Part shown: positions 1 through 64,000 of the stretch, piece after piece
How positions within the stretch are numbered: position 1 is the first letter of the stretch
Layout of the letters: each line of letters starts with the position of its first letter
Assembly: GCA_963752285.1 (NCBI GenBank)
Contig: CAVVXN010000005.1
Coordinates: forward strand, 1,728,001 to 1,792,000
DNA: 64,000 bases
Direction of reading: 5' to 3'
Source of the DNA: an uncultured Planctomycetota bacterium
Lineage (GTDB): Bacteria; Planctomycetota; PLA2; JAEUHO01
The notes under the pieces: model-generated
The model's input: the letters and a program-made list of their open reading frames with translations, nothing else
Told to the model about the DNA's origin: nothing
The model's database searches: none
Translations under genes and position numbers: made by a program

Positions 1-1
1 C

Positions 2-517
2 GAGATCGACGCGAAGGCGCTCGGCCTCGACAAGCTCCGCGCGGTGGACATGGCCGACGCCGCTCGGCCCAAGCCCCACCCGTGGCTCCTGGTCCGCAGC
101 CAGCAGGACTGGCAGAATCTGATTCTCCGTCCGGTGTTCGAGAAGCTTGGGATCACGTCCAACGAACAAGCGCAGGCCCGCAAGAGTGAGATCCAGGAGG
201 CGATCGGCGCGCTGACTCTCGAGGACGTCTACGAGAGCCGCGGCTACGTGTACCGCGAGGGCGCAAGCCACCACAAGCCTGCGAAGGGCACGCTCGCCAT
301 GGCGAACAGCGGGCCGAACACGAACGGGTCCCAGTTCTTCATCAATCTCGTGGACAACGACTATCTGTCCGGAAAGCACACGGTATTCGGCAAGGTGATC
401 GCCGGGATGGACGTCGTCGAGGCGATCGGCAACGTCCCCGTGGACGGAGCGAGCAAGCCGAAGGAGCCGGTCAAGATCCTCTCGGTGAAGCTCGTTCCGC
501 CGCCCCCTCCGAAGTGA
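2..517 (+). CDS. Cyclophilin-type peptidyl-prolyl cis-trans isomerase, 5'-truncated by the window edge
   Basis: Cyclophilin motifs [19 protein letters not shown] and [17 protein letters not shown]. The frame is open back to position 2 ([12 protein letters not shown]...). Confidence 0.93.
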
Positions 518-562
518 CGGCGCCGTCACCCTCGCCTCGCAAGGCCAAGCCTAGAGCCACGC

Positions 563-1363
563 TCACCGGCGCCCACCCATCAGGCGGCGGGAGACCGACG
601 CCACGAAACGGCGGGTGAAGAGCCGCTCAAGAAACACGAGAATCCGGTTCCCAACGCCGGGAACCGCGATCATCCGACCCCGCGAGAGGGCCTTCAGCCC
701 ATCGCGGGCCACGCGCTCGGCGGACATACGGAAGCGCAGGAACGCGCCGATGTCGCTGTAGCCCGCCGCCTCGAAGAACTCGGTGTCGGTCACGCCGGGG
801 CACAGGGCGGTGACTACCACGTTCGTGTGGCGCACCTCCTGGTACACGCTCGCGGAGAGGTTCTGCAGGTACGCCTTGGTCCCGGCGTATCCCGCCTGGT
901 ACGGCGCGGGCTGAAGGCCCGCCATGCTGGCCACGTTCAAGACCCCGCCGCGACCCCGCACGAGCATGCCCGGCAGGAGGCGCCTCAGGAGCGCGGTCGG
1001 CGCAGCGACGTTCACCTCCAGCATGTCGCGCGTTCGCGCCTCGTCCGCCCGGACGAAGGGGCCTGGCACCGCGAACCCGGCGTTGTTCACGAGCACGTCC
1101 ACGTGTCCGAGCGCACACTCGGCGGCCGCAACGAGCCGTTCGACCGAGCCCGGGTCGGCGAGGTCCGCCGTGACGACGTGGGCCTCGGGCGCTCCGAGCG
1201 ACCGGCACTCCTCGGCGAGGGCATCGAGCCGCTCGACACGTCGCGCAGTCAGGACGAGCCGGGCGCCCTCGCGTGCGAGAAGCCTGGCGATCTCGCGGCC
1301 GATCCCGCTGCTCGCACCCGTGACGAGGCAGCCGAAGTCCCGATACGAGGCGATCCTGGGCAA
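563..1363 (-). CDS. Short-chain dehydrogenase/reductase (DltE-like)
   Basis: TGASSGIG, NNAG and YAGTK motifs. TTG start at 1363 is preceded by GGAGG. Confidence 0.92.
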   Translation of the reverse strand: MPRIASYRDFGCLVTGASSGIGREIARLLAREGARLVLTARRVERLDALAEECRSLGAPEAHVVTADLADPGSVERLVAAAECALGHVDVLVNNAGFAVPGPFVRADEARTRDMLEVNVAAPTALLRRLLPGMLVRGRGGVLNVASMAGLQPAPYQAGYAGTKAYLQNLSASVYQEVRHTNVVVTALCPGVTDTEFFEAAGYSDIGAFLRFRMSAERVARDGLKALSRGRMIAVPGVGNRILVFLERLFTRRFVASVSRRLMGGRR

Positions 1364-1376
1364 ACCGACCTCCGCT

Positions 1377-4300
1377 TCAGCCCCGCGCGACGAGCAGGTC
1401 GCGCCACGCCCCCGGCCACCGGTCGCGGAGCGACGCGACCGCGTAGGCCGACGCGAGGCGCCGCGCATCCTCCAGGGCTTCGCCGCCCACGTCCATCTCG
1501 ACCTCTACGGCAGGGTCCCCCCAGCCCGGATCGAGGAGAAGCAGGCGCGCCCCGGCCACGTCGTGCCCGAGCAGTCTCTCGGCGGCCAGGGCGTAGAACG
1601 CGATCTGCACCGCGTACTGCTCCCGAACGGCAGCGGGTGTTGGCAGGAGATCGCTCGGCGGGTTCGTCTTGTAGTCCACCAGGAGAAGGCCCTCGGCCGT
1701 CGGCAGCCAGAGGTCGATCGCGCCGCGGACGAGCAGCGCGTCGAAGCCCCCCACCTCGGCGCCGCGTGGAAACCGAATCCGGGCGTGGAACGCGACCTCG
1801 CGCCGGATGTCCTCGCCCTCACGGAGCGCCGCGGCGACCCGCCGACCGATCGACGACGCACGGAACCGTTCGACCATCGCTGAAACCAGCGCCACCGCGT
1901 CCGGCGACGGTTCTCCCTCGACCTGATCGACCAGCGCCTCCCGGACCTGGTCCGCCGACGGACCCGCGCGCGACGGACGTAGGTGCTCGAGCACGGCGTG
2001 GAGCGCCCTCCCGATGGCCGCGCGGTCCACCCGTCCTGCTCCGCCCTCCACCGCCTCTCGCTCCGGTCCGAGCTCGTCGAAGCGCCACCGCCGGTCCGCG
2101 CGGCGCACCTCGTCGGACGGGCCGCGCTCGTCCCCCGACGCGGGATCGTCCGGCTCGGCCGCCCGGGGCGGGGCCTCGGCCCGCGGCTCGAGCCGCCGGA
2201 GGTAGAAGCGCGCCGGCGATCGCTCGAAGTGGAGCAGATCCGAGACGCTGGCCACGAAGGGCGTGCCGCCGAGGACGTCGATGGGTCGCGCGGCCTCCTC
2301 CCGGAGCCGACGCGCCTCGGCCCGCGCCGACGCGCCGGGCGCCGAGACCGCGATCAGGAGCGGAGGGCTCGGCGCGTCCGCGACCGGGTCCACCCGCCGG
2401 TGGACGAGTCGGCCGGAGCCGAGCCGGACCTCCCCCGGCTCGCGTTCCGGCTTCACCTGGAGCGCTTCCAGTAGGGCCGCGCCCCAACCCTGGAGACCCT
2501 TCGGCCTTCCGTCCCTCGTGAGCCCGGCCGACGACCCGGTCACGAAGAGCCGCTCCTCCGCTCGCGTCATCGCGACGTAGAGGAGGCGCCGGTCCTCCTC
2601 CGCGACGAGCCGGGTCTCGTGGTCCTTCGCGGCCTGCCAGCCCGCCGGACGGTGGCCCGTCCCCTCGAGTGGGTGCCGGAGCTTCGCCGCGAGGCTCCGC
2701 TCCCCGTCGAAGAGGAGCGCATCCTTGACGGGCAAGGACTTCCGCCCGACATCGGCGATCACGACCACCGGGAACTCGAGACCCTTCGCCCCGTGCACCG
2801 TGTTCAGTCGCACCGCGCCCACGCCCTCCGTCGCGACCGGTGCCTCCGCCTCCGCGACCTCCAGGTCGCGCACGGTCTCGAGGTGCCGCAGGAGGCCGGC
2901 GAGATCCCGCCCGCCTCGTCGCTCCACACGCCGCGCCAGCGCCACGGCCTTGCGCAGGTTCATCGCCCGCCGCGCGCCCCCGGGGCGGAGGAGCTGGCTC
3001 TCGAGGAGCCCGAGGTCGTAGAGCGCCCCCTCGACGACCCGCCCGAGTCGCCCGGCGACCGCCTCCCAGCGAAGGCGCTCGACCGCGTCGCGCACGCGCG
3101 CGAGCCGCGCGTCGCTGTCCGCGGCCTCGCCGAAGCGCGCCCAGGGCGCCCCCGGCTCCCGTGGCGAAGCCCGCGGGTCCTCGAACCACCGGAGCAGGTC
3201 GTCGTCGGTCGCGGCCAGGGCGGGCCCCGTCGCGAAGCAGAGGAACGCGAAGTCGTCCGCGGGGTCGTGGACGACCCGAAGGGCGTACACGAGATCCACG
3301 ATCTCGTCCGCCTGGAAGAACCCGCGGCCGCGGTGCGTCACGAACGGGATCGCCTCCGCGAGGAGCGCCTCCTCGTAGACGGAGAGGTCGGACCGCGCCC
3401 GAAGCAGGATCGCCACGTCCCCGTATCCGAGCATGCGGCGCGGTTCGCCGGGCACCCTCCGCGCGCGGGGGGTCCCGACCTCCACCAGCTCCTTGATGCG
3501 CCGGGCGACGTAGCGCGCCTCGGCGGCCCGGCGAGAATCCGCGTCGGCGCCCGCGCCGGCGTCCACGATCGTGAGCTCGACGTCGGGCCCTTCCACGTCG
3601 TCGAACCGGCCCGCGGCGACGAGCGCCGCGGCCGGAACGCCGGCCGCGCCCCCCTCGAAGAGCCGCGCCGTCAGCTCGTTCAGCGCGTCCACGAGAGGCG
3701 GCCGCGCGCGGAACGTCCGCGAGAGGACGTGGCCTCCGTCCACGCCGACGCGCGCGCGCTCCGCCTCGAGCACGCGTACGTCCGCGCGCCGGAAGCGGTA
3801 GATCGACTGCTTCGGGTCGCCGACCGAGAACCGCGGGCACCCGACACCCCCCAGGCGGGCGAGGATCCGCGCCTGGAGCGGGTTCGTGTCCTGCATCTCG
3901 TCGATGAGCAGCGCCCGCGGGGCGTTCGCCGGCGCGCGGCCTTCCGCCGCGAGGCGCCCGAGCAGGTCGAACGCACCGCGCTCCAGGTCGGTGAAGTCGA
4001 GGCCCGAGAGCCCCCGCTTGAGATCGGAGTACGCACGGTCCACTCGTGCAAGGAGCCTCCGGAGGGACGGAAGCACCTCGCGCGCGCCGATCTCGTCGAG
4101 CGCACGCCCGAGGACGACGTCGAGCTGGTCCGTCAAGGTGCACCGCGCGTCGCGGAGCCGGGCGCTCCCGCGCCGCGGGGGGTCGGGCTTCGCCGCGGCC
4201 ACCGCGTCCCGCGCGGCGAGCACGTGCCAGGCGTCGGCCGGGGCGGCGAGGGCCCGGCGCACTTCGGCTCCCGCGCTCGCGACGCGCGCCCGCGTGGTCG

Positions 4301-4919
4301 CGTCGGCGTCCGCCGCCTCCCGCTCGAGGTCATCGAGCGCCCCGAGCAGCTCCTCGGGCTCGGGCGGCGCGCCCCCGTCGCCGTATCGCCACGTGAGATC
4401 GCCCGGGTCGATACCCGCGCCGCGCACGCGTTCGAGCAGGAAAAGACACTCGTCCTTGCCCGCCGGGACCCGCGACAGCACCGCGAGGGTCTCGGGATCG
4501 CCGGCGAAGAGGTCCGCCAGCCCGAGCCGCCACGCGTCCTCGCGCAGGAGGCGCGACTCGGTCTCGTCGAGCACGCGGAACGCCGGGTCGAGCCCCGCGT
4601 CGATGGCGTGCCGGCGGAGCAGGCGCGCTGCGAACGCGTGGATGGTCGAGATCGGAGCGAACTCGACCTCCGCCGCGAGGTCGGGTCGACCCGCCTCGGC
4701 GAGGTCCCGCGCGATCCGAAGCCGCATCTCGCCAGCGGCCTTGTCCGTGTACGTGAGGGCGGCGATGCGCCGCACCGGCAGGCGATGGGCGAGCGCGAGG
4801 TGCACGAACCGACGGGAGAGGACCGCCGTCTTGCCCGACCCGGCACCCGCCACGACGCAAGCGTCGGCGAGCGCGTGCTCGATCGCCGCGCGCTGCTCGG
4901 GCGTCGGCTCGAGGCTCAC
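1377..4919 (-). CDS. addA: ATP-dependent helicase/nuclease subunit A (AddA/RecB-like UvrD helicase + PD-(D/E)XK nuclease)
   Basis: AGAGSGKT, TIHAF, IDEMQD, VGDPKQSIYRFR, TVHGAKGLEF, LYVAMTRA; nuclease motif GAIDLW..LVDYKT. GTG start overlaps the addB stop (GTGA). Confidence 0.92.
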   Translation of the reverse strand: MSLEPTPEQRAAIEHALADACVVAGAGSGKTAVLSRRFVHLALAHRLPVRRIAALTYTDKAAGEMRLRIARDLAEAGRPDLAAEVEFAPISTIHAFAARLLRRHAIDAGLDPAFRVLDETESRLLREDAWRLGLADLFAGDPETLAVLSRVPAGKDECLFLLERVRGAGIDPGDLTWRYGDGGAPPEPEELLGALDDLEREAADADATTRARVASAGAEVRRALAAPADAWHVLAARDAVAAAKPDPPRRGSARLRDARCTLTDQLDVVLGRALDEIGAREVLPSLRRLLARVDRAYSDLKRGLSGLDFTDLERGAFDLLGRLAAEGRAPANAPRALLIDEMQDTNPLQARILARLGGVGCPRFSVGDPKQSIYRFRRADVRVLEAERARVGVDGGHVLSRTFRARPPLVDALNELTARLFEGGAAGVPAAALVAAGRFDDVEGPDVELTIVDAGAGADADSRRAAEARYVARRIKELVEVGTPRARRVPGEPRRMLGYGDVAILLRARSDLSVYEEALLAEAIPFVTHRGRGFFQADEIVDLVYALRVVHDPADDFAFLCFATGPALAATDDDLLRWFEDPRASPREPGAPWARFGEAADSDARLARVRDAVERLRWEAVAGRLGRVVEGALYDLGLLESQLLRPGGARRAMNLRKAVALARRVERRGGRDLAGLLRHLETVRDLEVAEAEAPVATEGVGAVRLNTVHGAKGLEFPVVVIADVGRKSLPVKDALLFDGERSLAAKLRHPLEGTGHRPAGWQAAKDHETRLVAEEDRRLLYVAMTRAEERLFVTGSSAGLTRDGRPKGLQGWGAALLEALQVKPEREPGEVRLGSGRLVHRRVDPVADAPSPPLLIAVSAPGASARAEARRLREEAARPIDVLGGTPFVASVSDLLHFERSPARFYLRRLEPRAEAPPRAAEPDDPASGDERGPSDEVRRADRRWRFDELGPEREAVEGGAGRVDRAAIGRALHAVLEHLRPSRAGPSADQVREALVDQVEGEPSPDAVALVSAMVERFRASSIGRRVAAALREGEDIRREVAFHARIRFPRGAEVGGFDALLVRGAIDLWLPTAEGLLLVDYKTNPPSDLLPTPAAVREQYAVQIAFYALAAERLLGHDVAGARLLLLDPGWGDPAVEVEMDVGGEALEDARRLASAYAVASLRDRWPGAWRDLLVARG

Positions 4920-7900
4920 GACGTCGTCTCCTCGGCGTCGTCGGCGTCCTCGACCCGCGCGAAGACGGGACGGCAGGCGGGACGCCACGCGCAGGTTCCA
5001 CAGCGTTTGGCGTCCTCGGTCTGCCGGTCGTGCGCGCCCGCGCCCACCTCGAGGGCGGCCCGCCCCGCACGCTCTACGACCGCCGCGAGCGCCGCACGGA
5101 AGGCCGCGGGGTCGCGTCGGTCCACGCGGCCGCCTTCGCCGGCGCGCGCGGCGAGGACCGCTTCGCCGTCGCACCACACGCCGAACCGCACGCGCTCCGT
5201 CGCCGCGAGCCACTCGATCCCGACGACCTCGACGCCGTACATGCGGTGCACGACGGCCGCGTAGAGGGGAAGCTGGGGGTCCAGGCCCTCGCCGAAGAGA
5301 CGGTGCGCGTCCCGGGCGCTCGTCGCGGAGAGCTTGTAGTCGACGACCACCGCTCGGCCCTCGCCGCGGTCCACGCGGTCGATCCGGCCACGCAGCCGCA
5401 GGGGTCCCCCCGGCGTGTCGAGGGCGAAGCCGTCGTCCTCGCCGAACGCGAGCTCGAGCCCGTCCGCGCACGGGGCTACGAGGCCGGTCCCCGCTTCCAC
5501 CCGCGCGCGGAGGAGCGCCGCGAGCCGCTGGAGCTCGCCGAGGAGCACGACTCGTTCCGCCTCGCCGAGCGCCCCGACCTCGGATCCGCGCCGAGAGGCC
5601 GACGCCTCGATCGTCTCCCTCGCGACGACGGCCGGGGCCTTCGCCGGCTCCGCGAGCGCGCGGCGGAGCGCGTCGTGCACCAGGGTCCCCCGCTCGCGCG
5701 GCCCGAACGGCGGACCCGCGAACGGCACGGCGTCCTCGGGGGCGCCGAGCACCTGCCGGAAGAACACGCGCCGCCGACACGCGATCGCGTCGCGGAGCGT
5801 GCTGGCGGAGACGCGCGCGACGGCCGCCCTGAAGCGGGCCGTGGACCGCGCGGGCTCGAGCGGGTCGCCGCCCGAGACCCGCGCGCGCGCGGCCCGCCGC
5901 AGGAGGTCGGGGTCGCCCGTCGCGAGCAGGGCACGCGCGAGCTCCTGGTCGTCCGGCGACGCGCCGGGGTCGCGCGCTGTCTCCGCGGCGAAGAGGGCGA
6001 GGTCCCGCGGGGTGTAGCACTCGGACCGCGCGGGCGCCGGCCGGCCCGCCGGGCGCGACACCGTCGCCTCGGAGAGCCGGACGGTCCGCTCCACCTGCTC
6101 GAGGAAGAGCGACGGCGGGCGTGGGTCCCCGTCCGGCGTCGCCGTCGAGCGCACGAGCACGAGCCTCCTCCGCGCGCGCGTGACCGCGCCGTAGAAGAGC
6201 CGTCGTTCCCGCGTCTCGCGGTCGCGAGCGAGAGGGAGTCGGAAGCCCGCCGCGCCGTGGACGGACTCGCGGTCGTCGTCCCCGAGGACGACGTCCTCGC
6301 GCGGCACGAGCGGCACCTCGCCCTCCGAGAGCCCCGCCACGATCACGACGGGCGCCTCCCAGTGGCGCGCCTCCTCGAAATCGAACACGTTCACCGCGTC
6401 GAGCCGCCGGTCGGGGAGGGCGAGGCGCGCCTGCTCGACCGCGTCGAGGAGGAGGTCCACCGCGCGCCGCGCGTCCACATCGGTGCCGATCCCGGTGCGG
6501 AGCGCGGCCCCCGCCAGGCCGGCGACGAGACCGAGCACGCGGTCCCGGGCCGCCGCGGCGCGTGCCCGGCGGTGGTCGGCCTCGGGGTCGATCGGGCGAC
6601 CGGCGCGGTCGAGCCCCGCGGCCGGCGGGAGCGGCGCGAGCTCGAGCACGGCCTTCGCGAGGCGCGGCCCGAGCGCCCCCCACCCGGCGGCCGACGCGAG
6701 CTCGCGCCGATGGGTCACGAGCGGCTCGGGGTCGAGCCCCGCCGCGCGCGCGGCGGACGCGAGCTGGTCGAGGTCCCGGGGCCAGCCGTATCGGCGGCAG
6801 GCGATCTCGAAGCGGTCCACGCGGGCCGAGAGCGCGGGCCCGCCGTCGGCGTGCGCGCGCCAGCGGAACCACGGCACGAGCCCGGTCGCGTCGAGCTCTC
6901 CCGGGCCCGTCCGACCCGAGAGCAGCGAGAGCGGCCCCGCGAGCGCGCGGACGAGCGCCTCCGAGGCGAGCGGTCTGCCCGCGCCCACGAGTCGCGCGGG
7001 GACGCCGAGGCGGGAGAGCGCGTCGAGGATCCGTGGGCCGGCCTCGTCGAGCCGGCGGGCGACGACGACCAGGTCGCGCCACCCGCGGAGGAGCCCGGGG
7101 ACGCGGTCGAGCCGGCGCGCCTCGCGCGCGACCGCCTCGGCCTCGTCCTCGGGGTCGCCCGCGAGGACGAGCCGCACCTCTTCGCCCGGGTGCGCGGCGG
7201 GCGCGGGGGGGTCGCGGCGGAACAGGTCGAGGGCGAGTCGGGCGAGCGGGCCACCAGGCGCCCGCGCGAAGCCCGCGACGGGCTCCTCGACGAAGCCTCG
7301 CGTGAGGAGCCGCCGACGCGTCTCGGCGGAGGCGCCGAAGAGGTCGGGACGGCCCGCGTCCCACGGAAGGGTCACTACGACCTCCCCGCCGCGGTCGGCC
7401 ACGATCCGGGCGAGCGCGTCGAGGATCGCGTCCTCCACCGGGGTGAAGTCGTCGAAACCGTCCACCACGAGCAGGGCCGGCGCGCCCTCCAAGGGCCCCT
7501 CGTCGAGGGCACGGGCGAGTCGGCTGAGGGTGTCCTCGTGGTCCTCGAGCCCCGCGGCATCGAGGAGCCGGTCGTAGACGGTGAACACCTCGACGAACCC
7601 CAAGAGGCGCGCGCGCGCGTCGGGCGCGAGCCGGTCCGCCGATGCGGCGAGCCGTTCCCGCGCCGCCTCGGGATCGAGACCCGATTGCTTCACCTCTTTC
7701 ACGAGGCGGAGGAGCCGCGCGCGGAGGCCCGGCCGGTCGCGTACGGCGCGGAACGCCGGCGCGTCGGCCCGCCGGAGGGCCTCGTCCATGGTGGCGTCCC
7801 GCTCCACGAGCGACGGCAGGGCGCGCACCCGGAAGCCGTCGAGGTAGTGCTCCCCCACCGAGGTGAAGGTCTGGAACGCACCGTCGAGAACGGCCCGCGC

Positions 7901-8113
7901 GTCCCAGAGCGAGAGGGCGACCCGTGAGAGGTGCATCGCCTGCGCGTACGTCGGCAGCACGAGGAGCGCGTCGCCAGGTCGCGACGCGCCCCGGCCTCGC
8001 GCCCCGGTGGTCGTGGCCGCCTCCTTCACGCGCGCGAGCGCGCGGCGCGTCTTGCCCGATCCGGCCGGCCCGGTCAGCAGGCGGAGGTGGGCGGTCGGAG
8101 TGGGCACGGGCAT
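4916..8113 (-). CDS. addB: ATP-dependent helicase/nuclease subunit B (AddB/RexB-like)
   Basis: N-terminal TGPAGSGKT, ERRLFYGAVTRAR, GRIDRVD..VVDYK. Four Cys (ACRRR...CGTCAWRPAC) match the Fe-S staple. Confidence 0.88.
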   Translation of the reverse strand: MPVPTPTAHLRLLTGPAGSGKTRRALARVKEAATTTGARGRGASRPGDALLVLPTYAQAMHLSRVALSLWDARAVLDGAFQTFTSVGEHYLDGFRVRALPSLVERDATMDEALRRADAPAFRAVRDRPGLRARLLRLVKEVKQSGLDPEAARERLAASADRLAPDARARLLGFVEVFTVYDRLLDAAGLEDHEDTLSRLARALDEGPLEGAPALLVVDGFDDFTPVEDAILDALARIVADRGGEVVVTLPWDAGRPDLFGASAETRRRLLTRGFVEEPVAGFARAPGGPLARLALDLFRRDPPAPAAHPGEEVRLVLAGDPEDEAEAVAREARRLDRVPGLLRGWRDLVVVARRLDEAGPRILDALSRLGVPARLVGAGRPLASEALVRALAGPLSLLSGRTGPGELDATGLVPWFRWRAHADGGPALSARVDRFEIACRRYGWPRDLDQLASAARAAGLDPEPLVTHRRELASAAGWGALGPRLAKAVLELAPLPPAAGLDRAGRPIDPEADHRRARAAAARDRVLGLVAGLAGAALRTGIGTDVDARRAVDLLLDAVEQARLALPDRRLDAVNVFDFEEARHWEAPVVIVAGLSEGEVPLVPREDVVLGDDDRESVHGAAGFRLPLARDRETRERRLFYGAVTRARRRLVLVRSTATPDGDPRPPSLFLEQVERTVRLSEATVSRPAGRPAPARSECYTPRDLALFAAETARDPGASPDDQELARALLATGDPDLLRRAARARVSGGDPLEPARSTARFRAAVARVSASTLRDAIACRRRVFFRQVLGAPEDAVPFAGPPFGPRERGTLVHDALRRALAEPAKAPAVVARETIEASASRRGSEVGALGEAERVVLLGELQRLAALLRARVEAGTGLVAPCADGLELAFGEDDGFALDTPGGPLRLRGRIDRVDRGEGRAVVVDYKLSATSARDAHRLFGEGLDPQLPLYAAVVHRMYGVEVVGIEWLAATERVRFGVWCDGEAVLAARAGEGGRVDRRDPAAFRAALAAVVERAGRAALEVGAGAHDRQTEDAKRCGTCAWRPACRPVFARVEDADDAEETTS

Positions 8114-8287
8114 CGCGCGGCGAGGGTAGTCGGGGCCCGGGACGCCGCCGCGGCGGGGACGGCGACGCCGCGCGCCTTGTCGGGCGCCACCGGGAGGGCT
8201 ACCCTGCCGCGCCACCCCCGACCGTTCGGGGGCGGCGGACCGGGCTCACGGGGCCCGCGTCCGTCGGGTCGTCGTCCGGGAGGCACG

Positions 8288-9433
8288 GTGCGCGCGAGGA
8301 TCGTCCCCGAGGTCCGCCTGCTCGGAACCGGAGCTTCGCTCCCTGACCGCGTCGTCACGAACGAGGAGCTCGAGGGGATCGTCCGGGGCTACGACGCGGC
8401 GGCCTCGGGGCCCTTCGGGGACTGGGTGGACCGGGTCACCCACATCCACGAGCGCCGTTTCTCGGCTCCGGGCCAGCGCACGAGCGACCTCGCGCTGGGC
8501 GCGGCGCGACAGGCGCTCGAGGCCGCGCGGGTAGAGCCGAAGGACCTGGACCTGATCGTCTACGCGTCTTTCACGTCGAGCCAGACGCTCCCTGGCGACC
8601 ACTGCCGCCTCGCCGAGGAGCTGGGGGCGGTCGCGACGCCCACGTTCAACCTGATGGCCGCCTGCGCGGGGTCGGTCTACGGGATGGCGCTCGCGTACGG
8701 CATGCTCGCGTCCGGCGTCCACGAACACGTGCTCGTGATCGGAGCGGAGACGATCTCTCGGTGTCTCAACTTCAACGATCCCGTCACCTCGATCCTCTTC
8801 GGCGACGGGGCGGGCGCCGTCCTGCTCGGCCGGGGCGACGGCGACCCAAACGGCGCGGGCATGCTCGCGCCGGACCTCGGTTTCTCGTACAGCCCCCGGA
8901 ACATCCACCAGGGCAACAGCAACGTCCCGATCGACGTCGCCGTCTTCCCCGACCGACCGCTCCAGCCGGGCGTGCCGCTCGTCGAGCAGGCGCTCGTCGA
9001 GATGGAGAGTGGGCCGAACGTGCTTCGCAGAGCCGTGAACGAGATGGCCGCCTCGACGGTCCGCTGCCTCGGCTACGACGTGAAGGACCTGCGCCGCGAC
9101 GACCCGGGTCTCCGCGCGAGCCTCGATCGCGCGTGGATCGTCCCTCACCAGGCGAACGGGCGCATCATCGACGGTCTCGTGGACCGGCTCGGCGTGTCGC
9201 CGGACCGCGTCGTCCGCACGATCTACCGCTACGGCAACATGTCGGCGGCGTCGAACCCGGTCGCCCTGGACTACGCCGTGCGCTACGGGAACACGAAGCG
9301 TCGTCTGGACGATACGGGCCGTGTCCTGGAGGTGCTGGACGTGCCCGCCCCACGGATCGGGACGGGCGATCTCGTCCTCCTCCCCTCGATCGGCGGCGGT
9401 TACCTCATGGGATGCGTGGGTTTCGTGGTCTGA
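8288..9433 (+). CDS. 3-oxoacyl-ACP synthase III (FabH/KAS III) family condensing enzyme
   Basis: Cys-His-Asn triad motifs AACAG, PHQAN, YGNMSAAS, plus LFGDGAGA. GTG start at 8288 is inferred. Confidence 0.9.
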   Translation: MRARIVPEVRLLGTGASLPDRVVTNEELEGIVRGYDAAASGPFGDWVDRVTHIHERRFSAPGQRTSDLALGAARQALEAARVEPKDLDLIVYASFTSSQTLPGDHCRLAEELGAVATPTFNLMAACAGSVYGMALAYGMLASGVHEHVLVIGAETISRCLNFNDPVTSILFGDGAGAVLLGRGDGDPNGAGMLAPDLGFSYSPRNIHQGNSNVPIDVAVFPDRPLQPGVPLVEQALVEMESGPNVLRRAVNEMAASTVRCLGYDVKDLRRDDPGLRASLDRAWIVPHQANGRIIDGLVDRLGVSPDRVVRTIYRYGNMSAASNPVALDYAVRYGNTKRRLDDTGRVLEVLDVPAPRIGTGDLVLLPSIGGGYLMGCVGFVV

Positions 9434-9463
9434 CCCCGCGCACGGGGGGCAGAATCGCGCCCC

Positions 9464-10750
9464 ATGAGCACGGAACGCGTCGGGGCGCGCCCCGCTCCGG
9501 TCCGCACGCCACGGACGAGACGCGGCGTCGCGGCGGCGAGCCTGGTCCTTCTCGCCCTGGGACTCGCGGCCGCCGCATGCGGGCGGAGCACGGCCGGCGC
9601 GGACGACGTCCGAAGCAGCCCGCGCCGCGCGAAGGTCGTCGCGTCGCCCGTCGAGACCCGCTCACTCGACTACACCGTGCCCGCGACCGGCGCGCTCGAG
9701 GCCTACCAGGTCCTCGACGTCCCCGCGCGTGTCGCCGGCGTGATCGGCGAGATCTCGTTCGACGTCGGCCAGCAGGTGACGCCGAAGGACGTCCTCGCGG
9801 TGGTGGACCGCGAACGCCACCTCCTCACGGTGAGGGAGGCGGAGGCCGGCGTGGCGGCCGCAGCCGCGACCGCGTCGCGGGCCGCCGCACAGAAGACCAG
9901 CGCGGAGGCGAGCCTGAAGGAGGCCCAGGCGAACCTGAACCGGCGCGAGGCGCTCCGCGGACGCGTGCCCGGCGCGGTCACCGTGGAGGAGATCGAGACC
10001 TCGCGCGCCGCCGTCGAGCGACTCGGGGCCTCGGTCGCCGAGGCGGTCGCACAGGGCGAGGAGGCCGCCGCGGCCGAGGCGAAGGCGCGCGCCGCGGTGG
10101 ACATCGCCCGGCGCGACGCCGAGGACGCCGAGATCCACCCGCCGCTCGCCGGCATCGTGGAGCGACGCCACGTGAGCGAAGGCCAGTACGTCCACCCGGG
10201 CGACCCGGTCGCGACGCTCGTGGACCGTTCGATCCTCCGCCTGCGATTCCGCGTCTCGGAACGCGACTCGGTCCGCCTCGAGAAGAGCATGGCCGTACAC
10301 TTCCGCGTCGCGGCGTTCCCCGAGCGCTCGTTCGGCGCGAATCTCGTGCACGTCGAGGGAACGGCGGACCCGGTCACGCGCATGGTCGAGTGCCTCGCCG
10401 ACGTCGCCGACCCGCCGGCGGAGCTGAAGCCGGGCTTCTTCGCGCAGGTGACGGTAGACGTGGGCGGCTCCGTGCACGCCGTCGTGATCCCGGACCGTGC
10501 GATCCGCGCCACGGAGGACGGCTACGTCGCCTTCGTGATCGAGGGCGGGAAGGCGCACCAGAGGAAGCTCGAGCTCGGGCTCCGGACCGCGGACGGGCAT
10601 GCCGAGGTCCTCCACGGGCTCGCGGCCGGAGAGCAGCTCGTCATCGAGGGCGCGGGCGCGCTGGAAGAGGGAACCGCGGTCGAGATCGTGCCCCCCGAGG
10701 CCGCCGGAGAGCCCACGAAGGCGCCGAAGGTGACGGGGGCCGCGGATTGA
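9464..10750 (+). CDS. RND efflux periplasmic adaptor (membrane fusion lipoprotein)
   Basis: Lipobox AAAC, lipoyl-like half motifs (VAGVIGEI, PLAGIVER), coiled-coil hairpin, LKPGFF. Confidence 0.93.
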   Translation: MSTERVGARPAPVRTPRTRRGVAAASLVLLALGLAAAACGRSTAGADDVRSSPRRAKVVASPVETRSLDYTVPATGALEAYQVLDVPARVAGVIGEISFDVGQQVTPKDVLAVVDRERHLLTVREAEAGVAAAAATASRAAAQKTSAEASLKEAQANLNRREALRGRVPGAVTVEEIETSRAAVERLGASVAEAVAQGEEAAAAEAKARAAVDIARRDAEDAEIHPPLAGIVERRHVSEGQYVHPGDPVATLVDRSILRLRFRVSERDSVRLEKSMAVHFRVAAFPERSFGANLVHVEGTADPVTRMVECLADVADPPAELKPGFFAQVTVDVGGSVHAVVIPDRAIRATEDGYVAFVIEGGKAHQRKLELGLRTADGHAEVLHGLAAGEQLVIEGAGALEEGTAVEIVPPEAAGEPTKAPKVTGAAD

Positions 10751-13700
10751 AGATCTCCGACGCCGCGATCAAGAAGCCCGTCTTCGCCTGGATGCTCATG
10801 GCGGGCCTGCTCGTGTTCGGCGGCATCGGCTTGACGCGCCTCGGCGTGAGTCGCCTGCCCGACGTCGACTTCCCGCAGGTCACCGTGAACCTGGTGCTCG
10901 AGGGCGCGTCCCCCGAAACGATGGAGACGACGGTCGTCGAGGTCGTCGAGGACGCGTGCACCACCGTCGAGGGCGTACGCAACATCACGTCGGAGTCGCG
11001 GGAAGGCGCCGCGAGCGTCACGGTGGAGTTCGACCTGGGTCGCAACATCGACGCGGCCCTCCAGGACGTACAGACGAAGATCGCACAGGCCCAGCGACGC
11101 CTGCCGGCGGACCTCGAGCCGCCCGTCGTGACGAAGTCGAATCCCGAGGACAGCCCCATCATGTGGGTGTCCCTCACGGGACCGAGGAGCCCGCAGGAAC
11201 TCTCCGACACCGTCCGGTACGTGCTGAAGGACCGGATCCAGACGGTGCCGGGTGTCGGTGAGATCCAGATGGGCGGCTTCCGGGAGCGGAGCCTCCGCGT
11301 CTGGCTCGACGCGGACCGCCTCGACGCCCTCGACCTGACCGCGTCCGACGTGCTCGCCGCCATCCGCCGCGAACACGTCGAGCTGCCCGCGGGCCGCATC
11401 GAGACATCCTCGCGCGAGGTGAACGTGCGGACGCTCGGCGAGGCGCTCGACGTGAACACGTTCGCGAACCTCGCGATCGCCGATCGGAATGGGAGCACCG
11501 TACGGCTGAAGGACGTCGGCGCGGTCGAGGACGGCCTCGAGGACCGCCGCCGCATCTCGCGTACGAACGGGGTGTCCGCGCAGGGGATGGGCATCAAGAA
11601 GCAGCGCGGCGCGAACGCCGTCGCGGTGGCGCACGCCGTACGCGATCGTCTCGACGAGATCCGCAAGCAGCTGCCCGCCGACCTCGACCTGAAGGTCATC
11701 TTCGACTCGACCGGCCCCGTCGAGGACGCGATTCACGAGATCTACCTGACCCTCGGCCTCGCGGTCCTCCTGACGGCGGTGGTGTGCTGGCTCTTCCTCG
11801 GCTCGATCTCCTCCACGGTGAACGTCTTGCTCTCGATCCCGACCTCGATCGTGGGCACGTTCGCGGTGATGTACTTCCTCGGCTTCACCCTGAACACGTT
11901 CACCCTGCTCGGCCTGTCGCTCGCGGTGGGCATCGTGGTCGACGACGCGATCATGGTGCTCGAGAACATCTTCCGCCGGGCGGAGGAGGGCGAGACCCGG
12001 ATCCGCGCCGCGGTCGCGGGGACCCGCGAGGTCGCGTTCGCCGCGCTGGCGGCCACGGCGGCGATCGTGGCCATCTTCCTGCCGGTCGCGTTCATCCGGG
12101 GCGTGATCGGCGCGTTCCTCTTCCAGTTCGGGGTGACGATCGCCACGGCGGTCCTCCTCTCGCTCCTGGAGGCGCTCACCCTCACGCCCTCGCGCAGCGC
12201 GCAGTTCCTCTCGGTGGGCACGCGGCGCACGTTCTTCGGACGCGGGTTCGACGCCGGCATGGAGGGCCTCGCGCGCGCGTACCGCTTCACGCTCCGCGGC
12301 GTGCTCCGATGGAGATGGGTGGTCCTGCTCGTGGGCACCGGCGCGTTCGTCCTCTCGCTCGGCATCCTGCCGAAGCTGAAGCGCGAGCTGATCCCCTCGG
12401 AAGACATGGGGATCACCATGATCCGGCTCTACACCCCCCCGGGGTCCTCGATCGACGTCACCGACTCCATCGTCAAGCGAGGCGAGGCCCTGCTCCTCGC
12501 GCGGCACGACGTGAAGACCGTCTTCGCCGCGATCGGGGGACGGGACGGCGGCGAGGTGAACCGCGGGATCCTCTTCGTCACGCTGATCCCGCGCGAAAAG
12601 GGCCGCGTCTCGATGCCCACGTTCGTGAAGCAGATGCGGGCGGAGTTCGCGAAGATCCCCGACGTCCGGGTCTCCTTCCAGGACATGAGCGTCCGCGGGT
12701 TCACGGCCCGTCGGGGCTATCCCGTCGAGTTCAGCGTCCGCGGTCCCGACTGGAACCGGCTCGGCCAGGCGGCCGAGCGGATCACGGCGGCCATGGAGGG
12801 GTCGGACACCTTCGCCGACGTGGACACGGACTACGAGGTGGGCATGCCCGAGGTGCGCGTCGTGCCGGACCGCGCGCGGGCCGCGCGGACCGGCGTGAGC
12901 ATGCAGGCCATCGCCGAGACCGTGAACGCCCTGGTCGGCGGCGTGCGCGCGGGGACGTACGAGTCGAACGGCCGCCGGTACGACATCCGGGTGCGGCTCT
13001 TCTCGAAACAGCGCGACCGTGAAGCCGACATCGGACGCCTGCGCGTCCGCGCGAGGAACGGCGAGATCGTCCCACTCGACACGCTCGTCCGTCTCGAGAG
13101 CCGTCCGTCGCTCCTCGCGATCACCCGCGACGCCCGCGAGCGAGCGATCACCATCCACGCGAACGTCGGCCCCGACAGCTCGCAGGCCGATGCCGTGGCG
13201 GAGGCCCTTCGCCTCGCGAAGTCGATGCTTCCCGAGGGGTACCACGCGGTCCCCGTCGGGAGCGCGCAGGCACTCCAGACCTCCTTCGACGACCTCGTCT
13301 TCGCCCTCGTCCTGGGCGTCCTCGTCGCGTACATGGTCCTCGCCAGCCAGTTCAACTCGTTCGTGCACCCGATCACGGTCCTCGCCGCGCTTCCCTTCAG
13401 CCTCTCCGGCGCGTTCCTCGCGCTCTACATGTTCGACATGTCGATCAACCTGTACTCGTTCATCGGCATCGTGCTGCTGATGGGCATCGTGAAGAAGAAC
13501 TCGATCCTGCTCGTGGACTTCACGAACCAGCGACGACTCCTCGGGCTCTCGCGGGACGCTGCGCTGCTCGAGGCGTGCCCGATCCGCCTGAGGCCGATCC
13601 TGATGACGTCGGTGAGCACCTTCGCCGGGGCCCTCCCCGCCGCGCTCGCGGCAGGCCCCGGCGGCGAGGTCCGACAGCCGATGGCCATCGTGGTCCTGGG

Positions 13701-13893
13701 CGGCATGGTCGTCTCGACGCTTCTTACGCTCTTCGTCGTGCCCGCGCTGTACAGCGTGCTCGACACGCTCACGTACCGCTTCAGCCACGCGGAGCGGATC
13801 GAACGCGAGGCCTCCTCCGTGATCGCGGAGCTCGACCTGGAGGAGATGCGCCGACGGGCGACCGTCGGCCTCCCGGCCGGGGAAGCCCGGTGA
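10747..13893 (+). CDS. RND efflux permease (AcrB/AcrD/AcrF family)
   Basis: AVGIVVDDAIMVLENI, GIVKKNSILLVDF and RLRPILMTS motifs. TTG start overlaps the upstream stop (TTGA). Confidence 0.95.
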   Translation: MKISDAAIKKPVFAWMLMAGLLVFGGIGLTRLGVSRLPDVDFPQVTVNLVLEGASPETMETTVVEVVEDACTTVEGVRNITSESREGAASVTVEFDLGRNIDAALQDVQTKIAQAQRRLPADLEPPVVTKSNPEDSPIMWVSLTGPRSPQELSDTVRYVLKDRIQTVPGVGEIQMGGFRERSLRVWLDADRLDALDLTASDVLAAIRREHVELPAGRIETSSREVNVRTLGEALDVNTFANLAIADRNGSTVRLKDVGAVEDGLEDRRRISRTNGVSAQGMGIKKQRGANAVAVAHAVRDRLDEIRKQLPADLDLKVIFDSTGPVEDAIHEIYLTLGLAVLLTAVVCWLFLGSISSTVNVLLSIPTSIVGTFAVMYFLGFTLNTFTLLGLSLAVGIVVDDAIMVLENIFRRAEEGETRIRAAVAGTREVAFAALAATAAIVAIFLPVAFIRGVIGAFLFQFGVTIATAVLLSLLEALTLTPSRSAQFLSVGTRRTFFGRGFDAGMEGLARAYRFTLRGVLRWRWVVLLVGTGAFVLSLGILPKLKRELIPSEDMGITMIRLYTPPGSSIDVTDSIVKRGEALLLARHDVKTVFAAIGGRDGGEVNRGILFVTLIPREKGRVSMPTFVKQMRAEFAKIPDVRVSFQDMSVRGFTARRGYPVEFSVRGPDWNRLGQAAERITAAMEGSDTFADVDTDYEVGMPEVRVVPDRARAARTGVSMQAIAETVNALVGGVRAGTYESNGRRYDIRVRLFSKQRDREADIGRLRVRARNGEIVPLDTLVRLESRPSLLAITRDARERAITIHANVGPDSSQADAVAEALRLAKSMLPEGYHAVPVGSAQALQTSFDDLVFALVLGVLVAYMVLASQFNSFVHPITVLAALPFSLSGAFLALYMFDMSINLYSFIGIVLLMGIVKKNSILLVDFTNQRRLLGLSRDAALLEACPIRLRPILMTSVSTFAGALPAALAAGPGGEVRQPMAIVVLGGMVVSTLLTLFVVPALYSVLDTLTYRFSHAERIEREASSVIAELDLEEMRRRATVGLPAGEAR

Positions 13894-15305
13894 GGGGGCC
13901 CGCGGGACGGTGGGCGCTGCTCCTGTTCCTCGCCGCGGGCGGGGTGGGGGCCTGCGTCCGTCCGGGCCCCCTCCCTCCGGTGCCGCGGCCCGCGCTCCCC
14001 GCGGCGATGCCGCTCTCCGGCGCGGGAAGCCTCCCGGTCACGTCGAACCCGCCCTGGCTCCGGTGGTGGGAGGTGTTCCACGACGACCGCCTCGACCGTC
14101 TCGTCGAGGAGGCCCGCGCGAAGAACCTGGACGTCCGGGAGGCGGCCCAGCGCCTCCGCGCAGCGCGAGCCGCGGCGCTCCTCGCGCACGCGGCGGCCCT
14201 TCCGACCCTCGACGCCAACCTCTCCGGGGCGGTCCAGCGCCGCGGCTCGGGATCCTCCCGCGTCGGGTCCACGTCCGCCGGGTCGAGCTTCGAGCTCTAC
14301 GGGATGGGCCTCGACTCGTCGTGGGAGCTCGACCTGTTCGGCCGCCTGGACGCGGCGCGGGCCGCCGCGGTCGCCACCGCGCGGGCGGCGGAGGCGGATC
14401 GCCGCGGGGTGGTGATCGCCGTGACGGCCGAGCTGGCGAACGCCTGGTTCGACCTGCTCGCGGCCAAGGCCGAGGCGGCCATCCTCGGTGACACGATCGA
14501 GCTCCTCGAACAGACCCTCGCCATCGTCGAGGCGCGCTTCCACGCGGGCGTCGGCCCGGAGCTCGACCTGCGCCGGGTCGAGGGCGCGCTCGCGACGGCG
14601 CGGGCGCGGACGCCCGAGGCACGCCGCAAGGGGATCGCGGCGTCGAACCGCATCTCGCTCCTCCTGGGCGGGCCGCCCGGCGTCACGTTCGAGACGCCCG
14701 ACGCGGCGGAGCTCCCGCCGCCGCCCGAGATCCCGATCGGCCTCCCGTCGTCGCTCGTGCGGCGGCGCCCGGACGTCGTGGCGGCCGAGGAGCGGCTCCT
14801 CGCCTCGCACGCCCGCGTCGCCGAGGCGATCGCGGAGTTCTACCCGTCGGTGACGCTCGCGGGCGACATCTCTCTCAGCACCCTCGACCTGCGGTCGCTC
14901 TTCACGACCGCCGCACTCTCCGATGCGCTCGGCCCCACCATCCGGATCCCGATCTTCGAGGGAGGACGCCTCGCCGCCCAGAAGCTCGAACGCATCGCCG
15001 AGATGGACGCGGCCGGTACGACGTACGCGAAGACGGTCCTGGCCGCGCTCGGCGAGGTGGCCGACGCGGTGGCCGGCGTCGCGGCCCACGAGGAGGCGCG
15101 GGACCAGCTCCGGCTCGCGGTCGAGGCGCAGCGGAAGGCCGTCGAGGTGTCGCTCGCGCAGTACGAGGCCCAACTCGTGAACTACCTGCCGGTGCTCGAC
15201 AGCCAGTCAGCCCTCGCCGAGGACCGCCTGGCGCTCCTCGAGGCCGAACGGACCCTGCGCGGCGACGTGATCCGCCTCGGCGAGGCGCTGGGTGGGGGCT
15301 GGTAG
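13890..15305 (+). CDS. Outer-membrane efflux lipoprotein (OprM/NodT/TolC family)
   Basis: Lipobox VGAC, WWEVFHD, SWELDLFG, RRPDVVAAE, C-terminal ALGGGW. GTG start overlaps the RND stop. Confidence 0.93.
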   Translation: MRGPAGRWALLLFLAAGGVGACVRPGPLPPVPRPALPAAMPLSGAGSLPVTSNPPWLRWWEVFHDDRLDRLVEEARAKNLDVREAAQRLRAARAAALLAHAAALPTLDANLSGAVQRRGSGSSRVGSTSAGSSFELYGMGLDSSWELDLFGRLDAARAAAVATARAAEADRRGVVIAVTAELANAWFDLLAAKAEAAILGDTIELLEQTLAIVEARFHAGVGPELDLRRVEGALATARARTPEARRKGIAASNRISLLLGGPPGVTFETPDAAELPPPPEIPIGLPSSLVRRRPDVVAAEERLLASHARVAEAIAEFYPSVTLAGDISLSTLDLRSLFTTAALSDALGPTIRIPIFEGGRLAAQKLERIAEMDAAGTTYAKTVLAALGEVADAVAGVAAHEEARDQLRLAVEAQRKAVEVSLAQYEAQLVNYLPVLDSQSALAEDRLALLEAERTLRGDVIRLGEALGGGW

Positions 15306-15314
15306 CCACGCGGT

Positions 15315-16637
15315 TCAGCGGCGGAGCGTCGTCTTCTCGCCACGCCGGATCACTTCGAGCTCGATCGACTCGCCGCTCGTCGCGAGCTGGTCGAGACGCG
15401 ACGAGAAGGTGGCCACGTTGCTCACGGGATCCCCGTTCACACGCATCACGATGTCGTAGAGCTCCAGCCCGAGCGCCTCCGCGGGACTCCCCGGCTGGAG
15501 GCGCGACACGAGCGCGCCCTGGCCCTCCTCGAGTCGAAGCTGCGAGGCGAGAACCGGCCCCACCGCCTCCAGGCGCGCCCCGAACGCGCCCCGCTCGACG
15601 GTGCCGAAGCGCGAACGGAGCCGCGGCACGATCCCGCCCCGAAGGTCGTCTCGGAACACCTGCGGCCCGAAGTGCAGCTGGAAGTCGATGCCGCCCAGGA
15701 CCTCGTCGAGCTCCGGGTGTTCCTTCTTGAGGGCCTCGATGCTCGTGCTGTGGTACGTCTTCGTCTGGGGACGCCCGTTCTCGTCGGGCTCCGTGATGTT
15801 CGCCGTGACGCCGTCGGCGTCCTGCTTGATCTCGACGCGGCGACCGCCCCGCGAGACGTGTACCGACATGCCTCGCTGTCCGTCCCGGCCGAAGAAGGGC
15901 TCGAACGGGAAGAGCGCCGGGTTCGCGTCCTTCCAGGTCTGCCACTTCTTCTGCAGCTCGGCCATGCCCGCGGCCTTCGCGAGGTCCGGGTTTCGAGCGA
16001 GGATCTCCTCGAGCGTCCGCCCCTGGTACGTGGCGGGCGCGGCGGTGGGGTTCGCGAGGTCCTTCACCTCGAGGGTGACGCGGGAGATCATCCCGAAGAC
16101 GTTCACGTCGAGCGAGAGGCCGGGCGCCTCGAGCTTCTCGTTGTGCTCCAGGGGTCCGAACGGGTCCGCCCCGAGGTGTTCGTTCAGGTGGCGGAACAGA
16201 CGTTCGAGCCGCTGCTCGAGGGACTCCGACCCACCGGAGGACCACGGCGGGACGGGGTCGTGCGACGGCGCGCTCCCGGGGGCCGCCGGGGGCGCGTCCG
16301 AGTCCATCGACTGCTCCCCCTCGCGGGCGAGCCGCCGGAGGATCTGCTCCGCCCGCCAGCGGGCCTCCATCTGCGGCGCATCGTCCATCGCCTTCTGGAG
16401 GGCCCGCTTCGCCGGGTCGCCGATCTCGAGCAGGCGGCGCGAGGCGCGCTCGCGCGTCTCGAAGTCCGCCGAGCCGAGATCTCGGATCAGCGTGTCGATC
16501 TCCGCCTTCGACGCCTCGGGTCCGGCGGCCGGCTTCGGCGGCGCGGCCGGGGGGGGCGACGCGTCGTCGTCCGCCCTCAGCGACCGGGCGAAGGGGACGA
16601 GGAGGAGCACGGCGAGGAGGAGGGCGAAGGTGCGCAT
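15315..16637 (-). CDS. Secreted protein with N-terminal HEAT-like helices and C-terminal PDZ domain
   Basis: Signal peptide MRTFALLLAVLLLVPFARSLRA, HEAT-like LGSADFETRERASRRL, PDZ motif PGSPAEALGLELYDIVMRVNG. Confidence 0.8.
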   Translation of the reverse strand: MRTFALLLAVLLLVPFARSLRADDDASPPPAAPPKPAAGPEASKAEIDTLIRDLGSADFETRERASRRLLEIGDPAKRALQKAMDDAPQMEARWRAEQILRRLAREGEQSMDSDAPPAAPGSAPSHDPVPPWSSGGSESLEQRLERLFRHLNEHLGADPFGPLEHNEKLEAPGLSLDVNVFGMISRVTLEVKDLANPTAAPATYQGRTLEEILARNPDLAKAAGMAELQKKWQTWKDANPALFPFEPFFGRDGQRGMSVHVSRGGRRVEIKQDADGVTANITEPDENGRPQTKTYHSTSIEALKKEHPELDEVLGGIDFQLHFGPQVFRDDLRGGIVPRLRSRFGTVERGAFGARLEAVGPVLASQLRLEEGQGALVSRLQPGSPAEALGLELYDIVMRVNGDPVSNVATFSSRLDQLATSGESIELEVIRRGEKTTLRR

Positions 16638-17572
16638 GGGATTCGACGTCCTGGGGGGAGCCGGTCGGCGGGACACGGCGGCGGACGCCCCGTCCCTCGC
16701 CGAAGCTCCCACGTTTCGATCCGGCCATCCGTACGGCGGAGACGGAGGGTCCGTTGGCCCGGCCCCCCCGTCCGACCCGCAAAGGATGCGAGCAGCGGAC
16801 GGGTCGGAGGGGCGCCGTCCACGCAAAGGACCCGGTCGCCGGGCCGCAGGCCCAGACAGGCTGCGGCGCTCCCCGGAGGGACGCGGACGACCGGGGCGTC
16901 CGTCCGTCCGCCCTCCCCCGCCGGGAGGACGGAGGCCTCGAAGAGGAGCACCGCCCCCTCGGTCCCCGGCCGCGCCCGGGCCCGGGGCGGAGGCGGAAGC
17001 GGGGACGCAGACCCGGCCGGGGCGAGGGCCTCGGCCAGCCGGGTCGCCTGCTCCAGGGCGAGGCGCCGGGCGCCGCCCAAGGCCGCGGCCTCGGCCGCGT
17101 CGCCCGCGGGGCCCTCGGTCGGACTCCCCAGCACCCGGGCGATCGCGAGGAGGAGCTGTGGGAGCCGGGCGTCCCCGCCGGCCCGGGTGCCCGCCGCCGA
17201 GATGCGGCAGAGGCCCTCGGCGAGCCGCCGTTCGGCCGCCGCCGTGTCGGCGGCGGGGACGGGGACGGGGCCCCGGCCCGGGAAGCGTCCTCCGTGTCGG
17301 ACGAGCGCCTCGACGTCCCGGGCGAGGTCCCGACCCGTACGACGGTCGTCGGAAGCCGCCGGGGCCACCCGGCGGAACCCGTCCGCGGCGAGGCGACGCG
17401 CGAGGTCCGCCCGGACGGCGGGGTCGAGGCCCGAGACGTCGAGGTCCCGTACCACGCCCCCCTTCTCGAAGTGCCACACCTCGTGGGCCTCGGCCTCCCC
17501 GGCCGGCGCCAACGGCGCCAGGACCCCGAGCAGAGCGGCGACGACGGCCGCGCCGAGCAGGAGACGCGCCAT
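16577..17572 (-). CDS. Putative secreted protein with C-terminal PDZ-like domain
   Basis: Signal peptide and PDZ-like PGSAAACLGLRPGDRVLCVDG. The 3' end overlaps the next gene by 61 bp. Confidence 0.6.
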   Translation of the reverse strand: MARLLLGAAVVAALLGVLAPLAPAGEAEAHEVWHFEKGGVVRDLDVSGLDPAVRADLARRLAADGFRRVAPAASDDRRTGRDLARDVEALVRHGGRFPGRGPVPVPAADTAAAERRLAEGLCRISAAGTRAGGDARLPQLLLAIARVLGSPTEGPAGDAAEAAALGGARRLALEQATRLAEALAPAGSASPLPPPPRARARPGTEGAVLLFEASVLPAGEGGRTDAPVVRVPPGSAAACLGLRPGDRVLCVDGAPPTRPLLASFAGRTGGPGQRTLRLRRTDGRIETWELRRGTGRPPPCPADRLPPGRRIPCAPSPSSSPCSSSSPSPGR

Positions 17573-17578
17573 CGGCGG

Positions 17579-18631
17579 TCAGGACGACGGGCTCGAGGCC
17601 GGCGCGGGGACCGGGTCCAGGGCGGGCGCGTCGTTTCCGAGGGCGCGGAGCCGGCGGTAGCGCGCTTCGAGGCGCGCCTCCGGGTCCATCGCGGTGAGCT
17701 CGCCCAGGTGGTGGAGGAGACGCACCTTCAGGGTCTCGACCATGACCTGGGACTGGCGGTGCGCGCCGCCGAGCGGCTCGTCCACGATCTCGTCCACCAC
17801 GCCGAGGCGGTACAGGTCGTCGCTGGTCAGCCTCAGCGCGCGCGCCGCGTCCTCGGCCCGGCTCCCGTCCTTCCAGAGGATCGAGGCGCAGCCCTCGGGC
17901 GAGATGACCGAGTAGTACGCGTACCGCAGCATCAGCACGCGGTCGCCGACGCCGATCCCAAGCGCGCCTCCGCTCCCGCCCTCCCCCACCACGACGCACA
18001 CGACGGGCACCTTGAAGGTGGACATCTCGAGGATGTTCTCGGCGATGGCCCACGCCTGGCCGCGTTCCTCGGCGCCGATGCCCGGGTACGCCCCCGGCGT
18101 GTTGATGAGCGTGACGATCGGGAGCCCGAACCGGTCGGCCAACCGCATCTTCCCGAGGGCCTTTCGATAGCCCTCCGGGTGCGCGCAGCCGAAGTTGCAG
18201 GCCAGCTTCTCGCGGGTCTCCTGTCCCTTGCGGTGTCCGACGAGCAGGATCCGGTGGGGACCGAGCCGGGCGAAGCCGGCGCTGATCGCGCGGTCCTCGC
18301 CGAAGAGCCGGTCGCCGTGGAGCTCGATCCACTCGTCGCACATGCCGCGCACGTAGTCGCGGAACTGGGGACGCCGCGGGTGGCGCGCCACCTGGACGCG
18401 CTGCCAGGGCGTCAGCTTCCCGAAGATCTCCTCGACGAGGCGGTCGCGCTTCTTCTCGAGCGGCGAGAGCTCCCCGTTCAGGCTGACGTCGGGGATCTGC
18501 CGGAGCTCCTCGATCTTGCGCTCGAGCTCCATGATGGAACGCTCGAAAGGCAGGATGGCGGCGTCGGTGGCACCGGACCGGGGCGTCGGGTCGCGGCGCG
18601 GCGCCGGCGTGGCGTTGGTCTCGTCGGCCAT
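17579..18631 (-). CDS. accA: Acetyl-CoA carboxylase carboxyltransferase subunit alpha
   Basis: ARHPRRP, PEGYRKAL, TPGAYPGIGAEERGQ, GEGGSGGALG, YSVISPEGCA. Confidence 0.97.
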   Translation of the reverse strand: MADETNATPAPRRDPTPRSGATDAAILPFERSIMELERKIEELRQIPDVSLNGELSPLEKKRDRLVEEIFGKLTPWQRVQVARHPRRPQFRDYVRGMCDEWIELHGDRLFGEDRAISAGFARLGPHRILLVGHRKGQETREKLACNFGCAHPEGYRKALGKMRLADRFGLPIVTLINTPGAYPGIGAEERGQAWAIAENILEMSTFKVPVVCVVVGEGGSGGALGIGVGDRVLMLRYAYYSVISPEGCASILWKDGSRAEDAARALRLTSDDLYRLGVVDEIVDEPLGGAHRQSQVMVETLKVRLLHHLGELTAMDPEARLEARYRRLRALGNDAPALDPVPAPASSPSS

Positions 18632-18952
18632 GGGCCGCCTCCCTTGCCTGCTCGGGACGGGTTCGGGTGCCGGCCCCCCCGCGGCCGGGCGCCGCACCGA
18701 GGTCGCCCGGGCCCCCGGCCCGCCTGCCTCGGTCCGTCGCGTCCGATCGACTGGAAGGAGGAGCCGAGCCCTCCCCCAGGTTCCATCGGGACCGCTCGGG
18801 GACCGATCGATCGCCGGGCCATCATACCGGCGCGCGGCGCGGCGCCCCGGTCCGGGGTCCGGATCCGTCCCCCGCCCGCGATAACCAGCCTCAATCGGCG
18901 CATGACGAGGCCCCATGGAGCCTGGGGTCCCGACCGGGGCGACCATGGCGCC

Positions 18953-21874
18953 ATGCAGCCCGTATTCGCCCGCCCGCGGCCGCGGACCTCGGTCCGCCGG
19001 ATCGAGGTCGCGCTCCGTGAGGACCTCCTCGACCCCGCGGGCCGCGAGGCCGCCAACGCGCTCCGGGACGCCGGCCTCCCGGGGCCCGTGGACGTGCGCG
19101 TCGTACGTCTCTACTTCCTCGGGGGGGGCGCGAGACTCACGGCGCGGCACCTCGAGACCGCCGCCCGGGAGGTGCTGGCCGACCCGGTCCTCGACCGCTA
19201 CGCGGTGGACCGCGCGCTCGAGCCGGGCGAGGGCCCGGTCCCCGTCGCGATCACCGTCACGCGGCGCCCGGGGGTCACCGATCCCGAGGCCGAGAGCGCC
19301 CGCACCGCGCTCGCGTCGCTGGGCCTCCCGCCCGTCCGCGTGAAGTCGGCCCGAACCTACCTCGTCCGGGCCGACGCGCCGAAAGACCAGGTGCTCCTCC
19401 TCGCGCGGCGCGCGCTCTCGAGCGAGGTGATCGAGGAGGCGTCGGAGGGGCGGCTCCAGGAGTACGCGTTCCCCACGCCGCGCCGCTTTGCCGTCCGACG
19501 GCGGAAGGTGCGGCTTCGCGGTCTCGACGGCGCCGCGCTCCTCGACCTCTCTCGCAAGATGGGCCTCTCGCTCGACCGGGCCGAGATGGAGACCGTCCGC
19601 GACCGGTTCCGCAGTCTCGGGCGCGAGCCGAGCGATGTCGAGCTCGAGACGATCGCACAGACCTGGTCCGAGCACTGCAAGCACAAGACGCTGACCGGGG
19701 AGGTGCGTCTCGACGCGCCGGACGGCGTCCGTGTGTACGAGAACCTGCTCAAGGACACGATCTTCGAGGCGACACGCCGCCTCGCGAAGCCGTGGTGCTG
19801 GAGCGTGTTCGAGGACAACGCGGGAGTCATCGACTTCGACGGCGAGGACGGCGTCTGCTTCAAGGTGGAGACGCACAACCACCCGAGCGCGATCGAGCCG
19901 TACGGCGGCGCGGGGACCGGCATCGGCGGCGTCATTCGCGACATCCTGGGCACGGGCCTCGGGGCTCGTCCCGTCGCGAACACCGACGTCTTCGCCTTCG
20001 GTCCGCCCGACCTCCCGCGCGAGGACGTGCCGAAGGGCGCGCTCCACCCGCTCCGGCTGCTCCGGGGCGTGGTCGCGGGCGTGCGCGACTACGGCAACCG
20101 CATGGGCATCCCCACCGTGAACGGCGCGATCACGTTCGACCCGCGGTACGTGGGGAACCCCGTCGTCTACTGCGGCTGCGTCGGGCTGATCCCTCGTCGC
20201 GACGTAGAGAAGGCCGCCCGCCCCGGCGACCTCGTGGTCGCGTTCGGCGGCCGAACCGGTCGCGACGGCATCCACGGCGCGGTCTTCGCGAGCGTCGAGC
20301 TCACGACGGAGAGCGAGTCCGTCTCGTCGGGCGCGGTGCAGATCGGGGACCCGATCACGGAGAAGAAGGTCCTGGACGTGCTCCTCCAGGGACGGTCGGA
20401 GGGGCTCTTCACCGCGGTGACCGATTGCGGAGCGGGCGGCTTCTCGAGCGCCGTCGGCGAGATGGGGCGGGTGACGGGCGCCGACGTGGACCTCGCCGCC
20501 GCGCCGCTCAAGTACGAAGGCCTCGACGCGTGGGAGATCTGGATCAGCGAGGCGCAGGAACGCATGGTGGCGGCGATCCCACCGCGGCGCTGGGCTCGCT
20601 TCCGCCGGCTCTGCGAGGCCGAGGACGTCGAGGCGGTGGTCCTCGGCCGCTTCACCGGCGACGGGCGTCTCCGGGTCCGGCACGGTCCGACCCTCGTCGC
20701 GGACCTCGACATGGAGTTCCTCCACGAGGGCCTTCCGCCGCAGCGCCGCGACGCCGTCTACCGGCCCCCCGCCACGACCGAGCCCGAGATCGCGCCGGCC
20801 TCGCGCTACGACGCGGACTTGCTCGCGCTCCTCGCCCGCCCCGAGATCGGCTCCAAGGAGTGGGTCATCCGCCAGTACGACCACGAGGTCCAGGCGGGCG
20901 CGGTCGTGCGCCCCCTCGCGGGCCCGAACCAGGGGCCGGCCGACGCCGCCGTCCTTGCCCCGAAGCTGGGATCGCGACGCGGGATCGTGCTCTCCTCGGC
21001 GCTGAACCCGGGGTACGGCGACGTGGACCCCTACGAGATGGCCCTCGCGACCGTGGACGAGGCGATCCGCAACGCCGTGTGCGTCGGCGCCGACCCCGCG
21101 CGGATCGCGTTGCTCGACAACTTCACGTGGGGGAACTGCAATCGTCCGGAGCAGCTCGGGTCGCTCGCCCGCGCGGCGGAGGGCTGCCGCGACGCGGCGC
21201 TGCTGTTCAAGACGCCGTTCATCTCCGGCAAGGACTCCCTCCACAACGAGTTCCGTCTCGAGAACGGCACCGTGATCGCCGTACCGCCGACGCTCCTGAT
21301 CTCGGCGATCGGCGTGGTAGCCGACGTCCGGCGGACCGCGACGCTCGACCTGAAGGCGCCCGGCGACGCGCTCTACGTCGTCGGCTCGACCCACGACGAG
21401 TGCGGGGGCGGACGCTGGTACGCCCACCACGGCCACCTCGGGCTCTCGGCCCCCCGCGTCGGGAAGGACGCGCCCCGCGCGATGCGCGCGGTGTCGAGCC
21501 TCGTTCGGCGCGGATGGGCGGTGGCGGCCCACGACGCGTCGGAGGGCGGCCTCGCCGTCGCGCTCGCCGAGATGTGCTTCGCGTCGGAGCTCGGCCTCGA
21601 CGTGCGGATCGACCGCGCGCCTCGGACCGTGGACCATCCCGGCCGCCTCCTCTTCTCCGAGAGCGCGAGCCGGTTCCTGGTCGAGGCGCGCCCCTCCGAA
21701 GTCGCGAAAGTCGAGGCCGTGCTCGAGAAGGCCCGCGTGCCCTTCGCGCGGATCGGCCGCGTGACGCGCGCGCCGACGCTCGTGGTGCGCGGGAGCGCGC
21801 GCGGCGAGCCGTGGATCGAGATCGAGTCTGAGCGATGCCTCGCGGCGTGGCGCGGGGCGCTGGCGCTCGAGTAG
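18953..21874 (+). CDS. purL: Phosphoribosylformylglycinamidine synthase subunit PurL with N-terminal PurS-like repeats
   Basis: QTWSEHCKHK, KVETHNHPSAIEPYGGAGTGIGG, GRDGIHGA, SEAQERM, ISGKDS. N-terminal PurS-like segments (DPVLD, PGVTDPEAES). Confidence 0.96.
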   Translation: MQPVFARPRPRTSVRRIEVALREDLLDPAGREAANALRDAGLPGPVDVRVVRLYFLGGGARLTARHLETAAREVLADPVLDRYAVDRALEPGEGPVPVAITVTRRPGVTDPEAESARTALASLGLPPVRVKSARTYLVRADAPKDQVLLLARRALSSEVIEEASEGRLQEYAFPTPRRFAVRRRKVRLRGLDGAALLDLSRKMGLSLDRAEMETVRDRFRSLGREPSDVELETIAQTWSEHCKHKTLTGEVRLDAPDGVRVYENLLKDTIFEATRRLAKPWCWSVFEDNAGVIDFDGEDGVCFKVETHNHPSAIEPYGGAGTGIGGVIRDILGTGLGARPVANTDVFAFGPPDLPREDVPKGALHPLRLLRGVVAGVRDYGNRMGIPTVNGAITFDPRYVGNPVVYCGCVGLIPRRDVEKAARPGDLVVAFGGRTGRDGIHGAVFASVELTTESESVSSGAVQIGDPITEKKVLDVLLQGRSEGLFTAVTDCGAGGFSSAVGEMGRVTGADVDLAAAPLKYEGLDAWEIWISEAQERMVAAIPPRRWARFRRLCEAEDVEAVVLGRFTGDGRLRVRHGPTLVADLDMEFLHEGLPPQRRDAVYRPPATTEPEIAPASRYDADLLALLARPEIGSKEWVIRQYDHEVQAGAVVRPLAGPNQGPADAAVLAPKLGSRRGIVLSSALNPGYGDVDPYEMALATVDEAIRNAVCVGADPARIALLDNFTWGNCNRPEQLGSLARAAEGCRDAALLFKTPFISGKDSLHNEFRLENGTVIAVPPTLLISAIGVVADVRRTATLDLKAPGDALYVVGSTHDECGGGRWYAHHGHLGLSAPRVGKDAPRAMRAVSSLVRRGWAVAAHDASEGGLAVALAEMCFASELGLDVRIDRAPRTVDHPGRLLFSESASRFLVEARPSEVAKVEAVLEKARVPFARIGRVTRAPTLVVRGSARGEPWIEIESERCLAAWRGALALE

Positions 21875-21887
21875 CGCCGGAGGAACG

Positions 21888-22766
21888 ATGGCCGCATCCA
21901 GGACGACGACCCGCCGGCGGGGGGGCGCGACGCGTCCGAGCGTGCGGACGACGCGGACCCGCCCCTCGGGGGCGGGCCGCCCCGCGCCCCGCGTCCTCGT
22001 GCTCCGCTCGCCGGGAACGAACTGCGACCGCGAGACCGCCTTCGCCTTCGCGCGCGCCGGCGCGAGCACGACGGACATCCACGTGAACGCGCTCCTCGAG
22101 CGGCCGCGCCGCCTGCGCGAGGTCCACGGGCTCGTCCTCCCGGGCGGCTTCTCGTACGGAGACGACCTCGGCGCGGGGACCGCGCTCGCCACCCGGATCC
22201 GCGCCGGCCTCCTCGACGAGGTCCGCCGGCTCGTGGACCGCGGGGGCGTGGTCCTCGGGATCTGCAACGGCTTCCAGGTGCTCGTGAAGACCGGTCTCCT
22301 CCCGGGCTTCGACGCGAACGACGAGCGGGTCCTTGGTCTCGCGTCGAACGTGAAGAACCGGTACGAGGACCGCTGGGTGACGCTCGAGGTCGCGACGGGA
22401 CGGAGCGTCTTCTTCGAGCGGGGCGAGCGGATCCACTGCCCGGTCGCGCACGCCGAGGGCCGCTTCCTCCCGAAGGACGAGGCCGTGCTCGAACGACTGG
22501 CCCGCGCCGACCAGGTGGCGCTCAGGTACGTCGGTCCCGGGGGCGAACGCCCGGCGCCCTACCCCTACAACCCGAACGGATCCGTAGGCGACGTGGCGGG
22601 CATCGTGGACCCGACCGGTCGCATCCTCGGGATGATGCCGCATCCCGAGAGGAACCAGTTCCCCTGGCAGGATCCTCGCCACGGTCGATCCGGCGCGCCG
22701 CGGCGCCCGGAGGGGCGCTCCCTCTTCGAGAACGCGGTCCGACACCTCCGGTCCGTCGTCGGCTGA
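21888..22766 (+). CDS. purQ: Phosphoribosylformylglycinamidine synthase glutaminase subunit
   Basis: PGTNCD, PGGFSYGD, GICNGFQ, AHAEG, NPNGS, GMMPHPER. Confidence 0.96.
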   Translation: MAASRTTTRRRGGATRPSVRTTRTRPSGAGRPAPRVLVLRSPGTNCDRETAFAFARAGASTTDIHVNALLERPRRLREVHGLVLPGGFSYGDDLGAGTALATRIRAGLLDEVRRLVDRGGVVLGICNGFQVLVKTGLLPGFDANDERVLGLASNVKNRYEDRWVTLEVATGRSVFFERGERIHCPVAHAEGRFLPKDEAVLERLARADQVALRYVGPGGERPAPYPYNPNGSVGDVAGIVDPTGRILGMMPHPERNQFPWQDPRHGRSGAPRRPEGRSLFENAVRHLRSVVG

Positions 22767-22846
22767 GGGCCCCGCGGGAGGTCGATCGCTTCCATCCCCG
22801 GGCCGCCGCCGTTCCAAGAGGGGAACGAACCTCGGGGGAGCCGACC

Positions 22847-24355
22847 ATGCCGATCCGCGCCGCAGAAGCCGCCCTTGGAACCGACCGCCGGCCCCCCACC
22901 CGATCCGGGCGCCGGCACGCCCTTCGGACGCCGGCCTCCCTGGCGCCGCTCCTCCTCCTCTCCGTTTTCCTCCTGCCCGCGCGCGCGGACGACTGGAAGG
23001 ACGGCCGGAACGACCGTCACGACCGCGCCGTGGCCGCGCTCGAGGAGGCGGCGCGCGCGGCCGCGCGCCCGACGGGCGTGGCGCTCCGGCACGGAGACGT
23101 GCGCGTGGTCGCGGACCTCGCCCGCGTGGACGTCGTGCTCGAGATCAAGAACACGACGAGGACGCGTACCGAGTGGTCGAGGAGCTTCGGCATCGACGAC
23201 GCGGCCGAGCTGATCGGCGCCGCGCTCGAGCGCGCGACCGGGCCGCGGGTCGCCGCGCAGACGATGACGCTCGAGAGCGCGCGCCGCATGTACGGCGAGA
23301 TCACCCGGCCGCCCCCCGTGCGGCGGAGCACGCCGTGGCCCCGCCGCGACCCGCTGCGCGTCGAGCGCCCGTCGGACGGACGTCTCGACGTGGTGGTCAC
23401 CCCGCTCGACCCCGGCGAGGTCGTGCGGGTGCACCTCGACTTCGTGACGCCGCTCCGGGGGCGCGGCGCGCGGCGCGCGTACCGCGACGTGATCGACGCG
23501 GACCTGGGGAGTGAGGTCGCGTCGCGCCGCGCGACGCCCACGGCGCCCGACCGCGCGCCCGCGCCGCGCTCGCCCCTCCTCCTCTCCATCGAGACCGACT
23601 GGCTCGTACGTCCCGGTGGCCTCACGGTGGACGCCGCGCCGATCGGCATGGTCGCGGCGGGCTCCGCCGGCGGGGTGCTCCGGTTCGTGGGGGCCTCGGC
23701 GGGGCCGGCGGACGTGCCGACCCTTCCGTTCCGCACGCCCCGCGAGGACGCGGGCGCCGGCGCGATCGCCGTTCCCGGGGGCGGGCTCCTCTCCCGCGTC
23801 GTCGTCTGGCGCTTCGACCCGAGAGCCTTCCTCGCGGCGCACGACCTCGAGGCACCGGCGGGCGCCACGCTCCGTCTGCTCCGCCGCACCGGCTCGACCT
23901 CGCGCATCGCGCCGTTCACGTTCGGGCCGGCCGACGCGCCGCTGCCCGTGACCGCCCGGCTCGGTGCCGGGGCGCAGACCCTCCGCTACGGGGTCGAGGT
24001 CCGGGATGCGGCCGGCAAGACGATCCGCACGATCGAGGTCGAGGCGCCCGTCGAGGAGCCGAGCCTCTCGCCGGACCTCGAGGGCGCCATCCTCGGCTGG
24101 CACCGCGCCGCGCTCGTGCGTCGCGTCCTCGCGTGGGCGAAGGGCGCCCCGGAGCGGGAGGCTCGCGCGCTCGCCTTCGCCGTGGACGAAGGGGTGCTCG
24201 TCGGGGGCACGGCGGGGCTCGCCGTCCCCGAGGCGGAGCTTCGCGCGGCCCCCCGTCGGAGCCGGAGCGAGTACCGCCACGACGGTTCGCCGCTCGGCGC
24301 GCAGCACGGCGAGGCGGACTTCAAGGGCCCACCGTGGGGTTCCCTCGACGACTGA
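22847..24355 (+). CDS. Secreted VIT (vault/inter-alpha-trypsin) domain protein
   Basis: Hydrophobic signal ending LLPARA; VIT-like segment (ARVDVVLEIKN...ARRMYGEI...RDP...PLDPGEVVRVHLDF). Confidence 0.65.
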   Translation: MPIRAAEAALGTDRRPPTRSGRRHALRTPASLAPLLLLSVFLLPARADDWKDGRNDRHDRAVAALEEAARAAARPTGVALRHGDVRVVADLARVDVVLEIKNTTRTRTEWSRSFGIDDAAELIGAALERATGPRVAAQTMTLESARRMYGEITRPPPVRRSTPWPRRDPLRVERPSDGRLDVVVTPLDPGEVVRVHLDFVTPLRGRGARRAYRDVIDADLGSEVASRRATPTAPDRAPAPRSPLLLSIETDWLVRPGGLTVDAAPIGMVAAGSAGGVLRFVGASAGPADVPTLPFRTPREDAGAGAIAVPGGGLLSRVVVWRFDPRAFLAAHDLEAPAGATLRLLRRTGSTSRIAPFTFGPADAPLPVTARLGAGAQTLRYGVEVRDAAGKTIRTIEVEAPVEEPSLSPDLEGAILGWHRAALVRRVLAWAKGAPEREARALAFAVDEGVLVGGTAGLAVPEAELRAAPRRSRSEYRHDGSPLGAQHGEADFKGPPWGSLDD

Positions 24356-24379
24356 GGGCCCGCCGCGCTCCCCGCGCCG

Positions 24380-25234
24380 TCAGCGCCGGCCCGAGACCAC
24401 GCGGTCGATGCCCGCGAGGTCCCGGGTCGCGCGCACGTCGCCGTAGCCGAGCGCCGTGAAGAGGGCCCCGGCCTCGTCCGCCAGGCCTTCCCCCACCTCC
24501 ACCGCGAGAAGACCAGTCCGGCGAAGCGCGTCCCGGGCCTCGGCGGCCAGCCGGCGGACGACCGCCAGGGCGTCGTCGCCCGGGACGAACACCGCCTCGG
24601 CCGGCTCGTGCCGGCGCACCCCTTCCTCGACGCGAGGGTCGTCTCTTCGGACGTACGGCGGGTTGGAGAGGACGGCGTCGAGCCTTCCGAAGTCCGCGCT
24701 GCCCCGGAGGGGCGTCAGCAGGTCACCGTGGTGGAGGGAGAGGCGCGACGCGACGCCGTGACGGGAGGCGTTCCTCGCGGCGAACTCGAGCGCGGGCGTC
24801 GAGAGGTCGGTCGCGTGCGCACGCGCCGACGGCACGGCCACGAGGAGCGCGACGGCCACGCAGCCGGATCCCGTGCCCACGTCGGCGAACACGGGTTCGG
24901 TCGCGCCCTCGAGCATCGGCAGCGCGACCTCCACCAGGTGCTCGGTCTCGGGGCGCGGCACGAGCACGCCGGGTCCGACCTCGAACGGGAGCGAGTAGAA
25001 CTCCTTCTTCCCGACGAGGTACGCGACGGGCACGTGGCGCCCGCGCTCGCGCACGAGCGCGCGGACCCGGGCGCGCTCGTCCGGGTCGAGCGGGCGGTCG
25101 AACGCGAGGTAGACCTCGAGCCGCGAGAGCCCGAGCGCGTGGCCGAGGAGGATCTCGGCGTCGAGACGCGCGCCCTCGATGCCCTGCTCCACGAGCCACC
25201 GGGTGGCCCGCCGGAGGACGTCCAGGACCGTCAG
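24380..25234 (-). CDS. prmC: Release-factor glutamine N5-methyltransferase
   Basis: VPRPETE, DVGTGSG, SNPPY. The conserved N-terminus (TVLDVLRRATRWL) extends upstream of GTG 25192 to a CTG at 25234. Confidence 0.93.
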   Translation of the reverse strand: MTVLDVLRRATRWLVEQGIEGARLDAEILLGHALGLSRLEVYLAFDRPLDPDERARVRALVRERGRHVPVAYLVGKKEFYSLPFEVGPGVLVPRPETEHLVEVALPMLEGATEPVFADVGTGSGCVAVALLVAVPSARAHATDLSTPALEFAARNASRHGVASRLSLHHGDLLTPLRGSADFGRLDAVLSNPPYVRRDDPRVEEGVRRHEPAEAVFVPGDDALAVVRRLAAEARDALRRTGLLAVEVGEGLADEAGALFTALGYGDVRATRDLAGIDRVVSGRR

Positions 25235-25238
25235 CCGC

Positions 25239-25973
25239 TCAGCGCCGACGACGACGGCTCCCGGCCCCCGACTGGACCGCGGCCTTCGCAGCCGCCCGCC
25301 CTCCCATCAGCCCCCTCAGGAGCACGATGAACACGATCGCGCCACCCGCCGTGAGCAGCCAGAAGCCGGGCGCGATCGACGAGAGCGGGGCCAGGATGGA
25401 GTCGAGCAAGGAGGTCGTCTGGTTCTTCAGGTACCCGCTGGCGCCGTCCATGCGCGGCGAGCCGACCGTGCTCGCGATGCCGCCGATGCCAACCCAGAGG
25501 GCAACCAAGGCGTTCAGCAGGAACGGCCAGATCTTGAGCTGCCGGTACCAGATGTCGAAGACGAGGATCCAGAACCCGTAGAGGGCGAGCGCGAAGATGA
25601 GCCCTCCGCGGATCGTGTCGAGTCCCGTGAAGGTCCGCACGGGACCGCTGTCCCAGGGAAGCGGTCGATCCCACGCGACCAGGGTCCCGGCGAAGAAGAA
25701 GCAGTTCGCGAGGAGGAGCGTCAGCAGCTCCTTGTGCACGAACGACCACCAGACGCGCGCCTCGAGTCCGCGGCGATGGGCCTCCTGCACGGCCGCCTGC
25801 ACCTGCGCCTCGGCCTCCTCGGGATCGAGCCCCTCGGCCTCGAGCTCGCCGATCGCCTGGCGCTCCTCCATGGCCTCGGCCTCGCCGGCGTCGAAGAGCT
25901 CGTCCTCGGGCGGCGTCCCGGCCTCTGAGCCCTCGGCCTTCGGGTCGTCCGGGTTCTCGAACGGGTCGCTCAT
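25239..25973 (-). CDS. Hypothetical membrane protein (acidic N-terminus, about 4 TM helices)
   Basis: AGGAGG before ATG 25973; several hydrophobic segments. Confidence 0.75.
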   Translation of the reverse strand: MSDPFENPDDPKAEGSEAGTPPEDELFDAGEAEAMEERQAIGELEAEGLDPEEAEAQVQAAVQEAHRRGLEARVWWSFVHKELLTLLLANCFFFAGTLVAWDRPLPWDSGPVRTFTGLDTIRGGLIFALALYGFWILVFDIWYRQLKIWPFLLNALVALWVGIGGIASTVGSPRMDGASGYLKNQTTSLLDSILAPLSSIAPGFWLLTAGGAIVFIVLLRGLMGGRAAAKAAVQSGAGSRRRRR

Positions 25974-26126
25974 CGGGCTCCCTCCTAACGGGGCGGCCGC
26001 GATCGTACGAAGGCGGCATCCTCCCGCCAAGGTCTCGGCCTGGGTCGGGGGACCCGGCGCCCCCGGACGAAACGTCGGCCCCCGGCCACCGGTTCGGCCC
26101 GGTGGCGCCGGCGCCGGCCGCGCGCC

Positions 26127-27221
26127 TCAGAGATCGCCGAGCCGCTTCTCGCGCTCCGCCTCCCTCAGGGCCGTGACGAGCTCCGTCAGGTCGCCCTGGA
26201 GGATCTCGTCCAGGTTGTGGACGGTCAGCCCGATCCGGTGATCGGTGACGCGGCCCTCCTTGTAGTTGTACGTGCGGATCTTCTCGCTGCGGTCGCCGGT
26301 CCCGATCTGGGAGCGCCGCGCGTCCGACCGCTCGCGCGCCGCGCGCTCGCGCTCGAGCTCGTAGAGCCGGGCGCGGAGCTCGCGCATCGCGGTGGCGCGG
26401 TTCTTGTGCTGGGAGGGGTCGGCCTGGCACTTGACCACGATACCGGTCGGATGGTGGATCAGGCGCACGGCGGAGGAGGTCTTGTTGACGTTCTGGCCGC
26501 CCGGCCCGCCGGCGCGCATGGTCTGCACCTCGACGTCGGACTCCTTGATCACCACGTCCACCTCCTCCGCCTCGGGGAGCACGGCGACCGTGGCCACGGA
26601 GGTGTGGATGCGACCCTGGGCCTCGGTCTTCGGTACGCGCTGGACGCGATGCACGCCCGACTCGTAGCGCATCACCGCGTAGACCTTCTCGCCCGCCAGC
26701 GAGAACCGGATCTCCTTGAAGCCCCCCTGGTCGGAACGGTTGCCGTCGAGGACGTCGCTCTTCCAGTCGCGGAGCTCGGCGAGACGCTCGTACATGCGGA
26801 ACAGGTCGCCCGCCCAGATCGCGGCCTCGTCCCCGCCCGCGCCGGCGCGGATCTCGACGATCACGTCGCGCTGGTCGTCCCGGTCCTCGCTCACGAGGCT
26901 CCGCTTGATCTCCTCCGAGAGACGCTCGAGCTCGTCGGCGGCGTGGCTCGCCTGCTCCTGGGCGAGCGCGGTGATCTCCGGGTCCTCGCCGTCCGCGGCG
27001 AGGATCCCCTCGGCCTCGGAGAGCTCGCCCTGGCTCCGCCGATACGCGCGGTACAGCCGGACCGGCTCCTCGAGCGCCGCGAGCTCGCGACGTACACGCG
27101 TGTAGACCACGTGGTCCGCGGCGACGACCGGGTCCTCGAGCCGGCGCTCCAGCGCCTCGGCCTTCGCGAGCGTCTCCTCGAGCGTGGTCGAAAGCCGTTC
27201 GGAGAGCATGGGCGCACTCAC
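26127..27221 (-). CDS. prfA: Peptide chain release factor 1
   Basis: [14 protein letters not shown] (PxT motif), [16 protein letters not shown]. The start could be ATG 27209. Confidence 0.97.
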
Positions 27222-27309
27222 GTGCCAGAGGACGTACCGCGGCCGACGGAGGCCGGCGGGATTCCCGTCACGACATCTCCTGCCGTGCGCGTCCGGCGAC
27301 GCGGCGGGG

Positions 27310-27603
27310 CTACTTCTCCCCCTTGGCCTCGCCCTTGGCCTCGCTCTTGGCCTTGGGGACGTAGCGGCTACCGTACTTCGAGCGGAACTTGTCGATGCGT
27401 CCCGCCGTGTCCACGAAGCGCTGGCGCCCCGTGTAGAAGGGGTGCGACGCGGAGGAGATGTCGAGCCGGATCACGTAGTGGTCCACGCCGTCGATCTTCC
27501 TCACCTCCTTGCTCTTCATGGTCGAGCGGCTGGCGAATTCGTAGCTCGCCCCGTGGTCCACGAAGAGGACCGGGTGGTAGTCGGGGTGGATTTCCTTCTT
27601 CAC
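27310..27603 (-). CDS. rpmE2: 50S ribosomal protein L31 type B (zinc-free)
   Basis: [34 protein letters not shown]; no Cys. Confidence 0.95.
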
Positions 27604-27688
27604 GGCGAGGCTCCGGCGCGCGGGCGAAACCGCCGAGGGTACCGGGCGACGGGGTACGCGCAAGGCCTCCGACCACCCCTGGGCCGGC

Positions 27689-28261
27689 TCAGCGCGTCCC
27701 CGCCGTCGGGACCGTCGTCGGGCCCGCGGGCCCGGGCGGAGTGGGACCCGGTCCGGGGGTCGCGGCCGCGGCCGGCCCGGGCGGCTTCCCCCCGGTCGTC
27801 GCGCCCGCGGGCGTGGGCCGGAGGGGGGCCTTCCCGCGGTCCAGGACGAGGTCGCCGCCGAGATCTCGTCGGAGGAGCACCCGCTGCTCGGTCCCCGTCG
27901 TCTCGAAGGTGATCTCCACCCAGTCGAGACGTCCGTCCATGTATCGTCCGAGACCCTCCTCGGCGACGCGGAACGCCAGATGGTCGAGCGCACCCGGGCG
28001 GAGGAGCACCGCCTCGGACGGCGCGAGACGGACGACCAGGCCCGCGCCGTCGGCCGCGAGCCGCTTCGGCGCCCCGACGGTCCGGAGCAGGCGCACGCGG
28101 GAGTCGGGGGCGATGTCCCCCCGGGCCGCGAGCAGACGCGTCAGGGCCCGCGCGTTCTCGGCGTCCCGCGCGAGGGGCCCGAGCGCGGAGTTCGCGGCCA
28201 CGAGGATCCCCCCGAACCCGGCGGCCAGGATCCCCATGATGATGGCGGTCGACTTCCGCAC
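27689..28261 (-). CDS. Hypothetical protein with N-terminal membrane anchor and Pro-rich tail
   Basis: 190-aa ORF, GGAG before the GTG start, N-terminal TM segment, collinear with neighbours. Confidence 0.65.
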
Positions 28262-28280
28262 GGATTCGGCTCCGCCTCCC

Positions 28281-28883
28281 CTATCGGCCTTCCGGAACGG
28301 GACCCGGAGCCTCGGCCCCCGCCTCGAACGCGGCGAGGAGCCGGAACACGAGCCGCAGCGGCAGCCCGACGACCGTGTCCCGGTCCCCGTCCAGCCGATC
28401 GAGGAACGCCGCGGCCCCGCCCTCGAGCCCGTACGCGCCCGCGCGCCCGAAGGGCTCGCCCGTCAGGACGTACGCCTCGATCTCCGTCTCCGAGAGGGGC
28501 CGGAACCGGACCTTCGCCACGGAGACGCCCGAGCGGAGGCGGTCCGCCTCGGCGAGAGCGACGCCCGTCGCCACCTCGTGCGTCGTCCCCGCGAGCCGTC
28601 GAAGGGTACGACGAGCCTCGTTGGCGTCCCTCGGCTTGCCCAGGATCGACGCGCCCACGTAGACCACCGTGTCCGCCGCGAGCACGAGGCGCCCCGGGCA
28701 CGCGGAGACGACGGCCTCGACCTTGGCCCGCGCGAGCGCCTCGGCGACCGCGGGCGGATCGAGGCCCGGCGGCGCCGCCTCGTCGAGGTCAGGGAACGGC
28801 CCCACCTCGCACGCGATCCCGGCACGCGCGAGGATCTCCCGCCGGCGCGGGCTCCGGCTCGCGAGGACGAGCGGCCGGTCCAC
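28281..28883 (-). CDS. maf: Maf family nucleoside-triphosphate pyrophosphatase
   Basis: LVLASRSPRRREIL, LAADTVV, LGKP, GRAGAYG, VVGLP. Confidence 0.93.
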   Translation of the reverse strand: MDRPLVLASRSPRRREILARAGIACEVGPFPDLDEAAPPGLDPPAVAEALARAKVEAVVSACPGRLVLAADTVVYVGASILGKPRDANEARRTLRRLAGTTHEVATGVALAEADRLRSGVSVAKVRFRPLSETEIEAYVLTGEPFGRAGAYGLEGGAAAFLDRLDGDRDTVVGLPLRLVFRLLAAFEAGAEAPGPVPEGR

Positions 28884-28894
28884 GCGCGCCTTCG

Positions 28895-30037
28895 CTACTT
28901 CTTCCTCGGGAGCGGACGCTTCTTCGCGGCCTTCGACGCGGTGGACGTCCGCTTCGGGGAGGACGACTTCTTCGGCGCGGGCTTCCGTGCCGGGGGCGAC
29001 TTCTTCTTGGCCGCCTTCTTCGCGGCCTGCGCCTTCTTCTTCTGGGCCGCGGCCTTCTTCTCGGCCTGGGCCTTCCGCTTCGCCTCCGCCGCCGCCTTCT
29101 TCGCCTCCGCGGCCTTCTTGGCGTCGTGACGCTTCTTCTCGATCGCCGCCTTCTTCTCCTGCGCGGCCTTCCGCTTGGCCTCCGCCGCGGCCTTCCGCGC
29201 CTCCACCACCTTGCGGCGCGCCTCCTCGCGCTCGCGCTTCACCTTGTCCCGCGCCTCCTGCTTCTTGCGGCGCTCCTCCTCCTTCTTCTGGCGACGCGCC
29301 TCGATCACGCGGCGCGCCTCCTCCTTCTTCTTCGCGCGCTCGCGGTCGGCGACCTCCTTCGCCTTCAGGCGGACGAGCAGGTCGCAGAGCGGGTGCGAGG
29401 GATCCCAGGTCTCCTCGTGCAGGTGCGCGCTCGCGCCCGCGACCCAGGCGAAGCGGTAGCGAGCCTCGGCAGGGATCTTCCGCTCCACGATCTGGCGCAC
29501 GCGCTGCGGCGTGCTCGCGCGCGGCAGCATGCCGAGGCGGGAGAGGAGGTGCCGCTCCCGCGGGCCGAACGCGAGGCGGCCGGTCCCGATCGCGATCTGG
29601 AACACGAGCGCGGCCGGACCGCCGAGCGTGTTCGGGAGGTCCCGGACGAAGTTCCGCTGGTCTTCCGGCTCTCGGCCCCGCAACGGCTCGAGGTCGAGGC
29701 CGTGCGCCGCGTCCCAGACGTCCTGGAGCGCCATGCGCAGGTCCCAGCAGACGACGCGCACGTCCTTCCCCTCGGGCACGAAGGGCTTGACGACGGTCTC
29801 GAGCTCCTGGAGCGGCGAGCCGCGCGCCTCGTTCATGTCGATGAAGACCCGGGAGATGGCGCGCACGCACGCGCGGGCCTGGGCCTCGCCGAGGTGCCAG
29901 CCGAGCACCGCCACCATGAGGTGGTCGATGAGGGGGTCCTCCACGCGCTCGGCGAGCGCGATCGGAGGGAAGAGCGCCTCCAGCACCGACAGGGCCTCTT
30001 CGAGCGTCGGCTTCTTGGGGGACGCCTTGGCGGCCAC
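28895..30037 (-). CDS. Endonuclease III/HhH-GPD-like protein with Lys/Ala-rich histone-like C-terminal tail
   Basis: FIDMNEARGSP and degenerate HhH (DLPNTLGG...RLLSRLG-like); the last ~130 aa are K/A/E-rich. Confidence 0.65.
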   Translation of the reverse strand: MAAKASPKKPTLEEALSVLEALFPPIALAERVEDPLIDHLMVAVLGWHLGEAQARACVRAISRVFIDMNEARGSPLQELETVVKPFVPEGKDVRVVCWDLRMALQDVWDAAHGLDLEPLRGREPEDQRNFVRDLPNTLGGPAALVFQIAIGTGRLAFGPRERHLLSRLGMLPRASTPQRVRQIVERKIPAEARYRFAWVAGASAHLHEETWDPSHPLCDLLVRLKAKEVADRERAKKKEEARRVIEARRQKKEEERRKKQEARDKVKREREEARRKVVEARKAAAEAKRKAAQEKKAAIEKKRHDAKKAAEAKKAAAEAKRKAQAEKKAAAQKKKAQAAKKAAKKKSPPARKPAPKKSSSPKRTSTASKAAKKRPLPRKK

Positions 30038-30040
30038 GGA

Positions 30041-30349
30041 TCAGCCCCCGGTCTTGGCGGATCGGGAGCCCTGGCTCTTCTTCTTCCGCTTCCGGGTCGG
30101 AAGCGGGATCCCCCGCGCCCGGAGGAACGAACGGACGGTCTCGGTGACGCGCGCGCCCTGGCCCACCCAGTACTGGACGCGCTCGGCGTCGAGCTTCACC
30201 TTCGCGGTGTCGTCCGCCACGAGCGGGTCGTAGTGGCCGAGGTACTCGATGGGCGGGCCGTCGCGCCGCGTGCGCTCGTCGAAGACGCCCAGTCGGAAGT
30301 GCGGTCGGTTCCTCCGCCCCTGGCGGGACAAGCGGATGACGGTCGCCAT
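30041..30349 (-). CDS. rpsP: 30S ribosomal protein S16
   Basis: IRLSRQGRRNRPHF, RDGPPIEYLGHYDP, YWVGQGA; GAGGAG RBS. Confidence 0.97.
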   Translation of the reverse strand: MATVIRLSRQGRRNRPHFRLGVFDERTRRDGPPIEYLGHYDPLVADDTAKVKLDAERVQYWVGQGARVTETVRSFLRARGIPLPTRKRKKKSQGSRSAKTGG

Positions 30350-30410
30350 GGAACTCCTCTTCTTCGATCGGCCAGGGCCCGGGTCGGGCGGCGCCGCGAT
30401 CGTGGGCGCC

Positions 30411-31811
30411 TCAGGTCCTGAACCAGCCCTTGATGTCGATGCCTTCCTTCTTCATCTGCTTCAGGCGCTTCGCCTTCTGCCGCTTCATGGCGCGGTCCGC
30501 GACGCGCCCCATGAAGCCCATCTTCTTCAGGTCCTTCATCTGCCGCCGCATGTCCTTGTAGGTCTTGACGACCTCGTTGACGGCCGTGACGGACGTTCCG
30601 GAGCCGCGCGCGATCCGGTGGCGTCGCTGCATGTGGAGGACGGTCGGCTCGACGCGCTCCTCGGGCGTCATCGACGAGATGATCGCGCGCCAGCCCTTGA
30701 TCTTGTCGTCGTCCGGCAGCTCGCCGGCCTGGTCGGTCGGGAGGGACGCGAGCCCGGGGATCTTCTTCGCGACGTCCTTGAGGCCGCCCATCCGCTCCAC
30801 CTGGTCGAACATGAACTGCATGTCGATCATCGTGAAGCGGTCGGTGAACAGGCGCGCCGCGGTCTCCTCGGCCTTCTCCTGGTCCACGACCTCCTGGGCC
30901 TGCTCGACGAGCCCGATCACGTCGCCCATACCGAGGATGCGCCGGGCGAAGCGCTCGGGGACGAACGCCTCGATCTTGTCGAGCTTCTCGCCCACGCCGA
31001 CGTAGCGGATCGGGCGGCCCGTCACCTCGCGGATGGCGAGGATCGCGCCGCCGCGCGCGTCGCCGTCCGCCTTCGTGAGGACGAGCCCGCTCACGTCGAG
31101 CCGCTGGTTGAACTCGCGCGCGCTCGTCACCGCGTCCTGACCGAGCATCGCGTCCACGACGAGCCAGGTCTCCTGCGGCCGGACCTTGTCGCGGATGTCT
31201 TCGAGCTCGTCCATCAGCTCGGCGTCGATGTGGAGGCGACCGGCCGTGTCGAGGATCACCACGTCACAGCCGAGCTCGACCGCCTTCGCCACGCCGCGGG
31301 CGCAGATCTTCGGCGGGCGGCCGCCGTCCTCCGCGTAGACCGGAACGTCGATCTGCCGGGAGAGCACCCTCAGCTGTTCGACCGCGGCGGGGCGCTGCAC
31401 GTCGGCCGCGACGAGGAGGGGGCGCTTCCCCTCGCGCTTCCTCATCTGACGCGCGATCTTCGCGGCCGTCGTCGTCTTGCCGGTGCCCTGCAGGCCGACC
31501 ATCATGATCACGGTCGGACCGCGGTCGTTCCAGCGGACGCGCGCCGCCTCGCCTCCCAGGAGGGCGGTCATCTCGTCGAAGACCACCTTCACGAACTGGT
31601 CGGCGGGCTGGACGCCCTTCAGGCGCTCGAGGCCGACCGCCTTCTCCCGGACGCGCCCGACGAAGTCCTTGACCACGCCGAGGTTCACGTCGGCCTCGAG
31701 GAGCGCGGTGCGGACCTCCCGGATCCCCTCCTCGATGTTCTTCTCGGTCAGGCGGCCGGAGCCGAGACCCTGGAAGATGGCGGAGAAGCGCTGGGCGAGG
31801 GCGTCGAACAA
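30411..31811 (-). CDS. ffh: Signal recognition particle protein
   Basis: ALLEADV, GLQGTGKTT, DTAGR, TKADGDARGG, RILGMGD, RIARGSG; TTG start at 31811. Confidence 0.97.
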   Translation of the reverse strand: MFDALAQRFSAIFQGLGSGRLTEKNIEEGIREVRTALLEADVNLGVVKDFVGRVREKAVGLERLKGVQPADQFVKVVFDEMTALLGGEAARVRWNDRGPTVIMMVGLQGTGKTTTAAKIARQMRKREGKRPLLVAADVQRPAAVEQLRVLSRQIDVPVYAEDGGRPPKICARGVAKAVELGCDVVILDTAGRLHIDAELMDELEDIRDKVRPQETWLVVDAMLGQDAVTSAREFNQRLDVSGLVLTKADGDARGGAILAIREVTGRPIRYVGVGEKLDKIEAFVPERFARRILGMGDVIGLVEQAQEVVDQEKAEETAARLFTDRFTMIDMQFMFDQVERMGGLKDVAKKIPGLASLPTDQAGELPDDDKIKGWRAIISSMTPEERVEPTVLHMQRRHRIARGSGTSVTAVNEVVKTYKDMRRQMKDLKKMGFMGRVADRAMKRQKAKRLKQMKKEGIDIKGWFRT

Positions 31812-32055
31812 GGAGTCGGTCCGGGGGGACGGGCCCCGGGCCGAACGGGGCCGGGACCGCGGGCGAACCAGGGATTGAACCACCCCCACGCGGGGCCGGA
31901 AGAATTGGGGTGGGCGCGGAACGGAGGTCGAGAGGCAGGGGGAGCGAGGCCCGTGCGCGAGGCCCCGGCGGGACGACGGGCGCGTGGACCGCGCGGGTCC
32001 CAGCGGGGGAGCCGGGCGACGCGGCACGGGACGGCGCGCGTCCCCGGCGGGGCCT

Positions 32056-33336
32056 CTACCCCCCCGAGACGCGGCGGATACGCGCGCCGAGCCTCCCGAG
32101 CTTCTCCTCGATCCGCTCGTAGCCGCGGTCGATGTGGTAGACGCGCTCGACGAGGGTCTTCCCGCGGGCCACGAGGCCCGCGACCACGAGCGCGGCGGAC
32201 GCCCTCAGGTCCGAGGCCATGACCGGGCACCCGGAGAGGTGCTCCACCCCCTCGACGATCGCCGTCGGCCCCTCCTTTCGGATGCGCGCGCCCATGCGCT
32301 GGAGCTCGGCGACGTGGATGAAGCGCTCGGGGTAGATCTTCTCGGTGACGAAGGAGTTGCCCGAGGCGACGGCGAGCAGCGCCATGAACTGCGCCTGGAG
32401 GTCGGTGGGGAACCCCGGGTACGGAAGCGTCACGACGTCGGCGGGTCCGGGCCGCCCCGCGCCCGAGACCCGGAGCACGCCCGCGGGCAGGCGCTCCACC
32501 GTGATCCCCATCCGGTCGAGGAGCGCGAGGGGCGCCGTGAGGTGTCCCGGCTCCGCGCCTCGGACGAGAACGTCCCCTCCCGTGATGACGGCCGCCGCGA
32601 GGAGGGTGCCCGCCTCGATGCGGTCCGGGAGCACCCGCCACGTCGTGCCGCGAAGGCGCTCGACGCCCCGGATCTCGAGGGTCGGGCTCCCAATGCCCTC
32701 GATCCGGGCCCCCATCGCGCAGAGGAAGCGCGCGAGGTCGGCCACCTCGGGCTCGCACGCCGCGCTCTGGATGACCGTCGTGCCGGGCACCAGCGTGGCG
32801 GCGCACAGGACGTTGGCGGTTCCCGTGACGGTCGGCCCGAAGGGTCCGCCGAGGAAGATCTCGCGGTCCCGCTCGACCCCCATGCCGCGGCCCTCGGCGA
32901 CGATGTACCCACCCTCGACCTCGAGGTCGGCGCCGAGCGCGGCGAGCCCGGCGATGTGGAGGTCCACCGGCCGCGGCCCGATCACGCACCCGCCGGGGAA
33001 CGAGACCTCGGCCCGGCGCCGGCGCCCGAGGAGGGGGCCGAGCACCGAGATCGAGGCCCGCATCGTCTTGACCAGCTCGTAGGGCGCCCGGGCGAGATCG
33101 GCGTCCCGGACCTCCGTCTCGATCGCCCCGTCCTCGGTCCGGTGCGCCTCCACGCCGAGGGTCGAGAGGATCTCGAGCATCGTGTGGACGTCCTTCAGCC
33201 GCGGGACCCCCTCCAGGCGGCAGGCGCCCTCGGCCATCAGGGTCGCGGCCAGGATCGGCAGGGCGGCGTTCTTGGCGCCGGCCACCTCGACCTCGCCGCG
33301 GAGCGGGACGCCGCCCTCGATCTCGAAGCGGTCCAT
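32056..33336 (-). CDS. murA: UDP-N-acetylglucosamine 1-carboxyvinyltransferase
   Basis: [51 protein letters not shown]. Confidence 0.97.
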
Positions 33337-33488
33337 GGGGGGTCTCTCCCGGACGTCCCCGACGTCTCGTGCGGATGCTACCCACGATCCCCGATGGGGC
33401 GTCTTGGCCCTCTGGATGCCCTGGAGGCCTCCCGCCGGCGGCGATATGCTCCGGGATTCCCCATCCGACCCCCACGCGGAGCCTGCCC

Positions 33489-34880
33489 ATGCCCCCGGCC
33501 GCGGCCACCGACCTCCCTTCGTTCCTCGACGCCCTGACGTTCGCGGCCGACGACCTGGACGAGGCCCACGTGGCCGCGCGCACGTCCCGCGCGGGCAACG
33601 AGGCCGCCAAGCGTGCGCTCCGCCAGATCCCGGTCGCGGCGGTGGGCCAGGACGCGCTGAAGCGCGCCGCCGCCGCGTACGTCCTCTCGCGCCCCGAGGA
33701 GGCGGCCCGCACCCTCCCCCAGGCCGGCGACTCGCCGCAGGCGGTCCTCCTGCGAGGCCGCGTCGCTCTCGAGCTCGGCGACCCGTCCGGGGCGACGAAC
33801 CACTTCGCGTCGCTCGTGGGCTCCTCGGTGGACGGCGCGTCGCTTCTGCTCGACCTCGCGACGGCCTCGGCGCTCGCCGGCGACAGCGCGATGGCCCACA
33901 AGGCCGCCTCGAAGCTGCCCGAGGGCGCCGACCAGTCGTACGCGGAGGGCATCGCGCTCGAGTCGGACGGCGAGTACGACGAGGCGCGCGCGAAGTACGA
34001 GGCCGCGCTTCGCAAGGAACCCGAGCACCCCCACGCCCTGTTCCGCCTCGCGCTCCGCCTCGACATGGAGGGGGAGGACGATCGGGCGATCGAGTGCTAC
34101 ACGCGGCTCTCCAAGCTCCAGCCCACGTACGTCAACGCGCTCCTCAACCTGGCGCTCCTCTACGAGGACCGCGGCCAGCTCTCCGACGCGGAATCGTGCT
34201 ACCGCCGCGTCCTCGCCGCCGACCCGCAGCACGTCCGCGCGAAGATCGGCCTGAAGGACGTCCTGTCGTCCCAGACGATGTACTTCGACGAGGACCACGA
34301 GCGTCGCGAGGACCGCCGCGCGCAGGTCCTGCGCACGCCGATCTCCGAGTTCGAGCTCTCGGTGCGGTCGCGCAACTGCCTGGCGAAGATGAACATCGAC
34401 ACGCTCGGCGACCTCGTGCGGAAGACCGAGGCGGAGCTCCTCGCGTACAAGAACTTCGGCGAGACCTCGTTGCAGGAGATCAAGGACATCCTCGCGCAGA
34501 AGGGCCTGCGCCTGGGCATGACGACCGAGGACGAAGCCCCCCTCTACTCCACCTCGCGCGCCGAGGCCGAGGCCCAGCTCGACGCCCTCTTCGGCCAGCT
34601 GGGCGCGCCCGCCGGCACGGAGGGTGACGTCGATGCCGACGACGACATCGGTCTCGACGACGCGGACCAGATGGACGACCCGCGCTCCATCCCCATCGAC
34701 GCCCTCGACCTCTCGATCCGCGCCCGCCGGTGCCTCGACAGCCTCGACATCTCCACGGTCGGGGACCTCCTCGACCGGAGCGAGGCCGACCTGCTCTCGT
34801 CGAAGAACTTCGGCGACACGTCGCTGAACGAGATCCGCCGCAAGCTCGAGCGTTTCGGTCTGTCGCTGAAGAAGGGCTGA
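33489..34880 (+). CDS. TPR-repeat protein with two RNA polymerase alpha C-terminal (alpha-CTD) domains
   Basis: TPR helices followed by [20 protein letters not shown] and [20 protein letters not shown]. Confidence 0.9.
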
Positions 34881-34914
34881 AGCCGCCGGGCGCGCGGCCG
34901 GGCCGGCGCTCCCC

Positions 34915-35499
34915 TCAGCCGCGGAGCGCCGCGCGCACGAGGTCGGAGACCGCGGCGTCGGGCGTCTTCCCGAGCGCCGACGCGACCCGTCGGTGCGCGT
35001 CGCCGGGGTCCATCCCGAGCACCACGAGCGCCGCGACGGCGTCCCCGGCCGGGCCCTCGGGCAACGGGACGCCCCCCACGCCCGGGCCGGTCCCGCCCTT
35101 CGCGAGCACGTCGCGGAGCTCGACGACGATGCGCTCCGCGGTCTTCTTTCCGACGCCCTTGACGCGGGTGAGCGCGCGGACGTCGCCCGACGTCACCGCG
35201 TCCTTGAGCTCCCTCGGCTCGAGGCCCGACAGGAGCCCGAGTGCGATCATCGGGCCCACGCCCGTGACCTTGAGCAGTGCGCGGAACACGTCCCGCTCCC
35301 CCTCGGTCGCGAACCCGAAGAGGCGCCACTCGTCCTCGCGAACGATCAGGTGCACGAGCAGGTCCACGGCCTCGCCCGGCGCCGGCAGACGTTCGAAGGT
35401 CGAAAGCGACACGGAGAGCGCGTAGCCGAGCCCCCCCACGTCCACCACGATGCGCGTGGGATCCCGGTGGCGCATCGTCCCGTGGAGCGAGTCGAACAC
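34915..35499 (-). CDS. ruvA: Holliday junction branch migration protein RuvA
   Basis: VDVGGLGY, VREDEWRLFGF, VTGVGP, VKGVGKKTAERIVVEL; GTG start. Confidence 0.96.
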   Translation of the reverse strand: MFDSLHGTMRHRDPTRIVVDVGGLGYALSVSLSTFERLPAPGEAVDLLVHLIVREDEWRLFGFATEGERDVFRALLKVTGVGPMIALGLLSGLEPRELKDAVTSGDVRALTRVKGVGKKTAERIVVELRDVLAKGGTGPGVGGVPLPEGPAGDAVAALVVLGMDPGDAHRRVASALGKTPDAAVSDLVRAALRG

Positions 35500-35505
35500 G
35501 CGCGA

Positions 35506-35513
35506 AGTATACT
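35506..35513. promoter_or_regulatory. Palindromic AGTATACT: candidate bidirectional -10 element for ruvA and asnS
   Basis: Reads TATACT on both strands; the only AT-rich patch in the 75-bp divergent spacer. Confidence 0.55.
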
Positions 35514-35574
35514 CCGCGGCTTCCCGCCTCCCGCCGGGGCACCGCGTCCCGCGCGCCGACCGGACCACGTTCCC

Positions 35575-36873
35575 ATGCGCGACCGCACTTGGATCCACGA
35601 CCTTCGAAGGCACGTCGGCGAAGAGGTGACGGTCTACGGGTGGGTGCGCCACCGTCGCACGGCGGGCCGCCTCTCCTTCCTCGAGGTGCGTGACGGCTCC
35701 GGCGACGTCCAGGTCGTCGTGCGCGCGGGCGCCGCGAGTCCCGCGGCCTCAGAGGCGGCGGCGAAGGTCGCCCTGGAGAGCAGCGTACGCGTGCACGGCG
35801 TAGCCCAGGCGCACCCGAAGCGACCGGACGAGTGCGAGATCGACGCCCGGGACGTCGAGGTGGTCGGTCCCACGACCCTGGAGTGGCCGCTCGGAAAGAA
35901 GGACCACGGCACGGGGTTTCTCTTCGAGAACCGGCACCTCTGGCTCCGGGGGTCGAAGCCGGCCGCGGTGCTCCGCCTCCGCGCCCAGGTCATCCGCGCG
36001 CTGGTGGAGCACCTCGACGCGCTCGGGTTCGTCCGCGTGGACGCCCCGATCTTCCAGTCGGCGGCGGCCGAGGGAACCGCGACGCTCTTCCCGGTGGAGT
36101 ACTTCGACCAGAAGGTGTACCTCTCGCAGACCGGCCAGCTCCACATGGAAGCGGCCGCCCAGGCGCTCGGCCGCGTGTACTGCTTCGGGCCGACCTTTCG
36201 CGCCGAGAAGTCGAAGACCCGCCGCCATCTCACCGAGTTCTGGATGCTCGAGCCCGAGATCTCGTTCGCGAGCCTCGACGAGGTGATGGACCTCATGGAG
36301 AGCCTCGTCGGTCACGTCGTCGAGCGCGTCCTCGAGCGATCGCGGGCCGAGCTCGCCACCCTGGGCCGCGACCCGGCGCGCCTCGAGGCCGCACGCCCGC
36401 CCTTCGCCCGGATCTCCTACGACGAGGCCCTCGCCCTCCTCGAGGGGACCCCCGAGTCGATCCCGTGGGGCGAAGACTTCGGCGCGCCCCAGGAGGACGC
36501 GATCTCGAAGCGGTTCGACAAGCCGGTCCTCGTCCACCGCTTCCCGGCTCGGGTGAAGGCCTTCTACATGCGCCCCGACCCCGAACGGCCCGACGTCGCG
36601 CTCGGCTGCGACCTGATCGCCCCCGACGGCTACGGCGAGATCATCGGAGGCGGCGAGCGGAGCTCGGACCTCGCGTTCCTCGAGCGACGGATCGCCGAGG
36701 AGGGTCTGCCCCCGGAAGCGTACGCGTGGTACCTCGACCTTCGCCGCTATGGCGCCGCGCCGAGCGCCGGGTTCGGGCTGGGCCTGGAGCGGGTGGTCGC
36801 CTGGCTTGGCGGCCTCGATCACGTTCGCGAGGCCGCCCCCTTCCCCCGCACCCTCCACCGGACGGCGCCCTGA
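35575..36873 (+). CDS. asnS: Asparagine--tRNA ligase
   Basis: YLSQTGQL, FGPTFRAEKSKTRRHLTEFWMLEPE, GEIIGGGER, GFGLGLER. Confidence 0.95.
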   Translation: MRDRTWIHDLRRHVGEEVTVYGWVRHRRTAGRLSFLEVRDGSGDVQVVVRAGAASPAASEAAAKVALESSVRVHGVAQAHPKRPDECEIDARDVEVVGPTTLEWPLGKKDHGTGFLFENRHLWLRGSKPAAVLRLRAQVIRALVEHLDALGFVRVDAPIFQSAAAEGTATLFPVEYFDQKVYLSQTGQLHMEAAAQALGRVYCFGPTFRAEKSKTRRHLTEFWMLEPEISFASLDEVMDLMESLVGHVVERVLERSRAELATLGRDPARLEAARPPFARISYDEALALLEGTPESIPWGEDFGAPQEDAISKRFDKPVLVHRFPARVKAFYMRPDPERPDVALGCDLIAPDGYGEIIGGGERSSDLAFLERRIAEEGLPPEAYAWYLDLRRYGAAPSAGFGLGLERVVAWLGGLDHVREAAPFPRTLHRTAP

Positions 36874-36962
36874 GGGCCCCGTTCGCGGCCCTTCCTCCTC
36901 CTTGCGTGCGTTCGCACGCGGCGTCGTCGTCATGGCCACTCCTTGGGGCCCTCAGGGCGCCG
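36863..36962. repeat. Dispersed ~100-bp structured element (solo copy) overlapping the asnS stop codon
   Basis: Perfect 18-bp terminal inverted repeat (36863-36880 / 36945-36962). The core is nearly identical to the units at 43537-44003. Confidence 0.85.
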
Positions 36963-36985
36963 CTGGCGTACGGACGGGCTCGCGT

Positions 36986-37435
36986 GCGGGCTCGCGGGCC
37001 CGCCTTTGGCGGGGCCGCATCGCGCGGGGCGGGGCGGGGGGGCGGGCTCGCGGGCCCGCCTTTGGCGGGGCCGCATCGCGCGGGGCGGGGCGGGGGGGCG
37101 GGCTCGCGGGCCCGCCTTTGGCGGGGCCGCGTCGCGCCGGGCGGGGCGGGGGGCGGGCTCGCGGGCCCGCCTTTGGCGGGGCCGCGTCGCGGCGGGGCGG
37201 GGCGGGGGGCGGGCTCGCGGGCCCGCCTTTGGCGGGGCCGCATCGCGCCGGGCGGGGCGGGGGGGCGGGCTCGCGGGCCCGCCTTTGGCGGGGCCGCATC
37301 GCGCGGGGCGGGGCGGGGGGCGGGCTCGCGGGCCCGCCTTTGGCGGGGCCGCTTCGCGGGGGGGCGGGGCGGGGGGCGCGCTCGCGGGCCCGCCTTTGGC
37401 GGGGCCGCTTCGCGGGGGGCGGCGGGGGGGGCGGG
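36986..37435. repeat. Tandem array, 8 copies of a ~55-56-bp unit (hairpin + G-tracts)
   Basis: CTCGCGGGCCCGCCTTTGGCGGGGCCGC recurs 8 times, separated by near-identical G-rich linkers. Confidence 0.92.
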
Positions 37436-37463
37436 TAGAGTCGGGTGGGCGGTGGAGGCGTGG

Positions 37464-38486
37464 ATGAGCTCGAACGATTCGTCCCATCCCGAGGCGGCCG
37501 GGCGGATTCGTGCGCTCGAGGAGGCGGTGGCCTCGACGGTGCTCGGGCAGGACTCGGCGGTCCGGGAGGCCGTGGCCTGCCTCCTGGCGGGCGGGCACGG
37601 ACTCCTCGAGGGCGCGCCGGGGATGGGCAAGACGCTGCTCGTCCGCTCCCTCGCCGCGGCCACCGGACTCCGGTTCACCCGGATCCAGTTCACGCCGGAC
37701 CTGCTCCCCGCCGACATCACGGGGACCGAGGTGCTCGACAGCGAGGGGGTGGGTCGCACCTTCGCGTTCCGGCCCGGCCCGCTCTTCGGGCAGGTCGTGC
37801 TGGCCGACGAGGTGAACCGCGCGACGCCGCGCACCCAGTCGGCTCTGATCGAGGCGATGGCCGAGCGGGGCGTCTCGGTGGGGAACGAACGCCACCCCCT
37901 GCCCGAGCCGTTCTGCGTCCTGGCGACCCAGAACCCGATCGAGATGGAGGGCACGTTTCCGCTGCCCGAGGCGCAGCTCGACCGGTTCCTCCTGAAGATC
38001 CTGGTCCCCGCGCCGTCGGAGGCCGCCCTCGTCTCGATCCTGGAGCGGACGGACCAGCCGGAGCCCAGGCTCCCGGAACCGGCCACCACGCCCGACGACC
38101 TTCGCGCGCTGATCGAGGAGGTCCGCGCCGTGGTGGTCCCCGGCCCGCTGTACCGCCAGGTCGCCCGCTGGGTGAAGGCCACGGCCCCCTTCGGCCTCGA
38201 GGCCACCGCCGCGGCGCGCCGGGCGCTCCGGCTCGGCTCGAGCGTGCGCGGCGGCGAGGCGATCTGTCGCGTGGCGCGCGTGGCCGCCCTGCGCGAGGGG
38301 CGCGGCTACGTCACGAGCCAGGACCTCGCGTCCGCGCTGCTCCCCGCGCTTCGACACCGTCTCCTCCCCTCCTTCGAGGCCGAGGCGCGCGGACTCGTGG
38401 GAGACGCCCTCGTCTCGGACGTGCTCCACGACGTGGCGGAGCTCCCCCCCGAGGTCGAGCGCGTCCTGGCCGCCATCGAGCGCTGA
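37464..38486 (+). CDS. moxR: MoxR family AAA+ ATPase
   Basis: EGAPGMGKT, RIQFTPDLLPADITG, LADEVNRATPRTQSAL, ATQNPIEMEGTFPLPEAQLDRF. Confidence 0.93.
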   Translation: MSSNDSSHPEAAGRIRALEEAVASTVLGQDSAVREAVACLLAGGHGLLEGAPGMGKTLLVRSLAAATGLRFTRIQFTPDLLPADITGTEVLDSEGVGRTFAFRPGPLFGQVVLADEVNRATPRTQSALIEAMAERGVSVGNERHPLPEPFCVLATQNPIEMEGTFPLPEAQLDRFLLKILVPAPSEAALVSILERTDQPEPRLPEPATTPDDLRALIEEVRAVVVPGPLYRQVARWVKATAPFGLEATAAARRALRLGSSVRGGEAICRVARVAALREGRGYVTSQDLASALLPALRHRLLPSFEAEARGLVGDALVSDVLHDVAELPPEVERVLAAIER

Positions 38487-38635
38487 GCGCGGCCTCGCCG
38501 GTTGGCGGACCGGCGGCGGACTCGACGCCGCGAACGACCCGGGCCAAGGAAAGGGGCCGCGACCCGGCGGGTCGCGGCCCCAGAGATGGGGAGCGGAGGG
38601 GGGCGGTCGCGCCGCCCCTCCGCCGCCAGCGGAGG

Positions 38636-41053
38636 TCACTGCGTGCTGCAGGTCGCGAGGAAGCGCACGCCCGGGATCGAGATCGGGCTGTAGAAGTCCC
38701 GCGCTCCCGTGATCATGTTGACCGCGGTGATGAGACCCGAGCCGCGCGCGCAGATGTAGAGCTTCTGCGCGGTTGCGAGGCTCCCGTCCTGCGCCTGGAG
38801 CTGCTGCTCCGTGCCGTTGAACCAGCACTTGGGGTTCGTGCTGCACAACCAAGGCGCCCCGACGAAGTCGATGCACGGCCCCACCCACGCGGCGGGGTGC
38901 GCGATCGAGACGGGGTTCGCCCCGACGTTCCCGAACGTGTTGATGATGCGGGGCGTGTTGAAGGCGCCGACCTCGAGGCCCAGCGTCCGGACCCGGTCCG
39001 CCGCCGCGCCCGACTCGGCGAGCGCGAACCACGCGCCGTTGCCCATGGGCAGGATCTCGTCGAGACCCGCCGGGCCGTCGAAGCCCGTCAGATCGCCGAC
39101 GATGCTGTCCGCCGCGATGCCCTGGCTCGCGCCGGTGTCGCAGGACGGACCCGAGATGTAGTACGCCACCTTGCCCTCGCCGGGCAGCCCGCCCTGGGAG
39201 ATGGCCGCCAGGAAGAGCGGCGGGTTGTTGCCCGTGAGGCAGGGCGACATCACGACGTCGTTCGGCGCCGAGTTCGGCCCGAGGTTGAACTGCTTGACCG
39301 GGCCGTCCAGGTTCATGCGCGTCGTGTTGACGACGCCGTCCGTGTAGTCGTTGTACATGAGGATCGGCTGCGGAGGTCCGGGGTAGCCCGGGTCACGGTT
39401 CCACGAACCGGTCGGCGAGAGCGACATCGAGACCGCGCGCGGCGTGTTCCCGGTCTGCTGGACGTGCTGGACGAAGATCGGGCCGTTCAGGTACGAGATG
39501 CCCGTCGTCAGGTAGCCCACGTCGTAGAACGTCAGGGTATTCGCCGACGTGTTCGTCACGACGACGATGTTCGCCGCCTGGCCGAACCCGGTCTGGTTCG
39601 AGATCCCGCCGGGACGCGGCGTGTTGACGATCGCGACCGGCAGGCTCCACCGGGAGTCGATGATCACGAGCTGACCGCTGTTCGACGACATGGCGTACAC
39701 GAACGTGTTGCAGGTCGCGCCGTTGGTCCGGTTGTCGATGCTCAGCTCGAGGGGCTCGAAGCCCGGGATCGTGGTGCTGTTGGCGACCGTGTTCGTGTAC
39801 TTCGGGAGCACGTTCTTCGGGACGCCGGTGGGGAACACCACCGCGCCGGTGAACTGGTCGGCCAGGCCGACCTGGTTGATCGTGTCGAGCGCGCCCACGG
39901 CGTTCGAGGTCGCCCACCAGACCGCGTACTCGGGGAAGGGGTTCTGCGGGAGATCCGGAGGCGCGATCGTCTGGAACGAGAACTTGAAGGAGACGAGGAG
40001 CGGATTCCCGGAGAGGTCGGCGATCGGCGCCGCGTTGTCCGGGCTCTGGAGGTCCGGGTCGGCGTCGGCGGCGGCCTGCGTGTTGTAGGCGCCGACGACC
40101 GTGCCCTCCACGATCGTCCCGAAGGGGAAGCCGGGGTTCGCATACGTGTCGGGCCGCCAGATGACCTCGTGGCCGTTCGAGGGGAGCGTGGCGCCGTCGT
40201 AGGTGCTCTTCAGCTCGGGGAAGTTGGCGGCCGGCGGGATGAGCGGAGGTGCGCCGGCGGCCGGCGGGAAGCCCGCGTCGATGAAGGTGATGTTGCCCAC
40301 GGTCACGCGGGAGGCGTCGATCGCCTCGTTGAACGTGATGAGCACGTCGGGGGACGTGGGGCCGAAGATGTTCGTGCGCACGTCCGCGACGTTCGTCGCG
40401 CCCAGCGGCTGCGGAGGGGGCGCGCCCGCGCCGACGCCGACCGCGTTGTCGATCGGCTGCGTGGTGACCACCTCGGGAGAGATCGAGTCGTTCGCGCCGA
40501 CCGTGAACGACATGTGGACAGGGCCGTCCTGCAGGCCCTTGCCCTCGACGTTCTTCACGTTGTCGAGGACGCTGATCTCGTACTGGCCGTCCGCCAGCGG
40601 CAGCACGGCCGGCGTGCAGACGATCCGGTCCGACTGCACCTCGACCTGCGACAACGGGAGCTCGACGTTGCCGCTGCCGGGGATGTACTGGAGGACCTGG
40701 AGCGCGGAGAGGTCGAGACCCAGGCCGGGGTCGCCGCCCACGAAGATCGACTTCGGGTCGAGCGTGGTCTCGGACTGGAAGAAGATGACGATCTTCCCCG
40801 GGTACCTCGAGTCCGTGGACACGGTCAGGTTGCCGTCGGTGAAGGTCGGGCTCTGCTGGTTCGTGTTGAAGTCGATCGGGCTCATGAAGGGCGAGAAGCC
40901 CCGGACGAGCGGCGACTGCACGTGGTGGTTCGTCGGGCCGCCACCGCCGCAGGACGCGGCGAGGAGACCGAACGCGACGAGCAGTGCGCCGGCCAGGCGA
41001 CCTCGCGCCACCGAACGCACCTTGCTGTGACTGGCCATGTGGTGATTGACCAT
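38636..41053 (-). CDS. Large secreted lipoprotein with Ig-like and probable beta-propeller domains
   Basis: GAAGGAG RBS, lipobox LAASC, Ig-like motifs (ITFNEAID, IADLSGNPL), N/T/G/P-rich beta repeats. Confidence 0.8.
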   Translation of the reverse strand: MVNHHMASHSKVRSVARGRLAGALLVAFGLLAASCGGGGPTNHHVQSPLVRGFSPFMSPIDFNTNQQSPTFTDGNLTVSTDSRYPGKIVIFFQSETTLDPKSIFVGGDPGLGLDLSALQVLQYIPGSGNVELPLSQVEVQSDRIVCTPAVLPLADGQYEISVLDNVKNVEGKGLQDGPVHMSFTVGANDSISPEVVTTQPIDNAVGVGAGAPPPQPLGATNVADVRTNIFGPTSPDVLITFNEAIDASRVTVGNITFIDAGFPPAAGAPPLIPPAANFPELKSTYDGATLPSNGHEVIWRPDTYANPGFPFGTIVEGTVVGAYNTQAAADADPDLQSPDNAAPIADLSGNPLLVSFKFSFQTIAPPDLPQNPFPEYAVWWATSNAVGALDTINQVGLADQFTGAVVFPTGVPKNVLPKYTNTVANSTTIPGFEPLELSIDNRTNGATCNTFVYAMSSNSGQLVIIDSRWSLPVAIVNTPRPGGISNQTGFGQAANIVVVTNTSANTLTFYDVGYLTTGISYLNGPIFVQHVQQTGNTPRAVSMSLSPTGSWNRDPGYPGPPQPILMYNDYTDGVVNTTRMNLDGPVKQFNLGPNSAPNDVVMSPCLTGNNPPLFLAAISQGGLPGEGKVAYYISGPSCDTGASQGIAADSIVGDLTGFDGPAGLDEILPMGNGAWFALAESGAAADRVRTLGLEVGAFNTPRIINTFGNVGANPVSIAHPAAWVGPCIDFVGAPWLCSTNPKCWFNGTEQQLQAQDGSLATAQKLYICARGSGLITAVNMITGARDFYSPISIPGVRFLATCSTQ

Positions 41054-41523
41054 CTCGGTCGGTCCTCTCCTTCACAGGTCCGGGCTCGGTTCCGCCGCTC
41101 CGGATCTCGGGAATGCCTCGCGCGTGATCGACGTGAACCACGTCGCCCGGGGTGCCCGGTCCCGGCACCGCCCCCACCCGTCGTCCGAGGCCCAGACGTT
41201 CAAACGCACGAGGTCCGCTTCCGGCATCCTCGAATCGCGTCCGGCGCCCGCGTCTCGCCCCCGACGATCCCGCGGGAGAGCGCCCAGGCGGGCGTCCTCG
41301 CGGTCCTCGGGATGGCGCACGCGTTCCATCGACGGTGGTCCTTCCGGCCCTGGCCCGAGCCCAAGGCGATCCAACGATCCCAGCGTCCAGCGGCCCGGAA
41401 TTCTAGGGTCCCGGGCCTCGGACGGGGAGCCCCGATCGGGCCCCGCGTCCGCCCGGAGTCGTCCTCGTCCAGGCGAGGCGCCCATGCAGCGCACCGGGCA
41501 CACGCTGCCGCGGCCAGTCGAGC

Positions 41524-41538
41524 GCAACCGCCGTGCCA
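41524..41538 (-). promoter_or_regulatory. Sigma-54 (-24/-12) promoter
   Basis: Minus strand reads TGGCAC-GGCGG-TTGC, an exact TGGCAC-N5-TTGC match, next to an AT-rich tract at 41561-41600. Confidence 0.7.
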
Positions 41539-41762
41539 CGGTCCTGCGTTTGCGACGAGGCATAAGTAGCCAATGGACAAAGGGTTATGTCTATGATCGG
41601 CGCCGCGGGGGGCACGGCGCGGCGATGCGACGTGCGATCCTGCACGCCGGCAGACCGCCCCGACCCGGCGACGGGCCCGCGCCCGGAGCCTCCCCCTTCC
41701 GGAGCCCCGTCCGGGTCCAGAAGGGCGGATCCGGTCCGATTAGGCTGGGCACGGAGGCATCG

Positions 41763-42272
41763 ATGATCCGAGCCGTGACCCTTCCCGCGGGGCTCCTCCT
41801 GGTCCTCGTGGCCCTCGCGCGCGCCGAACCGGAGTCAAGGGCGGCGTTCCTGCTCCCCGGCGGCGTCCGCGTCGCGGGAGCGCCGGTCGCGGGCCCCGGC
41901 CCCTTCGTCCGCGTGGCGGTGGGGCGCTTCGTGTACGAGCTCGAGCCCGAGAACATCGTCCGCGAGGGATCCGGCACGAGCGCGCCCGCGAGCGAAGAGG
42001 TCTCCCGCCTCGTGGAAGACCTCGTCCCACGCCTGGCGTCCACGGACCCCGACGTGGCCCGCGCCGCGCGTGCGGCGCTTCTCGTCCTCGGGACCCGAGC
42101 GATCGAGGATCTCGACGCCGCCCGCCGCGAGGCGGGAGCGGGTCCCCTCGGCGACGCGCTCGACGAGGTGAGGTCGGAGATCCGCGCCACGGGCGCGACG
42201 GCGCGAGGTCCCGCTCCCACCGTCCCGAGCCGGCCCGTCCCGAAGGGAACGTCCCCCGGAGCCGGACGATGA
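41763..42272 (+). CDS. Small secreted protein with HEAT-like repeat
   Basis: GGAGG RBS, signal peptide, LASTDPDVARAARAALLVLG; stop overlaps the next start (ATGA). Confidence 0.7.
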   Translation: MIRAVTLPAGLLLVLVALARAEPESRAAFLLPGGVRVAGAPVAGPGPFVRVAVGRFVYELEPENIVREGSGTSAPASEEVSRLVEDLVPRLASTDPDVARAARAALLVLGTRAIEDLDAARREAGAGPLGDALDEVRSEIRATGATARGPAPTVPSRPVPKGTSPGAGR

Positions 42273-43549
42273 CGCCCCGCCGTCGACTCGTCCTGGCGCT
42301 CTCGCCCATCGTGTTCCTGGGGCTCGCGGCGGCGGGCGTCCTTCCCGACGCGCACGCGGACGAGACCACCTTCCAGAACCTCATGGACCGCGCCCGACAG
42401 ACGCTCCGGGAGGCGGAGCGTCTCTGGAACGCGGGCGACCCCGGCGCGCGTCCGCTCGCCGATCGTGTCGACCTGCTCCTGGAACAGGCCGACTCCCAGC
42501 GATCCGGCGAGCCCGCGGTCGCGCTGGTGGGCGTCGAGACGGCCGTGATCGCCGGCGACCCCGCGCGGGCCCGACGGTGGCTCGACCGCTACGCCAAGCG
42601 CTCCCCGTACGGCGAGGACGACCCGGACCTCTACTACGCCCGAGCGTTGATCGCGTACTACCTGGACGAGGTGCCGGGAAGGGCGGTCGCCCTCCTGCGC
42701 CGCATGAACGAGCTGAGCCCGAAGGCCGGGGGGCAGGCGCGAAACCTCCTCTACTACCGGTCCCTCATGGCGGAAGGCGCGCGGCTCGTACAGGGGAGCG
42801 CCTTCGGGGACGCCGTCCCCCTCTTCCAGGAGGCCGCGCGACGAGCGATCGCTCTCGGCGACCACAAGAAGGAGCTGGCCGCACGGGGCAACGCCGGGAT
42901 CTCGCTCGACGCGGCGGGCCGGCACGACGACGCGGAGGTCGTGTTCCACCACCTGGCCGACGAGGACCCGAGGAACCCGACGTGGGCGTGGTACCGCGCG
43001 GAGAGCCTCGCGGGCGCCGGGAAGCTCGCCGAGGCCCTCCCGGTGTACGAGCGCGTTCTCGCGCTCCTCCCCGAGTCCCACCTCCCGTCGCCCGACCTCG
43101 CGCGCATGCAGCTCGCATGGCTGCGCCTCGGGAACGTGCACCGCGGCCTCGCCGCGCACGAGACGGACCCCGCGAAGCGCCGCGCGGAGCTCGCGGAGGC
43201 GGAGAAGGACTTCCGCCGGATGGTCGAGCTCGAGCCGGACCTCGCGCTCGGACACTACTGGCTGGGCGTCGTCCTCTACGAGGACCTGAAGCGGCCGTAC
43301 GAGGCCGTCGAGGAGCTCGAACGCGCGCGGACGCTCGACCCGGTGAGCGACGCCGCGCTCGAGTTCCTCATCCGGATCGGGACGCAGAACGGCCCGCCCC
43401 CGACCGACGACCCCGCGGCGGCCGCGAAGGCGCACGAGGCGTGGGCCGAACGCCTGGCCGCGTGGCGGAAGGACTACGAGGATCACAAGGCCGAGCGTGC
43501 CGACCAGAGACGCACCCGCCCCCCCTTCCCCTTCCGGCCGGGGCGCTGA
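42269..43549 (+). CDS. Secreted tetratricopeptide-repeat protein
   Basis: Signal peptide ending AHA; multiple TPR-like helical repeats. Confidence 0.85.
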   Translation: MTPRRRLVLALSPIVFLGLAAAGVLPDAHADETTFQNLMDRARQTLREAERLWNAGDPGARPLADRVDLLLEQADSQRSGEPAVALVGVETAVIAGDPARARRWLDRYAKRSPYGEDDPDLYYARALIAYYLDEVPGRAVALLRRMNELSPKAGGQARNLLYYRSLMAEGARLVQGSAFGDAVPLFQEAARRAIALGDHKKELAARGNAGISLDAAGRHDDAEVVFHHLADEDPRNPTWAWYRAESLAGAGKLAEALPVYERVLALLPESHLPSPDLARMQLAWLRLGNVHRGLAAHETDPAKRRAELAEAEKDFRRMVELEPDLALGHYWLGVVLYEDLKRPYEAVEELERARTLDPVSDAALEFLIRIGTQNGPPPTDDPAAAAKAHEAWAERLAAWRKDYEDHKAERADQRRTRPPFPFRPGR

Positions 43550-44160
43550 GGGCCGAGTTCGGGCCCCTTCCTCCTCCTTGCGTGCATTCGCACGCGGCGT
43601 CGTCGTCATGAGCCCTCCTTTCGTCCCTCAGCGCCCCGGCTCGAGGGGCGGGTCGGACTGGGGACGGACGCGGGGACCGTGCGCGTCGCGCACTTCGCGC
43701 GCTCGCAGCGGACGGGCCTTGCGGGGCGCTGAGGGCCGAGTTCGGGCCCCTTCCTCCTCCTTGCGTGCATTCGCACGCGGCGTCGTCGTCATGAGCCCTC
43801 CTTTCGGCCCTCAGCGCCCCGGCTCGAGGGACGGGCGGACTGGGGACGGACGCGGGGACCGTGCGCGTCGCGCGCTTCGCGCGCTCGCAGCGGACGGGCC
43901 TTGCGGGGCGCTGAGGGCCGGGTTCGGGCCCCTTCCTCCTCCTTGCGTGCATTCGCACGCGGCGTCGTCGTCATGAGCCCTCCTTTCGTCCCTCAGCGCC
44001 CCGGCTCGAGGGACGGGTCGGACTGGGGACGGACGCGGGGACCGTGCGCGTCGCGCGCTTCGCGCGCTCGCGGCGGACGGGCCTGGCGGGACCGGGCGGA
44101 GCGGATGGCGGGGCCCGGACGCGTCGCGCGCTTCGCGCGCTTGCGGCGGACGGGCCTGGC
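43537..44160. repeat. Tandem array of three ~182-183-bp units plus a partial copy, each holding the ~100-bp structured element
   Basis: Units start near 43540, 43723 and 43905; hairpins at 43537-43640, 43722-43821 and 43904-44003; partial linker copy near 44120-44160. Confidence 0.92.
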
Positions 44161-44270
44161 GGGGCGGGTCGGAGCGGACGGCGGGGCCCTGGCGCGTCCG
44201 CGCGCGCGTGGGGGTCGGACCCCGGGGGGAGGATGTCGGGTCGCTCGTCGGGACGCGTTGCGAGGAACCG

Positions 44271-46070
44271 ATGCCGGGACTGCCGTTTCGCCCGTTCGAC
44301 CTCGAGGCCACACCCGAGGTGGACGGCGAGGTCGGCGCGTGGGTGCGGCGGCTCGACGACGCGCTCGGCCGGGAAGGAGACGCGGGCGCCGACGACGCCC
44401 GGGAGGCGATCGAGCGGCTTCGCGCGCTCTGGCGCGCACGCCCGGCGGCGTTCGACGAGGCCCTCGTCTCGCGCCTGAAGGAGGTCGGCCGTCGCCTGGA
44501 GCGCCCGGCCCGGACTTCCGCGCCACCGGCCGACGCGCTCCTGGTCCTGAGGACCGTGTTCGGGTACCCGTCTTTCCGCCCCGGCCAGGAGGAGCTGGTC
44601 AACGCCGTCCTCGCGCGCCGCGACGCGGTCGGCATCCTCCCCACGGGCGCGGGGAAGTCCATCGCGTTCCAGCTCCCCGCGCGGCTCCTCGACAAGCCCA
44701 CGCTCGTCGTATCTCCCCTGATCTCCCTCATGAAGGACCAGGTGGACGCCCTCGAGCAGACCGGTATCGCCGCCACGTTCCTGAACTCGACGGTCGAACC
44801 CGTCGAGCGGGCGCGGCGCGTCGCGGGCCTCGAGCGCGGCGCGTACGAGATCGTCTACGTGGCGCCGGAGGGCCTCCGGACCCATCTGCTCGCGGAGCTC
44901 GGCCGCGTGGAGATGGGCCTGGTCGCCGTGGACGAGGCGCACTGCATCAGCCACTGGGGACACGACTTCCGGCCCGCGTACCGCGAGCTCGTGGGCTTGC
45001 GGCGCCGGTTCGCGGGCGTGCCGTTCCTCGCGCTCACCGCGACAGCCACGCGTCGCGTCGAGGCGGACGTGATCGAGCAGCTCGGCATGCGAGACCCACT
45101 GGTCGTCCGCGGCTCGTTCTTCCGCCCGAACCTCCACCTCCACGCGTACCGCAAGGCGGCGCGGATCGACGGCGAGCGCGCGGTGCCCCCGGTGCGCGAG
45201 GCGGTACTCCGTCTGGTCCGCCACCGCGCGGGGCAGAGCGGCATCGTGTACTGCCTGTCTCGCCGGGCGACCGAGTCCACCGCCGCGTACTTGGAGCGGG
45301 GCGGCGTCCGGGCGGCCGCATACCACGCGGGGCTCGAGGCCGGGGAGCGCGCCCGCGTGCAGGAGGCGTTCCAGGCGGACGACGTGGAGGTCGTGGTGGC
45401 GACGATCGCGTTCGGGATGGGCATCGACAAGTCGGACGTCCGGTACGTGATCCACCGGGACATGCCGCGCTCGGTGGAGGGGTACTCGCAGGAGGTGGGA
45501 CGCGCGGGACGTGACGGCCTCCCGAGCGACTGCGTGCTCTTCTACTCGTGGTCCGAGGTGACCCAGTACGACCGGTTCGCCGCCGGCGCGCCCCCCGAGG
45601 TCGCCGAGAGGGTCTGTGCGCAGGCGCGCGAGATGTTCGCGTTCGCCGACGCGCCCGCCTGCCGACACCAGGCCCTCGCTCGACACTTCGACGAGACGAT
45701 CGAACCCTGCGGCGCCTCGTGCGACGCGTGCACGATGGCCGACGTGCTGGCCGAGGCCCCGTCGGCGAAGCGCGCGCCGCGGGCGAAGGTGTCCCGTGCG
45801 ACGGTCACCGACGACCCGGTGGAGGCGGAGGCGTTCGAGCGATTGCGCCGCTTCCGACGCGAGGTCGCGACCGCCGCGGGTGTGCCGGCCTACGTCGTGT
45901 TCCACGACGCGACGCTCCTCGCGATGGTCCGGGGCCGTCCCACGACCCTCGCCGAGCTCGCCGAGGTCCCCGGCGTGGGCTCGCGGAAGCTCGAGCGGTA
46001 CGGCGCGCGGTTCCTCGCGTGCCTCCTCGGGGAACCCGATCCCGGTTCCGGTCTCGCCGAGACCGTCTGA
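44271..46070 (+). CDS. recQ: RecQ family ATP-dependent DNA helicase with HRDC domain
   Basis: PTGAGKS, VDEAHCISHWGHDFRP, ATIAFGMGIDK, QEVGRAGRDG, Zn motif CRH..CGASCDAC, HRDC VPAYVVFHDATL. Confidence 0.93.
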   Translation: MPGLPFRPFDLEATPEVDGEVGAWVRRLDDALGREGDAGADDAREAIERLRALWRARPAAFDEALVSRLKEVGRRLERPARTSAPPADALLVLRTVFGYPSFRPGQEELVNAVLARRDAVGILPTGAGKSIAFQLPARLLDKPTLVVSPLISLMKDQVDALEQTGIAATFLNSTVEPVERARRVAGLERGAYEIVYVAPEGLRTHLLAELGRVEMGLVAVDEAHCISHWGHDFRPAYRELVGLRRRFAGVPFLALTATATRRVEADVIEQLGMRDPLVVRGSFFRPNLHLHAYRKAARIDGERAVPPVREAVLRLVRHRAGQSGIVYCLSRRATESTAAYLERGGVRAAAYHAGLEAGERARVQEAFQADDVEVVVATIAFGMGIDKSDVRYVIHRDMPRSVEGYSQEVGRAGRDGLPSDCVLFYSWSEVTQYDRFAAGAPPEVAERVCAQAREMFAFADAPACRHQALARHFDETIEPCGASCDACTMADVLAEAPSAKRAPRAKVSRATVTDDPVEAEAFERLRRFRREVATAAGVPAYVVFHDATLLAMVRGRPTTLAELAEVPGVGSRKLERYGARFLACLLGEPDPGSGLAETV

Positions 46071-46128
46071 ACCGTACCCTTCGTGCGCCGCGGGGCCCGG
46101 CCGACACGGGGTGCCGCCCCGCGGTCGT

Positions 46129-47754
46129 TCAGCGAGACACGATCCACTCGCCGGAGGCGGGTACGTCCGACGTGTGGACGTCCTCCCGGCCGTCGGGCCA
46201 GCGGATCCTGACCTCGGCCGGCGTGGATGCCGCGAGGCCGAACGTGAGCGCGAGATCGGAGCCCGAGCCGAGGCTCGCACCGAGAACGACCCGATCCGTC
46301 ATCACGAGTCCGTCCGCGCGCGTGACGGTCACCACGCTGCCCACCGCATCCCGGTTCACCCCGTCGCCGCCCCGGAGGCGGACCGTGAGCGAGCGACGCA
46401 CGTTCCCGTTCGACGCGCCGCGGTTGTGGAGAAGGTGGTACGCCCCGTCGGGAACCGCGATCACGAGGTCGGGCCATCCGTCGCGGTCGTAGTCCGCCAT
46501 CGCGACGCCGGCCGCCCGGCCGGGGTCCGACGCGCCGCTCGCGGCCGAGACGTCGGTGAACGTGGTCCCGCCGTCTCCGAGCCAGAGCCGGTTCCCCTGG
46601 GCGTCCAGCGCGAGGTAGAGGTCCGGGTGGCCGTCCAGGTCGAAGTCGCCGAAGACCGTGCCCCACGAGCTCCCGGAGACGTCCAGCCCGAAGTCCGCGG
46701 CGCGGCTCTGGAACGTCCCGTCCCCGTGATTCACGAGGAGCACGGCCGGCCCTTCGTTCGACGCGAAGAGGTCCGGGTCTCCGTCGTGGTCGAAGTCGCC
46801 GATCGCGAGCCCCATCCCCTCCATGCGCGCGTCCGCGCCGGCCGCGACCGCCACCTCGGTGAAGGTCCACCCGGACGGTCCGATCCCGTCATTGCGCCAG
46901 AGGACGTTCCGATTGAACGGCGCGCTCGTGGGGGGCGGGCCCGAGTAGCCCTTGTCGTTGACGAGGTAGATGTCCACGTCTCCGTCGCCGTCGAGGTCGA
47001 CGAAGCTCGCCACGAAGCCGAGCCCGGTCGTCTCGGCGTCTCCGAGGAGGCTCGTGACGTCGGTGAAGGTGCCGTTGCCCTCGTTGTGGTAGAGCCGGTC
47101 GCGGGACGCGTAGGGGTCCTCCAGCGTGGTGGCGTGCGCGTAGCCCCAGTTCGTGACGTACAGGTCGAGGTGCCCGTCCCTGTCGTAGTCGCCGAAGCTC
47201 GCCGTCATGCCGCGGCCGTCGTCGCCGACGCCCGCCGCCTGGGTCACGTCCGAGAATCCCTGCCCCTGTTCGTTTCGGAACAGGACGTTCGCGCCCCACT
47301 GGACGACGTACAGGTCCTCCCACCCGTCGTCGTCGTAGTCCACGAACACGGCGCCGCCGCTCATCCCCGTCGGGAGTGCGACCTCGCTCGACACGGGGGA
47401 GACCTCGAACGTCCCGTCCCCGCGGTTCCGGTAGAGGACGTTCGGACCGTCCTGCCTCGTCACGTAGAGGTCGAGCCATCCGTCCCCGTCGTAGTCGCCC
47501 CACGCCTGGCCCGAGGTCTCGTAGCCGAACGGCCACGGGCTCGGCGCGGCGATGCCCGCCGCGTCGGTGACGTCCTCGAAGAGCGGGAACGCCGGTCCGG
47601 AGGGGGGCGGCGTCACCGGCGGAACGACCGGCGGGTCGGTGGCGGGCGCGCCCGAGCCGCCGCCGCACGCGACGAGGACCAGGAGGACGACGGAGAAGAG
47701 GCGCCGCGCCGCGGAGCCGAAGACGACGGCCGGCACACACCGCGCGTCGCGCAT
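46129..47754 (-). CDS. CRTAC1 / ASPIC-UnbV family FG-GAP repeat lipoprotein
   Basis: Repeated DYDGDGWLDLYV motifs, lipobox LVAC, C-terminal FGL..IRWPDG. Confidence 0.9.
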   Translation of the reverse strand: MRDARCVPAVVFGSAARRLFSVVLLVLVACGGGSGAPATDPPVVPPVTPPPSGPAFPLFEDVTDAAGIAAPSPWPFGYETSGQAWGDYDGDGWLDLYVTRQDGPNVLYRNRGDGTFEVSPVSSEVALPTGMSGGAVFVDYDDDGWEDLYVVQWGANVLFRNEQGQGFSDVTQAAGVGDDGRGMTASFGDYDRDGHLDLYVTNWGYAHATTLEDPYASRDRLYHNEGNGTFTDVTSLLGDAETTGLGFVASFVDLDGDGDVDIYLVNDKGYSGPPPTSAPFNRNVLWRNDGIGPSGWTFTEVAVAAGADARMEGMGLAIGDFDHDGDPDLFASNEGPAVLLVNHGDGTFQSRAADFGLDVSGSSWGTVFGDFDLDGHPDLYLALDAQGNRLWLGDGGTTFTDVSAASGASDPGRAAGVAMADYDRDGWPDLVIAVPDGAYHLLHNRGASNGNVRRSLTVRLRGGDGVNRDAVGSVVTVTRADGLVMTDRVVLGASLGSGSDLALTFGLAASTPAEVRIRWPDGREDVHTSDVPASGEWIVSR

Positions 47755-47856
47755 ACGTCCTCCGGCGCCCGCCCGCGGGCGACGAGGAGAGCATACCCCC
47801 CGTCGCGGTCCAGGTGGCGCCGGCCCGCGCCCGGTCGCCGCGGGCCTGCACCCGCC

Positions 47857-49314
47857 TCAGCCGCGGTCGGGACGAGGGAGCGCCGCGAGGAACGAGCGCG
47901 CCCAGTCGTGGACCGTGTGGCGGCGAACCGTCCGGCGGAGCGCGCGCATGCGACGGGCCGCCTCGGCGGGACGCATGTAGAGCGCGGCGTTCATCGCTTC
48001 GGCGAGGCCGTCCACGTCGTGGGGGTTCACGAGGAGCGCGCTCTTGAGCTCCCGCGCCGCACCCGCGAACTCGCTCAGGACGAGCACGCCGTCGTCCTCC
48101 GCGCGCGAGGCGACGAACTCCTTCGCGACGAGGTTCATGCCGTCCGCGAACGGGGTCACGAGCATCACGTCGGCCGCGCGGTAGAGCGCCACGAGCTCCC
48201 GGAAGGGCATCGTGCGCCGGAGGTACTGCACGGGGACGACGCCCACCGACCCGAACTGTCCGTTGATCTGCCCGACCTTCTCGTCTACCGCGCGGCGCAG
48301 GATCCGGTACTCCCCGAGCCGCTCCCGGCTCGGGACCGCCACCTGGACGAAGATGGCCCGCGGGTCGCCCATCGGCCAGCCGCGAAGCAGGTCCATGAAC
48401 GCCTCGAGGCGGCGCTCGATCCCCTTCGTGTAGTCGAGGCGGTCCACCCCGAGGATCAGCTTGCGCCCGCTGCCGAGCCGCCGGCGAAGCTCCTCGGCGC
48501 GGCGCGCGACCGCCGGGTCCTTCGCGGCTTCGGCGAAGCGCGCGACGTCGATCGAGATGGGAAAGGCATCGACACGCACCGAGCGGCCCTCGAACCGAAG
48601 GCCCTCGGACGTGCGGGTCGCGGGCCCGTACCGGCGCGCGGCGACGGCGAAGTGCTGGCGGTCGCCGTGCGTCTGGAAGCCCACCACGTCCGCACCGAGG
48701 AGACCGCGCACGAGGGCGCGTCGCCAGGGGAGCCGCCGGAAGAGCGAGTCGGGCGGGAACGGGATGTGGAGGAAGAACCCGATCGCGAGGTCGGGACGCC
48801 GTCGCCGAAGGAGCTCGGGCACGAGCTGAAGCTGGTAGTCCTGGACCCACACGACCGCGCCGCGCGCCGCCGCGCTCGCCGCGGCGTCGGCGAACCGCTC
48901 GTTCGCCGCGACGTAGCTCGCCCACCACTCGCGACGGTACGTCGGCTGCCGGACGGCGTCGTGGTAGAGGGGCCAGAGCGTCGTGTTGCACATGCCCTCG
49001 TAGAAGCCCCGCTCCTCCTCCGGGCTCAAAGGCACGGGCGCGTTCGTGATCCCCGAGTGCACGAACGGACGCGGGACGGGACCGCTCTTCCCGCTCCAGC
49101 CGATCCACGCGCCCCCGTGCTCGCGAGCGATCGGGGCGAGGGCGGAGACGAGCCCGCCGGGCGACAGGGTCCACGGCCCGCCGTCGCCTCCCCGTGAGCG
49201 CCGCACGGGCAGTGTGTGCGAGACCACGAGGAACGGCCAGGTCCTCCTGTCCGGGCGCGCCACCGGCCGTGGCCGCGCGGCCGGACGGCTCTCGGGCGCG
49301 ACGTGCGGCAGCAA
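47857..49314 (-). CDS. otsA: Trehalose-6-phosphate synthase
   Basis: [56 protein letters not shown]. Confidence 0.96.
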
Positions 49315-49467
49315 GATGACGATCTCCTCGGCGCGGGAACGCTCAAGAGCCTACGCCACGCGGCGGCGATCCGGGCCGATCCGGGGCCGACGATCGGAAA
49401 TGCGGGACCGCGGCCTCGCGCGGGGGCGTCCGCCCGTCCCGTGCGATCGCCCGCGCTACAATCCCGC

Positions 49468-50277
49468 GTGATCGTGCCCGACGTCCCGCTCTCGGTCCTC
49501 TCCGACACGTCGCTCGAACGCGTCTCGCCGCGCCGGCCCGCGGAGTGGGCGCTGTTCCTCGACGTGGACGGAACGCTCCTCGACCTCGCGCCCGCACCCG
49601 ATCGCGTCCTCGTGCCGGCGGGTCTCGTCGCGCTCCTCGAGGACCTCGCGCGCGGGCTCGGGGGCGCGCTCGCGCTCGTCAGCGGTCGCGCGGTCGGCGA
49701 CGTCCTCGGGATCTTCGCGCCGCTTCGCGTTCCGGTCGCGGGGCTCCACGGGCTCGAGCTCGCACGTGGCGACGGCCTCGTGGAGTCTCTGGAGGTCGAT
49801 CCCGCGGCGCTCGAGGGCGCGCGCGAACCGCTCCGGACGTTCGTCGCACGACACCCGGGCGCGCTGCTCGAGGACAAGCGCCTCGCCCTCGCGCTCCACA
49901 CGCGCCAGGCGCCCGAGGCCTTCGAGGAGGCCCGCGCGCTCGTCCACGCGCTCGCGCGGACGTCGCCCCGCCTGACCGTGCAGGAGGGGAAGGCCGTCGT
50001 CGAGCTGAGGCCCGCGGGCGGGGGGAAGGACGTCGCGATCGAACGGTTCCTCGCCGCGGCGCCGTTCCGAGGCCGCTGGCCCGTGTTCGCGGGAGACGAC
50101 CGGACCGACGAGGACGGGTTCGCGGCCGTGAACCGTCACGCGGGTCTCTCGATCCTCGTCGGGCCAAGACGTCCGACACGTGCGACGGCGCACGTCGAGA
50201 CGCCCACTGCGTTTCGGACGTGGCTCGCCGAGGTCCACCGCCACCTCCGCGACGGGACGCCGACCCCGAACACGTGA
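49468..50277 (+). CDS. otsB: Trehalose-6-phosphate phosphatase
   Basis: FLDVDGTL, VSGR, GLHGLE, GKAVVELRP, AGDDRTDEDGF. Confidence 0.95.
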   Translation: MIVPDVPLSVLSDTSLERVSPRRPAEWALFLDVDGTLLDLAPAPDRVLVPAGLVALLEDLARGLGGALALVSGRAVGDVLGIFAPLRVPVAGLHGLELARGDGLVESLEVDPAALEGAREPLRTFVARHPGALLEDKRLALALHTRQAPEAFEEARALVHALARTSPRLTVQEGKAVVELRPAGGGKDVAIERFLAAAPFRGRWPVFAGDDRTDEDGFAAVNRHAGLSILVGPRRPTRATAHVETPTAFRTWLAEVHRHLRDGTPTPNT

Positions 50278-50284
50278 CGCGCGC

Positions 50285-51283
50285 TCAGTTCGTGACGACC
50301 GTGCCCATCTCGACCACCTCGAACGAGCCGAGGCGGACCTGCTTCAGGGTGTTCAGGTCGTCGTCGTCCCATCGGGAATCGGGGGTCCCCGACACGTAGC
50401 CGTCGCTCCCGTTGTCGGCGAGGATCATGCCGTACCGCTTCAGCGCGACGAGCACCGCGCGCGCCTCGGGCGGGAAGCCGGTCACGTCGAACGACGCCGC
50501 GAGCCGGATCCGCATGCCCATGGGCGGGAGTCCGGGATCGGTATTCGAGCTCGCGTAGTGGCGCGCGGGCGCGACGTACGCGCGCCGCGTCCGGGCCGCG
50601 GTGAACCGGAGCGCGTGGCGGACCTCCCCCGCCTCGGCGACCTCGTCGTACCGCGCGAGTCCCGGAAGGATCGGGAGGCCGGCGGCGTCCGCGGACGTCC
50701 AGCCGGCAGGCCGCGGCATGTCGAGGTCGAGGTCGAAGACCGCGCCGGACCCCGCCTCCCAGCCCCCGCCCACGGGCCAGGCGTCGAACAGCTCGTAGAG
50801 CCGGCGCGCGTCCCGGTCCAGCACGAGGACGTGCCGATCGCCGGTGGCCCCCGCCCCCCCCTCGACGGGCGCGTCGGACGGGATCGGGTACGGCCCGGGA
50901 TCGCTCTCGTCGGCGTAGCTGAACGTCACCGGGACGCGTGCCTGGCCCGCCCCCACCACGACGTACGGGATGCCGAACGGCTCCCCGTTCCAGTCGGCGC
51001 CGAAGTCGGGGTGGAGCGTCGTGCCCACGCCCATCGAGGCGATCAACACGTCGCTCTGGGAATCGACCGGCTCCTGGTCCACGCGCCGGTTCCACGGGTC
51101 GTCGCTGGGAAACGGACGGTAGCCCTCGAAACTCGCGAGCGGCCCCAGGTCCGGCGTCCCCGCCGCGCCGGGGGACGGTCCCGGCGTCGCTACGGGTCCG
51201 GGGTCGGCGGTCGGGGCCCCGCCGCCGCCCCCGCACGCGAGGAGGAGGAGGGAGAGGACCAGCGGGGCGGCTCGCGCGGTCAT
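50285..51283 (-). CDS. Hypothetical lipoprotein
   Basis: Lipobox LLAC and a globular region (FPSDDPWN, GDRHVLV, SADAAGLPILPGL, YGMILADNG); function unknown. Confidence 0.8.
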   Translation of the reverse strand: MTARAAPLVLSLLLLACGGGGGAPTADPGPVATPGPSPGAAGTPDLGPLASFEGYRPFPSDDPWNRRVDQEPVDSQSDVLIASMGVGTTLHPDFGADWNGEPFGIPYVVVGAGQARVPVTFSYADESDPGPYPIPSDAPVEGGAGATGDRHVLVLDRDARRLYELFDAWPVGGGWEAGSGAVFDLDLDMPRPAGWTSADAAGLPILPGLARYDEVAEAGEVRHALRFTAARTRRAYVAPARHYASSNTDPGLPPMGMRIRLAASFDVTGFPPEARAVLVALKRYGMILADNGSDGYVSGTPDSRWDDDDLNTLKQVRLGSFEVVEMGTVVTN

Positions 51284-51444
51284 GAACGCTCCCGGAGACG
51301 CGGCTCCGATCGAGCATCGACCTCCTCGGGGGTCGTGCCGCGCTCCCAGGGCCCGGGCCTGAACGAGTCCTTCAGGAGGCCCGGCTCCCGGGGCCGCGTC
51401 CGACCGCCCTCGGGGGCCCGGCACCCGGAACCCTCGGGCGACGC

Positions 51445-51849
51445 TCAGCCGACGAGCGTCTCCAGGGTCACGGAGGCGAACGTGCACGAGACGAGCTCCG
51501 AGACCTCGTCGAAGAGGCTACCGAGCCGGCACCGCGCGTCGTTCCGGGCGCAGGGCGCGCCGTCCCGTTCCTCGAGGAGGCAGCGCCCCGTCGGCCGCGG
51601 CGGATCCTGGACCGCGATCACGTCGAGCACCGTGATCGCGCGCGCGGGACGCGCGAGGACGTACCCGCCGCCGACGCCGCGCACGCCACGCGCGAGCCTC
51701 GACCGCACGAGCTGCTGAAAGACCTTGGCGAGGGCCGTCTTCGGGATCCGGTACCGCGCGGCGACCTCCGCCACGGTGACGGGCCGTTGGTTCGACGCCA
51801 TCTCCATCGCGGCGTAGAGCGCGTAGCGCGTGCTCTTCGAGTACTTCAA
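51445..51849 (-). CDS. Rrf2 family transcriptional regulator (BadM-like position, three Cys)
   Basis: STRYAL, LAKVFQQL, RGVGGGYVLARP, ITVLDVI, C-x9-C-x6-C; TTG start overlaps the GNAT stop. Confidence 0.92.
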   Translation of the reverse strand: MKYSKSTRYALYAAMEMASNQRPVTVAEVAARYRIPKTALAKVFQQLVRSRLARGVRGVGGGYVLARPARAITVLDVIAVQDPPRPTGRCLLEERDGAPCARNDARCRLGSLFDEVSELVSCTFASVTLETLVG

Positions 51850-52367
51850 GACGGCGACGTCTCCTCGCGGTGCCGCGCGGCCTCGAGGTCGAGGTCGAGC
51901 GCGATCCGCGGCGCCGGCAGGAAGCCGATGTGGTGGAAGAACGACAGGAGCTCCGGATCCTGCCAGCGAACCTCCGTCTCGAGTCGCGGGATGCCGAGGC
52001 CGAGGAGGTTGGTCCGGAGCTGGCGGAGCAGCGCGCGGCCCACGCCCCGCCCGGCGAGGTCCGGCTCGACGCCCAGCGTGTCGAGGATGGCGACCTTTTC
52101 GACGGCGCCGAACTCGCCGTAGAACACGCGGGCGAGGAGGAAGCCCGCGAACTGGCCGTCGATCTCCGCCGCCAGGGACACCTTGATCCCCGACTCCTGG
52201 AGCGCCTGCTGGAGCTTCATGCGGAAGTACTCCTCGCGGCGCCGTCCCGTGACGCGCTGGTCCACGCGCACGACCGCCTCCAGGTCGCGGGGGCGGAGCG
52301 ACCGAACGACGGCGGAGGCGTTCGCCGTCGGGGCGGCGCCCGCCGGGCTGTTCGAGTCCCGTTCCAT
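51846..52367 (-). CDS. GNAT family N-acetyltransferase (BadL-like position)
   Basis: LGVEPDLAGRGVGRALL, FFHHIGF; ATG 52367 follows AAGGA (alternative GTG at 52388). Confidence 0.9.
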   Translation of the reverse strand: MERDSNSPAGAAPTANASAVVRSLRPRDLEAVVRVDQRVTGRRREEYFRMKLQQALQESGIKVSLAAEIDGQFAGFLLARVFYGEFGAVEKVAILDTLGVEPDLAGRGVGRALLRQLRTNLLGLGIPRLETEVRWQDPELLSFFHHIGFLPAPRIALDLDLEAARHREETSPS

Positions 52368-52391
52368 GCCGATCCTTTCCGAGGCCACGCC

Positions 52392-53141
52392 TCAGGCCAT
52401 GAGCTGGCCGCCGTCCACCCGGAGTACCTGTCCCGTGACGTGACGCGAGAGGTCCGAGACGAGGAACAGCACGGACCCCGCCACGTCCTCGGGCGCACCG
52501 ATCCGACCGAGCGCCGTCTCGCGTACCGCCGCCTCCTTGACCGGGTCCGGGAGGCCGGCGGTCATCGGCGTCTCGATCAGGCCCGGCGCGACGACGTTCA
52601 CGCGGATCCCGAATCGCCCGACCTCGCGTGCCAGGCTCCGCGCGAGCCCGATCAGACCGGCCTTGCTCGCCGCGTAGTTCGACTGGCCGAGCTTCCCCCG
52701 CTCACCGTTGATCGAGGAGACGAGGACGACGCGCCCGTCCCCTCTCGCCCGCATGCGGGGGACGGCCAGCCGGAGCAGGTGAAACGCCGAGTCGAGGTTC
52801 ACGCGAAGGACCTGCTCCCACGCCGCGCGGTCCATCTTCCAGAGAACCGCGTCCCGCGTCAGACCCGCAGAGTGCACCAGCACGTCCACGCCGCCCAGGG
52901 ACCGGTCGAGCGCGGGGCCGAGCGCCTCGATCGCGTCGGGGTCGCCCAGGTCGCAGGGGAGGTCCACGACGCCCTCGGGTCCGGGGTGCCCGTCCAGGTC
53001 CACGCTCGCGACCCGCGCGCCACAGAGGAGCAGGTCGCGGGCGATCGCGGAACCGATGCCGCCGCCCGCGCCGCTCACGACGGCCGCCTTGCCGGCGAGC
53101 GACAGGCGGGCCGCCGGCGAAGCGGGCGCCGCGGAGGTCAA
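52392..53141 (-). CDS. SDR family oxidoreductase (FabG/PhaB-like 3-oxoacyl-CoA reductase)
   Basis: SGAGGGIG, SSINGERGKLGQSNYAASKAG, VAPGLIETPM, VDGG; TTG start overlaps the bcrD stop. Confidence 0.9.
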   Translation of the reverse strand: MTSAAPASPAARLSLAGKAAVVSGAGGGIGSAIARDLLLCGARVASVDLDGHPGPEGVVDLPCDLGDPDAIEALGPALDRSLGGVDVLVHSAGLTRDAVLWKMDRAAWEQVLRVNLDSAFHLLRLAVPRMRARGDGRVVLVSSINGERGKLGQSNYAASKAGLIGLARSLAREVGRFGIRVNVVAPGLIETPMTAGLPDPVKEAAVRETALGRIGAPEDVAGSVLFLVSDLSRHVTGQVLRVDGGQLMA

Positions 53142-53998
53142 GCGCTCCCCCCGAAGGCGAGCCCCTCGGCCAGCAGCTTTCGCGCGCGGAAGCCCCCCCA
53201 CAGCGCGGCGCCGAGGGCGCCCGCGAGCACGGAGCTCTCGTGCGCGCGGATCTCGATGCCGGCCCCCGACTCGGCGGCCACCTCGCGCATCGCCTGGAGC
53301 AGCCCGACGTCCATCGCGAGACCGCCCGTCACGAGCACCGGGCCCTCGGCCTTCGCGGAGGTCAGGAGGCGCACGTAGCGACCCGCCATGGAGAGGTGGA
53401 TCCCCTTGAGGATGTTCGGGATCGAGACGCCGCGCGACACCATGTTGATCACGTCGGTCTCGGCGAGCACGGCGCAGATCGAGGAGCACTTCTCCGGGTC
53501 GTCGGACTGGAGCGACAGGGGCCCGATCTCCGCGATCGTGACGCCGAGGTAGCGACAGATGTTCTCGAGGAACTGCCCGGACCCGCTCGCGCACTGGCTC
53601 GTCATGCGGTATCCGAGCACCTTCGCGCGGCTGTCCACGATGACGGCGCGCGCGTGCAGGGCGCCGACGTCCACGAGCGCGCGCACGTCGGGGTCGAGGT
53701 AGAGCGCCCCGCGCGCGTGGGTGGTCATGCCGTAGAAGTGACCGGTGCGGAACGTGACGACCTCGCCTTCGCCCGTCGTCGCCACGTAGTCGAGCTCGTC
53801 GCGGCGTACGCCGGCAGCCGAGAGCGCCGCCTCGAGGGCGGCCTCGGTCACGGGCAGGGGGTCGCGCCGCCGCAGCCGCTCGCCGTGGCCGGCGAGGAGC
53901 ACCTCGCGCCCCGAGGCATCGCTCCGTACGATCGCCACCTTGATGGCCGAGGAGCCGACGTCGATCCCGGCGGAGAGGGTCTCTTCCTTCGTGTTCAT
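53138..53998 (-). CDS. bcrD: Benzoyl-CoA reductase (class I) subunit D
   Basis: GIDVGSSAIK, TTGEGE, DVGALHARA, MTSQCASGSGQFLENI, SICAVLAETDVINMVSRG. Confidence 0.93.
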   Translation of the reverse strand: MNTKEETLSAGIDVGSSAIKVAIVRSDASGREVLLAGHGERLRRRDPLPVTEAALEAALSAAGVRRDELDYVATTGEGEVVTFRTGHFYGMTTHARGALYLDPDVRALVDVGALHARAVIVDSRAKVLGYRMTSQCASGSGQFLENICRYLGVTIAEIGPLSLQSDDPEKCSSICAVLAETDVINMVSRGVSIPNILKGIHLSMAGRYVRLLTSAKAEGPVLVTGGLAMDVGLLQAMREVAAESGAGIEIRAHESSVLAGALGAALWGGFRARKLLAEGLAFGGSA

Positions 53999-55311
53999 GC
54001 CGCCACCTCCTCGGCGTCGGGTCGCGTGACGCCGCGCACCGCGAAGAGCGCGGCGCCGAGGGCGCCCGTGTAGATCGAGTCGGGCGAGATGTTGATCGTG
54101 CGTGCGCCGTAGTTTTCGCCCACGAGCTCCGTGAGCGCCTTCACGGCCTCGGTGTTCTTCGCCACGCCGCCGGTGAACGTGAACTCCTCGCTCACGCCCC
54201 CGGAGCGGGCCAGCAGCGACATGGCCCGCAGCACGATCGCGCGGTGCAGCCCCGACAGGATGTCCTCGCGCCGCTCGCCGAGCGAGAGTCGGTCACGAAG
54301 CTCCGCGCCGGCGAAGACGGTGCACGTCGAGTTGATTCGGACGCGCCGCGTGGCCTGCCCGGCGAGCGGGCCGAGCTCGTGGAGCCCGAGGTTCATCTCG
54401 TCGGCGATGTAGCCGAGGTACCGGCCGCACCCGGCCGCGCACCGGTCGTTCATCTGGAACGAGGTCACGATGCCGTGGTCGTCCACCTGGATGGCCTTCG
54501 TGTCCTGGCCTCCGATGTCGAGGACCGTTCGCGTGCCGGGGAAGAGCTGGTGGGCGCCGAGGCCGTGGCAGAGGATCTCCGAACGGATGCGCGCCTCGGG
54601 GAAGGGAAGCCGCGCGCGGCCGTAGCCCGTGCCGACGCTCCCCACCTGCTCGAGGTGGACGGCGAGTGCGCGCTCGATCGCCGGCGCGAGCTCGGGGGCC
54701 GGCTCGTCGAGCGCGGCCACGGCGGCCCCGGCGTGGTCGGAGAACGAGCCGACGGCCTCGGGGGAGTTCTCGACCTCGAGGATCGCCTTGTCGTAGAGGC
54801 CGGTGAGCTCGTCGAAGGAGCCGTCGCCCGCGCGCGCGACCTCCTCCGCGAGGGCGAGGTACCGGCTCCCGGCGAGGTCGCGGAAGAAGTCGCTCTTGCG
54901 GCTCGCTCCCGGCGCGAAGAGCGCGCGGGTCTCGTCGCGCATCGTCCCCGCGATCCGATCGAGGGCGGCGCGGGTCCGGTCTCGCGAAGCCAGCGCCCCC
55001 GCGTGGGACGACAACCGCGTCTCGAGGCTGTCGAGCTGCCGCCGGTACTGCTGCTCGCGGAAGCGGAGCTCGTACCGGCGCAGCAGGTCGTTGGCCCGCG
55101 TTCGCTCCACGCCCGCGCGGTCCAGCGTCTCCGCGAGGAGGGCGAACCGCGCGTGGATCAACGCCTCGCCCAGGGCGACCTGGCAGGCGACGTCGTAGTT
55201 GCTCCGGCTGTTCGTGATGCCGCGGCCGAGGACGACGTCGCCCTCGCCGAGCACGACGGCCTTCGTGGTCGTGGACCCGAGGTCGATCCCCACCCAGTAC
55301 GGCGTGCTCAC
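53995..55311 (-). CDS. bcrA: Benzoyl-CoA reductase (class I) subunit A
   Basis: GIDLGSTTTK, GITNSRSNY, RKSDFFRD insert, GTGYGR, DIGGQDTK, MNDRCAAGCG, STCTVFA. Confidence 0.93.
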   Translation of the reverse strand: MSTPYWVGIDLGSTTTKAVVLGEGDVVLGRGITNSRSNYDVACQVALGEALIHARFALLAETLDRAGVERTRANDLLRRYELRFREQQYRRQLDSLETRLSSHAGALASRDRTRAALDRIAGTMRDETRALFAPGASRKSDFFRDLAGSRYLALAEEVARAGDGSFDELTGLYDKAILEVENSPEAVGSFSDHAGAAVAALDEPAPELAPAIERALAVHLEQVGSVGTGYGRARLPFPEARIRSEILCHGLGAHQLFPGTRTVLDIGGQDTKAIQVDDHGIVTSFQMNDRCAAGCGRYLGYIADEMNLGLHELGPLAGQATRRVRINSTCTVFAGAELRDRLSLGERREDILSGLHRAIVLRAMSLLARSGGVSEEFTFTGGVAKNTEAVKALTELVGENYGARTINISPDSIYTGALGAALFAVRGVTRPDAEEVAA

Positions 55312-56600
55312 CGTTCCCCCCCTCCCGTCGACCGCTCGCGCTTCTGGTCGATCATCTGGAAGTACGACTCGAGACGGTTCTTGATGTTGGAGGCCGAGAA
55401 GTAGCGGGGGTCCACGAGGTCGCTCTCGACGAACCCGCCCGGCCGCTTCGTTCGCTCCTCGACCTGGCGCAGGATCATGAGCTGACCGGCGCTGAACGAG
55501 TTGCAGCTCTTGACCGAGTTGATGAGGAAGCCGTCGGCGTCGTACTCCTCGACGTAGCGAGAGATCAGGTCGACCCGCGACGGCAGGTTCAGGTTCGTGT
55601 AGCAGCCCATGCAGTAGTTCGCGAGCGTCTCGAGGGGATGGTCCGGGTCGTGGCGGAACCCCTGGTCGTAGACGCCGCCGACCTTCGTGTACGTGGACGC
55701 GACGACGACCGCCTTCTCGTCGGAGAACATCTTCCAGAACTGGCGGAACGAGGTCCAGTTCGGCGGGCCCTCGACCACGACGCGGTAGCGCTCCTCGTCG
55801 AGCTCGCCCTCGGGCGTCACGGGCCCCTTGCCGAGCCGGATCCGCTCCTCGACCTCCTGTCGGAGCTCGCGGTAGTAGAGGACGGCCTCCTCCGTGCCCC
55901 GGAACGCGGTGAAGATCGGTCCGATGTAGTAGACGCCGCCGAAGTACGCGTCGATCGGGGACGGCCGGTGCTTCGCGGACTCGAGGACCCACACGAGGTC
56001 GTCCTCGGCTCGCGCGGACCGCCGGAGGAGCTCCTTCAGACGGTCCTCGTCGTAGGCCTGCCCGCTGATGCGCTCGAGGGCCGGAATCACCTTCTTCTCG
56101 AGCTGGTCCACCACGTACCGGCGCATCGCGTCGGTCACGCGGCCCTCCCCCTGGTACGGAACGTGGAGCATCACGACCGGGCAGTCGTACTCCTGGCCCA
56201 GGATCTCGAACCACTTCATGAAGGTGAAGCAGCCCGTGTACGAGAGCAGGAGCAGGTTCGGGTCGGGAAGCCTCTGGCCCGTCGGGCCGACGTTGCCGCT
56301 CTTGAGCATCCCGAGGTCGCACTTCACGTACGTGCAGACGTCCTCGGAGTGGCCGAGGCGCTCGGCGAGCGCGATGTAGTCGCGCGACTTGCCGCGCATG
56401 CCCGACTGCAACGCGTTGATCTCGGGCAGGACGGGCAGGACGTCGAACGAGAGCAGGAGCTCGGTGAGGTTTCCGGGGACGAACGTGTACGCACACGGCC
56501 GCCCCTCGTCGGGCGCGCGGGCGAGACGGTCGAAGTGACCGGCGATCATCCGCTTCTGGCGTTCCTGGCTCTGGTCCTTGAGGGCGCCGGTCTGGCTCAT
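55308..56600 (-). CDS. bcrB: Benzoyl-CoA reductase (class I) subunit B
   Basis: TFVPGNL, PEINALQ, GHSEDVCTYVK, YTGCFTFMKWFE, SVKSCNSFSAGQ, DLVDPRYFS. Confidence 0.93.
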   Translation of the reverse strand: MSQTGALKDQSQERQKRMIAGHFDRLARAPDEGRPCAYTFVPGNLTELLLSFDVLPVLPEINALQSGMRGKSRDYIALAERLGHSEDVCTYVKCDLGMLKSGNVGPTGQRLPDPNLLLLSYTGCFTFMKWFEILGQEYDCPVVMLHVPYQGEGRVTDAMRRYVVDQLEKKVIPALERISGQAYDEDRLKELLRRSARAEDDLVWVLESAKHRPSPIDAYFGGVYYIGPIFTAFRGTEEAVLYYRELRQEVEERIRLGKGPVTPEGELDEERYRVVVEGPPNWTSFRQFWKMFSDEKAVVVASTYTKVGGVYDQGFRHDPDHPLETLANYCMGCYTNLNLPSRVDLISRYVEEYDADGFLINSVKSCNSFSAGQLMILRQVEERTKRPGGFVESDLVDPRYFSASNIKNRLESYFQMIDQKRERSTGGGER

Positions 56601-57805
56601 GCGGGGACCTCCGCTCGGGCCGCCTGGTCCGAGCCGTCCGTGCTCCACAGCTTGATCGAGTCGGCGAAGGTGCCGGCCTGCTCGCGGATGACCTGGAACT
56701 GGCCCGAGTTCTCGCTGTACTTGAACGCGGTCCACGGGATCCCGGCCCGCTCGACCGCCTTCACGCACATCGGCTGGTCGAGCAGCGCCGGGTCACAGAA
56801 GGACGGGGCGCAGAAGAGCACGCCCTCAGCGCGCGACGCGGCGACGCGCTCCAGCAGGTCGCGCCCCTTCTCGTCCTGGTCGATGTAGCGGATCGGGCTC
56901 GCGACCCCGTCCTCGAGGAAGGCGCGGACCAGGGCGTCGAGCGGGTCCCCCTGGGTCGAGACCTCGCGACGGATCCACCGGTGCACCGAGACGAAGTCGT
57001 CGTCGACGATGTAGCACCCGGCGCGTTCGAGCGTCTTGATGAGACCGAGCGGGGGCTGCTCGCAGAACGAGCCCGTCAGCAGAACCCGCGCCTGGTCCAT
57101 CGGACGGCGCGTGTCGTCCGCCTCGACCGCGTCTCGGTACGCGCGAAGCATCTCGGTGTGCTCCTCGGGTGGGAGCAGGGTCCCCGCGCGCGCGAGGAGG
57201 TAGAGCTCGTGCGTCGGCACCTTCCACGGCGCGTCCCGGCGGAGCGCGTAGAGGTCCCGGACGGTCCGACGGTTCTCGTCGTAGACGACGATCGCGCGGC
57301 GGAGCGCCTCGGGCTCGTAGGGGCGCGCGCCCCGCGCGGCGAGCTCCTCGGCCAACGAGAGCAGCTCGTGCCGGTAGAAGGTGCCGCCGACGGCCGGGTC
57401 GAAGTCCTGCGGGACGTCGAGGTACCGGACGAGCTTCTGCGGGAAGAGCATCGTCCACATCCCGGAGAGGTTCCGGATCACGTCGCACGTGGCCGGGAAC
57501 AGCATCCCGTCGAGGACGTCGAGGCTCCCGTTCAGCCCGAGCTCGATCGTGCTGCGTGGGATGTGGCAGATGTACGACTGGTAGTACGCGTCCCCGCGGA
57601 TGATCTCGAGGTCCTCGCCCGCGCCGAGGACGCCGACCGGGAGCACGCCCTGTGCGTAGAGGAGCTCGCGGGGCACGTAGACCGGCATGTAGCCGATCGC
57701 GAGCCCGCCGGTCCGCTCCTTCCACGCGCGAACGGCGCCGAGCCGGTGGTCCTGGACCAGCGCCTCGGCCCGCTCCACGATCGAGACGTGTCCGGCCTCG
57801 CTCAT
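56597..57805 (-). CDS. bcrC: Benzoyl-CoA reductase (class I) subunit C
   Basis: GDAYYQSYICHIPRST, CDVIRNLSGMW, GSFCEQPP, PSFCDPALL, EQAGTFADSIKLW. Confidence 0.93.
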   Translation of the reverse strand: MSEAGHVSIVERAEALVQDHRLGAVRAWKERTGGLAIGYMPVYVPRELLYAQGVLPVGVLGAGEDLEIIRGDAYYQSYICHIPRSTIELGLNGSLDVLDGMLFPATCDVIRNLSGMWTMLFPQKLVRYLDVPQDFDPAVGGTFYRHELLSLAEELAARGARPYEPEALRRAIVVYDENRRTVRDLYALRRDAPWKVPTHELYLLARAGTLLPPEEHTEMLRAYRDAVEADDTRRPMDQARVLLTGSFCEQPPLGLIKTLERAGCYIVDDDFVSVHRWIRREVSTQGDPLDALVRAFLEDGVASPIRYIDQDEKGRDLLERVAASRAEGVLFCAPSFCDPALLDQPMCVKAVERAGIPWTAFKYSENSGQFQVIREQAGTFADSIKLWSTDGSDQAARAEVPA

Positions 57806-57821
57806 CGATCCCTCCCCGCGC

Positions 57822-58595
57822 TCACCGGTTCGTCCAGACCGGCGGGCGCTTGTCGAGGAAGGCCTGGATGCCCTCCTTCGCGTCGTTCGTGGCCATCAGG
57901 TCCTCGAGGTAGAGGCGCTCGATCGCCGGGAGGTCCTCCCGGAGCCGCCGGTCGAGCGACCAGCGGACTGCCCGGACGGCGCGTCGGAGCGCCGCCGCGG
58001 AGAGCGGGACGAGATGCTCCCGGATCCAGAGGACCGCCGCGGCCGTCGGGTCGTCGGCGACCTGGTCCACGAGGGCGAGGTCCAGGGCGTCCTCGGCCGA
58101 GATCACGCGCCCGGTGAGGCAGAGGTCCTCGGCGGCCGGACGGCCGATCCGCTCGGGAAGGATCACCGAGGCGATCGGGGCGAGCACGCCGAGGCGGATC
58201 TCCGGCTGGCCCAGACGGGCGTCGGGCGACGCCACGACACGGTGCGCGAACGCCGCCAGCTCGAGACCGCCCCCGAGGCACTGTCCCCGCACCACCGCGA
58301 CGATCGGGACCGACGCCTCGGCCATCGTCAGGAACAGCGCGTGGAACGAGGCGAGCATCTCCCCCACCCGGTCGGGGAGGTGCTCGGCGACGGAGGCCCC
58401 GAACGAGAAGTTCGGCCCCTCGCCCTCGAGGAGCACCGCCTTCACCGCGCTCGCGCGCGCGGGCCCGCGGAAGGCCCGGTCGAGCGCGGCGACGGTCGCC
58501 GCGTCGATCACGTTCGCCTTGGGTGTCGCGAGCACGAGATGGACGACGGCGCCGTCCAGGAGCGACCCGACCCGTACCGGCTCGCCGGTCGTCAT
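57822..58595 (-). CDS. dch: Cyclohexa-1,5-diene-1-carbonyl-CoA hydratase
   Basis: Crotonase fold with PKANVID, FSFGASVAEH, GQCLGGGLE, GQPEIRLGV; adjacent to bcrC. Confidence 0.88.
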   Translation of the reverse strand: MTTGEPVRVGSLLDGAVVHLVLATPKANVIDAATVAALDRAFRGPARASAVKAVLLEGEGPNFSFGASVAEHLPDRVGEMLASFHALFLTMAEASVPIVAVVRGQCLGGGLELAAFAHRVVASPDARLGQPEIRLGVLAPIASVILPERIGRPAAEDLCLTGRVISAEDALDLALVDQVADDPTAAAVLWIREHLVPLSAAALRRAVRAVRWSLDRRLREDLPAIERLYLEDLMATNDAKEGIQAFLDKRPPVWTNR

Positions 58596-59059
58596 GACCC
58601 CTCCACGATGTCACGCTCGAGCTGAACGTAGGGCCCGCCCACGAAGCGCTGCGAGCGAAAGAAGGAGAGCACGGGCACGTCGCCCCGCCGGACCATGGTC
58701 CGGACGCGGGTCATGCCGAGCTCCCGGAAGCGGCGTGTCGCCGCCTCGAGCAGCGCGGAGGCGTGACCCCGACGGCGCGACGCGTCGTCGATGCCCACGG
58801 CGAACACCCAGCCGCAGGGCTCGGATCCGAACTCGAACGCGCGCACCTCGGCGAAGAGGAACCCGGCCAGACCGCCGGCCCCGTCGTCGATGCCGAAACC
58901 GAAGGTCTTCGCACGCCCGGTCTCGCCGAGGAACGAGGAGAAGACGCCCTCCCAGTAGGCCGGCTTCGGCGCGCCGGTCTGGTCTGCGTCGATCCGGACG
59001 ACCTCCGCGAGGTCGGTCGCCTCGAGCGCGCGCGGGACGAGGGCGGTCTGGCCCGACAT
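58592..59059 (-). CDS. GNAT family N-acetyltransferase
   Basis: EVRAFEFGSEPCGWVFAVG..RRRGHASALL; stop overlaps the dch start (ATGA). Confidence 0.9.
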   Translation of the reverse strand: MSGQTALVPRALEATDLAEVVRIDADQTGAPKPAYWEGVFSSFLGETGRAKTFGFGIDDGAGGLAGFLFAEVRAFEFGSEPCGWVFAVGIDDASRRRGHASALLEAATRRFRELGMTRVRTMVRRGDVPVLSFFRSQRFVGGPYVQLERDIVEGS

Positions 59060-59062
59060 GGA

Positions 59063-60178
59063 TCAGGCCTTTCCGTGCGCCTTCCCGAGCACCTCCTCGG
59101 TCAGCGCGTCGCTCCACGCCGCGCCGTCGGCGAGCCGCTGGCGCAGCAGGAGGAAGTCGGGCTCGCGACAGGCCTTCGAGCCCTCGTGGAACGCCCGGAA
59201 TCCCGCGCGGCCCTCGGTCATCATGTTCAGACCGAGCCACGCGCGGTTCGTCTCGCAGTTCCGGTCCCAGTGGAGGAGCTTGTGCTTGCGCACGCTCTCC
59301 ACCGTCTTCGCGAGGCAGCCCGGCATGGTGAGCGCGAGCGACGTCACGAGCTCGTCCACGGCCTGGTCGAGGGGGCCGAGGTCCACGGACCCCCGGCGGA
59401 GCAGGGCCTTCGCCTCGTCGCGCGCCGGCCCCTGCTTGACCTCGCCGTACACGATCCGCCCGCTGTCGTCGATCCAGCGGTCCGTCACGGCCATCGGGTT
59501 CGAGACGAGCTCGCCGTCCACCCGCAGGGCGGGGACGATCTTCGTCACGAGGCCGAGGCGGTACGCCTTGTGCGCGGTCCACGTCTCGCAGAGGGTGCAC
59601 GACTCCATGGCGCGCTCGACGCCGACGAAGAGCGGGAGGAAGTCGGTGGAGCCGCCGTCCGGCGCCGAGCCGTGCTTCGGGCCCGCTTGTCCGAAGAGCG
59701 CCAGGTCCTGCGCGACCGTGAAGTCGCACGCCATCCCGATCTCCTGGCCGCCCGCGATGCGCATCCCGTTGACCCGACAGATCACCGGCTTGTCCACGTG
59801 GAGGATCGACGAGACCATGTCGTTGAAGAGCCGCATGTACTGGCGGTACTCTTCGGGACGCCCTGCGTAGTAGGTGGCGTACTCCGCGGTGTTGCCGCCG
59901 GTGCAGAACGCGCGGTCGCCGGTCCCCGTGAAGACGACCGCGACGCTCCTGCGGTCGTTCGAGGCGTGCCGCATGGCGAGGATCACGCCCTTTACCATCT
60001 CCGTGGTGTAGGAGTTCAGCTGGCCCGGGTTGTCGAGCGCGATCCGGGTCGCGTGGAGTCCCTCGACCACGGCGCCCGCGGCGTCGTGGACCGGCAATGC
60101 GTCCACGCGGACGCCGGGCACGGCGGGCAGGTCCACGAGGTCGTGGTTCTTGAACTCGAACGCGGTCCGGGTCGTCAT
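59063..60178 (-). CDS. oah: 6-oxocyclohex-1-ene-1-carbonyl-CoA hydrolase
   Basis: LDNPGQLNSYTT, FCTGGNTAEYA, YRQYMRLFNDM, GGQEIGMACD, GQAGPKHGSAPDGGSTDFL. Confidence 0.93.
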   Translation of the reverse strand: MTTRTAFEFKNHDLVDLPAVPGVRVDALPVHDAAGAVVEGLHATRIALDNPGQLNSYTTEMVKGVILAMRHASNDRRSVAVVFTGTGDRAFCTGGNTAEYATYYAGRPEEYRQYMRLFNDMVSSILHVDKPVICRVNGMRIAGGQEIGMACDFTVAQDLALFGQAGPKHGSAPDGGSTDFLPLFVGVERAMESCTLCETWTAHKAYRLGLVTKIVPALRVDGELVSNPMAVTDRWIDDSGRIVYGEVKQGPARDEAKALLRRGSVDLGPLDQAVDELVTSLALTMPGCLAKTVESVRKHKLLHWDRNCETNRAWLGLNMMTEGRAGFRAFHEGSKACREPDFLLLRQRLADGAAWSDALTEEVLGKAHGKA

Positions 60179-60179
60179 C

Positions 60180-61250
60180 TCAAGCCTCCGGCGTGAGGAT
60201 CACGCGCTTCGCCACTCGGTGCGCCCGCAGGTCCTCGAACGTCTCGTTGATCGTCGAGAGCGGACGGTGCTCGACGAACGGAAGGAGGGCGATCCGTCCG
60301 GCGAGACAGTGCTCCAGCACCGCCGGGTAGTGCTCGGGCAGGCAGCCCCAGTTGCCCTCGACCGTGGCGTCGAAGGCCATCAGGTTGGAGAGCCGGACCG
60401 TGACCTTGTCCGGCGTGAACCCGACGATGGAGAGATATCCGCCGTGTTCGAGGAGGCCGAACGCCGTCGTCTGTCCCGCGGCGGTCCCCGACGTCTCGAA
60501 GATGCGGCGCCTCCACGTGGGGACGCCCTTCGCCTTCGCGAACCCCTGGACCTCCTTCCGGATCGACTTGAAGTCCAGGTCGGCGCGCAGCGTGAGCCCG
60601 GCTCCGTGCCGCGAGAGCAGCGCCAGGCGCTCGTCGTCCACGTCGAGCGCCACCACGTGCGCGCCGAGGGCGGCCGCGGCCTGGACGCCGAACCCGCCGA
60701 CGCCGCCGGCGCCGACGAACACCGCGAGGTCGCCCGCCGCGAGTCCGCTCTTCACGATCGCCTGCCACGCCGTAGTGACCGCGTCCGCGAGGACCGAGAG
60801 GACGGAGAGCGAGAGGCAGTTCGGGTTCGCGGTCCGGTCCTCGAGGTCGGGCACGGGACAGAGACCGTGGGCGGGCACGACCACGTGGCTCGCGAACCCG
60901 CCGTGCACGTCGTTCCCCGGAAAGATCTGCTTCGCGCAGATCTGGCCGCGCCCCGCCAGGCACGCGGCGCAGCGCCCGCACGGGATGACCGCTGGCACGA
61001 TGACGGCTCGTCCGAGCCACGCCTCGGCGCCCGGCCCGGCCGACACGACACGCCCGCTCACCTCGTGGCCGAGCGTCAGGGGGAAGGCGTGTCGGGTCGG
61101 GACGCCGTCGTAGAAGAAGCCGAGGTCGGTGTGACACACCCCGCAGCCGGCGACCTCGACCACCACCTCGCCCGCGCCGGCCTCGACCTCGCGGTGGGCC
61201 TCCTCCATCCGGCGGCCCGGCGCATCTGCGATCCACGCCGTGATCTCCAT
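60180..61250 (-). CDS. had: 6-hydroxycyclohex-1-ene-1-carbonyl-CoA dehydrogenase
   Basis: Zn-dependent dehydrogenase motifs GCGVCHTD, GHE, CGRCAAC..C, GAGGVG; RLSNLMAFDA, GNWGC; adjacent to oah. Confidence 0.92.
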   Translation of the reverse strand: MEITAWIADAPGRRMEEAHREVEAGAGEVVVEVAGCGVCHTDLGFFYDGVPTRHAFPLTLGHEVSGRVVSAGPGAEAWLGRAVIVPAVIPCGRCAACLAGRGQICAKQIFPGNDVHGGFASHVVVPAHGLCPVPDLEDRTANPNCLSLSVLSVLADAVTTAWQAIVKSGLAAGDLAVFVGAGGVGGFGVQAAAALGAHVVALDVDDERLALLSRHGAGLTLRADLDFKSIRKEVQGFAKAKGVPTWRRRIFETSGTAAGQTTAFGLLEHGGYLSIVGFTPDKVTVRLSNLMAFDATVEGNWGCLPEHYPAVLEHCLAGRIALLPFVEHRPLSTINETFEDLRAHRVAKRVILTPEA

Positions 61251-61278
61251 GTCCGCTCCCGCTCCCGCGTGACCCGGA

Positions 61279-61310
61279 AAAGAGGAAAACAGGAGTGTAT
61301 TTACCTCTTT
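61279..61310. promoter_or_regulatory. AT-rich imperfect palindrome upstream of had: candidate operator
   Basis: AAAGAGG-aaaacaggagtgtattta-CCTCTTT, about 30-60 bp upstream of the had ATG. Confidence 0.55.
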
Positions 61311-61428
61311 CGGCCCGGCCGGCAAGGCCGTGCCGGGACGGAGCGGCGCGCCGGGGCGTGACAAGGGCCTTTCGGCCCAGAACAGGGACCGGGGAGGACG
61401 CGGGCGTCCGGGTCCGGTGCGGCGTCCC

Positions 61429-62742
61429 CTACGTCGGGGCGGGCGTGGCCCGGCGGACGATCTCCTGGATCTCGCTCGCGGCGAGCACCCGCTCCGACGA
61501 CTTCGCCGCGGCGAGCACCGCCTCGACCACCTCCGGAACGTCCGGGAGGCCGTGGACCTGGAGGTAGTGGTGCACGTTCGACGCCCCGGACATGTGTCCG
61601 ATCTCGATCTCCTGCCGGCGGCCGATCCAGGAGGCGGGCACGCCGGAGTAGACCCGGTCCGCGAGCCACGCGTCGCCCTTCCGCAGCGCCTTCACGACCG
61701 CCGCGGCGTGCACGCCGGTCGCGGTGCGGAACGCGTCCTTCCCAACGATCGGCGTGTTCACGGGAATCGGGACGCCCGTCGCCTCGGCGACGGTCTCGAC
61801 GTACTCCTGCAGGCACGAAAGGTCGTCGTCGCGCACGCCGAGCAGCCGCAGGTTGACCAGCAGCTGCTCCATCGGCGTGTTCCCGACTCGTTCGCCGACG
61901 CCCAGCGCGGTCCCGTGGACGCGCGTCGCGCCCGCCTCGAGGGCGGCGAGCGTGTTGGGGAGGCCGAGCCCGCGGTCGCGGTGGCCGTGCCAGTCGATGC
62001 CGACGCGGTCCTCGACGCCGAGTTCGTGCAAGAGCGAGGCGACCCACCCGACGAGGTTCATGACGCCCGCGGGCGTCGCGGCGCCCACGGTGTCGCAGAG
62101 GCAGAGCCGCTTCGCACCCGCGTCCACCGCCGCCGAGAGCAGCACCCGCAGGTGCTCCGGCGCGGAGCGGATCGTGTCCTCCGTCACGTACATGACGTCG
62201 AGGCCTTCCTTCACGGCGAAGAGCACGGCCTCCTTCGTCAGTCGCAGGATCCGGTCGAGGTCCCACTCCTCCGCGTACTGCCGGATGGGGCTGCTCCCGA
62301 TGAACAGACAGGCCTCGATCGGGACCCCCGTGCGGTTCGTCACGTCGGCCATGGGCTGGATGTCGGCGAGCAACGTACGGCCCGCGCAGTTGGCGCGGAT
62401 GCGGAGCCGATCGCGCGCGATCTCGCGGCACAAGGTCTCCGTGGCCTCGCGCTGGCGCGGTCCGGCGCCGGGCAGCCCGATGTTCGCCGTCTCGATGCCG
62501 AGGCGGTTCATCAGCTGGAGGATCCGGACCTTCACCTCGACCTCGGGGTCGCGGACCGACGGGCTCTGGAGGCCGTCCCGGAGCGTCTCGTCGTCGAGCA
62601 TCGCGACGGTGGGCGGATGGAACCGGTGCGGCCCCTCTGCCGCCCAGTCGTAGACGAGCGCGCCCTCCCCGAGGGGCGAAGGGGCGCCCTCGGAGCCCGC
62701 CGCAGGCTCCTTGCCGACGGAGGAGGGAGAGGGCCCGGCCAC
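61429..62742 (-). CDS. LeuA/homocitrate/Re-citrate synthase family (DRE-TIM) acyltransferase lacking a regulatory domain
   Basis: DETLRDGLQ, LCDTVG, WHGHRDRG, GERVGN, TATGVHAAA; 437 aa. Confidence 0.88.
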   Translation of the reverse strand: MAGPSPSSVGKEPAAGSEGAPSPLGEGALVYDWAAEGPHRFHPPTVAMLDDETLRDGLQSPSVRDPEVEVKVRILQLMNRLGIETANIGLPGAGPRQREATETLCREIARDRLRIRANCAGRTLLADIQPMADVTNRTGVPIEACLFIGSSPIRQYAEEWDLDRILRLTKEAVLFAVKEGLDVMYVTEDTIRSAPEHLRVLLSAAVDAGAKRLCLCDTVGAATPAGVMNLVGWVASLLHELGVEDRVGIDWHGHRDRGLGLPNTLAALEAGATRVHGTALGVGERVGNTPMEQLLVNLRLLGVRDDDLSCLQEYVETVAEATGVPIPVNTPIVGKDAFRTATGVHAAAVVKALRKGDAWLADRVYSGVPASWIGRRQEIEIGHMSGASNVHHYLQVHGLPDVPEVVEAVLAAAKSSERVLAASEIQEIVRRATPAPT

Positions 62743-62743
62743 C

Positions 62744-63448
62744 TCAGGAGACCTTCGCGTGGCCGAACTGCCGCGCCCGATCGAGCAGCGCCCGCGCCGC
62801 CTCCTCGTCGCCGGCTTCCCTCTCGATCGTCGCGAGGTGGTACAGACTGCTCGCCTCGCCGACGCCCTCGTCGATGCTCTGCTGGAACTCCCGCTTCGCG
62901 TCGGCGAGGCGCCCGAGGCGCTCGTGGATCACCCCGATGTGGTAACGCGCCATCAGGTACTCCGGCGTCAGCGTCGTGCACTGCTCGAAGTGACGGAGGG
63001 CCTCGTCGAGCTCCCCCGCGTGGAAGTGCGCGATCGCGAGCCGGTAGTGCGCCGCGTTGTAGTGCGGGTCGATCTCGAGGCAGTGCTCGAACGCGCGGAC
63101 CGCCGCGGGCATGTTCCCCCGGTGGTACCACGCCACGCCGAGGTCGTACGCGCAGAGCACGAACTGGGGCGCGCCGTCGAGCGCCGCCTGGTAGCGCTCG
63201 ATCGCGAGGTCGAGCGTGCCCTGGTGGAAGTACATCGTGCCCAGGAGGTGGTTGGCGAGGACGTTCTGGGGCTCCACGTCGAGCAGCCGCTCGAGCTCGC
63301 GCCGCGCGTCCTTGTGATTGCCGTCCCGCTCCGAGACCAGGGCGAGCAGCAGCCGTTGGTCCAGGTGCGCGTCGCGGAGGAACATCCCGCACTCCGCGCA
63401 GAACTTGTCGGACTCCTTGGACTCGCGACCACAGCGGGTGCACCTCAC
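62744..63448 (-). CDS. Zinc-ribbon + TPR protein
   Basis: CTRCG..FCAECG N-terminus followed by TPR repeats; AGGAG RBS. Confidence 0.88.
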   Translation of the reverse strand: MRCTRCGRESKESDKFCAECGMFLRDAHLDQRLLLALVSERDGNHKDARRELERLLDVEPQNVLANHLLGTMYFHQGTLDLAIERYQAALDGAPQFVLCAYDLGVAWYHRGNMPAAVRAFEHCLEIDPHYNAAHYRLAIAHFHAGELDEALRHFEQCTTLTPEYLMARYHIGVIHERLGRLADAKREFQQSIDEGVGEASSLYHLATIEREAGDEEAARALLDRARQFGHAKVS

Positions 63449-63573
63449 TGGTCGTCTCCTCGATGAATCCGTCCCTTCGGGGCCCGCGCGCGACCCATTC
63501 GCACCGGGCGACCGAGCCGCCTCACTCTAGCGCGGGCGGGGCCGTCCGGACACCCCGGCGCCCGCGACGGGGG

Positions 63574-63999
63574 TCACGTCGGGCGGCGCTCGTCCCGCTG
63601 GAGCTCGTTCATCAGGTCGATCTGGATCTCCTGGATCTCCAGCAGCCGCTCCCACTGCCGCTGGACGAGGTAGTCGAGCTTCTCGCCGAGCTGCCGGATC
63701 TCGAGCTCCGCCTTCAGGTTCACGCGGTAGTCGTTCTGGGCGCGAAGGCGGTCGCGCGCCTCCTGGCGGTTCTGGCTCATCATGATGACGGGCGCCTGGA
63801 GCGCCGCGATGCACGAGAGGACCAGGTTCAGGAGGATGAAGGGGAACGGATCGAAGGGACGGGTGACCAGGAGGATGCCGTTCACCAGCATCCACACGAC
63901 CAGGAACCCGAGGAACACGAGGATGAACGGCCAGGACCCGCCGAGGTCCGCGACCCGGTCGGCGACCCGCTCCCCGAAGGAGAGTCCGCCCTGGAACTC
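63574..63999 (-). CDS. DUF1003-like membrane protein, 5'-truncated by the window edge
   Basis: ADRVADLGGSWPFI, FDPFPFILLNLVLSCIAALQAPVIMMSQNRQ, NLKAELEI. Confidence 0.9.
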   Translation of the reverse strand, partial: EFQGGLSFGERVADRVADLGGSWPFILVFLGFLVVWMLVNGILLVTRPFDPFPFILLNLVLSCIAALQAPVIMMSQNRQEARDRLRAQNDYRVNLKAELEIRQLGEKLDYLVQRQWERLLEIQEIQIDLMNELQRDERRPT

Positions 64000-64000
64000 C

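Follow-up and report, generated by a model that had tools for sequence, protein, structure and literature searches.

A palindromic repeat on the stop codons of two planctomycete genes looks like an orphan intergenic element

The 3' end of a TPR-repeat protein gene in an uncultured planctomycete carries a GC-rich hairpin element in three tandem units, which raises the question of whether the element is a small regulatory RNA, a CsrA sponge or a palindromic repeat. We addressed this question in the 64,000-nucleotide stretch of DNA surrounding the gene, referred to here as the window, and in the genomes of relatives. The element looks like an orphan palindromic repeat and not like a proven small regulatory RNA. 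The features on which the analysis rests are as follows, with locus A lying at an AsnRS-like gene and locus B at the TPR gene.

35560..36873 (start approximate), + strand: AsnRS-like class II aminoacyl-tRNA synthetase gene (Pfam tRNA-synt_2, 1.5e-64; reading frame)
36859..36965, + strand: copy A, single; core match with 1 mismatch; CM R1 121.4 bits
36870-36955: the 86-nt module common to loci A and B, as it lies in copy A
36889-36933, + strand: core of copy A
36986..37435, + strand: tandem array of 8.1 copies of 56 bp, after copy A; hairpin plus G-runs
37464..38486, + strand: MoxR-type AAA ATPase gene downstream of locus A, with GGAGG ahead of it
42269..43549, + strand: TPR-repeat protein gene (codon-position GC, TPR Pfam matches; orthologue in the relative L001)
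43536..43641, + strand: copy B1, inverted repeat; CM R1 135.6 bits
43565..43609, + strand: core of B1, comprising the CU-rich tract, then a hairpin (6 bp, 4-nt loop) and a GGCGTCGTCGTCATG run
43642..43721, + strand: spacer of unit 1 (about 83 nt), with a TTCG-loop hairpin rich in GC; present again at 43822-43903 and 44004-44090
43722..43821, + strand: copy B2, perfect 18-bp closing stem; CM R1 146.5 bits
43748-43792, + strand: core of B2
43904..44003, + strand: copy B3, inverted repeat; CM R1 144 bits
43930-43974, + strand: core of B3
44030..44205, + strand: tandem array of 2.4 copies of 73 bp, after the third unit; carries CGGGGCG
44208..46070 (start 44208, 44233 or 44272), + strand: RecQ-type helicase gene downstream of locus B

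Analysis with Tandem Repeats Finder places the array at 43539-44090, with a period of 183, 3.0 copies, 97% matches and a score of 1055, and the units at locus B are spaced by 183 and 182 bp from start to start. The original prediction of three units of about 183 bp running from the TPR stop codon is upheld by these periods and by the position of the TGA, 43547-43549, in the first 5' arm. The limits it proposed, 43537..44003, enclose a real array but fall short of its end at 44090 and leave outside a fourth copy, at 36859-36965. The arm core, GGGGCGCTGAGGG, occurs six times against 0.63 expected, a number reached in 0 of 100 shuffles, and a 31-mer spanning tract and hairpin occurs four times against 0.00 expected; the predicted CU-rich tract and the 6-bp hairpin after it, which has a 4-nt loop, are found in all four copies. 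The tract itself reads CCUCCUCCUU. The module common to the two loci starts with CTGAGGGCC, ends with GGCCCTCAG and is built around an asymmetric core. Outside the hairpin, the similarity between the loci does not rise above that of shuffles (score 26 versus a shuffle mean of 23), and no copies beyond the four at two loci were found within the 64-kb window, the next CM R1 match scoring 17.6 bits.

Each unit can be closed by a long stem, as had been predicted. In unit 2, this is an 18-nt perfect inverted repeat (43722-43739 and 43804-43821), and in units 1 and 3 the arms are 94% complementary over 17-18 nt, with an extension in unit 1 to 28 nt at 86% complementarity. Folding of the elements of about 108 nt gave -71.5 kcal/mol for copy A (z = -6.6) and -67.0 kcal/mol for copy B1 (z = -7.3), and in neither case was any of 200 shuffles equally stable. 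The predicted GGCC..TTCG..GGCC hairpin is absent from the minimum-energy fold; it represents a different pairing, in competition with the closing stem. The hairpin is a single long one, and the CU-rich tract occupies a multibranch or internal loop within it, not an apical loop. The minus strand is more stable than the + strand by 3.7-4.6 kcal/mol in all four copies, although folding energy and G-U pairs do not discriminate which strand would be the RNA.

Comparison of the two loci reveals a sharp division within the element. The 44-nt CU-rich core differs at 1 position of 44, a loop base, as against 17 of 62 positions in the rest of the element (Fisher p = 0.0005), and the arms differ at 4 of 18 stem pairs. 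Changes on both sides of a pair account for 7 of 37 stem pairs, and 97.3% of cells are paired, compared with 41-55% in slid controls. Compensated changes are present inside the shared module too, in the inner 4-bp helix and at the stem positions adjoining GGGCC. Such a conserved core and such compensated inner changes would be expected of a functional RNA or DNA whose single-stranded parts are sequence-specific, and they are not predicted for a merely structural repeat.

At both loci, the element lies over the TGA of a + strand gene, which takes up an equal position within the stem, and the proposal that the element begins at a stop codon thus holds at two independent genes. The stop codon of the AsnRS-like gene (36871-36873) and its last codons are contained in the 5' arm of copy A, just as the TGA of the TPR gene and its last codons are contained in that of copy B1. 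The AsnRS C-terminus has the same length and the same final P in 79 of 79 homologues, the set being the 80 loci retrieved minus 1 whose alignment stopped short of residue 430; the last residues are RTAP here and RTSP, RVYP and RIYP in the closest three homologues. Because length and last residue are fixed, the AsnRS stop is native; therefore, copy A has host-gene sequence as its 5' arm and the reverse complement of that sequence as its 3' arm. The native origin of this arm, shown by alignment with the homologues, rules out an ordinary MITE with terminal inverted repeats and a target-site duplication. Moreover, where a 3' arm complements a coding arm, "compensatory" stem changes may stem from template switching and not from selection on an RNA. 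A target-site model based on GGCGCC, which is found on both sides of copy A, was discarded, as it would delete the native stop and fails at locus B. Stop-codon readthrough or a SECIS element, and a hammerhead or other ribozyme, were likewise set aside, with no Rfam support, with the AsnRS end fixed in all 79 homologues and with a low GC3 in the in-frame continuation past the TGA (hand count over 30 codons).

The AsnRS-MoxR gene order is kept and the element missing in two Planctomycetota MAGs (L002 and L003), whose AsnRS proteins are 67-68% identical to the one here. About 590 bp separate the two genes here, as against 14 bp in L002 and about 110 bp in L003. In a third relative, L001, there is no element after AsnRS and the MoxR gene is inverted. 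Relative to these genomes, the element was probably a recent gain at the AsnRS-MoxR locus.

Wider searches gave no relative of the element. The core 23-mer had 0 exact matches in 185,579 species genomes, and CM R1 with default filters had 0 matches at E up to 1 in 80 AsnRS-relative loci (1,242,402 bases). Run unfiltered on the Planctomycetota loci L001, L002, L003, L027 and L040 (80,159 bases), CM R1 gave 16 matches at E up to 1, of which the best, at 19.9 bits, is at the level of the window background (17.6 bits). Against Rfam, the whole window had 0 matches at the gathering score, and the element region at E up to 10 had four chance-level matches to unrelated families (E 0.89 to 6.9). A 'distant' blastn search of one unit against plasmids and of copy A against phages found no match, and a limited, keyword-based literature search met no description of the element. 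Within the searches made, the claim that this is an undescribed structured repeat is thus borne out, the element being repeated, folded and unmatched in Rfam. Among the 46 window proteins scanned, there is no RAYT, transposase, integrase or reverse transcriptase. Scans for the sigma-70 consensus, which planctomycete promoters may not fit, gave 0 sites at both loci, and scans for intrinsic terminators consisting of a GC-rich hairpin and a U tract gave 0 sites in 36700-37600 and 43400-44400.

Tandem copies are found at locus B only, copy A being single. The spacer sequence of the units is related to the units of the 73-bp array, and a 7-nt sequence, CGGGGCG, is common to the 5' arm of the element and the first unit of that array. 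Similarity between the 56-bp and 73-bp array units was not above that of shuffles. To judge from these repeats, the triplication looks secondary and may have come about through the 7-nt microhomology with the downstream array: unequal recombination at the TPR locus would have involved a crossover between the CGGGGCG of the 5' arm and the identical 7-mer in unit 1 of the 73-bp array. The triplication, which had hinted at a multi-copy sRNA locus, is confined to one locus and can be explained simply by recombination.

The minus strand deserves separate consideration. Read on this strand, the core presents an SD-like AAGGAG, 5 nt and then ATG at both loci, and it might be functional as a small ORF or translation-initiation module (MTTTPRANARKEEEG...) or as a CsrA/Rsm sponge showing AAGGAGGAGGAAGG and AAGGAGG. 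The signal is kept even though its 5-nt spacer varies, the lone core substitution is synonymous in the minus-strand frame (AAT to AAC), the minus-strand fold is slightly the more stable, and two minus-strand ORFs stand as predicted proteins in the public protein set. These two, both from the window itself, are nevertheless the sole matches of the minus-strand peptide in protein searches: the "SD+ATG" peptides have no homologues among 1.84 billion representatives, nor at any length in the 5.8-billion set. The ORF ends differ in every copy (61 aa, 54 aa, and antisense read-throughs of 672 and 396 aa), changes past codon 15 are mostly non-synonymous, and codon-position GC is flat, at 0.70-0.83 over 43500-44100, giving no coding signature on either strand. 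A small protein gene on the minus strand was rejected on the flat codon-position GC, the variable ends and the lack of homologues. Since the flanking genes all lie on the + strand, an antisense promoter would be needed, and none was seen in the consensus scans. As for the sponge, which the original prediction had raised in the form of a CsrB-type RNA, there is no Rfam match to CsrB, CsrC or the RsmX-Z group and no CsrA among the 46 window proteins, and the GGA runs lie outside apical loops; the identification was rejected. We therefore regard a function of the minus strand as very improbable.

The reading that we prefer, at a probability of roughly 0.5, is that the element is a lineage-specific non-coding palindromic intergenic repeat of the REP/BIME-like class, acting as a 3' stem-loop on the upstream mRNA. 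According to this proposal, the module, which sits exactly at the stop TGA, has had its closing stem lengthened outward, such that the 3' arm complements the last codons of the host gene. The arms would have been made, and kept perfect, by replication template switching, templated by the coding arm, which is under selective constraint. The upstream mRNA would carry the element as its 3' end, where a stem of about 19-22 bp would enclose the stop codon (-58 to -72 kcal/mol for the whole element). Such a stem would stop 3'-to-5' decay just where the coding region ends and might slow termination, by analogy with Escherichia coli REPs lying within 15 nt of the stop. What we infer in this proposal is that the element is transcribed, serves as a 3' stem-loop and originated by template switching, together with the route of the core to two loci; the copies, their position on stops, the native 5' arm at AsnRS, the missing element at two orthologous AsnRS-MoxR loci and the negative results for coding signal, Rfam and protein families are observations. 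Counted against it are the strong conservation of the core and the compensated changes in the inner module. The proposal also offers no mechanism for the arrival of the core precisely after two stops, and it leaves the minus-strand AAGGAG-5 nt-ATG as a coincidence. In addition, the two strands are about equal in folding, the hairpin is not followed by a U-tract terminator, and the independent copies amount to two loci within 64 kb.

Some of these points would be better accommodated by a functional RNA from the + strand, in which unpaired CU tracts (CCUUCCUCCUCCUU, CUCCUU) serve as anti-SD-like seeds on GGAGG sites. Such an RNA could act in cis on MoxR and RecQ, or in trans after processing of the 3' UTR, with ribosomes at the UGA melting the 5' arm and so tying the switch to translation of the upstream gene. 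The CU tracts are unpaired in the minimum-energy folds of the four copies, the core is invariant save for one loop base, as against compensated variation in the stems, the outermost stem extensions use G-U pairs found only on the + strand, and the downstream MoxR and RecQ genes carry GGAGG-type sites; the CcsR RNAs, described in the portion of PMC8034643 available to us as tandem, 3'-UTR-derived and bearing anti-SD loops, would be a functional analogue. However, any CCUCC pairs with any SD, so that this complementarity does not discriminate, and the downstream SDs are 500-650 nt away, behind the tandem arrays. The covariation comes from only two independent copies and may be mutational, via template switching; no promoter or terminator consensus was found at either locus, there is no Rfam match or homologue in related genomes, and it is the minus strand that folds slightly better. 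We consider this explanation unlikely, in its basic form and in its cis or trans variants. Less likely again is a translation-sensing module, whose 3' arm fits the last codons of the host gene and thereby clamps the stop codon in a stem of about 20 bp; here the terminating ribosome would melt the 5' arm and free the 3' arm and the invariant anti-SD core, the latter targeting ribosome-binding sites, whether downstream or in trans, or else bringing in a factor. That such a module passes from gene to gene and adapts its stem through template switching is equally doubtful.

A MITE or other non-autonomous transposon mobilised in trans would have the inverted repeats as its transposase-binding ends, with the core as a remnant of the parent transposon bearing its minus-strand RBS and first codons. 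The terminal inverted repeats, the small size, the presence at more than one locus and the gain relative to relatives fit this explanation, as does the gene-start-like order of stop, SD and ATG on the minus strand. A further point in its favour comes from L001, in which an unrelated, genuine MITE-like element, with a 21-nt perfect inverted repeat and CTAG on each side, overlaps the TAG stop of the TPR orthologue; stop codons are thus insertion hot spots in these GC-rich genomes. On the other side, native AsnRS coding sequence makes up the 5' arm of copy A, and with flanks that are inverted, not direct, there is no target-site duplication. The ends would moreover be the less constant part, with differences at 4 of 18 stem pairs in the arms versus 1 of 44 positions in the core. 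No transposase is encoded in the window, no protein in the searched sets other than the window's own ORFs begins with the minus-strand peptide, and none of the 185,579 species genomes contains the core 23-mer. Identification as a MITE was rejected on the arms, the flanks and the native 5' arm, and a transposon origin more broadly seems to us improbable.

If the REP/BIME-like interpretation is right, the element is a further orphan family among the structured intergenic repeats, so far poorly catalogued, of uncultured GC-rich bacteria, and would be a clean natural case of palindrome extension via template switching. It would be unusual in that a stem arm has been copied from the host gene's 3' end, round the stop codon of an essential gene. 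It would also be a candidate system for the effect of hairpins embedding stop codons on termination and mRNA decay outside E. coli. There are two notes of caution: the minus strand has already been called as two "proteins" in public protein sets, and mutation alone can give apparent stem covariation between copies. Were the translation-sensing interpretation true, the element would represent an undescribed class of translation-coupled 3'-end riboregulator in Planctomycetota.

Among known systems, integron attC sites are imperfect palindromes at the 3' ends of cassettes, with R''/R' core sites of the GTTRRRY type and an integron integrase close by. This identity was rejected: the GTTCGGG and GTTCGCG of the element do not fit the motif, the host genes are syntenic housekeeping genes, and there is no integrase in the window. 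The CcsR (cuckoo) RNAs of Alphaproteobacteria, the ar14 group of Rfam, resemble the element in having tandem homologous units past a gene and unpaired C/U-rich, anti-SD-like tracts. As described in the available part of PMC8034643, CcsR RNAs consist of two hairpins, each with CCUCCUCCC in its apical loop; by contrast, the element is one multibranched long hairpin, is tandem at only one of two loci and belongs to a planctomycete. Membership of this group is not supported: the element lacks CCUCCUCCC, its tract is not apical and it has no ar14-type Rfam match. DUF1127 genes, which mark the CcsR/CIN1 context, are absent from the 46 window proteins, the upstream genes being AsnRS-like and TPR.

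The 165-bp CTAG-flanked MITE-like element of L001 is also a small palindrome over a stop codon, absent from the orthologous sites of relatives, but it has constant terminal repeats of 17-21 nt and direct CTAG flanks, neither of which the present element possesses. Of the two parts of the REP/MITE-like alternative in the original prediction, which comes nearer to the findings than the sRNA reading, a classical MITE is excluded by the native 5' arm and the lack of a target-site duplication. Hairpins made or maintained by replication template switching (quasipalindrome correction) share with the element perfect Watson-Crick arms, multibase 'compensatory' differences and the use of a coding arm as template, and perfect stems and multibase changes of this kind can arise in one event (PMC8794818; cf. 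PMC13100816). This is, however, a mutational process and not an element family, and it leaves the shared core at two loci unexplained.

The REP/BIME sequences of Proteobacteria differ from the element in being simple palindromes of 20-40 bp, as against a unit of 86-108 nt whose conserved core is asymmetric and whose locus-specific arms take in host coding sequence. The element has no GTAG head and no RAYT in the window, which holds two loci and no Y1 transposase gene. Nor does it have the architecture of the CGTC families, for which the excerpted text of PMC3733652 gives stems of 8-9 bp, A/T at the first two positions, loops of 4-5 nt and a CCA tail: GTAG and CTAC are absent from the element, and CGTC is present only as GGCGTCGTCGTC, on the 3' side of the 6-bp GC stem. 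The likeness is nevertheless evident in three respects. Both are extragenic GC-rich palindromes placed after, or here on, the stops of co-directional genes; both are joined with other short repeats in mosaic arrays; and for both, roles as exonuclease barriers and in modulating termination have been proposed (PMC12306157 and PMC3733652, in the parts consulted). REPs act as exonuclease barriers, and those placed no more than 15 nt from a stop codon reportedly down-regulate translation (PMC12306157, in a passage citing Liang et al. 2015).

Copies of the ~100-nt hairpin element were analysed at two loci of the window, whose GC content is about 73%.

36859–36965, + strand: copy A, at the end of an AsnRS-like gene (locus A)
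36986–37435: 56-bp array, 8.1 units with 95% matches, between the AsnRS-like and MoxR genes
42269–43549, + strand: ORF encoding TPR domains (locus B)
43536–43641, + strand: copy B1
43722–43821, + strand: copy B2
43904–44003, + strand: copy B3
43539–44090: 183-bp unit, 3.0 copies with 97% matches (Tandem Repeats Finder)

At locus B, where a repeat search gave unit spacings of 183 and 182 bp, the element opens every unit. Its outer stem strands, the arms, match as a perfect inverted repeat of 18 nt in unit 2; in units 1 and 3 their complementarity is 94%. They enclose, in this order, a CU-rich tract reading CCCTTCCTCCTCCTT, a hairpin whose 6-bp stem carries a 4-nt loop, the GGCGTCGTCGTCATG run and a second CTCCTT. 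The arm motif occurs six times against 0.63 in shuffled sequences, and the core, the CU-rich conserved part of the element, four times against 0.00. The TGA at 43547–43549, inside the first 5′ arm, is the stop codon of the TPR ORF, whose codon-position GC is typical of a real + strand gene; the original observation of repeat units that start at this stop codon is therefore confirmed. B1 is predicted to fold with −67.0 kcal/mol (z −7.3), none of 200 shuffles being equally stable. The copies are followed by a 73-bp array of 2.4 units and a RecQ-type gene.

The core recurs at 36889–36919 with one mismatch. A covariance model built from all four copies scores them at 121–146 bits and gives at most 17.6 bits elsewhere in the window, except for the same loci read backwards. 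Copy A, independent of those at locus B, is single, not tandem, and straddles the TGA at 36871–36873 of the AsnRS-like gene (Pfam tRNA-synt_2, 1.5e-64; frame backed by codon-position GC). The position of the stop within the stem is identical at the two genes, and copy A (−71.5 kcal/mol, z −6.6; 0 of 200 shuffles equally stable) shares one folded architecture with B1. Downstream of copy A come the 56-bp array and a MoxR-type gene. The element thus precedes a tandem array at each locus, the arrays being mutually unrelated; neither they nor the other flanks are similar above shuffle level, so that what the loci share comes down to the 86-nt module that runs from CTGAGGGCC to GGCCCTCAG. The 56-bp unit comprises a 9–10-bp GC hairpin with a TTTG loop and then + strand G-runs (GGGGCGGGGCGGGGGGG) with G-quadruplex potential.

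The triplication may be traced to a short sequence identity. The junction between spacer and next element reads GGACGGGCCTTGCGGGGCG followed by CTGAGGG, the 73-bp array unit GGACGGGCCTGGCGGGGCG followed by GGTCGG, and the gene end at locus B CCGGCCGGGGCG followed by CTGAGGG. A crossover in the common 7-nt CGGGGCG would duplicate exactly the element and the opening ~83 nt of the array, yielding the 183-bp unit. As the units are 97% identical, the event was recent. Locus A has just one copy, so a tandem arrangement is no trait of the family, and locus B is not to be read as a multi-sRNA locus.

The core is borne by two stop codons, 6.7 kb apart. The 9-mer that opens the element, CTGAGGGCC, also encloses the stop codon of two + strand genes that lack the element, one GATase_5/PurQ-like and the other for a 500-aa protein without a Pfam hit (22763–22771, stop 22764–22766; 24352–24360, stop 24353–24355). 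These sites may reflect a target preference, or no more than how common C-TGA-GG is: by our own count, 40 of the 48 predicted stops are TGA, with GG next in 11 of the 40. Separately, a 16-nt perfect palindrome at 509–535 (GTGACGGCGCCGTCAC), unrelated to the element, holds the TGA of a cyclophilin gene that converges on an SDR gene ~50 bp away.

A protein search with AsnRS retrieved 80 loci, the nearest from Planctomycetota MAGs at 71% (L001), 68% (L003) and 67% (L002) identity and the remainder at 57% or less. These relatives retain the gene order RuvA-AsnRS-MoxR-(Ig-like protein)-TPR, except that the MoxR gene next to AsnRS in L001 (11316–12329) is inverted compared with those of the window, L002 and L003; the rest of that neighbourhood is syntenic. 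The AsnRS–MoxR spacer, 14 bp in L002 and ~110 bp in L003, contains neither the element nor the 56-bp array. The covariance model found no match in 1.24 Mb of AsnRS-relative loci and, with filters off, only noise (19.9 bits at most) in five Planctomycetota loci. An exact 23-nt core pattern had no match in 185,579 species, one genome each; plasmid and phage collections gave none, nor did Rfam, in keeping with the novelty originally suggested. On this distribution the element and its arrays are a lineage-specific gain. A minus-strand gene at 28898–30040 has a long low-complexity Lys/Ala/Glu-type repeat (TRF 29000–29330) and a weak sole Pfam match, Borrelia_P83; a coding repeat of 18-bp period in L001 (3351–3713) resembles it.

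The relatives also illuminate the arms. In all 79 homologues whose alignment reaches the end (one of the 80 loci was dropped), AsnRS terminates at exactly the length found in the window and with a final proline (RTSP, RVYP and RIYP in the three closest, RTAP in the window). The GCG CCC TGA in the 5′ arm of copy A is therefore native, and this arm is host gene sequence. The 3′ arm is the reverse complement of these native codons, perfect over 19 bp with pairing that continues into the preceding codons; at the TPR gene, complementarity reaches 28 nt into the coding end (86%). Locus B has no direct flank repeats, and the palindromic GGCGCC on either side of locus A cannot be a target duplication because AsnRS would then lose its conserved stop. 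With a native 5′ arm in copy A and no valid target duplication at either locus, a TIR+TSD MITE is excluded. L001 carries at 17375–17539 an unrelated, textbook MITE-like palindromic element of ~165 bp, with a 21-nt perfect inverted repeat, that holds the TAG stop of the TPR orthologue; its CTAG flanks resemble an IS5-type target duplication. It occupies a stop, which shows that elements in these GC-rich genomes favour stop codons as landing sites.

Between loci A and B, both sides have changed in 7 of 37 predicted pairs and 97.3% of cells are paired against 41–55% in slid controls, values that express a single contrast, taken on a structure that was itself predicted from these sequences. In a single step, template switching during replication can generate perfect stems together with compensatory changes of several bases (excerpt of PMC8794818). 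It is the simplest source of the stem changes, because the outer arms each follow the coding sequence of their own gene and nearly all stem pairs are Watson–Crick; the covariation is therefore weaker as evidence of RNA-level selection. Template switching does not account for everything. One nucleotide of the 44-nt core differs between the loci, compared with 17 of the other 62 (Fisher p = 0.0005), and compensated changes are also seen inside the module common to both, namely in its inner 4-bp helix and at stem positions beside GGGCC. There is real room for the unpaired CU-rich core, or for its GGA-rich complement, to serve a function that depends on sequence.

The genes on either side of each locus point along the + strand. 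Transcription of that strand across the element is therefore almost certain, at a minimum as the 3′ end of the preceding gene's mRNA. We favour, with a probability of about 0.5, an orphan structured repeat of REP/BIME-like kind that would serve as a 3′ stem-loop clamping the stop, in which a very stable stem around the stop codon would create a decay-resistant 3′ end with the entire coding region retained. In E. coli, REPs no more than 15 nt from a stop reportedly lower translation via ribosome stalling (excerpt of PMC12306157, citing Liang et al. 2015). Scans for U-tract terminators and sigma-70 promoters predicted none at either locus, and the two strands fold about equally well. An anti-SD regulatory RNA from the + strand would be consistent with the conserved CU-rich core; we consider this reading unlikely. 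A transposase-mobilised MITE would fit an element present at more than one locus, and is less probable again given the native arm; no transposase, RAYT, integrase or reverse transcriptase is encoded among the 46 window proteins scanned.

Least probable is a minus-strand ORF or CsrA sponge; a small share of the probability goes to none of these four readings. The minus strand offers AAGGAG, 5 nt and an ATG, with ORFs opening with MTTTPRANARKEEEG. A small protein gene was rejected: GC over 43500–44100 is flat across the three codon positions (0.70–0.83) against ~0.5/0.8/0.95 in flanking genes, the ORF ends vary copy by copy (61 aa, 54 aa, long antisense read-throughs), and searches of a 5.8-billion set, at near and longer lengths, and of 1.84 billion representatives returned only the window's own two ORFs. 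The element is not coding. The 61- and 54-aa ORFs (43792–43974 and 43630–43792), inside the repeat, exist as predicted proteins in a public collection, as singletons from a 2,347,332-bp contig without other relatives; they are most likely gene-caller artefacts, probably prompted by an ATG behind the SD-like AAGGAGG.

Among known systems, the original likeness to cuckoo/CcsR and CsrB-type RNAs is abandoned: the element lacks the defining features of the former (as given in the excerpt of PMC8034643) and of the latter, and neither a DUF1127 protein nor CsrA is among the 46 proteins. It likewise lacks those of MITEs, attC sites and intrinsic terminators. The alternative proposal of a REP/MITE-like palindrome survives in part: the defining features of GTAG/CGTC REP families (as presented in the excerpt of PMC3733652) are absent and the TIR+TSD MITE falls, while the stop-proximal REP offers the closest likeness in how the element works. 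The element is best filed among structured intergenic repeats, among which it stands out by a core that is conserved and asymmetric and by arms that copy the end of the host gene itself.
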